NCBI GenBank assembly: GCA_964510025.1
Contig: CAZDZV010000005.1
Span: 1 to 64,000 of the forward strand
Source: an uncultured Methanosarcinales archaeon
GTDB taxonomy: Archaea > Nanobdellota > Nanobdellia > Woesearchaeales > DATDXC01
Length of the DNA: 64,000 nt
Direction of reading: 5' to 3'
The translations under genes and the position numbers were made by a program. This document shows, piece after piece, positions 1 to 64,000 of the stretch (the first letter of the stretch is position 1; every line of letters starts with the position of its first letter). Below the pieces are notes generated by a model. It saw nothing but the letters and a program-made list of their open reading frames with translations, had not been told where the DNA came from and did not search any database.

Positions 1-309
1 GGATATACATCAGCAAGGTTTATCAGCTTTCTGGGAGGCCTTGTGACAGATCAGATGATCAGGGATGCTGCAAGAGGTTACGCAAAAGAGCATGGAATAC
101 CAAGATACAGAGCAGAAGTTGATGAAGAATACAGGCAGGCAAGAAGGAATGACAAAACACCTGGTATAAGGCAGAGAATCCTGGGTGCTTACCTTAATGT
201 AACTGAGCCTGGAAAAGAGCTGCAGAGAACGCCCAAACCACTGCCTAAGGACAGGCGTTTTAAGGAAAAACCTAAGATCCCTTCCACATTTCTTTTTGGG
301 CATGCATAA
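1..309 (+). CDS. Hypothetical protein, 5'-partial
   Basis: The frame of ORF 43..309 is open back to base 1; basic C-terminus; no recognised motif. Confidence 0.55.
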   Translation, partial: GYTSARFISFLGGLVTDQMIRDAARGYAKEHGIPRYRAEVDEEYRQARRNDKTPGIRQRILGAYLNVTEPGKELQRTPKPLPKDRRFKEKPKIPSTFLFGHA

Positions 310-344
310 GATTTCTCACTAATTCTTTTTGTTATAAGAGTTTA

Positions 345-382
345 GGCAGAATACCCACAAATTTATTTGTGGGATGAATGCC
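345..382. repeat. Palindromic hairpin between convergent genes (terminator or IS200/IS605-type end remnant)
   Basis: CCCACAAAT-TT-ATTTGTGGG perfect 9-bp stem (354-373) inside outer GGCA...TGCC arms. Confidence 0.5.
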
Positions 383-421
383 GATATTCATAGATGAAGT
401 AGATAATCCACAAAGAAAAGA

Positions 422-2329
422 CTACGGCAATGCAGCACCTCCAATAAACTTATATTCGTTTTTTCCAGGAGTCTTATAAATAACACTTTGATAGCCATAA
501 CTAGATTCATCAACTTCACATTCTAGCACCCAATCTTTACACCACCCCCAAACATTAAATGAAGCACATGGCCTAGGATCTGCGTTGTTTTTACTATCCC
601 AACCTTCTGCAAGCTCAATTTCGTTACCTAGGCAGTCATCCTCCATCCTATCCATTGCTACTTGTTTTGAGCTATCGAGATTAAATACATTAGATTGTTC
701 AGGAATATATTTACATTCGCTTGTTGAACTCTTGTAACAATAGTCAAAGGTGGAGGGATTGCTATCATCACAGTCATCATTACTACCGCAAGTAGTGATA
801 CCCTGACAGCTGACATCTCCCGGACCAATTTTATCACAGCAATATTGTGAATCACTGCTCTGTCTGAATTGACCACCAACACATTCCTCATTTTGTTTGC
901 ATATGACCCCGTTTAATTCGGAACAGGTCTGCAATACACATTCACCACCGACGCATTTTTCCCCATAACTACAAAATATATTTTCACATGGATCAGACTC
1001 TTCAGTTTTACACTGACCTAAACAACATCCACTTTGGTATTTTCCGTCAATAGAAGCAAAAATTGTATTCCCTTCACATATCTGTGAATTATCGCATATG
1101 ATTCCCCCCCTTTCCACACATGTTTTAAAGACACAACCTAACTGTCCAGTACTTTCAACTGTCCCGCATTTCATATTCTCAGGACAATCAACATCATCAC
1201 AGTTTTTTGGATATGATTTGCAAACACCCACACAACACGTGCCGTTTTTTATCTTGGACTGGATTTGCATAATTGCAGATGTCACTGTTCCTGAACAGAT
1301 TTCAGGACAAAGTGTTCCACCGGCAGATTCACATTGAATTCGAGAATTTTTATCTTCATATTTTCCGATACAACAAGTGCCTGTCGTGCCTTTTACTCGC
1401 AGTTCTGCTGAAAGTATCCTTTCTCCATCACAATTATTCCAGTTATCAACAAGTATTCCACCTAGTTCGGAGCAAGTTTTACTTGTATCATAACACTCCC
1501 CAAAACAACAATTTTTGCCATTCATTTGCCTAGATCCCGAAGGACATTGATCATCGGGCCCGTCACAAACTACCCCTCCTTCCTTTACGCAAGGTTCCAC
1601 ATAAGACTCAGTATTAGATTCCATTTCTTCTTCTATATAGGTACATTCCTGGGTTGTTAGTGGTTTGCTTTTGTCTGTTCCACAAGAATTAGAGTCAGTA
1701 CATGATCTTGTTTGCTCACCTTTTTCAGTGCACTCTGACCAATCTCTGCAACTCCAATCTTCAGTGCATGTGCTTTCATGTATCTTCTTAATATACAGGT
1801 CTGGTATTCCTTCTTGAATATCATTTAATTTGACAACAATATCAAAATAACCATCATTGTCTAAATCAAATTTCTTCTCTTCTCCTATCTTAATATCAAC
1901 CTGAATGGGGTCGCTTTGAATTGTAAGGCTTACGGATTGTTCATCTACAGAGTTGACTTTCACTATATGCTCTTCTTCATTAAGTTTAAACTTAATTTCT
2001 TGGTCTTCTTCTAGACTGAAACTTGTTCCTTCAGATATTATCTCATTTGGAATGGATTTTAAAGAAGGATTTGAAAAAAAGAATATAGATAAACCAACAA
2101 CAATAATCAATAAAATTGGAATCAATATAAACAGAAAATTTTTGCTTGCACTGTTGGTAGGTAAAGGTGTCTCAATTTTATCCTGATTATCTCCTTTTGC
2201 CTGGTTTATAGCCTGATTGATATCTTGTGGAGAGTATCCTTGATTAATCAAAGCATCCTGAATAGACGCAATACTATAGCCCCTCTCAAGATTTTCCTCA
2301 ATATAATCGGTTAGACTGGTAAAAGGCAT
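422..2329 (-). CDS. Membrane-anchored cysteine-rich surface protein
   Basis: 635 aa; short N-terminal helical domain, one TM helix (FLFILIPILLIIVVGLSIFFF), CTEDWSC..WSEC motif, many C..GG..C...CC repeats. Confidence 0.85.
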   Translation of the reverse strand: MPFTSLTDYIEENLERGYSIASIQDALINQGYSPQDINQAINQAKGDNQDKIETPLPTNSASKNFLFILIPILLIIVVGLSIFFFSNPSLKSIPNEIISEGTSFSLEEDQEIKFKLNEEEHIVKVNSVDEQSVSLTIQSDPIQVDIKIGEEKKFDLDNDGYFDIVVKLNDIQEGIPDLYIKKIHESTCTEDWSCRDWSECTEKGEQTRSCTDSNSCGTDKSKPLTTQECTYIEEEMESNTESYVEPCVKEGGVVCDGPDDQCPSGSRQMNGKNCCFGECYDTSKTCSELGGILVDNWNNCDGERILSAELRVKGTTGTCCIGKYEDKNSRIQCESAGGTLCPEICSGTVTSAIMQIQSKIKNGTCCVGVCKSYPKNCDDVDCPENMKCGTVESTGQLGCVFKTCVERGGIICDNSQICEGNTIFASIDGKYQSGCCLGQCKTEESDPCENIFCSYGEKCVGGECVLQTCSELNGVICKQNEECVGGQFRQSSDSQYCCDKIGPGDVSCQGITTCGSNDDCDDSNPSTFDYCYKSSTSECKYIPEQSNVFNLDSSKQVAMDRMEDDCLGNEIELAEGWDSKNNADPRPCASFNVWGWCKDWVLECEVDESSYGYQSVIYKTPGKNEYKFIGGAALP

Positions 2330-2452
2330 TATTAGTCAAAATTGCAATTATTCTTTATAAACATTCCTCTTTCTCAAATTAGGATTTTTTTGAAATCACC
2401 AATTTTCAGTTGTCCTTTTAGTTTCTCAGGACAACCATAAATATCATACTCA

Positions 2453-2537
2453 AACACACCGCGCGGACGCCCTGTAGCTGTCCCTTTGCACCATGGGGAC
2501 GCATTGCCCAATAGATGCCCTACAGCGCGATGATGCT
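2453..2537 (-). ncRNA. Candidate structured non-coding RNA (three-way junction)
   Basis: GC-rich island in an AT-rich intergenic; nested stems AGCAUCAUCGCG/CGCGGUGUGUU (G-U pairs favour the minus strand), CUGUAG/CUACAG, GCAU/AUGC, GUCCC/GGGAC. Confidence 0.4.
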
Positions 2538-2576
2538 GTAAAAAGATTTTTATATTCCTGACTAATCTTTTTGCTT

Positions 2577-2816
2577 ATGTATAGACTAGAGATAGACAAA
2601 GCGATAGAAAGAATAAAGAAAGAAAAAGCAAAGACTGTCTGCATACAGCTGCCGGATGGACTGAAGCCAAAGGCTAAAGAGATAGCTGATAGGATAGAAA
2701 AAGAAACTGATGCTGAAGTGAAGATCTGGGCTGGCTCTTGTTTTGGTGCCTGTGATGTCCCGGAAGTGGATGTTGACTTGCTGATACAATGGGGACATAG
2801 TGAATGGACTGGATAA
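2577..2816 (+). CDS. dph2: Diphthamide synthesis Dph2 family, stand-alone N-terminal fragment
   Basis: IQLPDGLK, SCFGACD and LLIQWGH motifs of the Dph1/Dph2 N-terminus; only about 79 aa. Confidence 0.8.
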   Translation: MYRLEIDKAIERIKKEKAKTVCIQLPDGLKPKAKEIADRIEKETDAEVKIWAGSCFGACDVPEVDVDLLIQWGHSEWTG

Positions 2817-3688
2817 TCCTGGCTTTAGGCGCTGCATTTCTGTGGTCTATCATGGGCATAATACAGAAGTTTGTTAGGGTGACCTATTTTGAAAATTCCC
2901 TTGGATATCTCATATTTATAGCGCCCGCATTTTTCTTTGTCTTTGTGCTGCTGTTTTTTCAGCCTTTCGTGCTCCTAAGCCTGAAGGACAGCCTCCTGGC
3001 CATGTCAACAGGCCTTATGGTAACTGTGGGCGGCTATTTCTATATAGAGGCTATACATAGGGAGGAGGTAAGCAGGGTGTTTATTGCCATGAGCAGCGGC
3101 CCTGTTTTTACATTGCTCTTGTCAATAATATTCTTGGGCGAGGTTTTGACATTCAACCAATACCTGGCCTTTGCCTTAATATTGACAGGTGGCCTGCTGA
3201 TATTGATAAGGAGGATAAACAAGAGATTCAGCGTCAGCACCGGCGTATTGATGACATTGATAACATGTTTCTTCTTTGCCCTGAACAGGATAGTGCTCAA
3301 GCACCTATCTTTCACAAATCTTGCCACCATCATGATATACAAGGAAACTGGATTCTTCATAACCATAGGGGCGATATTGGCCTTATATCCCAAAGCAAGG
3401 ATGCATCTCAGCAAGGTGGTAAAGGATCTTAACATGAGGAAAACAGCTGCTGTCTATTCTGCAGAGATAATAGGCCTATGCGGAGTATTCCTGTCTTATC
3501 TGGCCATACAAAGGGGGCCTGTCTCTTTAGTCGCTGTCATAGAAAGATTTGAAGTTGTGTTCCTGTTGGTAATTAGCTACGCTGTGTCAAAGATCAATGC
3601 CAGCTGGATAAAAGAAGAAGCAAGCACACTTCCGACAAAACTGGTCTCGCTGATAGTGATGGCTGCAGGGATATACCTTTTATACTAG
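2804..3688 (+). CDS. EamA/DMT family transporter
   Basis: 294 aa, about 10 TM helices in two repeats, IFLGEVLT and GPVSLV motifs. Confidence 0.85.
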   Translation: MDWIILALGAAFLWSIMGIIQKFVRVTYFENSLGYLIFIAPAFFFVFVLLFFQPFVLLSLKDSLLAMSTGLMVTVGGYFYIEAIHREEVSRVFIAMSSGPVFTLLLSIIFLGEVLTFNQYLAFALILTGGLLILIRRINKRFSVSTGVLMTLITCFFFALNRIVLKHLSFTNLATIMIYKETGFFITIGAILALYPKARMHLSKVVKDLNMRKTAAVYSAEIIGLCGVFLSYLAIQRGPVSLVAVIERFEVVFLLVISYAVSKINASWIKEEASTLPTKLVSLIVMAAGIYLLY

Positions 3689-4083
3689 GTCACATAGGTT
3701 GCCCAGACTTTTCTGAGGTCATTGTTCATAGGCAGGAGACCATACCAGCGCATCTGTTTTATAGTAACAGCCTTAACAGGGTCAGGCTTATCCTGCGCAA
3801 AGCTGTTCTTCACATCTGAATAGGCTTTCTTAACTGATGCCCTTATCTTCTGGTAGGATGATGAAATGAACTCATGGAAATAGTCAAAAGCTGCCAGAAC
3901 AGGATTGTTTGGCCTTGCAGGCTCTGGTTCTGCTTCATGGGCTATGGTTTCGATGGCATCCTCTGCTTGTATTTTTGTATCTAGAGTATTGTTGTCTATC
4001 GCAACCTCTTGCACATGTTCAGTTTCCTGTCTTGGCTGATAAACCAAGCACAGATCCACAATAAGATCTCTTAAACATATCAT
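3685..4083 (-). CDS. Hypothetical protein
   Basis: 132 aa ORF filling the space between neighbours; upstream TTTAAA box. Confidence 0.6.
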   Translation of the reverse strand: MICLRDLIVDLCLVYQPRQETEHVQEVAIDNNTLDTKIQAEDAIETIAHEAEPEPARPNNPVLAAFDYFHEFISSSYQKIRASVKKAYSDVKNSFAQDKPDPVKAVTIKQMRWYGLLPMNNDLRKVWATYVT

Positions 4084-4206
4084 TTTGAAGATATAATTCT
4101 TTACTCCTTATTTAAAAAGCTTTGGTTTACTTTTTTAAACAAATTTAGCTTTTAGATTTCAAAATCGAAATGTTTATATACGAAGCATATTTATTCTGGT
4201 TTCAAA

Positions 4207-4749
4207 ATGAAACTAACAAAAAATGAAAAAACATTCCTGGAAACGCTTATCAAAAATCCGTCGGCAAGCAATGTGGAGATAGCTGAGAAGCTGAATATCA
4301 CGACCCAGGGAGTAGGGAAGCTTAGGAAGAACATTGACAGGAAAGGCATTATCTCAAGGTTCGAGACAATCCTCGATTACGAAAAGATGGATATAAAATT
4401 CTTTGCCCTCACGCTCGTAAAGATAATGCCCAAAGCATTCAGAAAATACAAAAAAGAGATAGAAGATGTACTGTCTCATCCAAACATAATAGCCCTGATA
4501 AAGGTGCCGCAGACAAAGATAACAAACATAATACTATTTGGCTTCAGGAACGTTACAGAGTATGATACCTTCTTCATGACGCTTCAGTCAAAGCTGCCCG
4601 GACTCATAGAAATAAAGGAGTCGTATGTCTTTTCCAACGAAAGCTTTATTAAGAATTCTCCAGCTGAACTCTTCATAAATGTTATCCGCGAGCATGGGGA
4701 GGAAAAGATCTCCAAGCCCAGGCCTCCAGAGATAGAGCAGAACAAATGA
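4207..4749 (+). CDS. Lrp/AsnC family transcriptional regulator
   Basis: N-terminal HTH (SNVEIAEKLNITTQGV) then ILDYEKMD linker and RAM-like domain. Confidence 0.8.
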   Translation: MKLTKNEKTFLETLIKNPSASNVEIAEKLNITTQGVGKLRKNIDRKGIISRFETILDYEKMDIKFFALTLVKIMPKAFRKYKKEIEDVLSHPNIIALIKVPQTKITNIILFGFRNVTEYDTFFMTLQSKLPGLIEIKESYVFSNESFIKNSPAELFINVIREHGEEKISKPRPPEIEQNK

Positions 4750-5141
4750 AAACCCATTTTATTGTCACCGGCATTGTCAAGAACAAGGACAGATTCCTCA
4801 TACTCAGGAAATCTCCGGATGACAGAAACTATCCCAACAAATGGAGCTTCTGCTCCGGATTTGTAAAGGAGTTTGAGCCTGCTGAGGATGCATGCAAGAG
4901 GGAAGTGAAAGAAGAGACCGGGCTTGACTGCAAGATCATGACAGGCGAGATGGTGGAAGTATATGATGAAAAGAAAGATATCAAGTGGGTGATCGCTGTG
5001 TATCTGTGCAAGGCTGATTCCATGGAAGTGCATCTGGATCATGAGAATGTGGACTACAAATGGATATCCCTGGATGAAATGGACAGCTATGATTTTGTGC
5101 CTGGACTAAGAAAGGACCTGGCAGGTGTTCTGGAGAGATAA
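4746..5141 (+). CDS. NUDIX hydrolase
   Basis: Nudix box G..KEFE....ACKREVKEETGL. Confidence 0.9.
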   Translation: MKTHFIVTGIVKNKDRFLILRKSPDDRNYPNKWSFCSGFVKEFEPAEDACKREVKEETGLDCKIMTGEMVEVYDEKKDIKWVIAVYLCKADSMEVHLDHENVDYKWISLDEMDSYDFVPGLRKDLAGVLER

Positions 5142-5809
5142 TGCTTCTAAAAAATATTAAGAACCAGATTCCTGACAAGCTTTTTAGTGTGCTAAGCGGT
5201 GAGATAGGGGAGCTGAGGCCTTCCCAGGAGAAAGCAATCAAGAAAGGATTGCTAAAGGGAAAGAACCTTCTTGTCTGCACGCCAACTGCTTCTGGAAAAA
5301 CCCTGATTGCTGAGATAGCTGCTTTCAAGACCATCCTTGAGCAAAGAAAGAAAGCTGTCTATATTGTCCCGTTAAAGGCACTGGCCAATGAGAAATTCAA
5401 GGATTTTGGGAAAAGATACGGAAAGATGGCCAGAATAGCCCTATCTATAGGCAACCTGGATTCAGCAGATCCCTATCTCGCAGACTATGACCTTGTAATA
5501 GCCACTGCTGAGAAGATGGATTCATTGTTAAGGCATCACAGCCCATGGCTGCACGATATTGGGGTATTGATAGTCGATGAGATCCATCTGCTCAATGATG
5601 TAGGAAGAGGGCCTACGCTGGAGGTCTTGATAACGCTCCTGAAGCAGCTTATCAAGATGCAGATAATAGGATTATCTGCCACAATAGGAAATCCTGAGGA
5701 GCTTGCAGAATGGCTGGAAGCAGAGCTTGTTGTGGACAAATGGCGGCCTGTCGAGCTTAAGAAAGGTGTTTATTTTGACGGCAACCTAGAATTCTTTACT
5801 ACAAATTAG
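5141..5809 (+). CDS. hel308: Hel308/Ski2-like helicase, N-terminal RecA1 half (split gene)
   Basis: Q motif (LRPSQ), Walker A PTASGKT, PLKALANEK, DEIH, SAT, WRPV; ends at 222 aa with no motifs IV-VI. Confidence 0.9.
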   Translation: MLLKNIKNQIPDKLFSVLSGEIGELRPSQEKAIKKGLLKGKNLLVCTPTASGKTLIAEIAAFKTILEQRKKAVYIVPLKALANEKFKDFGKRYGKMARIALSIGNLDSADPYLADYDLVIATAEKMDSLLRHHSPWLHDIGVLIVDEIHLLNDVGRGPTLEVLITLLKQLIKMQIIGLSATIGNPEELAEWLEAELVVDKWRPVELKKGVYFDGNLEFFTTN

Positions 5810-5859
5810 TAGTAATAAAACGAAAGATTTAAATAGTAGTTAGGATAAATGGATATAAT

Positions 5860-6303
5860 ATGCCAACATACCAACCTAGAGAGCAGCCAGGAGGCAACCA
5901 TTATAGGCCATTAGCAGTCCTGCTGGCAGCAGCTGTAACAGCCGGCTGCGGAGATTACAGGGACCCCCATCCTACTGAGGGCATTTTTGTATGGAATCGA
6001 GTAACAGCAAAAAAGGCCGAAGAGCTGCTGGCTAGCGGAAGGATGAACCATTGTGTGGTAGATTTCAGTGACAGAGACGGGGTTGAAAGGGCTGTAGTTG
6101 AAGATGCGGATGGAAATGTTGTGCACGAATTTGGACTTGGTGGAAGGGTTGATTCTGTTCCTTTGCCAGATGCAACTGCCCGATACAGGCTAAGAGTATA
6201 TGATGATCTAGGCAACCAGGCTGTTTTTGAGCCAGGAAGAGACACGCGTGGAAAAGCAGATGCTTATATTAGGATGATAAGACATGGAAAAGGAAGGCGC
6301 TAA
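5860..6303 (+). CDS. Hypothetical lipoprotein-like protein
   Basis: Hydrophobic stretch ending in a lipobox-like TAGC; own TATA box upstream. Confidence 0.65.
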   Translation: MPTYQPREQPGGNHYRPLAVLLAAAVTAGCGDYRDPHPTEGIFVWNRVTAKKAEELLASGRMNHCVVDFSDRDGVERAVVEDADGNVVHEFGLGGRVDSVPLPDATARYRLRVYDDLGNQAVFEPGRDTRGKADAYIRMIRHGKGRR

Positions 6304-9300
6304 TCCATCTCTACTTCAAACTGGATATTCTTAAATCTTTGCAGGTAACCAGGTTCATTATAGTCATAAAAAGAGAGATAATAGCTGCCTGCAGAAAATG
6401 TGCCTGGCACACGATAGCTAAATGTAACATTAGACTTACAGATGCCGGTGGGGCAGTCTAGGATAATCTCATCAACCTTATCATGTTCATGGTCCCTTAT
6501 TGAGATCATCTTATTAACACCTTCTGAGCCGGGAGCAATCTCTATAGATATATCCTCTCCGATGACAGCTATCTCAGGCACCTCAATATTTAGTTCAGTG
6601 TGATGGCTGCCATAGTTAGTGAAATTATAATGTTTCCAGCTGGAATCCGAATAGTCAAAGATCTTTATGATATAGTCATCTGAAATCCAGGATTCCGGAG
6701 TCGAATAAGAGAGGGTGACCGGATCAGTGCATCTTGACCGGTCGCATAGCAAGAAGCTTTTTTTGTATATTGAGCCAGTGCGATAGACCCATGCCCTTTG
6801 GTATATCCCTTCAGGAGGCGGGTTGAAGTATATGTTAAAGCTATCATTCATAAAGGTCGTTTCACCTAAGCAGACTATGTCTTCACAACCGTCATAGCAG
6901 GAACAAGAACCAAGGAAGCAGTATGGGATAGAGTCCGGGTAATTATCCTGGCAGTATGGATCGCATTCAGAAGAAATATTGCACCTGTTGCATTTTGTAG
7001 TCATGCAGTTTCTGTTGAGATCATCTTCACAGTATTCATCTTCATCTGATGGTATGTCTAAGATGCAGCTGCCGCCGCAGTCGATGCCTTCTTCGTCTTG
7101 ATCCTGAACTTCATTTGAACAATGCTCAGGATAGCATTCTGGACAGCTGCCGCCGCAGTCGATGCCTTCTTCATCGCCATTTTGAATATCATCATCACAG
7201 CTTGGCGGACAAGACGTCGAGCATTCGCCTCCGCAGTCGATGCCCTGCTCCCCGTTATCCTGTACACCGTTATTGCAGAAGCATTCCCTCAGATATAGTA
7301 TCTCGACATTCAGGTCCAGGCTTGAATCAACAGCTCCTGGAGGAATAGAGTAGTTCAGAGCTCCGACAATAATCTCCATGCCTGAGCTATCCACCAGGTA
7401 GTTATTTGATAAAAGCACATCGTATTGACATTCATCCAGAATAGAATCATCCTCATATATAAGCAACCTTACATCATCTCCGTCCACTTCTCCAAGAAGA
7501 GCTGAGTAGTTGAATGTCCTTGTAACATCCTTGTTAAAGGTGTATTCAGGCAAGAAATGATATGCAGTACCACTGTATGCAAAATTTTCTATATCCCTTA
7601 CAAGATACACTGAATTTGAATTATCCCTGTTTTTAATTTCCTCTTTTGTCTTTTCTACGTCCTCTTTAAGATCCGGGCAGCATTCTAATTTCCTTTGCAA
7701 AGCATCAAGGTCAATGTCTGCTTCCAGCCATAGAAATTGGTCATATGATATGTCTATTGAACCGAATGTATAGGGAAATCTCTTATAGATGTTCCAGTCA
7801 ATGAACTCATATCTTGGGCTGTCATGGTATTTCCTCTCAACTCTTTTAAGGCTCCAGGTAACTTTAGATGCTGACAGTTTCCCATCCCTATAGGCCCCAT
7901 AGTCACCTGACGACCACCAGCTGTAACCATTCCTAGCAGGCATTAGACAGTAATATCTGTATTCTGTATATTCTCCTGTCTCTATTTTTTCTGGAGAACC
8001 AGGCTTCATCGGATGGTCATGACCATCCTTGGAACAAACATTTGTACCTTCTTCCGAAGCTGTGAAAGCTTTGATAAGATCAATGACTGAATCCCTATCA
8101 ACTTTTTCCTCCACTTTCTTCCCTGATTCCATATCCTGTACCCTAAATATGAACGAATTTTTTGAATCTGAAATTTTTTCTGTGCTTATCTTCAGACTCT
8201 GTATTTCTTTGCCGGTATCAATCATATCTGAAATCTTTTTGAGAAAAGCTGCATCATCAGACCTTTTATTCAGTTCCTTCTTTAGCTCTTCTTTATTTGG
8301 CGAACCATGCTGGCCATTCCTTAGATAGATATCAATCTCAATTTCGGGTGTCCCGCAGACCTCTGGATCTGGGCTGAAGATAAACTCCAGCTGTTGTGGG
8401 ACTACCCGGATCAAGCCTCCGTTTTGTTCGATATTTTCTCCTGCCTCTGCCCTGTCCATAAGATCCTGGTAATGGAAATAGGATAATACAGCTCTGCGTA
8501 GCCTATCACTTTCTTTTTCGCCCTTGCGTTTAGCGTTTTCTTCATGCTCTCCGTAGTTGTTATAAACACCGCCGGCCCATACATGCCTCATCTTGAACGT
8601 ACCGATAGAGGCTGGACCATCAGGGCACAGCTTCACCTTGGCATCATTTTTTTCATATACCATATTAGGCGGCTGGTCTGTAAGCTGGCCGACAGATGCC
8701 TTTAGATAAACATCCCAGTCCACTGGTAGAGATGAATCATTCTTAGGCCGATTGGCGTAGTCATCAGGTATAGTCCATAGGCTGTCTGCCTCTGTTATCT
8801 CAACATATGCTGAATCAGCTTCCTGTGGATTCTTGATGCCCACCTTAGTGGTCGGGTAGTCCAGGCTTGAATATGTTATCGGGCCGTCATTCTCTTCCTT
8901 GTTATAGTATTGCGCCCATATATCGTTCCCCCTTAGGTGAGCTGCATCTATCCCGACATGGCCTGATGAGTGAGCTGGAACAATAATGCCATCAACATCT
9001 TCGTTGTTGCCTGTGCTGGGCTGTTTCCTATCATCAGGATATTTCTTGAAGTGGAATCCTTCATACGGCACCTTTTTCGCGCTAAACTCCCCCCCATTAT
9101 AATCATCATCATATTTGGTGTCCAGGTCCTGTATATGGCCATATGCAATGCCTAACTCCTTCTGATCGCATATGGTTATGCTTGTAGGAGTGTTCATTGG
9201 GCAGGGTCCTTTAGCATCTGCAGCAAGAACTGTAGATGTGACAGAATAGACCAGGATGCCTGTCAATATCGCTATAGATATGAAAATAATGCTGTCTCTG

Positions 9301-9305
9301 GCCAT
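6300..9305 (-). CDS. Large secreted/surface protein with Cys-rich repeats
   Basis: 1001 aa; signal peptide; three C..xxQ[DN]xxExGIDCGG[ES]C repeats; two related C-terminal beta-rich domains. Confidence 0.85.
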   Translation of the reverse strand: MARDSIIFISIAILTGILVYSVTSTVLAADAKGPCPMNTPTSITICDQKELGIAYGHIQDLDTKYDDDYNGGEFSAKKVPYEGFHFKKYPDDRKQPSTGNNEDVDGIIVPAHSSGHVGIDAAHLRGNDIWAQYYNKEENDGPITYSSLDYPTTKVGIKNPQEADSAYVEITEADSLWTIPDDYANRPKNDSSLPVDWDVYLKASVGQLTDQPPNMVYEKNDAKVKLCPDGPASIGTFKMRHVWAGGVYNNYGEHEENAKRKGEKESDRLRRAVLSYFHYQDLMDRAEAGENIEQNGGLIRVVPQQLEFIFSPDPEVCGTPEIEIDIYLRNGQHGSPNKEELKKELNKRSDDAAFLKKISDMIDTGKEIQSLKISTEKISDSKNSFIFRVQDMESGKKVEEKVDRDSVIDLIKAFTASEEGTNVCSKDGHDHPMKPGSPEKIETGEYTEYRYYCLMPARNGYSWWSSGDYGAYRDGKLSASKVTWSLKRVERKYHDSPRYEFIDWNIYKRFPYTFGSIDISYDQFLWLEADIDLDALQRKLECCPDLKEDVEKTKEEIKNRDNSNSVYLVRDIENFAYSGTAYHFLPEYTFNKDVTRTFNYSALLGEVDGDDVRLLIYEDDSILDECQYDVLLSNNYLVDSSGMEIIVGALNYSIPPGAVDSSLDLNVEILYLRECFCNNGVQDNGEQGIDCGGECSTSCPPSCDDDIQNGDEEGIDCGGSCPECYPEHCSNEVQDQDEEGIDCGGSCILDIPSDEDEYCEDDLNRNCMTTKCNRCNISSECDPYCQDNYPDSIPYCFLGSCSCYDGCEDIVCLGETTFMNDSFNIYFNPPPEGIYQRAWVYRTGSIYKKSFLLCDRSRCTDPVTLSYSTPESWISDDYIIKIFDYSDSSWKHYNFTNYGSHHTELNIEVPEIAVIGEDISIEIAPGSEGVNKMISIRDHEHDKVDEIILDCPTGICKSNVTFSYRVPGTFSAGSYYLSFYDYNEPGYLQRFKNIQFEVEMD

Positions 9306-9383
9306 TATATCAATCCTAGGTTCACTACTATATAAAATTTTTCTTAGAAAGATTTAAAAGTCCCAACAATAAATATTCTGTGC

Positions 9384-10139
9384 ATGAAGAAATCCGGCCA
9401 TAAGAATATTCTTGCTATGGTTATAATCCTTATTGCCATCATAATATTGACCATCCACAGATTTAATCTGGACATTGTCTTCACAAATGCAGAGAAAGCC
9501 AGGGAAATGATAACAAGCTTTGGATTCTGGGGGCCTCTGGTGCTGATGCTGCTGCTTTTCCTTGCTGTCATCCTTTTTGTCTTTCCAAGTGTCATACTGA
9601 CAGTAATCGGCGGATACCTGTACGGCCCTTTTTTCGGCACCATTTATTCGGTCATTGGAGTGCTCGCAGGTTCGATAGTTGTCTTTTCATTGAGCAGGAA
9701 ATACGGCAGGTCATTCGTTGAAAGGCATGTGCATAGGAAGGACCTGGAACACTTTGATGTCTTTTTCAAGAAAAGGGGGCTTCAGGCCTTCTTCATTTCA
9801 AGGCTTATCCCGCTGATACCTAATGATGTCGTCAATCTGATCGCCGGGCTTACAAAGATATCAAGGAAGGACTTCATATGGATAACCCTTCTTGGGTACA
9901 TACCTGAGACTGTGCTTTACACTATGTTCGGCAAGCAGTTTTTTTCAGGCATACTGGATATCAAGATGGTCCTGCTTGTGCTGCTGGTCTGGCTGTTCTT
10001 CCTAATATATATTTTCAGGCAGCAGCTGAGGGTGCTGCTGATAAAAGAGATCAGGGCTTTTGAAAAAAAATTAGAAAGAGAAGAGCATTTCCTAATAAAA
10101 GACCTCAAGGAGATGGTGAGATATCTTAGGTTTTCATGA
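9384..10139 (+). CDS. TVP38/TMEM64 (DedA/VTT) family membrane protein
   Basis: GGYLYGPFFG, SRLIPLIP, AGLTKIS motifs. Confidence 0.9.
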   Translation: MKKSGHKNILAMVIILIAIIILTIHRFNLDIVFTNAEKAREMITSFGFWGPLVLMLLLFLAVILFVFPSVILTVIGGYLYGPFFGTIYSVIGVLAGSIVVFSLSRKYGRSFVERHVHRKDLEHFDVFFKKRGLQAFFISRLIPLIPNDVVNLIAGLTKISRKDFIWITLLGYIPETVLYTMFGKQFFSGILDIKMVLLVLLVWLFFLIYIFRQQLRVLLIKEIRAFEKKLEREEHFLIKDLKEMVRYLRFS

Positions 10140-10743
10140 TCCTTATAGGTATGCTGAAAGGAGCTAGGTAGGGGCCCATTGATTGACTGAATTTTATCCT
10201 TGTTCTTCTTTTCTTGATTGCTTCTCTCAGGTCTCCATCAAATAAGGTCAGGCCATTTCCAATCTCAACTGGAAAGTGCGCATCAGAGCCAGCTATCCCT
10301 GCTAATGAAAGCCGCTGAGCCAGCCTCTTTGCTTTTTCATTCTGCCAAAAAAATGTCCTTCCGTTGAAGATCTCAATTGCCTGCGCCTGTTTTGCAAATT
10401 CCTCCCTAAAAGAGGAGAACCTGTAGGGATGAGCTATTGATAGGACAGCATCCTGGGCCCTTGCCTCATCGACAATCTCAGTGAAGTCTGTTGTCTTTAT
10501 CCTATCCTGGACATAGTAGACGAGGATATCGCCAAACTGGGTCGTTATCTCCATCGAAGGTATGACCTCAAAACTCCTGTCTCTGTTCAGCTTGGCTGCA
10601 GCTAATGATCCCCCCACAGAGTTATGGTCAGCTACGGCAATTCCAGCTAGACCTTTTTTTTTGGCGACCTTCAATATGCGCCTGGGATCCATCATGCTGC
10701 ACGGTGAATATTTTGAATGGATATGGAGATCATAGCTTTTCAT
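10126..10743 (-). CDS. PHP domain metal-dependent phosphoesterase
   Basis: DLHIHS, ADHN, AHP, GSDAH motifs. Confidence 0.9.
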   Translation of the reverse strand: MKSYDLHIHSKYSPCSMMDPRRILKVAKKKGLAGIAVADHNSVGGSLAAAKLNRDRSFEVIPSMEITTQFGDILVYYVQDRIKTTDFTEIVDEARAQDAVLSIAHPYRFSSFREEFAKQAQAIEIFNGRTFFWQNEKAKRLAQRLSLAGIAGSDAHFPVEIGNGLTLFDGDLREAIKKRRTRIKFSQSMGPYLAPFSIPIRIMKT

Positions 10744-10822
10744 AGGGTGATGGAATTTCTGACATAATTAAAACCTTTCTGTTTTCATAAGATTTATATA
10801 ATTATATGGTGTTGTTCATGTT

Positions 10823-11260
10823 ATGAAGGTATTTATCGGATCTGACCATGCGGGATTTGACCTAAAAAATCGGATCATGCAGTTTCTGGAAAATAAGGGA
10901 TGCTATTATGAGGATGTCGGAACAATGTCCAAGGATTCCGTGGACTATCCGCTGGTCGCTGCGAAAGTCGCCCATAAGGTTTCCAGAGATTCCGGAGTGG
11001 GGATACTGATATGCGGCACAGGGTTAGGGATGTGCATGGCGGCAAACAAGATAAGGGGCATAAGGGCTGCCCTATGCTACAACAAAAGCTCGGCAAAGAT
11101 GGCGCGGCTTCATAATGATGCCAATGTTCTCTGCCTGGGCGGAAGAGAGCTTAAGGAAGATGAAGCAGTGGAAATATCAAAAATATTTCTTGAGACTGAT
11201 TTCAGCAATGAGGACAGGCATAAAAGAAGGATTAAGCAGATAATGGATCTTGAAAAATGA
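10823..11260 (+). CDS. rpiB: Ribose-5-phosphate isomerase B
   Basis: GSDHAG, CGTGLG, ANKIRGIRAA, HNDANVL, RHKRR. Confidence 0.95.
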   Translation: MKVFIGSDHAGFDLKNRIMQFLENKGCYYEDVGTMSKDSVDYPLVAAKVAHKVSRDSGVGILICGTGLGMCMAANKIRGIRAALCYNKSSAKMARLHNDANVLCLGGRELKEDEAVEISKIFLETDFSNEDRHKRRIKQIMDLEK

Positions 11261-11703
11261 ACATTCTTAGCTATGCTCTAGCTGCAATTGTTGCATATCT
11301 TGGCATAGCTGCCGGACTTGTGATCATCAGGTCAGCGAAGGAAGAGCAGAAAGCCGGCAAAAGGTATTTTCTGGCGCTGCAGAAAACAGTGCTAATCTTG
11401 ATCTTTATCTCGCTATTTTATTTCATGGATATAAGTCTGCTGCTCATTCTCTCAGCAGCCATATCGGCAGCTGCATACCATAAGAATGGAAGCAGCTACT
11501 ATATGTATCCGGTCTTTGCGGTGCTTTTCTATATGGGCTCCATTAGCAAAGAGCTCCTGTTCATCCTGGCTGTGCTGCTGTTCATATATGGACTTGCAGT
11601 ATCTGGAATACTGTTCACCAAAAAGAATTACCTGGAAATACTGGTGAAGCACAGCTCTTTCCTGCTTATCTCAGCAGCCTTTATCGCTGCAGCAGTGTTT
11701 TAA
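11257..11703 (+). CDS. Hypothetical membrane protein
   Basis: 148 aa, strongly hydrophobic, overlaps the rpiB stop (ATGA). Confidence 0.75.
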   Translation: MNILSYALAAIVAYLGIAAGLVIIRSAKEEQKAGKRYFLALQKTVLILIFISLFYFMDISLLLILSAAISAAAYHKNGSSYYMYPVFAVLFYMGSISKELLFILAVLLFIYGLAVSGILFTKKNYLEILVKHSSFLLISAAFIAAAVF

Positions 11704-12331
11704 GAAACCTATAGGTGACTGTGACAGGGTTTATGTGGGAGACCTGCACCCCGTATATTGTCTCTATTGGAACATGGCCGATGCTGTACCCTTTTCTGGC
11801 AGCTTTCACTATCAGCTCTGTCTCAAGCTGATAGCCGTCATTTTCAAGCTTTAAGTCCTTGAACACATGTGTCTTTATCAGCCTGAATCCTGACTGGCTG
11901 TCTGAGACTTTCTTGCCTGTTATGGCAGAAACCATGAAAGAGGAGACAGAGTTTGCAAGGATTCTTCTCAGGGGCATATTCCTCACATTATGCATCCTGC
12001 TGCCGATAACGATGTCATAAAGCCTGGATTTCTTAATGAATCCCGGAATATCAAATGCTTTATGCTGGCCGTCTGCGTCTATTGTTATCACTGCATCAAA
12101 CCCTTTGTCCAGCGCATAGTTGAAACCGATCTTGAGGGCTGCACCCTTGCCCTTGTTTTTCTTGCACCTTATTTTTTTAATTCCCTTTATCTTCCCTATA
12201 TGCGCTGCGCTGCTGTCTGTAGAGCCGTCATCTACTATAAGGATGTCCTTCACATATTTTTTTACCTGCGGAACAAGATGTGAAAGGTATTTGCCATGAT
12301 TGTAGCATGGGATAAGCGCGAGTATTTTCAT
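11681..12331 (-). CDS. Glycosyltransferase family 2 (DPM1-like)
   Basis: IPCYN, VDDGSTD, GKGAAL, DADGQH, DSQSGFR. Confidence 0.92.
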   Translation of the reverse strand: MKILALIPCYNHGKYLSHLVPQVKKYVKDILIVDDGSTDSSAAHIGKIKGIKKIRCKKNKGKGAALKIGFNYALDKGFDAVITIDADGQHKAFDIPGFIKKSRLYDIVIGSRMHNVRNMPLRRILANSVSSFMVSAITGKKVSDSQSGFRLIKTHVFKDLKLENDGYQLETELIVKAARKGYSIGHVPIETIYGVQVSHINPVTVTYRFLKTLLQR

Positions 12332-12367
12332 AATCCGGGAGAAAATGAGGCGCTATATAAATATTTG

Positions 12368-13261
12368 CTATTGTTTTTTACGGAAGGCTATATACTCAAA
12401 TATTATCTTAGGTATGTCTATCTTGGTAGCTTTTTCAAAGCCCTGAAAACCGGGGGCTGAGTTTACCTCACACACAAGGTACTTATCTCCATCAAAAAGG
12501 ATGTCAACGCCAGCTATGTCAAGATTGAGTATGCGGGCAGATTCGAGCGCCAGCCACTCTATATCAGGAGTGATTTGAAAAAATTCCACCTTGCCTCCCT
12601 GGGAGTAGTTTGCCTTAAATCTGCCTTTTTTCGCTGTCCTCAGCATAGCGCCATATGCCTTTCCGCCGATCACTATAACCCGGATGTCGCGGCCTTTGCT
12701 TGACTTGACAAATTCCTGCAGTATGATATTTGTCTTTGAATCCTTGGATATCTCTATAAGGTCCATTGTGTCTTTCAGCTTGGACCTGCTCTCGCAAAGA
12801 AATACTCCCTTTCCAAAAGAGCCTGAAACTGTCTTGAGGACAATCGGAAAACTAAACTCCTTCCTGACAACACCCATATTTATCGGAAACTTGGCCAGCT
12901 GGGTCTTTGGTATCGGGATATTATTAAGCTTAAGTATCTGAAGAGCCGACAGCTTGTCCTTTGACAGTGCGATGCTATCGCTTGAATTGAGCACCAGGAC
13001 ACCTAGATGCTCCAGATGGCGTATTACAGCATGTGCAAAGTAGGTTGTGGCTGAACCCATCCTTGGTAAAAGGCAGTCAGGAAGCATTATGTTCTTGCCC
13101 TGGTAGAATATGCTTGATTTTCCCTCTTTTGTTACGATAATGTCAAAGTCCTCAGGATGCACAACATAGCAGCTGAAGCCCATATGGGAAGCGGTATCCT
13201 TAAGCCGGAGATTAGCAGGAGAGTTGCCCCAGCCATTCTTGGTCAGAATCCATACTTTCAT
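12368..13261 (-). CDS. rimK: RimK family ATP-grasp alpha-L-glutamate ligase
   Basis: DKL, GSFGKGV, QEFV, DIRV, FKANYSQGG, GVDIL, EVNSAPG. Confidence 0.9.
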   Translation of the reverse strand: MKVWILTKNGWGNSPANLRLKDTASHMGFSCYVVHPEDFDIIVTKEGKSSIFYQGKNIMLPDCLLPRMGSATTYFAHAVIRHLEHLGVLVLNSSDSIALSKDKLSALQILKLNNIPIPKTQLAKFPINMGVVRKEFSFPIVLKTVSGSFGKGVFLCESRSKLKDTMDLIEISKDSKTNIILQEFVKSSKGRDIRVIVIGGKAYGAMLRTAKKGRFKANYSQGGKVEFFQITPDIEWLALESARILNLDIAGVDILFDGDKYLVCEVNSAPGFQGFEKATKIDIPKIIFEYIAFRKKQ

Positions 13262-13263
13262 CT

Positions 13264-13362
13264 TCAGAATAAGTCCTGCTTCCTAGACATAAGCTTCTGC
13301 CTCTTGAACCTAGACTTCTGCTTTTCATATTCCTTCTGCTGCAGGTCTGCATCCTCTATCAT
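13264..13362 (-). CDS. Small charged peptide (32 aa) upstream of rimK
   Basis: MIEDADLQQKEYEKQKSRFKRQKLMSRKQDLF; ends 2 nt before the rimK ATG; TTTATA box upstream. Confidence 0.45.
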   Translation of the reverse strand: MIEDADLQQKEYEKQKSRFKRQKLMSRKQDLF

Positions 13363-13403
13363 ATAACCGTGTATGCATTAACTTGTATAAATATTTTCTG
13401 TAA

Positions 13404-14027
13404 TTAGTATCGATATTTCTCCCCTATAAGGCTGCCTATCCTCCTCATAAGATCATCTGTATGGCTTCTCAGCAACTTCCTTGATACTCTGCCATTTTCC
13501 AGGTAAATCGGCCTACCGAACTTGATCTCGGCCCTTTTCAGATTGGGGATAAGCTGGTCATGGGGAGCTATTGCGAATGCCCCTTTTATCCCGACCGGCA
13601 CCAGCGGGACGTCAGCTGCAAGGGCCAGCCTTACAGCTCCTGTACGGCCCTTTTTAAGCTTTCCGTCCAGGCTTCTGCTGCCCCCTGGAAAAAGCGCGAC
13701 GATCTCACCTTTCCTCAGCAATGCGGTCAGGTCTTCGAGAGCCTTTTCCTTGCCTTCATCCAGCGGTATGCATCCTGCCCAGTTCCTGCAGATATTATCG
13801 CCAAACTTGTCCCAGAACCTGCCTTTCATGGCAAGGAAATGGACCTTTCTATCAAGCTTAGGTATCACCACAGAACCGATGAAGAAAGGATCAAGATAGG
13901 AATCATGATTAGCTGCGATGACAAAGGGCGGGCTGGGCAGATTTTCCAAACCTTGCACCTTTCTCAGGAAGAGCCTCAAAAGAGGCCACAGGGTGAGCTT
14001 CAGTACTGGGTATACCATCTTTGCCAT
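13404..14027 (-). CDS. plsC: Lysophospholipid (1-acyl-sn-glycerol-3-phosphate) acyltransferase family
   Basis: NHDSYLD (HX4D), FPGGSRS, GAVRLAL, VPLVPVGI. Confidence 0.85.
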   Translation of the reverse strand: MAKMVYPVLKLTLWPLLRLFLRKVQGLENLPSPPFVIAANHDSYLDPFFIGSVVIPKLDRKVHFLAMKGRFWDKFGDNICRNWAGCIPLDEGKEKALEDLTALLRKGEIVALFPGGSRSLDGKLKKGRTGAVRLALAADVPLVPVGIKGAFAIAPHDQLIPNLKRAEIKFGRPIYLENGRVSRKLLRSHTDDLMRRIGSLIGEKYRY

Positions 14028-14070
14028 TAAACAATAAAAATATTTAAAGATAACTGATTTCCAGGCAGAT

Positions 14071-15519
14071 ATGATAACATTGGTGGACTGCTACACAGAT
14101 GAGCCGGCTGGATTAGGTGTGCCGCCCTATCTTGGAACCTATCCAAGATACATCTATGGGTCTCTGGCTGGAGAAGCTGGCTATATTACGATAGATGATC
14201 TTAGGTACCTGCATTACTATGGCATGGATGCGAAGAAAAAAGAGATCGGCCACAAGACCAACATAAGGATATATAATCTAACCAACCAGGACATCAGGGA
14301 TATACTCAGGAAAACAAGCAAGCTTATTATAATATTGGGGGTGCATACCCCTGGCAAGTACCTGTCTGCGGTCCCTGGCACCTTGAAGGAGATAATGGAG
14401 ATTACTGGAGATATTGACTGTGAGAAGGTCCTGGCAGGTCCTGCTGTATATGGCACCCAGCTGGAGGGCGGCAAATTCGCTGAGCATGTTGATGTGGATA
14501 CAAAGAGATTTGACTTCAGCTATGACCAGATCAGGGAATATTCTGTGAAAGGGGCTGAGCTGATAAAAAAGATAGCTGGCACCAGGATAATTGAGATCGA
14601 GACAGGCCATGGATGCAGCAGGAAGCAGGGGTGCAGCTTCTGCACAGAGCCTCTGAAACATAAGCTTGAGTTTAGGGCAAAAGCTGACATAGTGAATGAG
14701 GTCAAGAGATTCTACGGGCTCGGGTGCAGATACTTCAGGTTGGGAAAGCAAAGCTGCTTCTATTCGCATCCAGAAGCAGAGCTGATCCTGAAGGAGGTCA
14801 GAAAAGCCTGCGAGGGCATAGAGGTGCTCCACATAGATAACGTAAATCCTGTCAGGGTGATCTCAGAACAGGGAAAAAGGATAACCAGGTCTATCGTGAA
14901 ATACTGCACCAGCGGCAATGTGGCTGCATTTGGAGTAGAGAGCTTTGATCCAGAAGTATATAAGCAAAACAACCTAAATTGCAAAGCTGATGATGCTATG
15001 GAAGCGATCAGGATACTAAACAAGTACGGGGCAGAAAAAGGGGAGAACGGCATGCCAAAATTCCTGCCAGGCATTAACCTGCTTTTTGGGCTTAAGGGTG
15101 AAAGCAAAAATACGCATTCCCATAATATGGGATTTCTAAGAAAAATACTCAAGGAAGGGTTATTGTTGAGAAGGATAAATATAAGGCAGGTCTCGATATT
15201 CAGGGGAACTGAGCTTTTTCGTACAGCCAAAAATAGATTCATCCGAAAGAACAAGAAATATTACTGGAAATGGAGAAATGATATCAGGCAGGACATAGAT
15301 TTCAACATGCTGAAGAAGCTGGTTCCTTACGGAAGTGTGCTGAAGAAAGTAAGGATGGAGATCTATGACGGCAACACTACATTCGGGCGGCAGCTTGGCA
15401 CCTATCCGTTGATTGTTGGAGTAAGGCAAAGGCTGGAACTGGGAAAATTCTACGATATCAGGATAAAAGAGCATATGCTCAGAAGCGTCGCAGGGGAACC
15501 TATAAAAAAGTTTATATAA
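14071..15519 (+). CDS. Archaeal radical SAM protein with C-terminal TRAM-like domain
   Basis: DCYTDEPAGLGVPPY N-terminus, CSRKQGCSFC cluster motif, GRQLGTYP. Confidence 0.88.
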   Translation: MITLVDCYTDEPAGLGVPPYLGTYPRYIYGSLAGEAGYITIDDLRYLHYYGMDAKKKEIGHKTNIRIYNLTNQDIRDILRKTSKLIIILGVHTPGKYLSAVPGTLKEIMEITGDIDCEKVLAGPAVYGTQLEGGKFAEHVDVDTKRFDFSYDQIREYSVKGAELIKKIAGTRIIEIETGHGCSRKQGCSFCTEPLKHKLEFRAKADIVNEVKRFYGLGCRYFRLGKQSCFYSHPEAELILKEVRKACEGIEVLHIDNVNPVRVISEQGKRITRSIVKYCTSGNVAAFGVESFDPEVYKQNNLNCKADDAMEAIRILNKYGAEKGENGMPKFLPGINLLFGLKGESKNTHSHNMGFLRKILKEGLLLRRINIRQVSIFRGTELFRTAKNRFIRKNKKYYWKWRNDIRQDIDFNMLKKLVPYGSVLKKVRMEIYDGNTTFGRQLGTYPLIVGVRQRLELGKFYDIRIKEHMLRSVAGEPIKKFI

Positions 15520-15535
15520 GGCAAATCTTAATCAG

Positions 15536-16678
15536 ATGATTATGAAAAGGTCACAGATATCTTCTGCTTTCTTGTATGGGCTTCTGGTGGTTATGGGGAT
15601 AGCAGTTGTATCATTTGGATTTGCAGGCATAAGGCATCTTGGAGAGGCCAATAAGGATGCGCAGCTGTCCAATTTTGTGCTAAGCATGCAGAACAAGATT
15701 ACGGTAAGCAGGCTGAAGCCGAACTCTATACAGGAAGAGATATTTTCGCTGCCGCAGGATATAGACACTGTCTGCTTTGTAGACACAAAAAAGAATTTTA
15801 GGCCGTTTGTAAACAAAGAGCTGGATGAAATCAAAGCAGCATATGGCCAGCACAACCTTTTCCTTAGCCCCTTTGGCAGCTATCCTGCCCACAGATTAGA
15901 GTATCTTGACCTGGACAAGAATCCCCTGTGCCTAAAGGTTATAGACGGGAAGCTGAGAGTCACATTCGAAGGTGATGGAAACTATACAAGGGTAAATGGG
16001 GCAGAAAGAAGGAGCGATGAATGCGTCTCGATAATATATAATCAGGAGCCGGGAGAAAGCATCGATATTGTATTTTTGGGGTATGGCTACAGCGATACCG
16101 GAACTTTTTCCAAGGAAGTCAATGAGTATATCAATGAAGTCTTCTTTGAGATGGAACCATTCAGGTCCAGCAAGGACAAGATAAACTTCTACAGGGTGGA
16201 TGATTTCAGCCTTGAGTGCAGCTTAGGCAGCTATGTAAGCTGTGAGGACTACAAAACAAAGATCCTAGCATCCAACTGCCCTCATGATTACATAATTGTC
16301 ATAGTAGATAGGAGCAAACTTGCTGATACTTTAAGCCCGGTAAGGTCGAGCGCATTAGCCAACATTGCCAAAATCAATACCGCAGACAACAGGTTTGTGA
16401 TAATGCATGAACTGGGCCACACATTTGGCGGACTGGCTGATGAATATGTTGATAAATACTATGAGAATATGGGTTTCAAGGCAGATGAGTACCCGAACTG
16501 CGACACCCAGGGATGCAACAAGTGGTATGGGAAGGAATCAACCGGCTGCTTCGGAGGATGCTCAACAAATGCCTATTTCAGGTCTTCTGAAACATCAATA
16601 ATGAAGGAGCTGAAGGTCCATGATTATGGCGCCCTGAACAAGGAGATAATAAAAAAGAAGATTGATGCTTATGAATAA
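15536..16678 (+). CDS. Surface zinc metallopeptidase, M64 (IgA peptidase)-like
   Basis: HELGHTFGGLADEY zinc motif, DIVF..GY, S..SIM; class III signal peptide-like KRSQ followed by a hydrophobic helix. Confidence 0.82.
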   Translation: MIMKRSQISSAFLYGLLVVMGIAVVSFGFAGIRHLGEANKDAQLSNFVLSMQNKITVSRLKPNSIQEEIFSLPQDIDTVCFVDTKKNFRPFVNKELDEIKAAYGQHNLFLSPFGSYPAHRLEYLDLDKNPLCLKVIDGKLRVTFEGDGNYTRVNGAERRSDECVSIIYNQEPGESIDIVFLGYGYSDTGTFSKEVNEYINEVFFEMEPFRSSKDKINFYRVDDFSLECSLGSYVSCEDYKTKILASNCPHDYIIVIVDRSKLADTLSPVRSSALANIAKINTADNRFVIMHELGHTFGGLADEYVDKYYENMGFKADEYPNCDTQGCNKWYGKESTGCFGGCSTNAYFRSSETSIMKELKVHDYGALNKEIIKKKIDAYE

Positions 16679-17162
16679 GATATTTTTTGTCATGCTGGCG
16701 CTTATGGTTAGCGCTGCGGCTGCTGAAGTAGTGGTGATAGACCTGCACTATGAAGACGGCTATATAACACTGAATGACAAGACAGTGAAGCTAGGATATT
16801 ATCCAGACAGGAAGATACAGCCGGAAAATGGCTACAGGCTTGAGGTAGTCTCGTTTTCTGGCGAGAGCCTATATTCATTCAGGTTCAAGATCCCATTAGA
16901 GATATTCACCGATTATACAGAAGGGGATGAGCTGAAGGGAAATGTCATAAGGCTTAATGCAACAGATTTTTCCCTGATAATACCCGACTATGCAGATGCA
17001 AAGGAAATCAGGTTTTACAATGAAAGGAACTACAAGGTTGCTGAGATCAATGTCCATGAAGAAAAGCTTGCCCCCAAGGGCTCTTATCTGTGGATCATAG
17101 CTGCGGCTGTTGCGGCTGTTGCGGCTTTGTTCATAATAAAAAAGAGACTACGTTCTAAGTAA
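16671..17162 (+). CDS. Secreted protein with C-terminal membrane anchor
   Basis: Signal peptide, C-terminal TM helix and KKRLRSK tail; overlaps the peptidase stop. Confidence 0.78.
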   Translation: MNKIFFVMLALMVSAAAAEVVVIDLHYEDGYITLNDKTVKLGYYPDRKIQPENGYRLEVVSFSGESLYSFRFKIPLEIFTDYTEGDELKGNVIRLNATDFSLIIPDYADAKEIRFYNERNYKVAEINVHEEKLAPKGSYLWIIAAAVAAVAALFIIKKRLRSK

Positions 17163-17657
17163 CCTGTCAGCTTCTGTGGCAATACCCTGGGCCATGTTGG
17201 CCAGCCTGGTCATAGGCTGTTTAAGTGTTGTACCCAGCATCCTGCTGCTCCTTCTGAACCTTTGAGCCATCACAGGATCCTTTTTATCCTCAATAGCCTC
17301 CTGCTTCATGTGGGATATCAAGCGTATCAAAACATAGAGGTCTCCGAACAGATGGTCTATCAGGGTGGAATAGTCTTTTATTGCGCTTTCCAGCCTTTTC
17401 ACAACCTCATTAGCCTCAGCTTCCTCTCTTTTCCTAAGCTGTGCAAATACTTTTCCTGAAGCAGCCTGGTATTTCTCTTTTATCTGCCTGTCTATCACCT
17501 TTTGGTCTTTTGCAGAAGCAAGAAGATTAGAACCTATCTTTCTCACTTCATTGACCTCCTCCCATATCCTCAGGCCTTTAGGTACGAACCTTTGTCTAGC
17601 ATCATTTAAACTGCCCTGTATCTGATTGATTGCCATATTATCACCTTTGATGATCAT
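17148..17657 (-). CDS. Hypothetical helical/coiled-coil protein
   Basis: 169 aa; AGGTGA RBS precedes the internal ATG at 17636, the likely true start. Confidence 0.7.
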   Translation of the reverse strand: MIIKGDNMAINQIQGSLNDARQRFVPKGLRIWEEVNEVRKIGSNLLASAKDQKVIDRQIKEKYQAASGKVFAQLRKREEAEANEVVKRLESAIKDYSTLIDHLFGDLYVLIRLISHMKQEAIEDKKDPVMAQRFRRSSRMLGTTLKQPMTRLANMAQGIATEADRLLRT

Positions 17658-17753
17658 TGATTAACATCTATATAAATTCTTTGATTTTTTTTACTTCTTT
17701 GAAATAGAGAGTAATAGAAAAGTTTAAATAATAGTAAAAGGAAATGTTGATTA

Positions 17754-18659
17754 ATGAGTTATAGCTCTATAGATAACAAAAAGAGGCTATTTTTTCTAAT
17801 GTGCTTGCTGGGTTTGGCGATGGCCCTAAGCGTATGTGCTGACGATGAAAAGTTCCAGCTGAGCGATATGGTTGATACGATATCCGGATTTAATGTTGGC
17901 GAGGCATATGCCAAAGCGCCGTTTGTCATCGATGCGCTAATCTATTTCATCCTGTTTGTGGGTGTTTCGCAGTCAGTTCTTGGCGATAAGTTCAAGGGCT
18001 CTGGCGGCAAGGCGGTTGTTGTTGCGATGGGCATGGCATTGTCTGTTGCTCTTGTGTATTGGTCCTTGCAGACAGGCTTCACGCTGGGCAGCTTAGGCCC
18101 TTTGGCTGCAATAATGTTCGTAATAATCATTGCTTTCTTCATCTATCGGCTTGTCAAAGGAAATGAGAAGGTGGGGGCAGGATTATGGATGGCTATAATA
18201 AGCGTTTACGTGATGATATATGTTTTCTTCCCTGAACTGGTGGCTGCAATGAATGAGTCGGCCTGGGGAAGATTCGCACTGGGGATACTGAATGTATTTG
18301 GCATAATTGCATTGCCGCTGATGTTCTATAATTTTTTCCATAGCGGAAGCATATTAGGTGGGCAAGGCGGAGGAGACTGGGAAGGGGCTGTTCCCTCGAG
18401 CTCCCCATCTTATACCAGAGAGAAGACAAAGCGGAAGAAGGATAAGAGGAAAGCTAAAGAGGATGCGGAGAAATCAGAGGAGGAAATACAGAAACTTAAA
18501 AGACTTGAAAAGGCTCAGGAACAGATAGATAAATATCATGAAAAACTGGACAGTGTTATAGATGAAACACAAGGAAAGGAGCTTGAAAGACTGGATAAGT
18601 TAAGCAGACTGCTGCAAGAACTGAAATCCATACAGAATCAGATTGAAAGGGCTAGCTAA
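17754..18659 (+). CDS. Hypothetical multi-pass membrane protein with C-terminal coiled coil
   Basis: Signal or TM N-terminus, about 5 further TM helices, Gly-rich linker, charged heptad tail. Confidence 0.8.
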   Translation: MSYSSIDNKKRLFFLMCLLGLAMALSVCADDEKFQLSDMVDTISGFNVGEAYAKAPFVIDALIYFILFVGVSQSVLGDKFKGSGGKAVVVAMGMALSVALVYWSLQTGFTLGSLGPLAAIMFVIIIAFFIYRLVKGNEKVGAGLWMAIISVYVMIYVFFPELVAAMNESAWGRFALGILNVFGIIALPLMFYNFFHSGSILGGQGGGDWEGAVPSSSPSYTREKTKRKKDKRKAKEDAEKSEEEIQKLKRLEKAQEQIDKYHEKLDSVIDETQGKELERLDKLSRLLQELKSIQNQIERAS

Positions 18660-18660
18660 G

Positions 18661-19392
18661 ATGGCTCAAGAAATAAGCATCAAGGACCTACTGGATGCCT
18701 ATGACAGGCTTCTTAAGGCTATTTTAGATGAGATAAAAAGGTTGATTGATGACCTGATTATAGAAAGAAAAAGGATTATGGAACAAAAAAAAGTAGAGCT
18801 TGAGGCATATCACAATCAGCAAAGAGAAGATTTTTCGTTGCAGCGTCTTACAGAGGACTTGCAAGGAATGCTGAATCGGATATTGGATCCTCAACACCGG
18901 AGAATTGACCTAATGGATCCCCGTGAATTTAATCAAGAATACTTAACTGGAATTCATACTGAGCTTTCTTTTTCGGAAGCCCAGGCTGGATTGTATCGAG
19001 ATGTGCAGAGATATAAAGAAGCTAGAATAGGATTTGAAGAGGTTCTTAAGTCAGCTCTTGAAGCAGAACAACAGGCTTTGCATAGGGCTCTTGATCCTGA
19101 AATTGCAGCGAGTCTAGTAGCATTACAAAGCCTAAGAGAATATATTAATGATCAGACAAGATGGAAGAGGAGAAGAAAAAAGCTTGATGTTGATGCAATG
19201 GTGAACAAGATACAAGAGGTAAGAAGAGGAATACAAGGAAGGGAGCAGCGTAGGACTGAAGAACAACAATCAACAAGAGAAATTCACCAAAGGATTAGGG
19301 AAAAAGCCGAGCAAACCGCTCGGGCAGGCAGTGATTGCGTTCAGGCTATTGAATCTTACCAATTCACAGCATTGCAAGAGAATACTGAATAA
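18661..19392 (+). CDS. Hypothetical coiled-coil protein
   Basis: E/Q/R/L-rich; ATG 1 nt after the previous stop. Confidence 0.75.
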   Translation: MAQEISIKDLLDAYDRLLKAILDEIKRLIDDLIIERKRIMEQKKVELEAYHNQQREDFSLQRLTEDLQGMLNRILDPQHRRIDLMDPREFNQEYLTGIHTELSFSEAQAGLYRDVQRYKEARIGFEEVLKSALEAEQQALHRALDPEIAASLVALQSLREYINDQTRWKRRRKKLDVDAMVNKIQEVRRGIQGREQRRTEEQQSTREIHQRIREKAEQTARAGSDCVQAIESYQFTALQENTE

Positions 19393-19400
19393 GATCGATT

Positions 19401-19757
19401 TCAACCAATACTTATGATCCCATACACTATTCCTATGCCGCCTATGAGGATTATCATCAGGTTGTAGGCTGGGTAGACTGTCGGTATGTATTTAGGTATG
19501 AAAGAAGTGACAAACGGAACTATGCCTCCAAGGACTGTCATAAAGGCTAAACATATCGTGACAAACTTCGAAAAGCCCATCATCGTGACGTTCACAACAG
19601 CATAGATGAATCCTATCAATCCAACTGCGATGATTATGGCGGAATAGACCGGTCCTGACACAGGCACAGTCTCCGGGATTATGTTAACAGAAGCAAGGAA
19701 TGGGATCGCTCCTGCAAGCACAATAAGAACGCCTATTATTATCATGACAATTCTCAA
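19401..19757 (-). CDS. Hypothetical 4-TM membrane protein
   Basis: Internal duplication of a two-helix unit (GAIPF..Y...II / GIVPF..Y...II); AGGTGA RBS. Confidence 0.75.
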   Translation of the reverse strand: MRIVMIIIGVLIVLAGAIPFLASVNIIPETVPVSGPVYSAIIIAVGLIGFIYAVVNVTMMGFSKFVTICLAFMTVLGGIVPFVTSFIPKYIPTVYPAYNLMIILIGGIGIVYGIISIG

Positions 19758-19866
19758 AATCTATCACCTATGCTGATTATTTATTCGTTTATATTTAAAG
19801 TTTTTTGTTTAAGCAAAATGAAAACCTTTATATACCTAATAATCCAGAAAAAATAATGGTGATACG

Positions 19867-20436
19867 ATGGTTTCGACTGTAGCTACTCTCCAAAATCCAA
19901 TGCAGGTCCTGCAAAAGCTGTTCGGTGATCTAGCTGCGATACAGAACGACCTGAGGAAAAGGCTTGGCCTGGACCCTATAGAAAGGCCAAAGATAGATGA
20001 GGCTGCTTTTCGGCATGGCCATCTTGCCAGCGAAGATCTGGACAAATATTTTGATTCTCTACTAAGAGCTGCCCTATCGGATGCCAACAAGATAGCTGCA
20101 AAGGCAAGAGAGCACCCAGAAGGCGCCGAGCAGCTAGGGAAAAGCCTGGAAGAATTCCACGAGCTTTTCAGCGAAGCCATGAGGGTTTATAGGGACCATA
20201 TGAGACGTGCTCATTTTTTCTACCAGTTCGCTCAGAAGCTTGACAGGATGACCGGAAGGCTCATCAGAGGAAACAAGGGATTAGAGGCCCAGCACAGAAA
20301 AAAGGTAAGGCAGGAAGAGGCAAAAAGAAGGAAAGCAGAAGGTGAGGTAAAAAGGCAGCAGCAGAAGCTTAGAGCTGAACAGAGAAATGAAGCCAATATA
20401 ATAAGGCTGAGAAGAGCAGATAAAAGGGCTGCATGA
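19867..20436 (+). CDS. Hypothetical coiled-coil protein
   Basis: 189 aa, GGTGA RBS, basic coiled-coil tail. Confidence 0.7.
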   Translation: MVSTVATLQNPMQVLQKLFGDLAAIQNDLRKRLGLDPIERPKIDEAAFRHGHLASEDLDKYFDSLLRAALSDANKIAAKAREHPEGAEQLGKSLEEFHELFSEAMRVYRDHMRRAHFFYQFAQKLDRMTGRLIRGNKGLEAQHRKKVRQEEAKRRKAEGEVKRQQQKLRAEQRNEANIIRLRRADKRAA

Positions 20437-20445
20437 GGTGAAAAG

Positions 20446-21153
20446 ATGAAGATCATACTTGATAAAAAACCGAAGAATCCGACTCTGATAGAGGGATTCC
20501 CGGGATTTGGCCTGGTTGCGACGATTGCATGCGAATTTCTTCTTGACCATCTGAAAACAGAGCAGATAGGCAGGATAATATTTGAGGAATCACAGCCTAT
20601 GATCGCTATCCATAATAATGAGGTTGTGGAGCCCCTGGGAGTTTTCTACAACAAGAGCTACAACATAATCATAGTGCATGCTGTAACACCCAGCCAGGGC
20701 AAGGAATGGGAACTTGCAGATGTTATAGTGGATATAGCCAAGCAGCTTCAGGCAAAAGAGATAGTAAGCCTGGAGGGCGTAGGCTCAGGAGAAGCTGTAA
20801 AGGAGTCCAGAGCCTTTTTTTACAGCTCAGAAGAGAAAAAAAGAAGAAAATTTAAGGAAATAGGCATTGAGCCCCTAAAAGAGGGCATAATAATGGGGGT
20901 GACTGGCGCATTGCTGATCAAAACCCAGAAGCCTATGAGCTGCATATTTGCTGAAGCGCATACAAATCTCCCTGACAGCAAGGCTGCTGCAAAAGTGATC
21001 GAAACATTGGACAAATACCTTGGATTAAAGGTTGATTATAAGCCTTTATTGGAACAGGCTACCAAATTCGAGGGAAAACTCCAGAATCTCATGGAGAAGA
21101 GCCAGCAGGCCCAGCAGATGGCAGACAAGAAAAAATTGAGCTATGTAGGATAA
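20446..21153 (+). CDS. PAC2 family proteasome assembly chaperone (PbaA/PbaB-like)
   Basis: IEGFPGFGLVATIA, G.IMGVTGALL, PDSKAAA, C-terminal LSYVG. Confidence 0.88.
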   Translation: MKIILDKKPKNPTLIEGFPGFGLVATIACEFLLDHLKTEQIGRIIFEESQPMIAIHNNEVVEPLGVFYNKSYNIIIVHAVTPSQGKEWELADVIVDIAKQLQAKEIVSLEGVGSGEAVKESRAFFYSSEEKKRRKFKEIGIEPLKEGIIMGVTGALLIKTQKPMSCIFAEAHTNLPDSKAAAKVIETLDKYLGLKVDYKPLLEQATKFEGKLQNLMEKSQQAQQMADKKKLSYVG

Positions 21154-21607
21154 GTCTCACTTTTGAATAACTTTTTCTTAGATATTTCTCTTTGATAGAG
21201 ATTATACCCCTTATAGCAAGGAATATGCCAGTTAGCTAGTTATTGTAAGTTCAAAATTTTGGCTTTCTAGGCTTTAAAAATATAAAATAGATATGCAATG
21301 TTATGGTGCCTAACTAATCTTTTTGATATCTATCATTCCAGGATCTTCAAAATCGGCTGTTTTCTTTGTGAAAACTCACTTTTTGTTATTTGTATAATTT
21401 AAGATATATATTATTAAATATACTATATATTATATTTATTTTACATATTATTTTACAATATATTTTATTTAAGATATATATTTTATAATATATTTATCTA
21501 GTAGGATAATAATATTATTGAGTAAATAAAGATTAGTAAAAGAATTGATAAACTGTAACTTTAATTTGTTATAATTTTTTTATTATCGTCATAGAATAGC
21601 TGTCACT
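21154..21607. other. Very AT-rich non-coding region (possible DNA-unwinding element)
   Basis: About 450 bp with no ORF; near-pure A/T core at about 21380-21590 with TTTAAGATATATATT twice; two CTCACTTTT motifs. Confidence 0.5.
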
Positions 21608-22489
21608 TTATAGATTATCAAGGGGACTCTGAGTCTGCATCAATCTTTGCTTTGAAACCTGGGTGTACCTCTGAGTTGTTGCCAGATTAGAATGGCCCAG
21701 AAGCTCCTGGATCACCCTGATATCCACACCTGAATCAAGAAGATGGGTCGCAAAGGTTGACCTAAAAGCATGGCAGTAGACCTTTTTCTTTATTCCAGCT
21801 GCACTTGCTACTTTTCTTACTATCCTTTGAGCCTGCCTGGGCGTTATATGGCCTTTAGGTGAACTGAAGAGGTATATCTGCTCTTCAGGCAGCTTCCTAA
21901 GATAGGATCTCAGATGCTTGATAAAAATATCAGAGAGCTTAACAAATCTCTGCTTCTGGCCTTTGCCGTATTTCACAAAAGCTACTTTCTCTTCAATATT
22001 GAAATCATTTATTCTCATAGAAACTGCTTCTGCAACACGCAAACCTGTGCTATAGAGCAATTCTATCAATAATTTATGCTTTTTATTGCTTACAGAGCGT
22101 AAAATAGCCCTTATTTCGTCTTTTGTGAGAACAACAGGAATTTTTTGCTGATTTCTTGGATATTTGACATCCTTGAATATATCTTTTTTAAGAATATTCA
22201 AATAAAAGAATTTTAAGGCTGATATAGCAAGATTCACGCTTGAAGGCCTTAGACTGCTATCACTTAATAAAAATGCCAGATATTGCCTCAAATCTGCGCC
22301 TGTGACATCTTGCGGGGATCGTAATCTGCCTGGAGCCAGCAGGCTTTTCTGGTATTCTGGGCTGGTTTTTCTGGTGTTCAGATATTCCAGAAATTTCTTA
22401 TTCTGGAAAATATATGTTCTGATAGTCTTATCAGAAAATCCTCTTATTTTCAGCTCTGTTTCCAACTCCTTGAAAAATTGAATCACCAA
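21608..22489 (-). CDS. xerA: Tyrosine recombinase XerA/XerC family
   Basis: Full catalytic set: TGLRVAE (R), GKGQKQR (K), HAFRSTFATH (HxxR), LGH, TQRY (Y). Confidence 0.92.
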   Translation of the reverse strand: MVIQFFKELETELKIRGFSDKTIRTYIFQNKKFLEYLNTRKTSPEYQKSLLAPGRLRSPQDVTGADLRQYLAFLLSDSSLRPSSVNLAISALKFFYLNILKKDIFKDVKYPRNQQKIPVVLTKDEIRAILRSVSNKKHKLLIELLYSTGLRVAEAVSMRINDFNIEEKVAFVKYGKGQKQRFVKLSDIFIKHLRSYLRKLPEEQIYLFSSPKGHITPRQAQRIVRKVASAAGIKKKVYCHAFRSTFATHLLDSGVDIRVIQELLGHSNLATTQRYTQVSKQRLMQTQSPLDNL

Positions 22490-22529
22490 AAATCATAGCT
22501 ATGGGCAGATTATTTAAATTTTTTGGAAA

Positions 22530-22557
22530 AAGTCGTATAATATACATTATACGAACA
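22530..22557. other. dif: dif-like Xer recombination site
   Basis: AAGTCGTATAA-TATACA-TTATACGAACA: 11-6-11 layout, perfect TCGTATAA/TTATACGA arms; the reverse-strand core ATAATGTATATTAT matches the E. coli dif core; 40 bp upstream of xerA. Confidence 0.8.
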
Positions 22558-22882
22558 TCTCTCGACGAGGAAGCCTACAATGGGCTTTTGAAGTGTTATT
22601 TACACAAAAAAGGGCGGCTATTTAGGCTAGAATTGGCGCTTTGAAAGTTTGGTCATCCTAAAATTATTATTTTATTTTTAAAAAATTAATTTATTTATTA
22701 TAATTTAAGTTATGATACATCCTTTAGAAAAAAGTTTTAATAAAAGATTAAAATATTTAATCTACATCTTTAAATAAAACTTCTGATAAATTATTAAAAA
22801 TTTCTATTATAGCTATTTGTTGTTACTCTTTGGTTACTAATAATAGAAAGAATTAAATAGTAGGTGTTTTTACAAAGATAAC

Positions 22883-23548
22883 ATGACAACTGATGCTTTC
22901 CAGACAATGCATACTGTATGCATGGATCTGCAGCTGCCCCTTGATGCAATTGGTCAACCAGATGGATACAAAGCAGAAGGAAGATACCATGGAGATTATG
23001 AAAATATGCGGCAGCAGTTCAGGCATAGAGCAGACTATGTAAGGAGGCTCAATATACTTGAGATGATAATGGAGAGCCCTATCCAGGAGAGAGTGCTTGA
23101 AATGCTGCCTGATGTTAGGGGGCTTGACCTGCTTCTCGGCAAATCAGCACATTCTATATATGACTCAGTGCCTGATGACGAGCAGGAAGGATTGAAGCAA
23201 CTGCTACTTGTCAAGGATTATGGCAAAGCATTCGGAAGACTGGGTGATAAGCTCGCTGAAGCTGCAGACCGGGCGCCTAAGCACTGGCCCCTCCAAGGTG
23301 AATCTCTTGCTGATGCTATAAACGACATCAGATTCAGCCAAAGGGCCCTTTATTATGGTGCAATAGCAGTTGGATTGATAAGATATGGGAAATCAATCTC
23401 ACGTCTGGAAAAGAGCCAACTAGCCCACGGGTTCACTTATTTTGCAGGAAAAGAATACATGCCAGAAAGCCTAAAACAAATTTTCCTTCAGGCGCTACAA
23501 CTTGCCCAGAAGCAGCTCCCTGGATCTATTGAAGCTGCAAGCGAATGA
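22883..23548 (+). CDS. Hypothetical protein
   Basis: 221 aa helical ORF with upstream TTAAATA box. Confidence 0.7.
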   Translation: MTTDAFQTMHTVCMDLQLPLDAIGQPDGYKAEGRYHGDYENMRQQFRHRADYVRRLNILEMIMESPIQERVLEMLPDVRGLDLLLGKSAHSIYDSVPDDEQEGLKQLLLVKDYGKAFGRLGDKLAEAADRAPKHWPLQGESLADAINDIRFSQRALYYGAIAVGLIRYGKSISRLEKSQLAHGFTYFAGKEYMPESLKQIFLQALQLAQKQLPGSIEAASE

Positions 23549-23551
23549 TAG

Positions 23552-24094
23552 CTAAAAAAGAGTTTTCTGGTCCAGGTTCAAGATATTTTTCTTTGCTTGC
23601 AGTGTCCTGAAATGAGGATTCAGCTGCAGAAAAGTGCGACTATGGCTATGTTTCCTGTTTATTGGCACACCTTTTCTGATCATATTGTCGATGTAGCCCA
23701 TCGCCAGCTCCTCTGTCAGGCCTGTCTTTTTTGCGATATCCTCATAGCTTATCTTATCTTTAGAACCGTCCAAGGTGTAAAGAACCAGGAATACCTCCTG
23801 CTCTCTTTTTGTAAGATTGCCGACGGTAAATTCCGGCCTGTCTTCGATCTGGAGCCCATGGTTCTGGAGAAACAGCTGAATCTGGTCAATGCGCTCTCCT
23901 AATTTCTCTATCTTTGAGTCCAGTTCGCAAAGGTACTCGTAGTTTGCCTGAACCTCATTAGTATTCTCGTTGATAGCTATCAGATGATCCTCAAACTTAT
24001 CCTTGATTTCAGAGAAAACATAGCCTAACTGCTGTTTGATATCGAAATTAGAGGATAGGGTCCCCTTTCCCTGCAACATATGCACACTAAACAC
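23552..24094 (-). CDS. Coiled-coil protein with C-terminal winged-helix/HTH domain
   Basis: Heptads (LDSKIEKLGERIDQI) then LTKREQEVFLVLY..ISYEDIAKKTGLTEE...MIRKGVPI; likely start at ATG 24079. Confidence 0.8.
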   Translation of the reverse strand: MFSVHMLQGKGTLSSNFDIKQQLGYVFSEIKDKFEDHLIAINENTNEVQANYEYLCELDSKIEKLGERIDQIQLFLQNHGLQIEDRPEFTVGNLTKREQEVFLVLYTLDGSKDKISYEDIAKKTGLTEELAMGYIDNMIRKGVPINRKHSHSRTFLQLNPHFRTLQAKKNILNLDQKTLF

Positions 24095-24281
24095 CCCCTT
24101 TGAAAAAAATATTTATTTGTAGAAGGTCATAGATTTAAATAGATTTATATTTTTGAAAATAGATTTTTTAGCTATGGAAAATTAAATCCTTTTTGCACAT
24201 CGCTGTTTTTATCGTCGACAGAATAGCAGCTGGAACCCTTGGTACTATCTAACAAGGATAAAATCTATGGCCAGAAAAAAA

Positions 24282-25160
24282 CTACCTGCTTATAATCTCT
24301 TTCTCTTTTCCCTTTTGGATAACACCGACCGCATCCTCATTCTGGACCTCGTTCAGAATCCTGTAAAATGAACTTTTTGAGCATAAACCCTGGTCATCCA
24401 CGATCATTTCTTTCAGCTTCAGGGCCGGCATCTTTCCGTATTTTCTTATCATGGATATAATAACATTCTTTATGTATTCCTTGGAATTTCTGGTTATCCG
24501 TCTTACCATCTGGTTTCGCATATTTGACTTTCTCTGGTTTTCTATATCGATAAGCCTTTTGTTGATCTCATCTAATTTTGAGTCCTCTGGCAATGGCCGC
24601 TTTAGCTGATCATTGATGAGGCCCTGCAGCCTCGATTTAATCTCTTCTATCTCTTCAGGAATAGTCTTCTTGATCCCTGACAGGTCATGAACCTGCTCAT
24701 TTAAGCTGTCCAGATTATGCCTGAGCCTGCCAATATCATGGTCCTGCTCGATTATCTGCTTTATCTCATGCTTCAGCTCTGTTTTGGAAGGAACCTCGAT
24801 GTGCCTTAGCTTCATCCTCAGCTCGTCAAGCTCAAACGGTATATGCCTTTGCTTCCTGGATAGGAGATGGAGCTCCTGATTCAGTTCAGATATCTCGCTT
24901 TTAAGGTGCGATACAGCATCCCTGCTGCTGTTCCTTTCAACAATATCCTTTATCTCCTGACGGACAGAATGCTTATTCGGGATATCGCTGAGCTGGCCTT
25001 GGATGCTTATTATCCTGTCGTTAAGATAGTTAAGCCAGCTGAAGATATTGTAAATGTCCTGCCTTACATTCCTGAAAGAATGACCAACCTGGGTATGCAA
25101 ATGATCTAGATTCACCACCTTACTTTTCTTATGAAATATCATAATCAGCAAAACATACAA
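24282..25160 (-). CDS. Long coiled-coil protein with C-terminal winged-helix-like domain
   Basis: Extended heptad repeats with an internal duplication; C-terminal LKLKEMIVDDQGLCSKSSFYRILNE. Confidence 0.78.
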   Translation of the reverse strand: MYVLLIMIFHKKSKVVNLDHLHTQVGHSFRNVRQDIYNIFSWLNYLNDRIISIQGQLSDIPNKHSVRQEIKDIVERNSSRDAVSHLKSEISELNQELHLLSRKQRHIPFELDELRMKLRHIEVPSKTELKHEIKQIIEQDHDIGRLRHNLDSLNEQVHDLSGIKKTIPEEIEEIKSRLQGLINDQLKRPLPEDSKLDEINKRLIDIENQRKSNMRNQMVRRITRNSKEYIKNVIISMIRKYGKMPALKLKEMIVDDQGLCSKSSFYRILNEVQNEDAVGVIQKGKEKEIISR

Positions 25161-25183
25161 GCCAAATATTTAAAGGTTTCGCT

Positions 25184-25400
25184 TAGTCTCAGTCTTAGTC
25201 TTAATTGGGACTATTTTTTGGGAAGTATTTTTATTTTTTCCGTCGAGATATTGATATGAGACTGAGACTTTCGTGGGAATTATATGGGACTATATTGAGA
25301 CTATATTGAGACTATTGTTAGTCGATAGTTTCTCAGTCTCAGGACTATTATAGGACTATCTTAGGATAGTCCCAGGATTGGGTGTCCGTACAGGACTATT
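25184..25400. repeat. Cluster of short RGACT(A) repeats in both orientations
   Basis: 14 RGACT/AGTCY copies in about 215 bp, including 11-bp tandem units GGGACTATATT-GAGACTATATT-GAGACTATTGT. Confidence 0.75.
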
Positions 25401-25842
25401 ATGTTTAGAAGCTGCTATACGCATGACTCTAGTCATGAGATATGGCGGCCCCTCAGATGCCAAAAAACTGTAGCCCAAGGTTACTGTTATCTTGTTAAAA
25501 TTCGAAAAGCCATGGGTAGCATCAGGCCAGAAAGGATATGTTCAAGATTAGCTAGCCAGATGGAAGACAGTCCTCTTTTGAATAGGTCTCGATTCATATC
25601 ATACAGTTAGGCCGCTGCGAAACCGAAGTATTAGGTTTGCTGAAGGCCAGCCAGAGACAGGTTATGGGCAGCCTAATGCCTATCAAGATCTGTCTAGAAT
25701 GATGAATGGTCCTGAACCAGGATAGCTTGGGTGAGGGCCGGATGTTTTTCAGGATAAACTATCGACAATCTAGGAGATCTATGCTAGGTTGATTTTGCCT
25801 TAGAAACTAAATATGAAAACAAGAGATCATTTAGATAGCTAT

Positions 25843-26234
25843 TTTTTTCAATATTGTACAATAAACAAAAGTGAGAGGTAAGAAAGCGATATAGCTATTA
25901 TATTCTATGTGCTTTCTAAAGGAATAATATAGTCCTTTAAGACCATCTCAGGGGCCTGAAGCGCAGATCCATTTTTTATATGTTTGGTAATATTTTTCAA
26001 TATTGTAAATATTAATTTTTAACCTAAAAGTGAGAGTTAAATACAGGCTGATAAGATGTTTTTATGAGGGTAAAAATAGGAGTTTTTGATGAAATTATCT
26101 TATAGTGGAACTATTATTTATTTACTATACTGAAAATTAATTAAAGATGAGAAAAAGTGAGGAACCCACAGTTGTAGGCAGAATAAAAACATTAATAAAT
26201 AGCCTAATTTTCTAAAAGATATTGAAAAAGTGAG
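25843..26234 (+). repeat. Dispersed AAAAGTGAG and TTTTTCAATATTGTA direct repeats in non-coding DNA
   Basis: AAAAGTGAG at 25867, 26026, 26153, 26226; TTTTTCAATATTGTA at about 25844 and 25993. Confidence 0.65.
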
Positions 26235-26242
26235 GGTTAAAG

Positions 26243-26863
26243 ATGGTTAAATCAAAGGCGCAGCTTGCTGTTATTTTAAGCAAAATCAAGGGTTTTGATG
26301 AACCAAACGCCAAACTTGAGCAATATTCTACAGATTCTGAGATAGCAGCCGCAATATTGTGGTTTTCATATATGCAGGGGGATATCAAGGACAGAACAAT
26401 AGCAGATCTGGGTGCCGGAACAGGAATACTGGGTTTAGGTGCACTGTTGTTAGGCGCAAAACAGGTTTATTTTTTGGAAATCGATAAGCAGGCAATCCAG
26501 CAGGCAAAAAACAATTATAAAAGGTTAAAAAGTGAGTATAATATCGGCCAGGCTATATTTGTCAACAAGGAAATTTCAGATTTTAAGGTGGATGCAGATG
26601 CAGTGATTGAAAACCCGCCTTTTGGCGTGAAAAATGAGCATTCTGACAGGAAATTCCTGCTTAAAGCTATGGAAACAGCCAACAAGGTCTATAGCCTTCA
26701 TAAATGTGAGAGCAAAGCCTTCATTGAAGCCTTATGCAGGGATAATGGATTTAGGTCGTCAGAAAGGCTCAAGTTCCATTATCCTCTGAAGGCAAGCCTT
26801 GGTTACCACACAAGGAGGATATACCGCTTCAAGGTTAGCTTATTTGTTCTTGAAAAAGCATAA
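26243..26863 (+). CDS. METTL5-like N6-adenine RNA methyltransferase
   Basis: LEQYST, DLGAGTGILG, NPPFG, VYSLH. Confidence 0.9.
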   Translation: MVKSKAQLAVILSKIKGFDEPNAKLEQYSTDSEIAAAILWFSYMQGDIKDRTIADLGAGTGILGLGALLLGAKQVYFLEIDKQAIQQAKNNYKRLKSEYNIGQAIFVNKEISDFKVDADAVIENPPFGVKNEHSDRKFLLKAMETANKVYSLHKCESKAFIEALCRDNGFRSSERLKFHYPLKASLGYHTRRIYRFKVSLFVLEKA

Positions 26864-26934
26864 ATCACGTCGAGAATTTAAAAACAGTTAAATATATAAA
26901 TAGACTGATTTTCCTGAAAGAAAGGTGGTAGCTA

Positions 26935-27210
26935 ATGGAAATCAATCTAATTGAGAGCAAGAAAAACAAGCTCATCTTTGAGCTGAAAGGAAGCGACCAT
27001 ACGATCTGCAATGCTCTTAAGGATGAGCTTTGGAATGATGATCATATAAAGGTTGCAACTTATTCTGTCAGGCATCCGCTGATAAGCGTACCAAAGTTTG
27101 TTGTCGAGACAGATGGTGCAGAACCTAAAAAGATGCTTGTCTCTGCTGCCCAGAGGCTGCAGAAGATGAACAACAAGGTAAAGGATGATTTTGCAAAAGA
27201 GGTCAGGTAG
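26935..27210 (+). CDS. rpoL: DNA-directed RNA polymerase subunit L (Rpo11)
   Basis: DHTICNALKDEL, ATYSVRHPL. Confidence 0.93.
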   Translation: MEINLIESKKNKLIFELKGSDHTICNALKDELWNDDHIKVATYSVRHPLISVPKFVVETDGAEPKKMLVSAAQRLQKMNNKVKDDFAKEVR

Positions 27211-27212
27211 AT

Positions 27213-27806
27213 TTGGTTAGTCTAGAACAAGCCAGAAAGCTCATAAAGCTGGCGAGGGACTCTATATCAGCAGGCTTATCCGGGAGAGACCCCAGGATAA
27301 GCAGACCCGTAAAGCAGGAATTCTCAGAAAACATGGGGGCTTTCGTGACATTAAAAATCGACAAGAATCTTCGTGGATGCATAGGCTTCACAGAGCCTGC
27401 CTATCCGCTTTACACTGCCATAATAAAGGCTGCAAAGGGAGCGGCCTTTCATGATCCGAGGTTTCCGAAACTATCCAGGGAAGAGCTTGCAAATGTCTGC
27501 ATTGAGGTATCTGTTCTGACAAAACCTACCAGGATAGAGGTGAGAAATCCAGAAGAGTATTTCAAGAAAATACATCCTGGCAAGGATGGCCTGCTGGTAA
27601 TCGGCACTTTTAGCTCGGGTTTGCTCCTGCCGCAGGTAGCAACTGAATACAGATGGGATGCGAAGACCTTTCTGCAACAGACATGTGTCAAAGCCGGGCT
27701 TAAGCCTGACACATACTATGACTATGATAATTGCAGAGTCTACAAGTTCCAGAGCGAGGTCTTCAGTGAAAAAAGTCCAGAAGGAGAAGTTGTACAGATA
27801 ATGTAG
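27213..27806 (+). CDS. AMMECR1 domain protein
   Basis: GAFVTL, LRGCIG, DPRF, EVSVLT, GLLLPQVA, TCVKAGL. Confidence 0.92.
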   Translation: MVSLEQARKLIKLARDSISAGLSGRDPRISRPVKQEFSENMGAFVTLKIDKNLRGCIGFTEPAYPLYTAIIKAAKGAAFHDPRFPKLSREELANVCIEVSVLTKPTRIEVRNPEEYFKKIHPGKDGLLVIGTFSSGLLLPQVATEYRWDAKTFLQQTCVKAGLKPDTYYDYDNCRVYKFQSEVFSEKSPEGEVVQIM

Positions 27807-27925
27807 ATTGGCTGAAACCCAAAAATTTGTTATTTCTGGCGGTTAAAAAAGATAGAAAGATATATAAATATCTGGTGCCTACCGTATATTAAATATTAAT
27901 TTAGTCTATAAATCTGTATATTAAG

Positions 27926-28426
27926 ATGGCATATATCCGAACTAAAAAGATAAGAAAAAAGAGCGGAAATTGCTATGTATATTGCTATCTTGTAGAGAAC
28001 AAATGGAAAAAAAGGCTGAAGAATTCAAGGCAGAAGGTGATGGCTTTCCTAGGAAAGTTATATGAGCCTAAAATAGTGAAGGACAGGGACTTTTCCAGCT
28101 TCAAATCAATAGCTGACATAAGCAGCTATGTGGAACAGCATACATATAAGGAAATAGTACAGGATCTGATAGAGTGGGAATTATCCAGGCATGATATGGG
28201 CGGCTATTCAGTGGATGAAGACAAGGTCACCAAGAACAAGCACAAGGCAGTCATAAAGATGAATGAGGGTTATTTGTGTGGCTACACCGTTAAAAAGCTG
28301 CTGAATTTCAGATTCAGGGATGATGAGTACGAGGCTGGTATGGCTTTCGCCAGGGTGTTTGTTGATGCTGGAATCAAGATCCCAAAGCAGCTATTTGTGC
28401 TGCTCTTTCAGAAGATGACATCATGA
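27926..28426 (+). CDS. Hypothetical basic protein (N-terminus resembles IS1634-type transposase N-termini)
   Basis: MAYIRTKK..YCYLVENKW..RQKV..FLGK; only 166 aa, no DDE domain. Confidence 0.7.
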   Translation: MAYIRTKKIRKKSGNCYVYCYLVENKWKKRLKNSRQKVMAFLGKLYEPKIVKDRDFSSFKSIADISSYVEQHTYKEIVQDLIEWELSRHDMGGYSVDEDKVTKNKHKAVIKMNEGYLCGYTVKKLLNFRFRDDEYEAGMAFARVFVDAGIKIPKQLFVLLFQKMTS

Positions 28427-28840
28427 TAGACCAAGCTTCTTGTCTATCTTGTTTGCTATGATGCGCAGATTAGAGCAGGTCCTTTTGATATCTTCCTCAA
28501 CTTCATCTATCAGATCCTTCAGGTTATCCACCCTTAACATGTACCTGTTGGATTCATGAACAACTATGCCTGCCTTCATCAGGTTATTGATATGATGGAC
28601 AACTGTGCCCCTCGAAAGATCCAGTCGAAAGGCCAGCTCATCTGAGCTTAATGGGCGTCTCAGCTTGGCAGCTTTCAAAAGTTCCAAGAAGGTCCTGAAA
28701 CAAGACTTATCTTTGTCACGTAAGTTGAAAAGGCCCAAAGAATGGCCAAACCATTGGAGTTCCTGGTTAATATTTTCCTCTGCAGGTCTTCTTACATTGA
28801 CAATGGTTATCTTCCTGCTATAGAATCTCATATGCAACAT
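28421..28840 (-). CDS. Winged-helix (ArsR/TrmB-like) transcriptional regulator
   Basis: LSSDELAFRLDLSRGTVVHHINNLMKAGIV; divergent from grpE. Confidence 0.85.
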   Translation of the reverse strand: MLHMRFYSRKITIVNVRRPAEENINQELQWFGHSLGLFNLRDKDKSCFRTFLELLKAAKLRRPLSSDELAFRLDLSRGTVVHHINNLMKAGIVVHESNRYMLRVDNLKDLIDEVEEDIKRTCSNLRIIANKIDKKLGLS

Positions 28841-28952
28841 GAAGAAGCAAGAATATATAAGCTTTTTGCTAAGATATATAGTCTAGAATAGAAAACTTTA
28901 TATATTAGTAGATTTTACCAATAAACTGTTGACTTTAAATCAACAAGAAAAA

Positions 28953-29459
28953 ATGACAAAAACTAACAAAAAAGAAAAAAAGAAAGGAAAGCAGGATGAC
29001 AAGGACAAAAAAATAGCAGAGTTAACTGATATGCTCCAGAGGCTTCAAGCTGAATTTGAGAACTATAAGAAGTATATTGAAAAGAGAAATGAAGAGGTCA
29101 AGAGATACGCAAAAGCAGATATTATTGAAAAATTACTGCCGATACTGGACTCCTTTGAGATTGCGCTGAAGAACAAGGACAGGGAAGAATTTTTGAAGGG
29201 CATTGAGCTTATCTATTCCCAGCTGCACGGGCTGCTCGAGAAGGAGGGGTTGAGAAGGATTGGGGCAGAGGGAAAGTGTGACCCGAATCTCCATGAGGTC
29301 CTTCTGACAGAGCCTTCAGAAAGGGAAGAGGATACTATCCTGGAAGAGCTGCAAAGAGGCTACACTCTCGGAGACAGGATCATAAGGTACAGCAAGGTCA
29401 AAGTCAGTAAACATGATAAAAAAGGAAACACCTCTACAGGTTGTGAAAAAGCTAGGTGA
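28953..29459 (+). CDS. grpE: Nucleotide exchange factor GrpE
   Basis: RLQAEFENYKK, LLPILDSFE, DPNLHE, QRGY..IIRYSKV. Confidence 0.93.
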   Translation: MTKTNKKEKKKGKQDDKDKKIAELTDMLQRLQAEFENYKKYIEKRNEEVKRYAKADIIEKLLPILDSFEIALKNKDREEFLKGIELIYSQLHGLLEKEGLRRIGAEGKCDPNLHEVLLTEPSEREEDTILEELQRGYTLGDRIIRYSKVKVSKHDKKGNTSTGCEKAR

Positions 29460-29913
29460 ACCATGCGAAAGATGCGGACATTGCTGCCAATATAGCTCTG
29501 GCTTTTTAGCTGGAGATGATGTCAGGAGGATATCAGGCTATCTGGGCATAGGAGAAGATGAGCTCAAAAAGAGGTTTTTGGAAAAATCCGAGAAATTCAA
29601 CACACATAGATACAGGCCAAAGCTGATACGCGATGGAAAGCCCTATGGCAGGTGCATATTTTATGAGAACGGATGCAAGATACATGCGGTCAAGCCGCTG
29701 CAGTGCAGAATCAACAACTGCAGTGAGCATGGGCAACAGCTAGCACTATGGTTCATGCTCAACTATTTTGTAAACAGCAAAGACCCTGAATCAATAAGAC
29801 AATATGATGTCTATCTAAGATCAGGAGGAAAGACCCTGCCAGGTGGGGAAATCGATAAACTGGTGCCGGACAAGGAAAAGCTGGCTAAGATATTGAAATT
29901 TGAAATTAGGTGA
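29413..29913 (+). CDS. YkgJ/FliB family cysteine-cluster protein
   Basis: CERCGHCC, CIF...CKIH.VKPLQCR. Confidence 0.88.
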   Translation: MIKKETPLQVVKKLGEPCERCGHCCQYSSGFLAGDDVRRISGYLGIGEDELKKRFLEKSEKFNTHRYRPKLIRDGKPYGRCIFYENGCKIHAVKPLQCRINNCSEHGQQLALWFMLNYFVNSKDPESIRQYDVYLRSGGKTLPGGEIDKLVPDKEKLAKILKFEIR

Positions 29914-29917
29914 GAAA

Positions 29918-30268
29918 ATGGCTGAAAAAAAGATTAATTTTGGCATAGATGATGGCGATAATTTTTTTGCGCACGAAGCCAGCGTGAATTTTAATCCGAC
30001 CCAATTTATACTGGATTTCAAGTGTATCACCCCCAGGGTCGATCCAAGATCCAACGAAGGGCCTTTGATCACTATCAAACACAACGTGATAATGCTTGAA
30101 GCCTATCATGCAAAAAGATTTTTGGAATTCTTGCAAAAAAGGGTAGATGATTATGAGAAAGAGTTTGGAAAAATAACCAAACCTAAGGCAATGAAGATGA
30201 TTGACAAGAAAAGAAAGAAGATGCCGAAGAAGAAGGAAAAAATAGACACACCTTCATATTTCGGATAA
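29918..30268 (+). CDS. DUF3467-like protein
   Basis: FFAHE..V...PTQFILDF, H AKRF...L...V..YEKEFGKI pattern. Confidence 0.7.
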   Translation: MAEKKINFGIDDGDNFFAHEASVNFNPTQFILDFKCITPRVDPRSNEGPLITIKHNVIMLEAYHAKRFLEFLQKRVDDYEKEFGKITKPKAMKMIDKKRKKMPKKKEKIDTPSYFG

Positions 30269-30280
30269 AAGGTGATAAAT

Positions 30281-32167
30281 ATGGCAGAAAAAAAAACCAA
30301 AGAAAAGATAATAGGAATTGATCTTGGGACCAGCAACAGCGCTGCTGCTGTTCTGCAGGCCGGAAAACCCACCATAATACCTTCTGCAGAAGGCACTACG
30401 CAGTATGGAAAAGCGTTTCCGAGCGTTGTCGCTCTATCCAAAGACAATCAACTAATGGTGGGTGAGCCCGCCAGGAGACAGGCTGTTTCCAATCCAGAAA
30501 GGACCATCATAGCTGCAAAAAGGAAGATGGGCACCAACTTCAAGTACAAGCTGAACAGCAAGGAATACACCCCTCAGCAGATATCTGCGTTCATTCTGCA
30601 GAAGATAAAGAAAGATGCTGAGGAATTTGTAGGCGAGAATATCTCAAAAGCAGTCATTACGGTACCTGCATACTTTGATGATAATCAGAGACAGGCTACA
30701 AAGGATGCCGGGACTATAGCGGGCTTAGAAGTCGTACGTCTTGTTAATGAGCCTACGGCAGCATGTCTTGCTTATGGCCTGGATAAAAGCGACAAAGAGA
30801 TGAAGATACTGGTGTTTGACTTTGGTGGAGGAACCTTGGACGTCACTGTCATGGACTTTGGAGAAGGCGTATTTGAGGTCAAAAGCACCAGCGGAGACAC
30901 ACAGCTAGGCGGAACAGACATGGATGATGCGCTGATGAAGTTTATCATAGAGGATTTCAAGGACAAGAATGGCGTCGACCTTAGCGAAGATGACACAGCC
31001 ATGCAGCGTCTGAGAGAAGCTGCTGAGAAGTCAAAGATTGAGCTTAGCACCACTAGTGAGACTGATATCAACCTGCCCTTCGTTACGCAGAAAGGAGGGA
31101 AACCACTGCACCTGCAAATGAAGATCAGCAGGGCAAAACTAGAGGAGCTTGTAGAGCCAATCATCAAGAAGTGCAAAGGACCGCTCGAACAGGCATTAGA
31201 GGACGCCAAACTCAAGGCAAGCGATGTAGATAAAATCATACTTGTCGGCGGCCCCACAAGAATGCCAATCGTGAGGAAGTTTGTAGAGGATATAATCGGA
31301 AAGCCGGCTGAAAGAGGAGTAGACCCCATGGAATGCGTGGCTCAGGGAGCTGCGGTGCAGGCAGGCGTACTGGCTGGAGAGGTCAAGGATATACTGCTAC
31401 TGGATGTTACGCCTCTTACGCTGGGCATAGAGACATTGGGCGGCGTGATGACATCACTAATCCCAAGAAACACGACAGTGCCTACCAAAAAAAGCCAGAT
31501 ATTCTCAACAGCGGCTGACAACCAGCCTGCAGTAACCATAAATGTCCTGCAGGGAGAAAGGCCGATGGCAGCTGACAACAAGTCATTGGGAAGATTTGAC
31601 CTGGTGGGGATCCCGCCTGCACCAAGAGGTGTCCCTCAGATCGAGGTTTCATTTGACATAGATGCCAATGGAATAGTCCATGTATCGGCAAAAGATCTTG
31701 GAACAGGAAAAGAACAGAGCATAAAGATAACCGCTACCCAAAAGCTAAGCGATGAAGAGATAGAAAAGATGAAAAAGGATGCAGAGGAGCATGCAGAGGA
31801 AGACAAGAAAAGAAAGGAAAAGGCAGAAACACTGAACGAAGCAGAAAGCCTCGTATTCCAGTATGAAAATACAATCAAGGAAATGGGCAGCAAGGTTGAC
31901 AAGAGCAAGCTCGAGCCTATCAAGAAAGACATAGAGCACCTCAAAGAGCTGCTGAAAGACAAAGAAAAGAACTATGACAAGATAAAAAAGGCCAAAGAAG
32001 AGCTTATACAGAAATTCCAGAAGGTATCTGAAGAGATGTATAAGAAGGCTGCAGAAGAGCAGGCTAAAAAGCAGGCTGCTGGAGCAAAGGCCAAAGGCAA
32101 GACAAAGAGAGATGACAATGTAGTTGATGCAGACTATAAGGTGGAAGACGACAAGAAGAAGAAATGA
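30281..32167 (+). CDS. dnaK: Molecular chaperone DnaK
   Basis: [41 protein letters not shown]. Confidence 0.98.
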
Positions 32168-32240
32168 ATCGACAATGGAGGAAATTCCTGATTGCGCTTG
32201 ATGTGCAACCTATGGCCCCAATATTTCAAAATAGGTCTTG

Positions 32241-32756
32241 ATGGTAAGAATAGCAGCGATCAACGGAAGCCCAAGAAAGGGCAATACAGAGTCTATGCTA
32301 GATGTACTGCTTAAGGGAACTGGTTCTGAGATTATTAACCTGAGGCAGAAAAAAATAGACTTCTGCGGCGGGGGCGATGAGTATTGCGGAAAAGCCGGCG
32401 GCTGCTGCATCAAGGATGACATGGGAAAGATTTATCCCATATTGGAACAGGCTGACCTGATCATCCTGGCCTCGCCTTGCTATTTTTCCAACGTTACCGC
32501 TATCATGAAGGCTTTTATGGACAGGTGCAATCCCTATTATTTCAACAGAAAACTGGAAGGAAAAAGGTTCTTCCTTATGATGGTGGGAGGCCATGAAGTT
32601 TCTGTCAAAAAGGGGATGGTGTGCATGGAGAACTTCTTGAAGGGGATATATGGTAAAAAAATCGGGGAATTCTATGCTGTAGCGGAACAGCATCTAAACA
32701 AAAAAATTATTAAAGAACTAGAAAACATCCGAAAAAAGCTGATAGAAAATGGCTAA
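32241..32756 (+). CDS. Flavodoxin family / iron-sulfur flavoprotein
   Basis: [15 protein letters not shown]....CCIKDDM, ASPCYF, KAFMDR. Confidence 0.88.
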
Positions 32757-33870
32757 AGACAAGGACTACTACAAGGTATTGGGGGTGGATAAGAATTCTA
32801 CCAAAGAAGAGATCAAAAAAGCCTATAAAAAATTAGCAAAAAAATACCATCCGGATATAAATAAGGACCCTGAATCCCAGGAGAAATTCAAAGAGATCAA
32901 CGAAGCTGCTGCAGTTCTTGGCGATGATGAGAAAAGAGCAAAGTATGACCAGTTCGGAAGCACGTATGAGCAGTTCTCAGGCGGAAGGGGGTTTGATTTT
33001 TCAGATTTTGGATTTGATTTTGGCGGATTTTCCGGAGGGATGTTTGATTTTGGTGATATATTTGACCAGTTCTTCGGAGGGGGATTCAGCTCCCAGAGAA
33101 GGAGAGGGCCCAAAAGAGGGGCTGATCTGAGGTATGATATGGAAATAAGCCTTGAGCAAGCTGCAAAAGGAGTAAACCAGAAAATTTCTATACCCCGGCT
33201 TGAGAAATGCGAGAAATGCGACGGAACCGGAGCAAAATCTGAATCAGACATAGTAGAATGCCCCAATTGCGGCGGAAGAGGGGCTGTGCAAAAGACCCAA
33301 AGGACCCCGTTCGGCGTATTTGCAACAACCACTACCTGCAGAAAATGCCATGGTTCGGGCAAGTATATCAAGGAAGAATGCAGGCAATGCGACGGAACCG
33401 GTGTGGTCAGAAAAACAAGAAATATAGAGGTGAACATACCTGCAGGGGCAGAGGAAGGAACAAACCTACGGATAAGGGGCGAAGGAGAGGCCGGTGAAAA
33501 AGGCGGTGAATCTGGAGATCTATTTATTGTGATACATGTAAAGGAGCATGAAACCTTCAAAAGAAGCGGAGATGATATCTTTGTCAAGGTGCAAGTACCT
33601 TTTACGATCGCTGCTTTGGGGGGCAGTATCGATGTTCCAACCCTGGAGAGCAAGGCAAAGCTAAAGATTCCGGCAGGCACCCAATCCGGAACAACATTCA
33701 GGATGAGGGATCTTGGGATACCATATTTGCACGGCAGCGGGAAAGGGGATGAGCTCGTCGAGGTGGAGATAAGCGTACCTACAAGATTGAGCCCGAAACA
33801 AAAAAATCTTCTGAAAGAATTTGAAAAAGAAGGCGAAAAAAAAGGGATATTCAGAAATGTTTTTAAATAG
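32749..33870 (+). CDS. dnaJ: Molecular chaperone DnaJ
   Basis: J-domain HPD, G/F region, four CxxCxGxG zinc motifs. Confidence 0.98.
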
Positions 33871-34023
33871 GGAAGCCAACTAATAAAAAAATGGAGATAA
33901 GAATCAATACACTAGATCCAGGGAAATATAGGTTTTTGGCTGAGTCTCATGAAACGAAGCTGGATACACCGAACATATGCAACCATATAGATTTTTTCTG
34001 GAAAAAGATAGGCCCGGAGCATA

Positions 34024-34521
34024 TTAAGAATATTTAATTTCTTTTATCCGCCCGATGCCCCCCATTTTCTCAACCTGCTCTGCCACCATTCCAGGCACCA
34101 GCTCTTTCCAGTCTTTTCCGTGGAGGATCCTCTTCCTTATCTCGGTTGCGTTTATGAGGGGTATCAGCTTAATCTTTCTTACCCTGATGCCTTTTTCCTC
34201 AAAAAGCCTTTCAGTCAGATCGTTGCCGGTATATACAACATCAAATTCTCTCACTATTTCTTTTACGTGATCAACCCACTTTGAATCATCGTTTATGTCC
34301 GGTATTGCGATTATTTTGTATCCATCGATTTTTTCCCTGTCCAATGCCAGTTCGATCATCTTTTTTCTTTCTACATAGGTAAAGGGATTTTCCTTTGTAT
34401 GTGATTCCTGGGACGATCCGACACCAATCAGTATCTCATACCCTTCCCTGATTGCCAATTTTATGTCATACAGGTGAGCCTTATGAAATGGCTGAAACCT
34501 GCCAATGAATAGCGCTTTCAT
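34024..34521 (-). CDS. nadM: Nicotinamide-nucleotide adenylyltransferase
   Basis: GRFQPFHKAH, ENPFT..ER, NATEIR. Confidence 0.93.
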   Translation of the reverse strand: MKALFIGRFQPFHKAHLYDIKLAIREGYEILIGVGSSQESHTKENPFTYVERKKMIELALDREKIDGYKIIAIPDINDDSKWVDHVKEIVREFDVVYTGNDLTERLFEEKGIRVRKIKLIPLINATEIRKRILHGKDWKELVPGMVAEQVEKMGGIGRIKEIKYS

Positions 34522-35207
34522 CTTTTTATTATCGGAATTGCAGTTGTCTTGTGCTTGTTCATAGCTATGATGGCCCTGAGCTCTGCGGACATCTTTTTTT
34601 TGCCCATAAGCATAAGATCAATTTCAGGATATCTCAACCCTAACTCTGATTCATCTGTCTGTTTCCTGTAGAGCTCTGCGCTCGGTGTTTTCTTAATTAT
34701 TTTTTCGGGTAACTTAAGGTATCTTGCCAGCTCATATACCTCTGTCTTGTACAGGTCCCCTATTACCTCAACATCGCAGGCCCCGTCCCCGTATTTGGTG
34801 AAATACCCCAGCTTAAGCTCTGTCTTGTTTGAGGTTCCTGCCACCAATGCAGCATGGGCGTTTGCATAACTATATAAGACAATCATTCTCAGCCTCGCCT
34901 TAAGATTTGCCCAGGATATCCTGTTCTGCCGTAGCCTTATTTTCTTGAATGCATCTAATAGCGGGTTAATCTCAATTATCTTGTAGTGTACATCAAGGCC
35001 AGTGCACAAATCAACAGCATCCTCAACATTAGTTTTTTTTGTGATACCTTTTTCAGGCATTATAATAGCGGTAACGTTGCTGCTTCCAATTGCGTCAGCA
35101 AGAAGCCTAAGACACAGGGCTGAGTCTATGCCTCCAGAGAGCCCAACCACTGCCTTCCTGAAATATACCCTTATGCCACCTATTAGGTTTTGGTAAATTT
35201 TCTTCAT
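34518..35207 (-). CDS. nadE: NH3-dependent NAD+ synthetase
   Basis: GLSGGIDS, NLKARLRM, GTSNKTE..LGYFTKYGD, PSAEL. Confidence 0.95.
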   Translation of the reverse strand: MKKIYQNLIGGIRVYFRKAVVGLSGGIDSALCLRLLADAIGSSNVTAIIMPEKGITKKTNVEDAVDLCTGLDVHYKIIEINPLLDAFKKIRLRQNRISWANLKARLRMIVLYSYANAHAALVAGTSNKTELKLGYFTKYGDGACDVEVIGDLYKTEVYELARYLKLPEKIIKKTPSAELYRKQTDESELGLRYPEIDLMLMGKKKMSAELRAIIAMNKHKTTAIPIIKR

Positions 35208-35286
35208 ATTAGACTGTTAAAGGAAGGCTGTTTTTAAATATTTTGAAATAGATAGATTTTTAAAGCGCGCAAGAAAGGCAATAAAT

Positions 35287-35553
35287 ATGAAGTGCAGTAA
35301 CTGTAAAAAGGAGCAACAGTGGCTGGAGGTCATAGGGGATGACTTCATATGCAAGAAATGCATAAATAAGAACAAACTTATGGGGCTGATTTACAGGACC
35401 CATATCGATACCTTTCATTTCCTGTTAAGAAAGATAAAACCTGGAGACTACGGCACTTTCATGGAAATAAGCCGGAAAAAAGTTGAAAGCCTAGTAAACC
35501 TTAAGAAATATGGCATATACCTTAAGACCACAAATGTCGTTGAGATTGAATAA
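35287..35553 (+). CDS. Small zinc-ribbon hypothetical protein
   Basis: CSNC...CKKC at the N-terminus. Confidence 0.6.
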   Translation: MKCSNCKKEQQWLEVIGDDFICKKCINKNKLMGLIYRTHIDTFHFLLRKIKPGDYGTFMEISRKKVESLVNLKKYGIYLKTTNVVEIE

Positions 35554-36397
35554 TTGGACTGATTTTGTCAATTCTTTTACTCTTAAGCCTGAACTCAAAG
35601 ATGACCATCCAGCTATTGTCAGCAGGCTGAGGGACCTGGTGGTAGAATCTGTCAGGAAAAATATAAGCGATGGGAGATTTGGAATTCTGTTCTCTGGGGG
35701 GGTTGACAGCAGCCTGATCGCCCAGATATGTAAGATGGAGAATAAAGATTTTATCTGCTACACCGCTGGTCTCCAGCAAAAAGGCATGAAAGAAGCTGAA
35801 GACATCACATATGCCCAAAAGGCCCGAGATAAGTTTGGCTTTAAGGTTAAGATAATAAAGATAGATTTAGCTGAGACTGAGAAGTATATCAAGAAGGTCA
35901 TCAGAGTCTTGAAGGACAGAAATGTGGTGAAGGTTGGTGTTGCCCTGCCTTTCTATGTTGCCTTTCAGCAGGCTAGAAATGATGGAATAAAGGTTATGCT
36001 CTCAGGTCTCGGGTCAGAGGAGATCTTTGCTGGATATGAGAGGCATCTTAAGGCTGAAGATGTGAACCAAGAATGCTTTGATGGCCTTTTGAGTATGTAT
36101 GAAAGGGATATAACAAGGGATATAGCTGTTGCTGAGCATTTTGGCATCGATCTGAGGGTTCCTTTTCTGGACCAGGAAGTAATTGGATATTCCCTGAAAA
36201 TACCAGCAAGATTTAAACTCAATGGAAAGGATAATAAGATAATACTAAGAGAGGTTGCTGAGAAGGCTGGCTTAGGCCTATTTGCATGGAGGAAGAAAAG
36301 AGCTGCGCAGTATGGGAGCAAGTTTGACAGGGCTATATCGAAGCTTGCAAAAAGAAATGGTTTTAAATATAAGAAGGATTATCTGAATAGTCTATGA
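35510..36397 (+). CDS. Asparagine synthase C-terminal (synthetase) domain protein
   Basis: FSGGVDSS, SGLGSEEIFAGY, RVPFLD, KIILRE, RKKRAAQYGS; no N-terminal glutaminase domain. Confidence 0.87.
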   Translation: MAYTLRPQMSLRLNNWTDFVNSFTLKPELKDDHPAIVSRLRDLVVESVRKNISDGRFGILFSGGVDSSLIAQICKMENKDFICYTAGLQQKGMKEAEDITYAQKARDKFGFKVKIIKIDLAETEKYIKKVIRVLKDRNVVKVGVALPFYVAFQQARNDGIKVMLSGLGSEEIFAGYERHLKAEDVNQECFDGLLSMYERDITRDIAVAEHFGIDLRVPFLDQEVIGYSLKIPARFKLNGKDNKIILREVAEKAGLGLFAWRKKRAAQYGSKFDRAISKLAKRNGFKYKKDYLNSL

Positions 36398-37056
36398 AAA
36401 TAGGGGCTTTGGTGTCAGGGGGCAAGGATGGCTTGTTTGCAGCTTATGAAGCCAGCAAGGACCATGATTTATGCTGCCTGATAGTCTTGAAATCCAGAAA
36501 TCCTGAGAGCTACATGTTCCATATACCGAATGTGGAGCTTGTCAAGCTCCAGGCTGAATGCATGGAGGTCCCCATTGTATTTCTGGAAACAGATGGCGTA
36601 AAGGAAGAGGAGCTGAAAGACCTTAAACAGGCTATTGAGATTGCAAAGCATAAGTACAAGATATCTGGAGTGGTGTCCGGAGCCATAGAATCCAACTATC
36701 AGAAAAAAAGGATAGCAGATATCTGCAAGAAGTTAAAGCTGGATTCTATAACACCTATATGGCATGTTAACAGCTTCTTATACACAAGGGAATTGCTCAA
36801 GAATTTTGAGATAATCATAACCGGAGTGGCTGCAGAGGGCCTGAGCAGCAGTGATCTGGGAAAGAGGTTTGACCTTGCTTTTTTGGACAAGATAAAGAAG
36901 CTTCAGATACACAAGTTTGGGGAAGGGGGGGAGTTTGAGACTTTTGTGCTGGACTGCCCCTTATTCAAAAAAAAGATAGAAGTGAGGGAAGCTGAAAAAA
37001 AGATGGAAAACGAATGCACTGGCCAGTATATTATATATTCTACTGTTTTAGCTTAG
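36394..37056 (+). CDS. dph6: Diphthine--ammonia ligase
   Basis: SGGKD, SYMFH, GAIESNYQ, GEGGEFETFVLDCPLF. Confidence 0.92.
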   Translation: MKIGALVSGGKDGLFAAYEASKDHDLCCLIVLKSRNPESYMFHIPNVELVKLQAECMEVPIVFLETDGVKEEELKDLKQAIEIAKHKYKISGVVSGAIESNYQKKRIADICKKLKLDSITPIWHVNSFLYTRELLKNFEIIITGVAAEGLSSSDLGKRFDLAFLDKIKKLQIHKFGEGGEFETFVLDCPLFKKKIEVREAEKKMENECTGQYIIYSTVLA

Positions 37057-37438
37057 AACTCTTATAGATATGCTCTTTGTATGGCTTCAGGCGGTGAATC
37101 TCAGGGTGCATGCCCCGTTTTTCGAGCTGCTCCCCCAGATCAGTGGAAAAGGAGTTCTGATCATAGCCCAGACAAATAATATCAGGATTAATCTCTTCGA
37201 TTATCTCGTAGGGATCATCTTCATAGCCAAGGACAGCCTTGTCAACGAATTTGATCTCGCGGACATGCTCCAGTCTCTGCTTTTCAGTGTATTTTGGGGT
37301 GCCCTTTATCTTCATAATCGTAGAATCTCTGGCTATGACCACCACAAGCCTGTCTCCAAATTTCTTTGCTTCCCTTAAATAGAAGATATGGCCTGGGTGC
37401 AGGACATCAAAGCTTCCGAAAGCCATTACAGTCTTCAT
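37040..37438 (-). CDS. ribL: Archaeal FAD synthase (cytidylyltransferase family)
   Basis: FGSFDVLHPGH, VIARD, PDIICLGYDQ. Confidence 0.85.
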   Translation of the reverse strand: MKTVMAFGSFDVLHPGHIFYLREAKKFGDRLVVVIARDSTIMKIKGTPKYTEKQRLEHVREIKFVDKAVLGYEDDPYEIIEEINPDIICLGYDQNSFSTDLGEQLEKRGMHPEIHRLKPYKEHIYKSSKLKQ

Positions 37439-38208
37439 TTTCTCAGGTTCCAGCTGTCTTGTGAATACTTATGCCCATATAATTCTTTTGCCAGCTTTAC
37501 TTCTTTATTTGTCAAATGGTCATTTAAAAAATCTATCCCCAAAGCTTCTGCGAAGCCATGTCTTATCGCCTTCTTAATCTGGTTTGGTGCGGACTCTAGC
37601 TCCTGGTTTATGGAAGTCATTCTTCGCTTTGTGATATCAAGCAGTTTTTCTGAATTAGAGCTAAACAAGGAGCAGTATCTCTCTGCATCTGTATCGATCA
37701 GGATAGCCCCGTGCTGCAGCAATTTTCCATCTATCCGCTTTTGCGCACTTCCTATAATCTTCTTATTGTTTACCATGATCTCGTACCAGGACGGATCATT
37801 GAAGCATACAGCTGTTTTTTGCTTTTTTTCAACCTGTTCATTCATCTTTGGATTTAAGCCAAGGTTCTTCAGGCCTTGAATCAGTCCGTTGCTTATCATT
37901 TTATAGGATTCTGTTATTGAATCAGGCATTTCTGCTTTGTCGATAATGAAGGAATATGTAAGTTCATTATCATGCAGGACTGCATTGCCGCCTGTAATCC
38001 TCCGCACTAGATCAATGTTGTGCTTTTTTAGATTTCTTAAATTAAAATCGCTAGCTGGCTGAAAATAACCTATGCTTAATGCAGCCGGCCTCCACTGATA
38101 AAACCTAAGCACTGGAAGCTCAGAGGATAATAATGCTTCATCTATTGCCATGTTCATGAAAGCATTATTATGGCCTGTGTCTATGAAACGGAACTTCTTC
38201 CTGGTCAT
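37435..38208 (-). CDS. Lipoate-protein ligase / octanoyltransferase (LipM/LplA family)
   Basis: NMAIDEAL, SIGYFQ, RRITGGNAVLH, KIIGSAQ, LQHG. Confidence 0.9.
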   Translation of the reverse strand: MTRKKFRFIDTGHNNAFMNMAIDEALLSSELPVLRFYQWRPAALSIGYFQPASDFNLRNLKKHNIDLVRRITGGNAVLHDNELTYSFIIDKAEMPDSITESYKMISNGLIQGLKNLGLNPKMNEQVEKKQKTAVCFNDPSWYEIMVNNKKIIGSAQKRIDGKLLQHGAILIDTDAERYCSLFSSNSEKLLDITKRRMTSINQELESAPNQIKKAIRHGFAEALGIDFLNDHLTNKEVKLAKELYGHKYSQDSWNLRK

Positions 38209-39041
38209 GTTATACTCCTATGGAAAGCCTGTTCAGCGTGATAAGAGCTTCTTACCAGGGGTGCAGACTCTACATGCTTAAATCCCAGGCCATATGCTGT
38301 TTCCTTGAGTTTTTCAAATTCCTGTGGAGTATAGTATTTATCAACCTTTGCCAGGTCTGGCCTTGGCTGCAGGTATTGTCCTATCGTAAGAATATCTACC
38401 TTTATTAGTCTCAGGGTTCTTATTGTCTTGACTATTTCCTTGGTTGTCTCCCCCAATCCTACCATAAGTCCTGATTTTGTTATCTGTTTTGGATCGAGCT
38501 CTTTTATTCTCTTAAGGAATATCAACGAACGCCTATAGTCAGCCTGGGGCCTTATTTTTGGAAATAATCTTTCAACTGTCTCGATATTATGGGCAAAGAC
38601 ATCTGGTTCAGCGCTTAAGACACTTCTAAGTGAGCTTATATTAAAATCAGGCGTAAGTATCTCGACTTTTGCATCTGTTGATTTCCTGATAGATTTGATG
38701 GTCTGCTTGAATATCCTGGCTCCGCCGTCTTTCAGGTCATCCCTTGTCACAGATGTTATTACAGCATATTTAAGCCCGAGCTTTTTTACTATAAGAGCTA
38801 CCTTTTCAGGCTCTTTTGCATCCACCTTCGAAGGAGTACCGTGCTTTACATTGCAGTAAAGGCAGTTTCTTGTACAGACATCCCCCAAAATAAGAAAGGT
38901 TGCAGTACCATCAGCCCAACACTCTGCAAGGTTCGGGCAGCCGGCTTCTTCGCATATCGTATGGATCCCACCTGTCAGGCTTCTAATCTTCTGATAGGCT
39001 TCTGCTGAAGGTAGCTTTACCTTAAGCCATTCGGGTTTCAT
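38205..39041 (-). CDS. lipA: Lipoyl synthase
   Basis: CEEAGCPNLAEC, CTRNCLYC, TSVTRDDL, RSSY. Confidence 0.96.
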   Translation of the reverse strand: MKPEWLKVKLPSAEAYQKIRSLTGGIHTICEEAGCPNLAECWADGTATFLILGDVCTRNCLYCNVKHGTPSKVDAKEPEKVALIVKKLGLKYAVITSVTRDDLKDGGARIFKQTIKSIRKSTDAKVEILTPDFNISSLRSVLSAEPDVFAHNIETVERLFPKIRPQADYRRSLIFLKRIKELDPKQITKSGLMVGLGETTKEIVKTIRTLRLIKVDILTIGQYLQPRPDLAKVDKYYTPQEFEKLKETAYGLGFKHVESAPLVRSSYHAEQAFHRSIT

Positions 39042-39072
39042 TAACAGAAGGATGGTAAGGTATTTTAAAAAG

Positions 39073-40395
39073 CTATTGTTTGGTCTTTCTCAGAGCAACA
39101 TCAACTGCAGAGCTCAGAACATCGTAGGCCTGAGAAACAGCAGGACAATATGCAAATTCAGTGTCCGAGAACCTTTTTAGGGACATCCCGGCTCTTATTG
39201 CTGCAGCAACCACATTTACCCTGGAAGCTGCCCCCTTTCCGATCGCCTGAGCGCCAATAATCTTTTTTGTCTGCTTGTCTGCTATTACCTTTACGGTCAG
39301 TTCCTGGCCGCCCGGCATCCAGTCAGGAAGATCAAGGCCGGTTGACTTACCGACAGCTATATCATAGCCAAATTTCTCGGCAAACAGCGAATTGAGGCCT
39401 ACTGCGGCAACCTCCATATCACCGATTACAGAGACAAATGCCCCTGTTGTCCCCGGAAATCTTGCATCCCCGCCTGCTGCATTTATGCCAGCGACAGTGC
39501 CCTGCTTATAGGCTGTTGTTGCTAACCATGCTGGGAACTTCTTTTTCGTGATTATGCTATCAACTGTTATGCAGTCGCCAGCTGCATATATATCCTTAAT
39601 GCCTGTCTCAAGTCTTTCATCTACTATAATCCCTGACTTATCTGTAGGTATGCCTGAATCCCCTGCAAGCCTGATCCTTGGCCTGACACCTGTTGCCATG
39701 ACTATTATATCTGACTCAATTTGCTCACCATCAAGATAAATTTTTTTCTTTGATATTTTCTCGAGCTTTCTTCCAAGCTTCAGATCGATCTGCTTTTTTT
39801 TCAGGTATTCTTCAAGAATTTTTGAGATATCCGGATCTATTGATTTTGGAAATGTAGATGGGAGCATGTCGATCACTGTAACCTTTAGGTCTCTTTTTTT
39901 GAGGGCATGGGCTGTTTCCAGGCCGATTGCACCTGCACCGATAACCACTGCAGATCTCGCCTGTTCAATCGCCCTGTCAAGCTTTTCGGTATCTTTCAGG
40001 TTGCTGACCGTATGGATATATAGGTTATTATCCACGCCCTCTATGGGTGGGACAAAAGTGTAAGAGCCAGGCGATATAATCACCCGGTCATAGCTTATCT
40101 TATTTTCCTGGTTTGACCCTAGATTCTTATAGATGACTATCCTGTTATCATGGTCAATCTTAGTTGCAAGGCTTCTATTTATTACCTTAATATTCATCAT
40201 CTTGGCATGTATATCATGCTGCAGTTTTGAGAATGAATGCAGCTTTCTTTCAAGAACATACGGAAGCCCGCACAGGTGCAGAAGGTCAAAATCTTTCTTG
40301 TCAATTATAGCAATCTCTGCCTTTCTGTCAACCTTTCTTATTGCCAGGGCTGCTGCAAATCCAGCTGTGCCCAAACCTATTATCACTATCTTCAT
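39073..40395 (-). CDS. FAD-dependent pyridine nucleotide-disulfide oxidoreductase (NADH oxidase/CoA-disulfide reductase family)
   Basis: GLGTAG, CGLPY redox Cys, GAGAIGLE, IYAAGDC, AYCP. Confidence 0.9.
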   Translation of the reverse strand: MKIVIIGLGTAGFAAALAIRKVDRKAEIAIIDKKDFDLLHLCGLPYVLERKLHSFSKLQHDIHAKMMNIKVINRSLATKIDHDNRIVIYKNLGSNQENKISYDRVIISPGSYTFVPPIEGVDNNLYIHTVSNLKDTEKLDRAIEQARSAVVIGAGAIGLETAHALKKRDLKVTVIDMLPSTFPKSIDPDISKILEEYLKKKQIDLKLGRKLEKISKKKIYLDGEQIESDIIVMATGVRPRIRLAGDSGIPTDKSGIIVDERLETGIKDIYAAGDCITVDSIITKKKFPAWLATTAYKQGTVAGINAAGGDARFPGTTGAFVSVIGDMEVAAVGLNSLFAEKFGYDIAVGKSTGLDLPDWMPGGQELTVKVIADKQTKKIIGAQAIGKGAASRVNVVAAAIRAGMSLKRFSDTEFAYCPAVSQAYDVLSSAVDVALRKTKQ

Positions 40396-41183
40396 CTTTC
40401 ATCCACAATGATCTTCCTGGGGCAAACCTGCACACATTTGCCGCATTGTATACATTTTTCATAATCGATAACTGCCAGATTGTCAACTACATGGATAGCA
40501 TCTACTGGACAGTTTTTTTCACACAACCTGCAAGCGATACATCCTACCTTGCAGTCTTTAGCAACCTTTGCAGCTGCATCCTTAGAATGACATAAAACGT
40601 GTATCTTTTTATCTTCAGGAACAAGCTGGTATAGGCTTTTAGGGCATATCTTAACGCACTTTCCGCATGCAGTACATCTTTCACTGTCCACTTCTGGCAG
40701 GCCGTCCTTTTTCATTGATATCGCATCAAATGGACAAGCATCTACACAGTCCCCTAATCCAAGACACCCGTAATCGCATTTCTTAAATCCTTTCTGGACA
40801 AGATTTGCCGCTTTGCAGGTCTCTATTCCCTCGTAGCTAAACCTGAAGCCGCAATTCTGGACCGTACCGTTGCAATGCAGCCTGGCAACCTTCTTCTGCC
40901 TTTCTTTTGCAGGCGCTTTATCCAGTATCTTGGCTATCTTCTCAGCAACACTCTTTTGTCCGGGAATACATGCGTCCACAGGCACCTTGCCTTGCACAAC
41001 TGCTTCTGCAAAGGCATCACAGCCAGCCATTCCGCATGCACCGCAATTTGCTCCAGGAAGTACCTCCCTTACTTCAGCTACTTTTGGATTCTCTTTTACA
41101 GAAAACTTATTAGCAAAGTATGCCAGGCCAAGACCAAAGACAAGGGACAGACCACTAACCACAACTATAGACTGAATAATCAT
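40392..41183 (-). CDS. rnfB: Rnf complex subunit B
   Basis: N-terminal TM, LPGANCGACG..GC, several CxxCxxCxxxCP motifs. Confidence 0.95.
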   Translation of the reverse strand: MIIQSIVVVSGLSLVFGLGLAYFANKFSVKENPKVAEVREVLPGANCGACGMAGCDAFAEAVVQGKVPVDACIPGQKSVAEKIAKILDKAPAKERQKKVARLHCNGTVQNCGFRFSYEGIETCKAANLVQKGFKKCDYGCLGLGDCVDACPFDAISMKKDGLPEVDSERCTACGKCVKICPKSLYQLVPEDKKIHVLCHSKDAAAKVAKDCKVGCIACRLCEKNCPVDAIHVVDNLAVIDYEKCIQCGKCVQVCPRKIIVDER

Positions 41184-41761
41184 TTTATCATCCCAGAAAA
41201 GGCAAGAAATGCCATGGACATCAAGGAAGCTATAATAAATGCTATCGGGACGCCCTGCATGGCCCTGGGAACCCTGGCAAGCTCTAATCTCTCCCTTATA
41301 CCCGACATTAGCAGAAGTGCCAAGGTAAAGCCTATACCGGCACTTATGCCAAACACGACTGAGCCAATGAAACTATAGCCTTCCTGAACATTGAGAAGAG
41401 CTACACCAAGAATGGCACAGTTTGTGGTTATCAGGGGAAGATATATCCCCAGCGCCTTATACAGGACCTGGTTGAATTTCTTAAGGAAGAGCTCGACAAA
41501 CTGCACAAGCACAGCTATAGTCAGTATAAAGGTTATTATCTGGAGATATTCAATATCAAAGGGCACGAGCAGATGATGATATATGGCCCAGGTTATGGAT
41601 GATGAAATCGTCATGACAAATACAACAGCCAGACCCATGCCTAAAGCGGAGCTTGTCTTCTTGCTGACACCAAAAAAAGGGCATAGCCCCAAGAATCTTG
41701 TCAAGATGAAATTATTTACAAAAATTGCTCCAATTATTATGGCTAGCAGATTTTCCATCAT
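41180..41761 (-). CDS. rnfA: Rnf complex subunit A
   Basis: FLGLCPFFGVS, LGIYLPLITTNCAILG, GIRERL. Confidence 0.95.
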   Translation of the reverse strand: MMENLLAIIIGAIFVNNFILTRFLGLCPFFGVSKKTSSALGMGLAVVFVMTISSSITWAIYHHLLVPFDIEYLQIITFILTIAVLVQFVELFLKKFNQVLYKALGIYLPLITTNCAILGVALLNVQEGYSFIGSVVFGISAGIGFTLALLLMSGIRERLELARVPRAMQGVPIAFIIASLMSMAFLAFSGMIK

Positions 41762-42381
41762 TCCACCTCTTTCTTCTTTGCCTGCTTATCTGAAAGAAGA
41801 TTAAAAAGGCCCAAAAGCAATCCGACAACCAGCAGAGCTCCTGCAGGAAGTATAAAGACCAATGCCGGCTCAAACGGAAGCTTAAGCAGCGCAAGCCCAA
41901 ATAATCTCAGCTGCATGGTACCCAACAACTCCCTGATAAAACTAATCAATACCAACCCAAGAGTGAATCCCACACCCATGCCTAACGCGTCCAGCAACGA
42001 GCGCAGCATATTGTGCTTTGATGCAAAAGCCTCAACCCTTCCGAGTATTATGCAATTAACCACTATCAGCGGCACATATATGCCCAGTGCCTTGTCAAGC
42101 TCAGGAGAAAATGCCTGCATGAACAAAGAGGCAATAGTGACAAATGTTGCGATTATTATTATATAGCCCGGAATCCTCACCTTAGCAGGGATCCTATCCT
42201 TGAACAAAGCAACAATAAGCTCCGAGCCCAGCAAGACAAAGGTTGCTGCTGCCCCCATAGCAAATGCATTATCCAGAGCAGAACTGATCGCCAAAGCAGG
42301 GCATAATCCGAGGACTAGCCTAAAAATAGGGTTGTACCTGAACAGTCCTTTTACAAATTCCCAGCGTAGCCCTTTAGACAT
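41758..42381 (-). CDS. rnfE: Rnf complex subunit E
   Basis: LGLCPALA, VRIP, PLIVVNCIILGR, IRELLG. Confidence 0.95.
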   Translation of the reverse strand: MSKGLRWEFVKGLFRYNPIFRLVLGLCPALAISSALDNAFAMGAAATFVLLGSELIVALFKDRIPAKVRIPGYIIIIATFVTIASLFMQAFSPELDKALGIYVPLIVVNCIILGRVEAFASKHNMLRSLLDALGMGVGFTLGLVLISFIRELLGTMQLRLFGLALLKLPFEPALVFILPAGALLVVGLLLGLFNLLSDKQAKKKEVE

Positions 42382-42982
42382 ATTGCACAGTAATATTATC
42401 CTCTGACCCTATAGTGATCTCTGCTTGCGCATCGTATTTCTGCTCAGTCTCAGTCTCAGGACTGGGACTGGCGCCTGTTTTACTCAGCATGGAAGAAGAT
42501 ATGCTCTCAATAACTGCACGTGAGGTTATGGTGGCTCCGGTTATAGCATCTATCTGCCCTTCATCCTGGACAAGCTTGACTTCTGAGAGCTTTCTTCCTG
42601 TAAATTGAGACAAGAATCCTTCTTTTTCCACATTTGCGCCCAAGCCAGGGGTTTCTGTCTGGCTCAGTACATCTATACCCAGGATGGTGTTTGCACCATC
42701 CACACCAACAAGAAGCTTTATGACTGAGGAATAGCCTTGGGCATCCAGCTGCAACACTTTTGCAACAGGTTTGCCATTGCTGTACGCTTCAAAATATCCC
42801 TGCCTTTGCTCGAAGCTTTCAGCCTCAGGCACGACCTTTCTCAAAGATTCCTGAAACCTGGCAGCCTGCTGCTGCTTTATCCTTTCCTGTGTCAGCTGAT
42901 TTGTGATCGATAGAGCTATAGATGCCACTAAACCTATGATCATCAATGATAATCCAAGCCTTACTATCTCATTCATCTTCAA
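42374..42982 (-). CDS. rnfG: Rnf complex subunit G
   Basis: N-terminal TM, ETPGLG, flavinylation motif DAITGATITS. Confidence 0.93.
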   Translation of the reverse strand: MKMNEIVRLGLSLMIIGLVASIALSITNQLTQERIKQQQAARFQESLRKVVPEAESFEQRQGYFEAYSNGKPVAKVLQLDAQGYSSVIKLLVGVDGANTILGIDVLSQTETPGLGANVEKEGFLSQFTGRKLSEVKLVQDEGQIDAITGATITSRAVIESISSSMLSKTGASPSPETETEQKYDAQAEITIGSEDNITVQYV

Positions 42983-44030
42983 TAATCTTATCGATTTTTG
43001 TCTTCAACTTTTTCTGCTCTTTTTCTTGATTTCTTAGCTGCTTCTTAACCCTATAGCCAAAGGGCTTTGGCTTTGTGAATCGGTCTATCAGCGGAGTTGC
43101 TGCGTTCATGAGCAGTATGGAAAACATAACACCCTCGGGATAGCTGCCAAATAGCCTGATTATCATAGTCAAAAAACCACATCCAAATCCAAAAATCAAC
43201 CTGCCTTTCTTTGTCAGCGGCGCTGTGACATAATCTGTAGCCATAAACAGGGCGCCGATCAACAGGCCTCCGGCAAGGATATGGAAGAGCGGATCCTGGC
43301 CGAATATAAATGCAAGTATAAAGCTTGTGGAGATATACATTACAGGAATTCTCCAGCCAATGATCCTTTTGTAAAACAGGAATATGCCGCCTATCAGCAA
43401 GGCCAAAGCAGATGTCTCACCTATGCAGCCACCTATGTTCCCTATAAACAGGCTTGGATAAGCAGCCTTGATGCCCTGCAGCTTAAGCAATCCCAGCGGA
43501 GTAGCGCCGGTGACACCATCTGGCAGGATCCACCTTGTCATCAGTGCTGGAAAAGATGCTACCAAAAAAGCTCTGCCAGCCAGAGCGGGATTGAAAATAT
43601 TGTGGCCTAGACCACCAAATATCTGCTTGCCGATGGAAATCGCAAAAGCTGCTCCCAAAGCAGGCAGCCATAACGGGACTGTTGGGGGAAGTATCAGCGC
43701 GAGCAGCAGTCCTGTCAACACAGCTGAACCATCAATATGCAACGGTTTTTTTGTGAGCTTGAAGATAATCAGTTCCGTCAAGGTGGCTGATAAAATGCTT
43801 GTTATTATGATCCCCAGAGCTTTTAGCTTGAAGAAATATACGCCAGCCACTACAGCAGGAAGCAACGCCAGGACCACTGTCCACATAATTGAGCTGATGT
43901 TAAGGCTATCCTTAATATGTGGATTGGAAGAGACAGTAAGGGTATCAGCTGCTGGCTTTTCTGCTTCTTTTACAGGCCGATTCCTCCCGTATAGATTCTT
44001 CATAGCCTTATCAAATTTTTCATCCTGCAT
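42969..44030 (-). CDS. rnfD: Rnf complex subunit D
   Basis: KQIFGGLGHNIFNPA, flavinylation motif DGVTGATPL, GETS, FMATD, YPEG. Confidence 0.95.
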   Translation of the reverse strand: MQDEKFDKAMKNLYGRNRPVKEAEKPAADTLTVSSNPHIKDSLNISSIMWTVVLALLPAVVAGVYFFKLKALGIIITSILSATLTELIIFKLTKKPLHIDGSAVLTGLLLALILPPTVPLWLPALGAAFAISIGKQIFGGLGHNIFNPALAGRAFLVASFPALMTRWILPDGVTGATPLGLLKLQGIKAAYPSLFIGNIGGCIGETSALALLIGGIFLFYKRIIGWRIPVMYISTSFILAFIFGQDPLFHILAGGLLIGALFMATDYVTAPLTKKGRLIFGFGCGFLTMIIRLFGSYPEGVMFSILLMNAATPLIDRFTKPKPFGYRVKKQLRNQEKEQKKLKTKIDKIIEDE

Positions 44031-45312
44031 TTTTTATCTCATTCTTTGCATATTTTATCCAATGAACCAATGGAATCTTGCTCGGACAAACGTAGCTGCA
44101 ACATCCACACTCAAAGCAGTCCATTGCAAAATATTCCTTTGCTTTCCCTATATCGTCTTTCTCTGCGTATCTTGCAATCTGCGTCGGCATCAATGCCATG
44201 GGGCAGACATCTATGCATCTTCCGCATCTTATACAGTCTTTTGCCTCTTCTGTGCTTCGAGGCTGCAACTGAACCAGTATTCCCGATGTACCCTTAACCA
44301 CTGGAACCAGGTCTGTTGATTGTGCTATGCCCATCATGGGGCCGCCTGAAACAATTTTTCCTGGCGATGCCCTGTATCCGCCACACTGCTCAACCAATTC
44401 ATGATAAGGTGTCCCAATCTTTACCAAAAGGTTCTTCGGCGCTTTCACAGCTCCTGTCACTGTAACAACCCGTTCTATCAAGGGCTTGCCTTCCCAGACT
44501 GCATCATGGACCGCTTTTGCTGTCTGCACATTGGTGACAAGGCATCCAACGTCCATTGGCAGTCCGCCGGCGGGGACTTTCCTATCTGTCAAAGCATAGA
44601 TCAGCATCTTTTCTGCTCCCTGTGGATATTTTGTAGGCAGTGTAGATATCTGAATATCTTCTGGTACCTTATTCTTGAAAAAAGCAGCTGCATTTTCCTT
44701 GTTATCCTCCACACCGATTATAGCTGTCTTCGCGTTCAAGATCCTTTTCATTATGAGAAATCCTTTTATGACCTGTTCGGTCTTTTCAAGCATCAGCCTG
44801 TGGTCGCATGTGAGATAGGGCTCGCATTCTGCACCGTTCAATATTATGGTATCTATCTTCTTTTCCGGCGGCGGGCTTAACTTCACATGGGTTGGAAAGG
44901 CAGCTCCTCCGAGCCCAACAATGCCTGCTTCCCTTATGATATTCCTAAGCTGTTCCGGAGATATTGCCGAAATGTTGTCTCTTTTTCTTACAGTGTCGAC
45001 CCACTCTAAGGGCCCTTCTGACTGGATCACTATTGAATTGCAGCTCCCCAGCACTGGGTGGGGTTTTGAGGATATTTCCTTCACTGCTCCGGATATAGGT
45101 GCATGTATCGGTGCAGAAACGAACTTTTCTGAATCAGCTATCTTCTGGCCGATCCTGACCTTATCGCCTGGTTTTACGAGCGGATTGCAGGGGGCCCCTA
45201 TATGCTGGACAAGGGGCATTATCACTTTTTTTGGTATCTTTGCTATCTCTATAGGGCTCCTGCTGGTCAGTTTTTTGTAATCAGGATGGATCCCTCCTTC
45301 AAAAGTCAACAT
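44020..45312 (-). CDS. rnfC: Rnf complex subunit C
   Basis: GGIHP, GLGGAAFPT, NGAECEPYLTCD, YPQGAEK, GGPMMG, two 4Fe-4S motifs. Confidence 0.96.
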   Translation of the reverse strand: MLTFEGGIHPDYKKLTSRSPIEIAKIPKKVIMPLVQHIGAPCNPLVKPGDKVRIGQKIADSEKFVSAPIHAPISGAVKEISSKPHPVLGSCNSIVIQSEGPLEWVDTVRKRDNISAISPEQLRNIIREAGIVGLGGAAFPTHVKLSPPPEKKIDTIILNGAECEPYLTCDHRLMLEKTEQVIKGFLIMKRILNAKTAIIGVEDNKENAAAFFKNKVPEDIQISTLPTKYPQGAEKMLIYALTDRKVPAGGLPMDVGCLVTNVQTAKAVHDAVWEGKPLIERVVTVTGAVKAPKNLLVKIGTPYHELVEQCGGYRASPGKIVSGGPMMGIAQSTDLVPVVKGTSGILVQLQPRSTEEAKDCIRCGRCIDVCPMALMPTQIARYAEKDDIGKAKEYFAMDCFECGCCSYVCPSKIPLVHWIKYAKNEIKNAG

Positions 45313-45385
45313 AGAAATTAGTTTTTTCTTATCATTTTTAAACTTTATTGATTCATAAGGTTTAAATATAACTTAAACCGGCCTG

Positions 45386-45889
45386 ATGAATATGAAGCTA
45401 TTGATGCTTATCCTCATATGCCTACTAGGTGCAGCGTCTGCAGAGGATTTAGTCTTAGAGGGAATCCCAGAAGGCGTCGAGATAGAAGTTATCAACACAG
45501 CAATTCCATCCAGGGAAACAATGGAGCATAATGCGATAATTGCGTCTGTTTTTTTCGTGATATTTTTGGTAATAGGTATTGAGATCCTCAGGCTAGTCAG
45601 GAAAAAGCCCGTATGGCTAAGGTTTGGGCTTATTGGGATGGGCATAGGGCTATGTGGGTGCCTAGTCTATCCGCTACTCTTGCTATGGAAGGGTTTTCAT
45701 GTATTTGTCTATATCAATATCCTGGGATTTTACATATCTCGACCCATATTTTTGATATTTCTGGATAGGCCCATAGCTGGGATAGCTGCCCTTTTTTACG
45801 GCATACTGCTGGCACCAATATATTATTTCTTCATAGCAAGCGGCATTGGCCTGATGTATCAGAAATATTTAAAAAAGAAGAAGAGCTAG
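45386..45889 (+). CDS. Hypothetical membrane protein
   Basis: Signal peptide plus 3-4 TM helices; 2 nt upstream of the apbE ORF. Confidence 0.7.
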   Translation: MNMKLLMLILICLLGAASAEDLVLEGIPEGVEIEVINTAIPSRETMEHNAIIASVFFVIFLVIGIEILRLVRKKPVWLRFGLIGMGIGLCGCLVYPLLLLWKGFHVFVYINILGFYISRPIFLIFLDRPIAGIAALFYGILLAPIYYFFIASGIGLMYQKYLKKKKS

Positions 45890-45897
45890 CTTTGCCT

Positions 45898-46833
45898 ATG
45901 AAGAAGTATTTTATCTTGGTTCTAGTCTTATTTGCTATGGGCTGCAGCCCAAGAATCGAGGAAAGCAGGGAATTGTTGGGCACTGTTGTCACTATAAGCG
46001 CATATGGGGCTGGTAGTGGGGATCTGCAGGCTGCATTTAGCGAAATGGAAAGAATTGAACTGTTGCTAAGCTCTTACAATAATAAGAGCGAGGTTTACAG
46101 GTTAAATGAAAACAGCCTCATTGAGGATCCTTCTGATGAGCTTATCTATAATATCAAACAGGCTGTGTATTTCGGCAACATAAGCAACGGCGCTTTTGAC
46201 ATAACAGTACAGCCAATATTGGATTTATATGCAGAAAGCTTCAGAGAAAAAGGAAGAGCCCCCAGCGGCAAAGAGATCAAAGAAACGCTGATACTGGTGG
46301 ATTCAAAAGACATACTTCTGATGGACAACATGATATTGTTCAGAAAAGAGGATATGAAGATCACTCTAGGAGGCATAGCCAAGGGCTATGCAATTGACAG
46401 GGCAATCAGGCTTCTGGAGAACCGTGGGGTAACAGATGCACTGGTGAACGCTGGTGGCGACATAAGAGCAATAGGAACCAAACCAGACCAAAGATGGCAG
46501 GTAGCATTGCAGAATCCAAGGGATAAGAATGAATTTATCACGATAATCCCTATCGCAGACAGAGCTGTGGCCACCTCTGGCGACTATGAAAGATATTTCG
46601 ATGAGAACAAGAGCTTCCACCACATCGTAGACCCAAGGACCGGATATTCAGCAACTGAGCTAATGTCAGTCACAATAATGGCAGATACAGCTATGGAAGC
46701 TGATGCTATAGCTACAAGCGTGTTTGTGCTGGGCGAAGAAAAAGGCATGGAACTTATCGAGAGCCTAGATGGGGTTGAAGGGCTGCTTATAACAGAAGAA
46801 AGAGAGATGATCAGGAGCAGCGGATTTCCCTAG
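45898..46833 (+). CDS. apbE: FAD:protein FMN transferase ApbE (RnfF-like)
   Basis: Lipobox AMGC, GAFDITV, LGGIAKGY, NAGGD, ATSGDYE, HHIVDPRTG, ADAIAT. Confidence 0.95.
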   Translation: MKKYFILVLVLFAMGCSPRIEESRELLGTVVTISAYGAGSGDLQAAFSEMERIELLLSSYNNKSEVYRLNENSLIEDPSDELIYNIKQAVYFGNISNGAFDITVQPILDLYAESFREKGRAPSGKEIKETLILVDSKDILLMDNMILFRKEDMKITLGGIAKGYAIDRAIRLLENRGVTDALVNAGGDIRAIGTKPDQRWQVALQNPRDKNEFITIIPIADRAVATSGDYERYFDENKSFHHIVDPRTGYSATELMSVTIMADTAMEADAIATSVFVLGEEKGMELIESLDGVEGLLITEEREMIRSSGFP

Positions 46834-48551
46834 GCGCCAAGGTGCAATCCTTTTGGACCTACGTAAAGTGTTTTTGACCTCACCAATCCAAACTGAAGTG
46901 CTTCCATGTACTGGGCCATATGTCCAAAAACCCTGCCTAGTTCGAACATCACGGTATTAGCCTCTATAGGCAGCCCGATTCTTCCCTGTAGAAGGAAGGG
47001 CGTATAGAAATCAACATTCGCTGAAAAGTTAAATCTTTTATCCTTTGCCTGTTCCAGTTTCTTTACTGCTGCAGCTTCCCATTTCAGATAGAAATCGAAC
47101 TTAGCAGCGATCCGGGGATCCTTCCAGGATTCGATCATGGCTATCATAACCCCTGCCCTTGGATCACCGGGCTCTTCGCCTTCTGGGTCTGCATTATATA
47201 CTGGATGCCCTATTCCTGCCAGGCTTCCCTGCTCTCGCCATACCCTTTCAACTTCCTGTTCGACCATCCTATAGGTAATCTCACCTTGTCTCCTGAGTTT
47301 TCTATATATGGGCTCAAGCTGCACATAAACATCATAGTTGGCAAATCCATGCTTGTCTCCTGATAAGACATTGCAGCCTGTAGACAACGCAGCAGCCAGG
47401 TCGGCAAACGCTCCGCCGGCTACCCTTGTAGCAAAGCTGGATGCATTGCCCGCACCATGAGCCCTAATGATCTGGAAATAATCATCCAGGCAACCTGCAT
47501 GCCCTGAAAAATCAGGATTTGCGGTGACTTCTTCCCCATATAGGAAGCGTAAGAAATTGCCTCCCCAGTTTAAGCCTGGATCTGCAGCAGCAGGAGACTG
47601 GCCAAGCTTTTTCTTAACAAGGTGCCTCAAAGCATAGGCTGTAGCTACCATCACCTTGGCCCCAATTTCTATTCCCTGATCAGCAATACCATAAAAGACA
47701 CTGTCCCTTCGCGCCTTCCGCTTCCCTGAAGAGCCAGGGCTTAGATTCAATGGCGCCAGATCAATATATGGGGCAGTTCCGAAGTAGTGAAGCATTATCT
47801 GGCTGACTGTCTTCATCAGAAGCTTCGAGTTAAAGGTCCTATCCCTGGAGAGGTTGGCCATGTTCATATCAACAATCTGCCTTTCCTGGTCAGTAAGCCT
47901 GGCTCTGGAACACATGTATTCTGCAAGATGTGTTCTTTCTGATTCTGTCAGCGGCTGCTGCTTAAGCATTATGCCGACAGCTCCAATAAAATCTGTATTC
48001 TTAACCAGATCAAGTATTGAATAGCCTGTCATAAACAGCTGCCCGGGAATTGACCGCCCGTCTTCATCTTTGCCTCTTGCCAGAGACTCTGCTGAAACAA
48101 CCGCTGCTGTCTGTCTTAAACCTATATCAGCTGCAAATGTGTCTGTAGAAAGCTGGTAATGGGCTGCAATCCCGTCATATAGTCTGCCCATCATCTGGGC
48201 CAGATTCCTTCTTGTCTCCTCTGAGCCGCCTACTGCTGTTTCCCTTACTGCGATGAGGCTTTCCAGATCAACCAATACCTGATGTGCGAATCTTGCCTGG
48301 GGTGAGCCAACGCCTATCGCCCTTATCGCAGTGCCCCTTATCAATGAACGAATCCTTGGCTCAACTTCTTGAGCAACATGATTTTCAGGCGATGCGTACC
48401 TTTCCAATAAGCGCTCTAACAGCTGCCTGTCCTGCCTTTTTTTGTGTTCAAATTCTCCAGCTCTTGCTTCAAGCAAAGCTAAGCGCTCATTATACCTTTC
48501 AACAACTGTATCATAAGGGATTTCAAATATATCCCTGACTGTTGATATCAT
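46830..48551 (-). CDS. Divergent citrate synthase family protein with N-terminal extension
   Basis: H..GNASSFATR, KHGFAN, GIGHPVY, DPRA, NVDFY, GRVFGHMA. Confidence 0.78.
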   Translation of the reverse strand: MISTVRDIFEIPYDTVVERYNERLALLEARAGEFEHKKRQDRQLLERLLERYASPENHVAQEVEPRIRSLIRGTAIRAIGVGSPQARFAHQVLVDLESLIAVRETAVGGSEETRRNLAQMMGRLYDGIAAHYQLSTDTFAADIGLRQTAAVVSAESLARGKDEDGRSIPGQLFMTGYSILDLVKNTDFIGAVGIMLKQQPLTESERTHLAEYMCSRARLTDQERQIVDMNMANLSRDRTFNSKLLMKTVSQIMLHYFGTAPYIDLAPLNLSPGSSGKRKARRDSVFYGIADQGIEIGAKVMVATAYALRHLVKKKLGQSPAAADPGLNWGGNFLRFLYGEEVTANPDFSGHAGCLDDYFQIIRAHGAGNASSFATRVAGGAFADLAAALSTGCNVLSGDKHGFANYDVYVQLEPIYRKLRRQGEITYRMVEQEVERVWREQGSLAGIGHPVYNADPEGEEPGDPRAGVMIAMIESWKDPRIAAKFDFYLKWEAAAVKKLEQAKDKRFNFSANVDFYTPFLLQGRIGLPIEANTVMFELGRVFGHMAQYMEALQFGLVRSKTLYVGPKGLHLGA

Positions 48552-48663
48552 TTTTCCATTTATTGAAGATATTTATCATTTTAAATATTTTATTGCTTAA
48601 TAATTGAACAAAATAATAAAATTTTGCCAAATATTTATATATAAGTTCATATCATCTATTAAT

Positions 48664-49122
48664 ATGGCTAAGAAAATGAACATGGATGTGGATGATATTG
48701 ACAAGAAAATCGTAAATCTTATGCTTTTTGACGCTGATACAACCAATAGGGAGCTTGCGAAAAAATTGGGGATTGCTGTGGGGACAGTCAACAATCGGCT
48801 AAAAAGACTAAGAAAACTTGGAGTAATAAAGAAGAAGACAGTTGTTGTAGACTATGAAAAACTGGGCTATGCTATCGGGGTATTGATTGATATCAAGATA
48901 ATAAAAGGGGCTTTCTATGAGCTAGCCAAGAAGCTGGGTGCTGATTCAAATGTATTCCTGCTTATCGACATGACAGGAGACTTTGATGCTGAGATACTTG
49001 CAAGGTTCCACACAAAAAGGCAGCTGGATAGTTTTGTCAAGAACCTGCAAAATGATCCCGCTGTAGAAAATACAAGGACAAGGCTGATACTCAACATATA
49101 CAGAGAAAAAGAAATAAAATAG
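48664..49122 (+). CDS. Lrp/AsnC family transcriptional regulator
   Basis: DDIDKKI, RELAKKLGIAVGTV, GVI..VDYEKLG, TGDFD. Confidence 0.92.
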   Translation: MAKKMNMDVDDIDKKIVNLMLFDADTTNRELAKKLGIAVGTVNNRLKRLRKLGVIKKKTVVVDYEKLGYAIGVLIDIKIIKGAFYELAKKLGADSNVFLLIDMTGDFDAEILARFHTKRQLDSFVKNLQNDPAVENTRTRLILNIYREKEIK

Positions 49123-49146
49123 GATATGCATGACATGCTTCTTCTT

Positions 49147-49638
49147 TTAGATTCCGCCCATGCTAGGACCATGTTTTACGCGAAATCTCTTATCAACTAT
49201 TCCTAGTTTCCTGATCAATTGGTTAATCCATAATGTCCATGTGTTCATAACTTGTGAGTGTTTTTCAACCTGGGCAAATTCTTTTTGAAGGTTTCTCGCC
49301 AGCCTTACTAATTCCTCTCGCTGTAAACTAGACTTTTTTTGTTCAAGTTCCGCTATGAGTTTCAAAGCAGCTTTATTCAACTCATTAGCATCAACCGCTT
49401 CCTTGAAAAGACCGTCGATAGATCCTTTGAGCCTAATTGCAATGGCATGAGCCAGGCGCCTGTATCTGCTATCAGCAAATGACAATGGATGTGGGTCCCA
49501 TCTCCCCATTCTATCCTTTTGTCCTGTAATAACTAACAAATCTGCAGCAAAATCTGGCCCGGGCCGCCTAGTAGAGGAATGTTTATCTAAGAATGCTACA
49601 CATTTAGTATGCAAATCGTATTGTGAGGTTGTATCCAT
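49147..49638 (-). CDS. Hypothetical helical protein
   Basis: 163 aa ORF; C-terminal coiled coil resembling that of the neighbouring ORF. Confidence 0.65.
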   Translation of the reverse strand: MDTTSQYDLHTKCVAFLDKHSSTRRPGPDFAADLLVITGQKDRMGRWDPHPLSFADSRYRRLAHAIAIRLKGSIDGLFKEAVDANELNKAALKLIAELEQKKSSLQREELVRLARNLQKEFAQVEKHSQVMNTWTLWINQLIRKLGIVDKRFRVKHGPSMGGI

Positions 49639-49705
49639 CGTATTTTCCTTACATAATTAGCTATCCACTAGTTGTAAAAAAAGCAATGTTGTACGAGTTG
49701 GATGA

Positions 49706-50170
49706 TCATGCTGGTGTCACCCCCCCTCTCTGTTGAAGATGCGCTTGTACGCGTCTGCTCAGTGCATGACATTTTGATTCAATCTTCTCGATAATTCTTT
49801 CTGCTTGCTCTTCTTGCTCTAAAAGTTCTTTAAGTTTTCTAACTAGACTTACCTTATCCTTCATAGACAGGTTTGGTTCCCGTAATTCTCCGAGAATACT
49901 TCTGGCTGCCTCTTGCTCATTCTCTATTTGGTGTTCTTTCTTTACCAGCTCTAGGAGAACCCGAACAAGCCGTTCTACCAGACAATCAGCGAGCATCCCA
50001 TGGTGTGCGTACCTTTTGGCCGATCGTATCAGATGATTTAGATTGTCTGAATCAAGTCGATTGTTGGGCGGAACTGTACGTTCATCCTGGCTGTATACTT
50101 TAATAAATTCCTTGAGCAGCTGTGGAAAATCCGTAATACCTTGCAGGGCAGACCGGTCGTCTTTGACCAT
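49706..50170 (-). CDS. Hypothetical helical protein
   Basis: 154 aa ORF with upstream TTTATA box; coiled-coil C-terminus. Confidence 0.65.
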   Translation of the reverse strand: MVKDDRSALQGITDFPQLLKEFIKVYSQDERTVPPNNRLDSDNLNHLIRSAKRYAHHGMLADCLVERLVRVLLELVKKEHQIENEQEAARSILGELREPNLSMKDKVSLVRKLKELLEQEEQAERIIEKIESKCHALSRRVQAHLQQRGGVTPA

Positions 50171-50239
50171 AGTAAAGACTAACTTAAATTATGTAATATA
50201 TAAAATTTTCTGTTTTCTTACAGTTACAAAAACTTGTCT

Positions 50240-51580
50240 TCAAAGGCTTGGGAGCAGCTTCTTTATCTCATAGTCAGTAACCTGCATCCTATACTCATCC
50301 CATTCCCTTCTTTTTATCTCTATGAAGCGGTTGAATATGTGCTCACCCAGGGCTTTTTTCATAAGCTCTGAACCGGCTGTGATCTCTATCGCTTCCCCCA
50401 GGTTTCCTGGAAGGGTGGGTATGTGAAGGTTTTCCATATCGTCTTTGCTCATCTCAAAAATATTCCTGTTTGTCGGTTCTCCCAGCTTGTAGCCTTTTTC
50501 TATGCCTTCAAGACCTGCGGCGATCATTACTGCAAACTGCAGATATGGATTCCCCACGGGATCCGGACAGCGAAGCTCCATCCTTGTAGCCTTTTCATTT
50601 CCTGGCTGAAAATTAGGGATCCTTACCATGGCAGACCTGTTGGCGGTTGACCAGGCAACATATACCGGGGCTTCATAGCCAGGCACCAACCTCTTGTAGG
50701 AGTTAATGCTCTGGTTTGTTACAGAGCAGAACTCCCTTGCATGCTTCAGTATGCCTGCGATATAGGCTTTTCCTTCCTTAGAGATATTGTGCTTGTCATC
50801 CTTACTAAAAAAAGCGTTTTTTCCATCCTTGAAAAAAGACTGGTGGGTGTGCATGCCAGAGCCGTTTTCACCGAAGATAGGCTTGGGCATGAAGGTTGCG
50901 TAAAGATCATGCTTTCTTGCTATCTCTTTCACCACTGACTTATAGGTCTGGACATGGTCTGCCATCTGCAAGGCTTCACAGTACCTGATGTCGATCTCGT
51001 GCTGCGATGGAGCTACCTCGTGATGCTCGCATTCTATAGTAAGACCCATGCCCTCTAGCGCAAGGACTGTCTCTTTTCTTACTTCTGCCGTGATGTCCAA
51101 GGGCTCAAGGTCAAAGTAGCCTGCTCTTTCAACAATCTCTGTTCCTTTGTCGCTCTTGAAATAGAAGTATTCAAGCTCTGGCCCGAAGTAGAAAGTGTAA
51201 CCAAGCTTTTTTGCCCTTTCAAGCTGCTTTTTTAATATATATCGCGGATCCCTTGGATATGGTTTTCCATCTGGAGTCACTATGTCACAGAATATCCTGG
51301 CAACCTTTTTTTCTTCAGATGACTGCCAGGGCAGAAGCTGCAGGGTTGAGGGATCAGGCATGGCGATCATATCTGACTCTTCTATGTCCCGGTAGCCCTC
51401 TATAGAAGATCCGTCAAACCCTATTCCGTCCTCTAAAGCACCATCAAGCTCTGACCTGGTAATCGCAAAGCTTTTCAGCTTTCCCAGGATATCGGTAAAC
51501 CATAACCTGATAAACTTAACATTCTTTTCATCACATAGCTTCAATACATCTTCCTTTGTTTTTGCGTTTAACGGCGACAT
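50240..51580 (-). CDS. glnA: Glutamine synthetase type I
   Basis: FDGSSIEG, HHEVAPSQHE, ATFMPKP, NGSGMH, NSYKRLVPGYEAP, NRSA, ELRCPD. Confidence 0.97.
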   Translation of the reverse strand: MSPLNAKTKEDVLKLCDEKNVKFIRLWFTDILGKLKSFAITRSELDGALEDGIGFDGSSIEGYRDIEESDMIAMPDPSTLQLLPWQSSEEKKVARIFCDIVTPDGKPYPRDPRYILKKQLERAKKLGYTFYFGPELEYFYFKSDKGTEIVERAGYFDLEPLDITAEVRKETVLALEGMGLTIECEHHEVAPSQHEIDIRYCEALQMADHVQTYKSVVKEIARKHDLYATFMPKPIFGENGSGMHTHQSFFKDGKNAFFSKDDKHNISKEGKAYIAGILKHAREFCSVTNQSINSYKRLVPGYEAPVYVAWSTANRSAMVRIPNFQPGNEKATRMELRCPDPVGNPYLQFAVMIAAGLEGIEKGYKLGEPTNRNIFEMSKDDMENLHIPTLPGNLGEAIEITAGSELMKKALGEHIFNRFIEIKRREWDEYRMQVTDYEIKKLLPSL

Positions 51581-51592
51581 CTTTTATCCCTC

Positions 51593-51991
51593 CTACAATT
51601 TTACCTTTTCAACCTTTTGTAGATCTTCAAGCTCTTTTGATGATCCTCCTATGGCAGCAACCCCTTTTTCTCCTGTCCTGATCCTTATGCAGTCAGCAAG
51701 GTCTGATATAAATATCTTGCCATCTCCGATCCGGCCTTTTGTTGTACGCGCTCCTTTGACGATCGCCTTTACTGTCTTTTCCACAAAGCTCTCATTTACC
51801 GCGATCATGACCATAGTCTTGCGGTGAAGAGCAACCTCTTCTATGACACCGCGGTACTCTTCTATATATCCCCTCTGCTGCCCGCAACCACGAACATCCA
51901 GCACTGTCATCATCCTTATCTTTTCGTCCCATAAAGCCTGCTTTACATCCCTAAGCTTTTCAGGTCTTACTATAGATATTATCAGCTTCAT
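51593..51991 (-). CDS. glnK: P-II family nitrogen regulator
   Basis: IVRPEKL, GCGQQRG, YRG, ARTTKGRIGDGKIF, IRIRTGE; follows amt. Confidence 0.93.
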   Translation of the reverse strand: MKLIISIVRPEKLRDVKQALWDEKIRMMTVLDVRGCGQQRGYIEEYRGVIEEVALHRKTMVMIAVNESFVEKTVKAIVKGARTTKGRIGDGKIFISDLADCIRIRTGEKGVAAIGGSSKELEDLQKVEKVKL

Positions 51992-51999
51992 CTGATCAC

Positions 52000-53322
52000 C
52001 TAGTTTGTTGTAGCTGAGATTGGAAAATCTGCATATGCTTCAGCACCATGCTCTGCTATGTCAAGGCCTTTCAACTCATCCTCCTTTGATACCCGTAAGC
52101 AGATAAGCCTGTCTATTATTTTAAACATCATAAAGGCTGTCCCAAATGTCCAGATGAAAACTGAGAGTACACCCAGCATCTGACTTATCAGTAAGGATAT
52201 GCCTCCTCCAAAAAATAATCCGTTTATGCCTCCGAATGATTCCTGGGCGAACAAGCCGACCATTATAGTCCCGAATGCCCCACATATACCGTGCACTGAA
52301 ATTGCGCCTACTGGGTCGTCTATCTTAAGCTTCCTATCAATCCATTCAACTGCAAATATTACAATGAAACCTGCTAAGCCACCTATAACCACAGCGCTTG
52401 AGGGACTTACGTTTGCTGTACCTGCTGTTATTGCTACCAATCCAGCCAGCGCCCCGTTTAGCGTCATGCCGATGTCCGGCTTTCCGTACTTTTTCCATGA
52501 AACAGCCATAGCCACTGTCGCTGCTGCGGCTGCTGCCAGGTTAGTGGTTACTACGATTACAGATATACTCAGGTTTGTCCCTGCTGTCGTAGATCCTGCA
52601 TTAAAGCCAAACCAGCCAAACCATAGTATGAAAACACCTAATGCCGCCAATGTAAGGGAATGGCCTTTTATGGCCTTGGGCTTGCCATTTGTATATTTGC
52701 CCAGCCTTGGACCCAATATTATAGCTCCTGCCAGGGCTGCCCAGCCGCCTACACTGTGGACAACAGTAGAGCCTGCAAAATCAACCATCGGAACAGACAA
52801 GGTAGACAGCCAACCCCCACCCCATATCCAGTGGCCAACTATTGGATAGATTACAGCTGAGATTATAAAAGAATATGCTATGTAGGCTGAGAACTTTGTC
52901 CTTTCTGCCATTGCGCCGGAGACTATAGTTGCTGCTGTAGCTGCAAATACAACCTGGAACATCCAGAAGGTATATTGCCACAGCCCTTCAGCTGTCCCTG
53001 TATTTGCATTTGCCAGAAAAAAACCTGATGTCCCCATAAAGGCTGTACCAGCTCCAAACATGATCCCAAATCCGACTGCCCAATAGGCTAATGAGCCTGC
53101 TGCAAAATCCATTAGATTCTTCATTATTATGTTTCCTGCGTTCTTTGCCCGTGTGAACCCTGCTTCAACCATGGCAAAACCAGCCTGCATAAAAAAAACA
53201 AGAAATGCCGCCACCAATGTCCATACTGTATCTATTGCTACCGCATTGGTCTCTGGTGTAGCTGCCATTGCCGAAACAGAAGCAACTAACGCTATTATTA
53301 TGGTGGAAAGCATTTTCTTCAT
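52000..53322 (-). CDS. amt: Ammonium transporter
   Basis: FMQAGF, SGAMAER, DFAGSTVVH, WFGWFGFN, DDPVGAISVH. Confidence 0.96.
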   Translation of the reverse strand: MKKMLSTIIIALVASVSAMAATPETNAVAIDTVWTLVAAFLVFFMQAGFAMVEAGFTRAKNAGNIIMKNLMDFAAGSLAYWAVGFGIMFGAGTAFMGTSGFFLANANTGTAEGLWQYTFWMFQVVFAATAATIVSGAMAERTKFSAYIAYSFIISAVIYPIVGHWIWGGGWLSTLSVPMVDFAGSTVVHSVGGWAALAGAIILGPRLGKYTNGKPKAIKGHSLTLAALGVFILWFGWFGFNAGSTTAGTNLSISVIVVTTNLAAAAAATVAMAVSWKKYGKPDIGMTLNGALAGLVAITAGTANVSPSSAVVIGGLAGFIVIFAVEWIDRKLKIDDPVGAISVHGICGAFGTIMVGLFAQESFGGINGLFFGGGISLLISQMLGVLSVFIWTFGTAFMMFKIIDRLICLRVSKEDELKGLDIAEHGAEAYADFPISATTN

Positions 53323-53456
53323 GATATCTTCAAGAGATGTAGCATTTATATATTTTTTTGAAAGATATATTAATAAATGTATAAAAAATATAGAAAAATT
53401 TAAATATATGTTATCCTTATGCCTTTAGAACATACAGAAGAATATACAATTGTAAA

Positions 53457-53897
53457 ATGGACGAGACAGACAGGAGGATAATCAACAGCTTGATAATTGA
53501 CTCGAGGCTCTCGTACAGAGAGCTCGCAAAAGAGGTTAATGTGTCTGTTGTCACTGCAATGAACCGCACCAAGAAACTAGAGAAGGAAGGTATTATAAAG
53601 AGATATACCACCATAGTAGACTATGACAGGATAGGGTTTGATGTGGAGGTCCTGATAGAGATAAGGATATCAAAAGGGAAGCTGCTTGAGGTTGAAAAGA
53701 AAATCTCAAACCATCCTAATGTTTTTGCGGTCTATGACCTTACAGGGGGTTTTGATGCAGCTATACTAGCCAGATTTCAAAACAGGAGAAAGATGGATTC
53801 TTTCCTGAAGAAGATACAGACATATGATTTTGTCGAGAGGACCAATACAAGGTTCATATTGAATACAATCAAGGAAAAGCAGATAAGCGTATCATAG
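53457..53897 (+). CDS. Lrp/AsnC family transcriptional regulator
   Basis: MDETDRRI, SYRELAKE, GII..Y..VDY, YDLTGGFD; divergent from amt. Confidence 0.92.
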   Translation: MDETDRRIINSLIIDSRLSYRELAKEVNVSVVTAMNRTKKLEKEGIIKRYTTIVDYDRIGFDVEVLIEIRISKGKLLEVEKKISNHPNVFAVYDLTGGFDAAILARFQNRRKMDSFLKKIQTYDFVERTNTRFILNTIKEKQISVS

Positions 53898-55115
53898 TCT
53901 AGTTATATCAAGCGATTTTTCCTTTCCAGTCTTCATATCTTTGACTTTCACTTTATTGCTCTTCAGTTCCTCGGGCCCCACTACAATGACCTTCTTTGCA
54001 TTTATCTTATCGGCATATTTGAACTGATTTCCCAGGTTTCTTTGCATAAGGTCAAGCTCAACCACACTATTTTTCCTGAGTCTTTTTGCCAGAGCAATAG
54101 CCCTGTTCTTAACTGTATTGTCCACTACAGCGATATAATAATCAGGACCCAGGTCTGTGGCAGGAAAACGACCTTTTTCCTTGAGCAGCAGAGACAAGGT
54201 TGCAAAGCCAATAGCAAATCCGGTGGCTGGTGTTGGCTGGCCGTTGAGCATCTCTATCATCTTATCATATCTGCCGCCGCCTGCTATGGAGCGGAATTTC
54301 TGCCTGCTGTCAAATATCTCGAAGACAGTACCTGTATAGTAAGCTAGACCCCGGGCAGTTGACAGGTCAATAGTGACTGATTCATCCTGAATGATAGCCA
54401 GTATAGATTTAAGCTCGTCATACCCTTCTTGAGCCAGCTTATTTAAGCTGCTGAAGTCCCTTGTCTTGAGGACCTTCTTCAAGCCTTCCGGGTCTACACC
54501 TAATTCCTTGATTTCTTCATCGAATTCACTTTCAGGCATCTTTGCTTTTTTATCGATTAGCCTTATCAAGTCGGGAATCTTTGACTTTTCAGCTATCTCT
54601 ACAAGGAGGCCTTCCAGTAGTTTTCTGTTGTTTATCTTGACTATGAAGTCTTTCTCTTCCAGATTCAGGGATTTAAGACAGCCTATGGCTAAGCTTATAA
54701 TCTCTGCATCTGCTTCTGGCTGAGAACTCCCGAAAATTTCGCAGCTAAACTGATAAAACTCCCTCAACCTGCCAGATTGGGGTTTTTCATATCTCCACAT
54801 CCTAGAGAGATAGAACCATTTCACCGGCTTGGGAAGCTCTTTCTGCTTTTCTATGAACATCCGGGCTGCAGGCACCGTCAGGTCAAACCTTAAGCCGAAT
54901 CTCTCATCCCCTCTTTTATCTAAAGTGAATATCTGTGATTTTATCTCATCGCCTTCTTTCTTGGTCAGCAAGGAAAGGTTCTCAAATGCAGGACTTTCTA
55001 TCTGCTTGAAATTATAATTAATAGCCTGCTGTCTAAGAATCTGAAAGACTCTGTCCATTTTCTGGAAATCTTCAGGGAAAAAATCCTGGGTTCCTTTTGG
55101 TTTTTTGTAGGCCAT
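53892..55115 (-). CDS. hisS: Histidine--tRNA ligase
   Basis: KPKGTQDF, LRFDLTVP, RYEKPQSGRLREFYQ, RGLAYYTG, GGGRYD. Confidence 0.97.
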   Translation of the reverse strand: MAYKKPKGTQDFFPEDFQKMDRVFQILRQQAINYNFKQIESPAFENLSLLTKKEGDEIKSQIFTLDKRGDERFGLRFDLTVPAARMFIEKQKELPKPVKWFYLSRMWRYEKPQSGRLREFYQFSCEIFGSSQPEADAEIISLAIGCLKSLNLEEKDFIVKINNRKLLEGLLVEIAEKSKIPDLIRLIDKKAKMPESEFDEEIKELGVDPEGLKKVLKTRDFSSLNKLAQEGYDELKSILAIIQDESVTIDLSTARGLAYYTGTVFEIFDSRQKFRSIAGGGRYDKMIEMLNGQPTPATGFAIGFATLSLLLKEKGRFPATDLGPDYYIAVVDNTVKNRAIALAKRLRKNSVVELDLMQRNLGNQFKYADKINAKKVIVVGPEELKSNKVKVKDMKTGKEKSLDITRL

Positions 55116-55156
55116 ACACTAGAAAATATAGAACATATTTTTAAATCTTGTCAAAA

Positions 55157-55279
55157 TCAGCAGATATTGATCGGTGAAGGTATTATGCCTTTTGCCAACA
55201 GGTACATCAGCAGCATACCTACCAGAAAAGCCACAAATGCCAAGACAATAGGATGGGTAATAAATCCCTTCTTATTCAT
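55157..55279 (-). CDS. Small (40 aa) membrane peptide with class III signal-peptide-like N-terminus
   Basis: MNKKGFITHPIVLAFVAFLVGMLLMYLLAKGIIPSPINIC; GAGGTGA RBS and TTTATA box upstream; too short for the ORF track. Confidence 0.7.
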   Translation of the reverse strand: MNKKGFITHPIVLAFVAFLVGMLLMYLLAKGIIPSPINIC

Positions 55280-55408
55280 TTTGAATCACCTCATTATGAT
55301 TGAAAAATATTTATTTTTTAACTATATAAACTTTTCTGTTTGACCGCTGTTGGCTAGAAAGTCCTGAAAAACCCTGAGATGCTGCCTAAATATACAATTC
55401 CTGATTGA

Positions 55409-55425
55409 CCATAAAGTTTATAAAA
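55409..55425 (+). promoter_or_regulatory. BRE/TATA promoter of the tRNA cluster
   Basis: CCATAAAGTTTATAAAA about 25 nt upstream of 55442; the same 14-mer CCATAAAGTTTATA recurs at 55791 upstream of the next operon. Confidence 0.6.
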
Positions 55426-55441
55426 CAAAATCAAATCCAAA

Positions 55442-55520
55442 GCCCTTGTAGCTTAGCTGGTCTAGGGACTTCGTCCGATAGGCCCCAGAGGTCTATTGAG
55501 CCAAGCTCAATAGCCCGAAA
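55442..55520 (+). other. Duplicated tRNA-Asn 5' end followed by hairpins (tRNA-like leader or pseudo-tRNA)
   Basis: AAAGCCCTTGTAGCTTAGC at 55439 and 55521; hairpins GGAC-TTC-GTCC and CTATTGAGC-CAA-GCTCAATAG. Confidence 0.6.
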
Positions 55521-55523
55521 AAA

Positions 55524-55623
55524 GCCCTTGTAGCTTAGCAGGTAGAGCGTGCGACTGTTATCGGCAACAGACATGTTGCCTGTAGTGATCGCAAGGTCGT
55601 CAGTTCGAGTCTGACCAGGGGCG
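55524..55623 (+). tRNA. trnN: tRNA-Asn(GTT) with 27-nt intron at 37/38 (55561-55587)
   Basis: Acceptor GCCCTTG/CAGGGGC, anticodon arm TGCGA-CTGTTA[intron]A-TCGCA, T arm GTCAG-TTCGAGT-CTGAC; BHB-like CTGT/GTAG helix. Confidence 0.93.
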
Positions 55624-55627
55624 CTAA

Positions 55628-55730
55628 GGCTCCGTAGCTTAGCTTGGTCGAGCGCTCGACTGATAATCGAGTGGTCCCGTGTTCAAAAGAAATAAGCGAT
55701 GCTTAAATCATGAAACTCACGGCGGAGCCA
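55628..55730 (+). tRNA. trnI: tRNA-Ile(GAT) with 29-nt non-canonical T-loop intron at 59/60 (55688-55716)
   Basis: Acceptor GGCTCCG/CGGAGCC, anticodon arm CTCGA-CTGATAA-TCGAG, T stem CCGTG/CACGG; BHB helix TTCA/TGAA with 3-nt bulges. Confidence 0.88.
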
Positions 55731-55852
55731 TTTCTTTTATTTTACTACTCAAATAAGTAACAACTTTGTAGTGTAATATATTGTTAACTACCATAAAGTT
55801 TATATATGAGTTGCATATTAAATAATAACAACAAAATTAGGAGGGGAGTCTT

Positions 55853-56875
55853 ATGAAAAGGGGTATGAAGTTCTTAATTGTAGGTTTGATGTTAATATGC
55901 TTAATTGGAATGTCAGCAGCCAGTGCATCTGCCTTTGATTTTATCGGTTGGATGAAAAGGGTGTTAGGCATACAGGAACAGGAAGAGCCTAATGAAATTT
56001 TTGTGCCTATAGAGGATATACCGATAGAAGAGCCTGAAGAAGATGAAGAAATGGAGGAAGAAACCGAAGAAGAGGTGGATCAAGGAGAAAGCTCTGAGGA
56101 GATAGTGATTGTTGAGGAGACAGAACTGATAAGCCTCCAGCCGGATGCGAGCGACCCTGATGAGGACCAGCTGACCTTCAGCTATACGGATCCCTTAGAC
56201 GACCAGGGCGAATGGCAGACAACATATGGAGATGCTGGCGAATATACTGTTACCATCAGCGTCACAGACGGAACCTTATCGGACTCCAAGGACGTGTTGA
56301 TTCTAGTCAACCGAAAGGAGGAAGCTCCCACAATAGATGATTACCAGCCAGAGGCGCTGGAGCTGGCAGCAGATGAAAATAGTGAGATGCAGTTTACCAT
56401 ACAGGCTTCAGACCTGAATGATGATGAGCTAACCTACACCTGGCTGCTGGACGGGGAGCAGGCTGAGGATGGTCAAAGTTTCCTTTACGATATCGGGTAC
56501 GATGCTGCCGGATCGCATACTGTTGAGGTTGTGGTCTTTGATGGCTTGCTGGAGACCTCAAATGAGTGGTCATTGGACGTAAATAATGTCAACAGGATCC
56601 CTGAAATGCAGGAGATAGACGACATGACTGTAGAAGAAACCGAAGAGGTTGCAATAACGCCTGTAGCTACAGACCCTGATGGAGATGAGATAATCTTCAC
56701 TATTTCTGAACCAGTAGGCGACGACGGTATCTGGAGAACAACATATGATGACTCAGGCATCTATGAGGTAGAGATAGTAGCTTCTGACGGAGAGGATTCA
56801 GCAACCCAGACAGTCATGATAACTGTAGAGAATGTGAACAGGGCTCCGGTCATAAGAGATATAATCCAACAATAA
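55853..56875 (+). CDS. Secreted acidic protein with Ig-like (PKD/cadherin-like) repeats
   Basis: Signal peptide; repeats of DPDxDxL..G.WQTTYxDAG.Y.V.V.DG..NRAP. Confidence 0.88.
   Translation: MKRGMKFLIVGLMLICLIGMSAASASAFDFIGWMKRVLGIQEQEEPNEIFVPIEDIPIEEPEEDEEMEEETEEEVDQGESSEEIVIVEETELISLQPDASDPDEDQLTFSYTDPLDDQGEWQTTYGDAGEYTVTISVTDGTLSDSKDVLILVNRKEEAPTIDDYQPEALELAADENSEMQFTIQASDLNDDELTYTWLLDGEQAEDGQSFLYDIGYDAAGSHTVEVVVFDGLLETSNEWSLDVNNVNRIPEMQEIDDMTVEETEEVAITPVATDPDGDEIIFTISEPVGDDGIWRTTYDDSGIYEVEIVASDGEDSATQTVMITVENVNRAPVIRDIIQQ
56585..56862 (+). repeat. 278-bp perfect direct repeat, copy 1
   Basis: Identical by eye to 59843-60120; encodes one whole Ig-like domain. Confidence 0.9.
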
Positions 56876-56900
56876 TTTTTTTTATATTTTTGGGGGTAAA

Positions 56901-59048
56901 ATGAGAAAACTGTTAGCTATGCTAGTTATTGTCAGCGCTGTTTGCGGAATAGGATATGCTGCAAAGACACTTGTATTCAATGAGACTGAGCTGGTCAAGC
57001 TGGTGCCTGAAGGCAGCGATCCTGACAGTGATCCGATAACATACTCTTTTTCAGAGCCTTTGAATGAAAAAGGAGAATGGCAGACAACATACGGAGATGC
57101 TGGCGAATATGAGGTAGCGGTTACAGCGTCAGATGGGGAACTTACGACAACTGAACAGGTGACGCTTATAGTAAACAAGAAGGAAGTGTCTCCTGAAATT
57201 GAAACATCCAGTCCCGCAGGAGATATCCATCTTTCTGAAGGCGGGCAACAGGAATTCTCAATAAGCGCCACTGACCTTAACGACGATGAGTTAGAGTACA
57301 TATGGTACGTAGACGAGGAAATTGTAGGATATGGGTTCAGCTTCATCTATGCACCGACTTATTTTGAAGCAGGACAGCATACTATAAGAGCTGTTGTTTC
57401 TGATGGAGAAAAGCAGGCAGCCAAGGAATGGGACGTACATGTAGCAGATGTGAACAGGACAGAGCTTCTTGATTCTTTTTCAGACATAACCATAGATGAG
57501 GGAGAATCGATTGATTTGGAACTGCCTGACTTTGCCAGCTATAATCTGGAGTATAGCATCGGCGAGCCGATTGGGGACGATGGGTCATGGGAAACAGGCT
57601 ATGATAACGCAGGAACATATTCTGTCAGGATAGAGATCAGGGACGGGGACTTCTATGCAGATAAAGATATCAACTTAGAAGTGAACAACCTGGACAGAGG
57701 GCCTGTCTTAGGTGACATAGGAAATGTCCGGATTAGGGAAAATCAGAAGGTTGAGATAGAAATAAATGCAGCCGATCCAGATGGCGATGAGATAAGCTTT
57801 TCGGCTGAAAATCTGCCAGATGGCTCTTCTTTCGAAGATAATGTATTTAGCTGGCAGACAACTCATGATACGGTCACAAAACAGGGTGCAGTAGATAACA
57901 TACTAGATAAGTTCCATCTTTTGAGCAGAACATTTGTTGTCAGATTCATAGCCGAAAGCAACGGTCTCACAGATACAAAGGACACAAGAATAACAGTGAG
58001 AGATGTAAATCGTGCACCAGTGATAGAAGATATTGGCGAAATGATAGTCAATGAAGGGGAAACCTTTGCTATAAATCCCAACATAACTGACCCGGACGGT
58101 GACAAAACCAGCTATTCATGCTCTGGGTGGATTGACAAATGTGAATACACCCCAAGCTATGAAGAAGCTGGTGCATATATAGTGAAAGTAAAAGCTACTG
58201 ATGGTTTCCTGTATGATACAGAAGAGATAACTGTCAGGGTAGCTGATACGAACAGGATGCCAAGCCTGGTTGTTGATGATCAGATGGGTTTTGAAGGTGA
58301 GGAGATAAGATTCAAGGTCAGCGCCGGCGATCCAGATGGTGATCCTGTAGAAATCAGACTGGTGGAGGCTCCGGAGAAAAGCATGTTTGAAGGTAACATA
58401 TTCAGCTGGATACCTGATTATGATGTTTCCTGGGACAGCTCACAAGATGTCAGAGTTAAGTTTGCTGCATCAGACGGCAAAGCAGAAATACAGAAGGACG
58501 TGATAATCACCGTACATAACACAAACCGGGCACCGGACATAATCAACATCACGCCTGTTCAGGAGTTCACCACGTATGCCGGAAGCCAGATCAGGTTTGA
58601 GGTAGTCGCCGAAGATCCAGACGGGGATAGGCTAAGCTACAGGTGGAAATTTGGCTTGTTTGAAGAATACAATGCAACTTCAGTCCATCTAAGAACATTC
58701 CAGACAACGGGCATGAAAACGATCACGGTGGAGGTTTCAGATAGCGAAGAAAGTGCGTCCTACAGCTGGACTGCCCATGTGATAGCCCCAAAAAAGAACA
58801 TAAGTGAGAAGCAAGAAAAAAAAACTGAGACTACTGTTACCAGCACTGTGACCACAACGGTCATCAAGCAGGAAACAATACCTACTACTACCACAGTAAT
58901 AAAGCAATTGCCTCCCCCTTCAACTGCAATAAAGCAGAACACTGCACAAGTTGTCCAGAAAAAAGACTATATCTATGACAGGTATACTATTGTGCATAAC
59001 GGGGACGTGGAAGAAAAAAGCAAGGAAAGACTTATCGTGCAGCGCTGA
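56901..59048 (+). CDS. Secreted protein with about 7 Ig-like repeats and Thr-rich tail
   Basis: Signal peptide, repeated DPDGD and NR.P motifs, TTVTSTVTTT region. Confidence 0.88.
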   Translation: MRKLLAMLVIVSAVCGIGYAAKTLVFNETELVKLVPEGSDPDSDPITYSFSEPLNEKGEWQTTYGDAGEYEVAVTASDGELTTTEQVTLIVNKKEVSPEIETSSPAGDIHLSEGGQQEFSISATDLNDDELEYIWYVDEEIVGYGFSFIYAPTYFEAGQHTIRAVVSDGEKQAAKEWDVHVADVNRTELLDSFSDITIDEGESIDLELPDFASYNLEYSIGEPIGDDGSWETGYDNAGTYSVRIEIRDGDFYADKDINLEVNNLDRGPVLGDIGNVRIRENQKVEIEINAADPDGDEISFSAENLPDGSSFEDNVFSWQTTHDTVTKQGAVDNILDKFHLLSRTFVVRFIAESNGLTDTKDTRITVRDVNRAPVIEDIGEMIVNEGETFAINPNITDPDGDKTSYSCSGWIDKCEYTPSYEEAGAYIVKVKATDGFLYDTEEITVRVADTNRMPSLVVDDQMGFEGEEIRFKVSAGDPDGDPVEIRLVEAPEKSMFEGNIFSWIPDYDVSWDSSQDVRVKFAASDGKAEIQKDVIITVHNTNRAPDIINITPVQEFTTYAGSQIRFEVVAEDPDGDRLSYRWKFGLFEEYNATSVHLRTFQTTGMKTITVEVSDSEESASYSWTAHVIAPKKNISEKQEKKTETTVTSTVTTTVIKQETIPTTTTVIKQLPPPSTAIKQNTAQVVQKKDYIYDRYTIVHNGDVEEKSKERLIVQR

Positions 59049-59050
59049 AC

Positions 59051-60142
59051 ATGAAAAAATCCATGTTAATAATCTCTACGCTTTTGATACTTTGCTTTGT
59101 GTCATTCGGGCAGATAATCCCAAAGATAACAGAGCCCCATACAAGATTCAATCCCTGGCTGGATGCCTGCGTATATTTCTTTATAGATGGCCACTGCTAT
59201 GTTGATACAGACTACTGCAGCATGACTTATGGTAGAAATCTCTTTATTTTCCTGGAGAAAGACAAGGAATGCATGTATGATTTAGAGGAATATAGGGTAT
59301 ATATCCAGGAAAAAGAGGAGCCTGCTGAGATTCAGGAAAAGGAGGAAGTGCAAGATTTTATTTTTATGATAAATGAGACAGATAAAATAAGCATCTTCCC
59401 GGTAGGCTTTGACCCGGATGAGGATGAGCTCGACTATATATTTAGCGAGCCCCTAGACGAGAATGGAGAATGGCAGACAGACTACGGGGATGCAGGTGAA
59501 CATATGGCTACAGTGAGCGTTTCAGACGGCAGAATATCTGCAACAAAGGAGATCATAATTATAGTGGGCAAGAAAGAGGAAGATCCGGTCATAGAGGACT
59601 TCAGACCCTTTGACCGAGATATTACAGTTGAGGAAAACTCCGAGGTAATATTCAGTGTTGATGTAGAGGATAGAAATAATGATGAAATCATATATACCTG
59701 GAGACTCGATGGCGAGAGGATATCCGACCAAAGCTCTTTTAGGTTCATACCTGGTTATGATATGTCTGGTGGGCATGATATAGAAGCAGAGATAACTGAT
59801 GGCCAGGCCCGGTTGAACAAATCATGGCATATCAGGATAAAAAATGTCAACAGGATCCCTGAAATGCAGGAGATAGACGACATGACTGTAGAAGAAACCG
59901 AAGAGGTTGCAATAACGCCTGTAGCTACAGACCCTGATGGAGATGAGATAATCTTCACTATTTCTGAACCAGTAGGCGACGACGGTATCTGGAGAACAAC
60001 ATATGATGACTCAGGCATCTATGAGGTAGAGATAGTAGCTTCTGACGGAGAGGATTCAGCAACCCAGACAGTCATGATAACTGTAGAGAATGTGAACAGG
60101 GCTCCGGTCATAAGAGATATCAAGAAGCAAAAGTTTAATTAA
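59051..60142 (+). CDS. Secreted protein with Ig-like repeats, paralogue of 55853..56875
   Basis: Signal peptide, Cys-containing N-domain, three Ig-like repeats. Confidence 0.87.
   Translation: MKKSMLIISTLLILCFVSFGQIIPKITEPHTRFNPWLDACVYFFIDGHCYVDTDYCSMTYGRNLFIFLEKDKECMYDLEEYRVYIQEKEEPAEIQEKEEVQDFIFMINETDKISIFPVGFDPDEDELDYIFSEPLDENGEWQTDYGDAGEHMATVSVSDGRISATKEIIIIVGKKEEDPVIEDFRPFDRDITVEENSEVIFSVDVEDRNNDEIIYTWRLDGERISDQSSFRFIPGYDMSGGHDIEAEITDGQARLNKSWHIRIKNVNRIPEMQEIDDMTVEETEEVAITPVATDPDGDEIIFTISEPVGDDGIWRTTYDDSGIYEVEIVASDGEDSATQTVMITVENVNRAPVIRDIKKQKFN
59843..60120 (+). repeat. 278-bp perfect direct repeat, copy 2
   Basis: Identical by eye to 56585-56862. Confidence 0.9.
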
Positions 60143-61668
60143 TGAATGTTTCTTCTTTTTTTACTATGATAAACCCGACTGTTGATCTTGCCCTGGATAC
60201 AGTAAATAAGGGCAAGCAGGCTCTGATTTTCGTCAATACAAAAAGATCTGCGGAGAAGACCGCAGAGGAGATAAGTCATAAGATTAAGAAAGGACAACTC
60301 CCGGAGCTTAGCGAGAGGATCTTAAAAGCCCTTTCAAGACCGACCAAGCAGTGTGAAAGGCTGTCTAAAATCATTAATAAAAAGGTCGCTTTCCATCATG
60401 CCGGCCTGGTGCAGAGGCAAAAGGAGCTTATCGAGGATAATTTCAGACAAGGCAATATAAAAGTGATATGCGCTACGCCTACACTGGCGATGGGCGTGGA
60501 TCTGCCGGCTTTTCGGACTATCCTAAAAGACCTCAGGCGGTACACGCACAGAGGCTTAAGCTATATACCTGTCCTGGAATACCTACAGATGGCTGGAAGA
60601 GCCGGAAGACCAAAGTTCGACAGGCATGGCGAGTCTATCTGTATAGCTAAGACAGAAGCTGACAGAGAGATTATTGTGGACAAATACATAAAAGGGAGCC
60701 CTGAAGAGATATACTCCAAGCTCGCAGTTGAACCGGTTTTGCGGATTTATGTGCTGTCCTTGATATCATCTGAATTCGTAAACAGCAAACAAGGACTATA
60801 TGACTTCTTTGCCAGGACCTTTTTTGCCCACCAGTTTGGAGACCTGCAGAAGATCAACATGCTTATCGACAAGATAGCGAGGCTTCTGGAAGAGTGGGGA
60901 TTTATCTGTTCTTCAACAGAAGACTTTGTCGATGCTGATAAAATGAATGAAGACAGATGCAGGGCCACATTGTTGGGCAAAAGGGTGGCTGAACTGTATA
61001 TTGACCCGCTGACAGCGCATCATTTTGCGACTGGTTTGAGAGAAGCTAAATTGCATGAATTTTCTATTCTTCAGATGATCAGCCATACCCTGGAAATAAG
61101 ACCATTACTGAAGGTAAAGACAAAAGAATATGATGATATCCAAGAGTATCTGCTAAAATACGGATCTTATCTTATAAATGAAGAGCCAAACATATATGAC
61201 GCTGAGTACGATGAATTCCTGAACAGCATAAAGACTGCTAAATTCTTCATGGACTGGATAGATGAAAAAGATGAAGAATTTCTCCTTGAGACGTATGGCA
61301 TAAGGCCGGGAGAAATCAGGGTCAAGCTCGAAATAGCTGACTGGCTGCTTTACACTGCACAGGAGATCGCAAGGATCCTTAAGCTAAAACGGGTTCTACT
61401 CGCAAAATTAAGGGTACGTGTCAAGAATGGAGTCAAAGAGGAGCTTGTTCCCCTGCTTAAGTTTAAGAATATAGGGAGGATAAGGGCTAGAAAACTCTAT
61501 AAGAACGGTGTCAAAGATGTCAAAGATGTCAAAAAGGCTGACCTGCTTAAACTTATACAGATTCTGGGAAAGAATATCTCTATTGACATAAAAAAACAGG
61601 TCGGACAGGAATTCAAACAGGTCAAAGAAAGAAAAAGAAAAGGGCAAATCAGCCTGAGGGATTATTGA
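60142..61668 (+). CDS. hel308: Hel308/Ski2-like helicase, C-terminal half (RecA2, winged helix, ratchet, HhH; split gene)
   Basis: LIFVNTKR (IV), FHHAGL, ATPTLAMGVDLPA (V), QMAGRAGRP (VI), LYIDP, IGRIRARKLY; no Walker A or B; alternative start at 60166. Confidence 0.9.
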   Translation: MNVSSFFTMINPTVDLALDTVNKGKQALIFVNTKRSAEKTAEEISHKIKKGQLPELSERILKALSRPTKQCERLSKIINKKVAFHHAGLVQRQKELIEDNFRQGNIKVICATPTLAMGVDLPAFRTILKDLRRYTHRGLSYIPVLEYLQMAGRAGRPKFDRHGESICIAKTEADREIIVDKYIKGSPEEIYSKLAVEPVLRIYVLSLISSEFVNSKQGLYDFFARTFFAHQFGDLQKINMLIDKIARLLEEWGFICSSTEDFVDADKMNEDRCRATLLGKRVAELYIDPLTAHHFATGLREAKLHEFSILQMISHTLEIRPLLKVKTKEYDDIQEYLLKYGSYLINEEPNIYDAEYDEFLNSIKTAKFFMDWIDEKDEEFLLETYGIRPGEIRVKLEIADWLLYTAQEIARILKLKRVLLAKLRVRVKNGVKEELVPLLKFKNIGRIRARKLYKNGVKDVKDVKKADLLKLIQILGKNISIDIKKQVGQEFKQVKERKRKGQISLRDY

Positions 61669-61741
61669 CATTGTCAGCTTTACCTGTCCCCCAATAATAT
61701 TCAATAACTATATATAATCAACACTAAATACCTGAAAATAT

Positions 61742-61814
61742 GCCCCTGTAGTATAGCTGGATAGAACACAAGATTGCGGATCTTGAGACCCGGGTTCAAT
61801 CCCCGGCAGGGGCA
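61742..61814 (+). tRNA. trnR: tRNA-Arg(GCG)
   Basis: Acceptor GCCCCTG/CAGGGGC, anticodon arm CAAGA-TTGCGGA-TCTTG, T arm CCGGG-TTCAATC-CCCGG. Confidence 0.95.
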
Positions 61815-61926
61815 TAAATCTGTTGTTTTTAGGGGAAAGGTTTATTAATGGGGCAGTATTATCATTCATATCAAGGAGATTTGTTTTCTAGATTTGGCAA
61901 GTTTTCTTTTGTCGGAGGCGGTACAA

Positions 61927-62100
61927 ATGGATAAGGATAAAATGGCCTATATAAAGAAGAGATTGCTAACCTTAGAATGGGATAAGAAGAGAGGCCAGAT
62001 AAATTTCGCAAAAACTATGGAATTAGAGGAGTTGAAGAAAAAGCTGGAAGAGTCATCACAGGAGCAAAAAATAGAGGTAAATAATGCCAAAAGCGTATAA
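61927..62100 (+). CDS. Small hypothetical protein (57 aa)
   Basis: GGAGG RBS before ATG 61927; charged helical sequence. Confidence 0.65.
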   Translation: MDKDKMAYIKKRLLTLEWDKKRGQINFAKTMELEELKKKLEESSQEQKIEVNNAKSV

Positions 62101-62215
62101 AGAAGTCAGAACATGCAGGATGTGCAAGAAAAGATATACGTTAAAAAAAGAGCAATGGAGAGAGATGAAGTGGCCCCGCTCATACTGCCCAGACTGCTGC
62201 AAAAGATATTTTTAA
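62084..62215 (+). CDS. Small zinc-ribbon protein (43 aa)
   Basis: MPKAYKEVRTCRMCKKRY...SYCPDCCKRYF; GAGGT RBS; too short for the ORF track. Confidence 0.65.
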   Translation: MPKAYKEVRTCRMCKKRYTLKKEQWREMKWPRSYCPDCCKRYF

Positions 62216-62254
62216 ATAAGAACCTTTAAATATCCTGTTCACTAGAACAGCTGC

Positions 62255-62755
62255 ATGAACAAGAAAAGTGGGCTTGAAAAATGGATCATATCCGGCATCA
62301 TTGTTGCGTTTGCAGTATGGTTTTTTACCCAGACAGGAGACAAGATAACCGGAGCAGTTATTTCTGAAGTGAGTGAAAAGATTGAAAATTTTGTCGGCGG
62401 AGATGGCTGCGAGAAAGTGGTCGAAGAAGCTGCAAATAACCTGCGAAAGGAATTCCCGGCCAATGATATTGAGCTAATCCAGTACAGGCGGTTCGATAGG
62501 GCAGAGGATGCTAAAGACTATGTTCTGACGTGGAATGAGGAAAAGACGAATAATGTAAAAGGTGCGCTGCAAGATCTTCAGGAAAATTCTGCAGAAAGAA
62601 TAGGGGTAGGCATTATAAAAGTTGAAAGAGGTCTAACCAGGGTGATGGTTCTAGGGGAGCTGATAGTCAACTATCCTGTAGTGTGCGCAGATGGGGAAAT
62701 CCTGACTGGCTCAAGATATGTGGTGGAACATAAGATTCGCAATGATCTAATATAA
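62255..62755 (+). CDS. Membrane-anchored hypothetical protein
   Basis: Basic N-terminus, one TM helix, KITGAVI motif. Confidence 0.72.
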   Translation: MNKKSGLEKWIISGIIVAFAVWFFTQTGDKITGAVISEVSEKIENFVGGDGCEKVVEEAANNLRKEFPANDIELIQYRRFDRAEDAKDYVLTWNEEKTNNVKGALQDLQENSAERIGVGIIKVERGLTRVMVLGELIVNYPVVCADGEILTGSRYVVEHKIRNDLI

Positions 62756-63414
62756 TGGCAAGATCCAAGAGGATAATAACAACAATTATTATCATAATTC
62801 TTATCCATATAATTCTAAATTATTCAAAAGTCAGGGTGATAAAGGAGGAGCATGTGAATAAAACAGAAGCCAAAGAGACCACTGTCCAAGAAGAGGTTTA
62901 TGTTCCAATAGAAGAGGATTTGTGCTATCAAAAGGATTTTGAATGGAACTAATCATGGGAACCCTGGAAGACCGAAGTCAACAATTCCATATCACCTATG
63001 CTGATACTGAAGAATCTTGAAGACAAACGCGGCAAGTATAGATTACAGTTTGCTTTCTTCGATGAGTCGGTGCATCCGTTCAGCATATATCAAGGCGTCA
63101 ACTATGATTTGGTGAGGCAACAGCTGCCATGGGAATCTGCTGCAATGCATAGCCCGAACTTCAGCTACAATCTTGGCCCTTACGAAGAGGTTTCTGTTTC
63201 CCATTATGTCGAAAAGTCCGACCCTGATGCGGAATATTGGGTCTATGCTGACATCATAGCCCCCACCTATGAGAAGTGCGGAAAGATAGTCAAGAATATC
63301 ACTGAAATCCAAAATGTCACAAAAATAGTAAATCTTACCTATGAGACTAAAAAAAATATAAGTTACAGCAAAAGCCTCTGGAAAATTATAGTTGAACTGA
63401 TAACCTTAGAATAG
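62755..63414 (+). pseudogene. Membrane-anchored hypothetical protein interrupted by one in-frame TAA (62950-62952)
   Basis: ORFs 62755..62952 and 62998..63414 share a frame; read-through gives KDFEWN*SWEPWKTEVNNSISPMLILKN. Confidence 0.7.
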
Positions 63415-63416
63415 GC

Positions 63417-64000
63417 CTATTTGTTTTGGCTGTAGTATATATCCTCTATCATGGACAAAGTAGATATCTCTGAAGGAGTCCTGTCCGACCTTAAGCTCTT
63501 CAGGCGGGGAAATCTTAACGCAAAACCGCTCGAATATGTGGGGCTTTTCTGTATCTCCTCATAGTCAACCTCTACCACCAGCTTCGGCTTCAGTTTAACC
63601 TCTCTGCCTTTTTCAGACAATATCAAAGGCTTAAGCTCCTCTGTAAGTTGTATGAAGCTTATACCTTGCTCAGCTTTTTCCTTTATGCCTGTCCCCATCT
63701 TTCCAATCTCCAGAAAGTTACCTTCCTCATCTATGCAAGCCAGCGTAAATGAGCTGAGCCAGGTTGCTCTTTTGCCCTCGCCCCATTCGGCCCCTATAAT
63801 AACAAGGTCAAGGCTCTCCATCGTGGGCTTCAGCTTGACCATATGATTTACCCTGGCACCTGGCCTGTAGGGTGAATCAAGCTTCTTCAGCATGATGCCC
63901 TCATTTCCAGCTTGCAGACTTTCCCTATAAAATGCCTCGATTTCTGCTTTCTTAGAGGATACCAAATTTTTTACAACTACTATTTTTCTAGGCTCATTCT
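63417..64000 (-). CDS. lig: ATP-dependent DNA ligase, C-terminal part (5'-partial)
   Basis: EGIMLK, YRPGAR, KLK, LDLVIIGAEWGEGKR, LRFPR. Confidence 0.95.
   Translation of the reverse strand, partial: NEPRKIVVVKNLVSSKKAEIEAFYRESLQAGNEGIMLKKLDSPYRPGARVNHMVKLKPTMESLDLVIIGAEWGEGKRATWLSSFTLACIDEEGNFLEIGKMGTGIKEKAEQGISFIQLTEELKPLILSEKGREVKLKPKLVVEVDYEEIQKSPTYSSGFALRFPRLKSLRSDRTPSEISTLSMIEDIYYSQNK

Follow-up and report, generated by a model that had tools for sequence, protein, structure and literature searches.

In the parC/ParR system of plasmid R1, a repeat array lies directly upstream of a DNA-binding gene and overlaps its promoter. SegAB and pNOB8 AspA-ParBA (PMC5120986) share this layout, AspA being a winged-helix protein. 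In a study on Thermococcales (PMC2958812), dif is placed in termination regions and apart from xerA. For T. kodakarensis, a second source (PMC11840125) describes a boundary that depends on SMC, is located in the large intergenic DNA surrounding dif, and involves Smc-ScpAB and, as roadblock, TrmBL2, a general chromatin protein.

We analysed a locus in a 64,000-nucleotide stretch of DNA (the window) from a Woesearchaeales-type archaeon with a genome of 1.70 Mb in 33 contigs (Table 1). Literature searches, outside of which most subscription papers lay, yielded no description of it. Our preferred reading, to which we assign a probability of about 0.45 on sequence grounds, is that of a conserved Nanobdellota landmark other than the main origin: a candidate centromere-like or SMC-roadblock site around xerA/dif that would position dif without FtsK.

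As in Thermococcales, one recombinase above the XerA cut-off is combined with an 11-6-11 site, and FtsK (PF01580) was found in 0/5 genomes searched. Unlike in that system, dif adjoins xerA here, a gene-adjacent arrangement for which the XerS/difSL type counts among the closest systems, and the site lies mid-replichore or close to the origin instead of at the terminus. Large intergenic DNA around dif and the genes for SMC (35/36 genomes) and ScpA (5/5) recall the T. kodakarensis boundary. There, however, TrmBL2 is a general chromatin protein, whereas the present locus has oriented, sequence-specific motifs along with a dedicated pair of genes, A and B; no contact map for these cells was found in the literature searches. 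With SegAB and AspA-ParBA the locus shares a DNA-binding-type gene with a repeat array directly upstream, over the promoter; with AspA a winged helix, B also matching its fold weakly (E 0.044); and with parS an origin-proximal position in sister orders. It differs from these systems and from parC-ParR in that there is no ParA, SegA or ParM gene in the locus and no sequence match, and in that several kb are enclosed by a second motif family, which is polar. The inverted repeats, with AT tracts on the inside, and the winged-helix proteins are reminiscent of ORB and WhiP-type origins. A palindrome common to oriC is placed within the unwinding region, like ucm in the Sulfolobus ucm/UBP system (PMC12141716), with a sequence different from the ucm printed in the accessible part of the Ori-Finder-Arch preprint. 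In contrast to Orc1/Cdc6 ORB and WhiP-type origins, the module has no ORB, no AAA+ initiator and no skew switch. The lack of an FtsK match in the five genomes searched and a bracketing motif (M1) that is local instead of genome-wide set it apart from FtsK/KOPS and from a Ter/RTP fork trap.

Table 1. Features of the locus, with positions in the window.
Feature	Position	Strand	Basis or remark
M1 core AAAAGTGAG, left-flank outer copy	21156..21164	-	orientation conserved in relatives
M1 core, left-flank inner copy	21375..21383	-	motif scan
AT-rich tract (91% AT)	21380..21530	no strand	just inside left M1 cluster
M3-like copy, TATCGTC core at 21584	21580..21602	+	resembles copy at 24210
xerA, archaeal tyrosine recombinase, 293 aa	21608..22489	-	NF040815 and catalytic motifs
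dif-like site, 11-6-11, 28 bp	22530..22557	no strand	41 bp upstream of xerA ORF
AT-rich tract (85% AT)	22650..22860	no strand	composition
Orphan ORF, 221 aa	22883..23548	+	variable cargo, dif-gene A interval
Gene A, predicted coiled coil (15-78) and winged helix (96-169)	23552..24094	-	structure model, homologues
M3 motif TATCGTCGAC between genes B and A	24207..24226	no strand	motif scan
Gene B, predicted long coiled coil and winged helix (227-291)	24282..25160	-	structure model, homologues
TATA-like box of gene B	25167..25174	-	same position in relatives
M2 array, 11-bp phased repeats (ATAGTCYCA), on gene B promoter	25182..25400	-	motif scan, relatives
14-bp palindrome TTTCWATATWGAAA, copies 25845, 25994, 26121	25845..26136	no strand	also in orc1-adjacent origin
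Right-flank M1 cluster, copies 25867, 26026, 26153, 26226	25867..26234	+	outward-pointing
Fifth right-flank M1 copy, inside methyltransferase gene 26243-26863	26528..26536	+	beyond interval of earlier note

What the earlier note had described in this DNA was confirmed, with some corrections. Its roughly 2 kb of non-coding DNA corresponded to four stretches at the places it gave (454 + 393 + 187 + 1082 = 2116 bp), with AT contents of 78, 76, 71 and 65%, and its AT-rich tracts were present. In relatives, an AT excess inside the corresponding M1 was seen in 42/46 loci. The note's count of three repeat families was too low: at least four motif families could be distinguished. Its xerA scored 231 bits against the NCBIfam model NF040815 (archaeal XerA; cut-off 220), with catalytic motifs at residues 148, 175, 240, 263 and 272. 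The dif-like site proved to be single: a profile built from related loci had its best match in the genome there (34.1 bits; next 18.9). Its arms are complementary at 8/11 positions, and by eye 20/28 positions equal those of the T. kodakarensis dif given in the accessible part of PMC11840125. This dif is likely to be the target of XerA. Among 35 loci with a full-length xerA, dif was found in 28, lying 14-75 bp upstream of the gene in 16 of these, and a Xer match within 6 kb of gene A occurred in 36/79 genomes.

The note's pair of orphan genes stood in part: A and B are co-oriented and were modelled with long helices and a C-terminal winged helix, but orphans they are not, for their homologues are conserved. 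Gene A was present in 102/121 genomes of the order and in 136/151 of the phylum (28/34 outside the order), nearly always with one match; its likely start at ATG 24079 gives 175 aa, in agreement with a 175-aa gene call. Gene B likely starts at ATG 25142, as suggested by TATA spacing and alignment, and was co-oriented with and directly upstream of A in 78/81 loci, all of which had been found with gene B. In sister orders the winged helix of A was kept (hhalign 99.5) and the match of B comprised the N-terminal part only; the winged helix of B is particular to this order, whereas that of A is conserved across orders. When the profiles of A and B were compared directly, the probability was 19.6 over 20 columns, and their kinship became visible only via the sister-order pair (97.4). 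Both folds matched generic winged helices only. The ESM Atlas contained only unnamed Nanobdellota clusters, and no WhiP family was among the Pfam and NCBIfam matches of A and B, a result that holds only insofar as these libraries include a WhiP model. Prediction of an A-B complex scored 0.00, which is no answer and counts neither way.

M1 is a 13-bp motif with the core AAAAGTGAG. All seven copies of this core in the window fell within 21156-26536 (expected 0.91; maximum of 3 in 100 shuffles), out of 16 in the genome. As the note had seen, these motifs are polarised: the left pair lies on the minus strand and the right five on the plus strand, so that they bracket the block and point outward. 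Over 78 loci, exact M1 copies upstream were outward in 251 cases vs 6 inward, and downstream in 82 vs 21; the orc1 control loci, 1.19 Mb altogether, contained 14 copies. M1 was present in sister orders too. The K-S-E of the first divergent neighbour gene was coded as exact M1 in 77/91 cases, as against 11/266 elsewhere; selection thus acts on the sites as DNA, even inside neighbouring genes and far from promoters. M1 as a mere ribosome-binding site was rejected, and so was a KOPS-like genome-wide motif; M1 is local and not polarised genome-wide in five genomes.

The iteron-like cluster noted upstream of the genes resolved into phased cores at 25208-25393 with spacings of 79, 11, 11, 33, 11 and 40; in relatives, M2 pair distances peaked at 11, 22, 33, 55 and 66. 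At least two M2 copies were present in 23/23 loci with B and at most one in 31/31 without it, a co-occurrence to be expected whoever binds M2, since M2 sits in the promoter of B. In four loci of near-complete genomes (G025, G097, G022, G028), A was kept without B or M2, and exact M1 was absent from three of these.

According to our preferred reading, protein A would bind the outward-pointing M1 sites on both flanks, and protein B would bind the M2 array that covers the promoter of its own gene and would be autoregulatory; the coiled coils may oligomerise the DNA-bound proteins. Least certain are the last steps, in which an A/B complex might act on Smc-ScpA as a loading site, roadblock or anchor and might thereby pair both dif sites of a dimeric chromosome for XerA in FtsK-less cells. 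A and B would not be needed to supply the roadblock, because TrmBL2 does so in T. kodakarensis, as stated in the accessible part of PMC11840125, and TrmB-family genes are present in these genomes too. No Walker-type ATPase or other motor gene was found among the ORFs of the locus; PF13614 matches in the host genome lay on other contigs, and two of five genomes (G098, G196), both carriers of the module, yielded no ParA-type domain. Counting against the reading are the decay of the module to A without B or M2, the retention of SMC in 14/15 A-negative genomes (two of these in 4-5 contigs), the generic winged-helix folds, and an xerA-type gene that is short or missing in 43/78 loci (with short flanks in 13 of the 43).

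The earlier note had inferred a lineage-specific module for chromosome maintenance, and conservation, single copy, motif architecture and xerA/dif linkage support this; among the origin, centromere and terminus it offered, a centromere would be the most compatible. A bolder version, which we consider rather doubtful, would be a new type of centromere in Nanobdellota: a paralogous coiled-coil/winged-helix family would read oriented 13-bp sites, direct Smc-ScpA in a CTCF-like, orientation-dependent manner and bring dif to XerA without FtsK or ParA, having arisen beside oriC, with which it has a palindrome in common, and moved as a unit in Woesearchaeales. If true, archaea would have a site, defined by sequence, at which SMC is loaded or stalled. 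The locus itself bears on how DPANN chromosomes are segregated, at which sites SMC loads or halts in archaea, and by what means XerA locates its pair of dif sites when FtsK is lacking; for these questions it offers named candidates across a whole phylum, namely two proteins, four motifs and one position.

An accessory or dormant second origin, once part of an extended oriC, seems unlikely to us. A and B would then be non-Orc1 initiator-like or origin-regulating proteins, with the inverted M1 and AT tracts standing in for ORBs and unwinding elements, a layout that the accessible part of the Ori-Finder-Arch preprint reports, as inverted repeats, for WhiP-type origins. In sister orders the module indeed lies 2-32 kb from orc1 in 22/22 same-contig cases. 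The palindrome occurred in 37/58 orc1-upstream regions and in 20/60 regions at the module (shuffles, 2.3 and 0.9), 38-40 bp after an M1 in 14/29 cases, but it is also scattered elsewhere (15 matches in the host genome, 12 per 400 kb in G025); candidates for the protein that binds it are a TrmB-family gene near orc1 and the second Orc1 paralogue. The top VIA matches of A included Cdc6 winged helices (Z 9.2, 9.1, 9.0), yet these tied with AF1382 and ArsR, and genes separate the M1 clusters, which lie 2.5-7.9 kb from each other. Free skew breakpoints fell at orc1 in 5/6 near-complete genomes and at the module in 0/6, three full-module genomes (G016, G098, G198) included, in genomes sampled at about 31-51% coverage; the skew inflection that the note had proposed as a check was thus not seen, and in the majority of the Woesearchaeales genomes examined the switch in skew coincides with orc1. 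Canonical ORB-like boxes were found in 33/58 cases at orc1 vs 2/60 at the module, and genes point away from orc1 in 35/41 loci but from the module in only 25/44. In this order the module is free in its position, at 183-402 kb from orc1; A and the main orc1 were less than 198 kb apart on one contig in 0/94 genomes, and on different contigs in 89. The host orc1 genes are on contigs C1 and C14, not beside the module, and the one on C1 adjoins an ORB-flanked AT-rich gap, a normal ORB-type origin. For this order the origin of the note was therefore not upheld. Skew in the host genome was weak (0.106 ± 0.031 left of the locus, 0.004 ± 0.014 right), with no clear switch at orc1 on C1, and G085 showed a weak negative-to-positive GC change near the module (local t 2.8). 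Pooled flank skew over 44 loci (GC p 0.22, AT p 0.045; inner 4.2 kb excluded, 0.015 and 0.098) was uninformative, because the orc1 control was silent (p 0.95, 0.29) and skew polarity differs between genomes. A terminus organiser or fork trap centred on dif, RTP/Ter- or MatP/matS-like, is very unlikely. Oppositely oriented polar sites do bracket dif, RTP is a weak fold match of B (E 0.085), the Thermococcales dif lies as described above, and the G085 module is about 40 kb from a skew breakpoint interval. Position contradicts it, however, since the distance to orc1 was 0.38-0.72 of the half-chromosome in 5/6 near-complete genomes and 0.04 in G196. Skew does not switch at the module, and M1 is not polarised genome-wide in five genomes. 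The terminus of the note failed in 5/6 genomes, with dif of relatives mid-replichore or beside oriC and not in the termination region.

We also find it improbable that A and B are simply a pair of autoregulated transcription factors that might control the cell cycle, with the repeats as operators and Xer/dif as a neighbour in a tolerant intergenic slot. Such a role would fit an M2 array directly adjoining B's TATA box, an innermost M1 that, in the window, runs into the start region of the divergent gene (26226-26243), and Foldseek matches of A to MarR-type regulators, as well as a third paralogue, with M1 copies nearby, that sits at a conserved housekeeping locus elsewhere in G085 and G143. 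On the other hand, called ORFs contain 147/243 of the upstream M1 copies, which are under selection there, the outward polarity of M1 is strict on both flanks, and the linkage to xerA/dif is seen both in this order and in sister orders. Exact M1 does not define a regulon in the host genome, because its nine copies outside the locus are no excess. A domesticated or decaying mobile element with integrase, attachment site and plasmid-type iterons might account for the iteron-like array, the variable cargo between A and xerA (the 221-aa ORF here) and the xerA gene, which varies in orientation and is replaced or missing in many loci. This is extremely unlikely given that the module is present as a single copy throughout the phylum, amid stable neighbours (PAC2, methyltransferase, rpoL), and xerA passes the chromosomal model; nor could a relative of B be confirmed in any of 68 candidate viral-contig stretches.

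The 221-aa orphan ORF, absent from the earlier note, matched no Pfam family and was its own sole member among 537 candidates. An Rfam search of 21000-26400 returned nothing at E 0.1, and a sigma-70 scan (26 vs 18.7 ± 4.4) was uninformative. Among the sequencing runs listed for the locus there was none of RNA. In contigs from three DNA runs of one study, aligned over its left part, there were no joints; such contigs do not yield a coverage gradient. The accessible part of a Nanobdellota preprint (10.64898/2026.05.13.725050) contains one unnamed core winged-helix orthogroup, OG0000296.

An earlier note had described non-coding DNA, xerA, a dif-like site and two genes, here A and B, at this locus, and all are indeed present at the stated places (see table). 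The window represents bases 1-64000 of contig C5 in a host genome of 1.70 Mb and 33 contigs, and four of its ten gaps above 200 bp, the largest included, fall in the locus. The host is treated as a member of Woesearchaeales because the related genes in other genomes carry the labels Woesearchaeota or Nanoarchaeota. No relatives were found for an ORF of 221 aa that separates dif from gene A. The polar motif M1 has the 9-mer AAAAGTGAG as its core; exact copies of this core occurred seven times in the window (0.91 expected), always inside the locus, and 16 times in the host genome. The left two copies were on the minus and the right five on the plus strand, so that they point outward.

Among the 80 loci fetched by B plus the host locus, B was upstream of and co-oriented with A in 78/81. 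M1 pointed outward in 251 copies and inward in 6 upstream of B (82 and 21 downstream), and at least one upstream copy was present in 74/78 loci. Profile AACTCTCACTTTT appeared, on one strand, in each of 60 loci that had a long upstream stretch. The outward-pointing M1 sites are under DNA-level selection. Upstream copies lay inside called ORFs in 147 of 243 cases. Exact M1 was the coding sequence for 77/91 cases of K-S-E within the nearest divergent gene, versus 11/266 elsewhere. M1 was kept in 10 of 12 sister-order loci, which we picked from 28 matches. On the downstream side, 42/46 loci were AT-enriched over the 150 bp just inside the innermost M1; enrichment inside upstream M1 was weak (43/74). 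The second motif, M2 (ATAGTCCCA and variants), was located within 400 bp before B in these 60 loci with a long upstream stretch, and the distances between pairs of copies peaked at multiples of 11. Full-length xerA was found in 35/78 loci, 28 of them with dif; its slot otherwise held a short recombinase (14/78) or none (29/78; 13 of these with short flanks). Outward sites, a phased array on the promoter and frequent inclusion of xerA/dif make up a single conserved block. Its Xer/dif component belongs to a known family and is unusual in its position. The short tyrosine recombinases (loci L045-L124) measured about 215 aa, and 12 of their 14 loci were without recognisable dif. A second, weaker dif-like site lies on a host contig that also encodes a ParA-type protein and a further tyrosine recombinase, and this region is possibly an integrated element.

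Features of the locus and of related sites (G, genome, G000 being the host; C, contig; L, fetched locus)
Feature	Sequence	Position	Strand	Remark
Locus	G000:C5	21154..26242		
xerA	G000:C5	21608-22489	-	
dif-like site	G000:C5	22530-22557		
Gene A	G000:C5	23552..24094	-	180-aa ORF
Gene B	G000:C5	24282..25160	-	292-aa ORF
ORB-like inverted boxes, AT-rich stretch	G000:C1	208700-208950		upstream of orc1; palindrome at 208825
Weaker dif-like site	G000:C13	34315-34342		18.9 bits
TrmB-family gene	G198:C1	545816		about 1-8 kb from orc1
TrmB-family gene	G098:C1	497397		about 1-8 kb from orc1
TrmB-family gene	G016:C1	773065		about 1-8 kb from orc1
Stand-alone B-type winged helix	G085:C1	868358-868702		about 130-150 aa
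Stand-alone B-type winged helix	G097:C1	640975-641271		about 130-150 aa; palindrome about 300 bp upstream
Short ORF	G000:C22	1394-1663		matches N-terminal coiled coil of A or B only
Short ORF	G000:C2	185570-185749		matches N-terminal coiled coil of A or B only
Third paralogue	L299 (G085)	8500-12700		about 270 aa
Third paralogue	L313 (G143)	6700-8200		about 270 aa

The earlier note had also proposed an origin, centromere or terminus-organising module, and strand skew did not bear out an origin or terminus. The host has two orc1-type genes, both on contigs other than C5; in the gap beside the main one, inverted ORB-like boxes flank AT-rich DNA, and this gap is probably the main oriC. An ORB-like pattern was seen in 33/58 orc1-upstream regions versus 2/60 regions upstream of B. 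Six relatives with complete or near-complete genomes were sampled, each by twenty stretches no longer than 20 kb, and skew was measured at fourfold-degenerate sites, gene direction being corrected via our simple gene caller. Three relatives had the full module (G016, G098, G198), two only A (G025, G097), and G085 A, xerA, dif and M1. A free two-breakpoint fit reached significance in each of the six genomes (0-2 of 200 permutations), with a breakpoint at orc1 in five and at the locus in none. In the exception, G085, breakpoints fell at 100-145 and 685-730 kb; the locus maps to 186 kb, orc1 to 588 kb and a second cluster of M1 to 711 kb. Position in Woesearchaeales is unrelated to skew switches, and we regard a fork trap as very improbable. 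The sign of the GC-skew shift at orc1 differed within one order (G085 and G098 from G097, G016 and G198), and G016 and G098 showed a strand offset across the whole genome.

An origin-accessory module or dormant origin is unlikely in our view. In sister orders (the 'same class' genomes of orders other than the host's, which appear to be mainly Pacearchaeales), A and orc1 shared a contig in 22/29 genomes, always 2-32 kb apart, and were on different contigs in 7/29. Among order genomes having both, they shared a contig in 5/94, at 198-402 kb; further distances were 183 kb (G198) and 234 kb (G162). The module therefore lies close to the origin in sister orders and away from it in Woesearchaeales, dif moving along. 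The 14-bp palindrome TTTCWATATWGAAA was common to both places, in 37/58 orc1-upstream regions (shuffle total 2.3) and 20/60 regions upstream of B (0.9), following M1 by 38-40 bp in 14/29 cases. The host genome has 15 matches to it, of which the gap before B contains three, and xerA and oriC one each. It was also present at 5/42 other AT-rich gaps (origin gaps are part of this control set), and 400 kb of G025 had 12 occurrences, so that it resembles a binding site for a general chromatin protein. Its role would be that of ucm/UBP in Sulfolobus (PMC12141716), although the ucm sequence differs. The TrmB-family protein encoded near orc1 in three genomes is a candidate binder.

A helical part plus winged helix, as claimed earlier for both genes, agreed with the predicted models: a single long helix and winged helix in A (pLDDT 83.9), long helices and winged helix in B (79.0). 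Fold searches returned generic winged helices only. For A these were MarR types and, in a second search, Cdc6 winged helices, AF1382 and ArsR, tied at Z about 9; for B no match fell under E 0.001, the best being Hop2, with AspA and RTP among the weak ones. That the two are a plain pair of regulators is improbable, and a remnant of a mobile element is the least probable of all explanations. A was present in 102/121 order genomes with a single-protein query (a tally including G112, which the 94-genome distance tally leaves out and on which alone nothing claimed here depends) and in 136/151 phylum genomes with a profile, these including 28/34 outside the order, there mostly through the winged helix. 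B matched in 64/121 by single query, some being weaker paralogues. The A/B-M1/M2 module fits the definition of no known family, and our literature search found no account of it.

We favor, with a probability of roughly 0.45, a centromere-like or SMC-landmark role. A would read M1, and B would read M2 and autoregulate. Oligomerised DNA-bound A/B may mark a domain where SMC loads or stalls, or which is anchored, and this domain would pair dif sites without FtsK. Every locus with B (23/23) had at least two M2 copies, and every locus without it (31/31, two with short upstream DNA) had one or none, but as M2 sits in the B promoter this reflects linkage and is no indication of the binder. SegAB and AspA (PMC5120986) provide a precedent for such a gene with upstream array. 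FtsK was found in none of five genomes searched, ScpA and the TrmB family in all five, and a ParA-type domain in three. SMC was present in 35/36; the sole negative genome, complete at 0.5 Mb, also had no A, and 14 others without A had SMC. The mechanism is made plausible by a boundary around dif in T. kodakarensis (PMC11840125) and by the partner of archaeal XerA, posed as an open question in PMC2958812.

In sister orders the A-type and B-type genes were paralogous along their length (profile comparison, probability 97.4). The winged helix of A was retained relative to sister-order A (99.5), and B matched its sister-order partner N-terminally only (97.8 over 71 columns). The third paralogue is encoded elsewhere, at a conserved site of its own flanked by ABC transporter and NFACT genes, and the M1 copies there run in both orientations; in G085 this site falls within a skew breakpoint interval.
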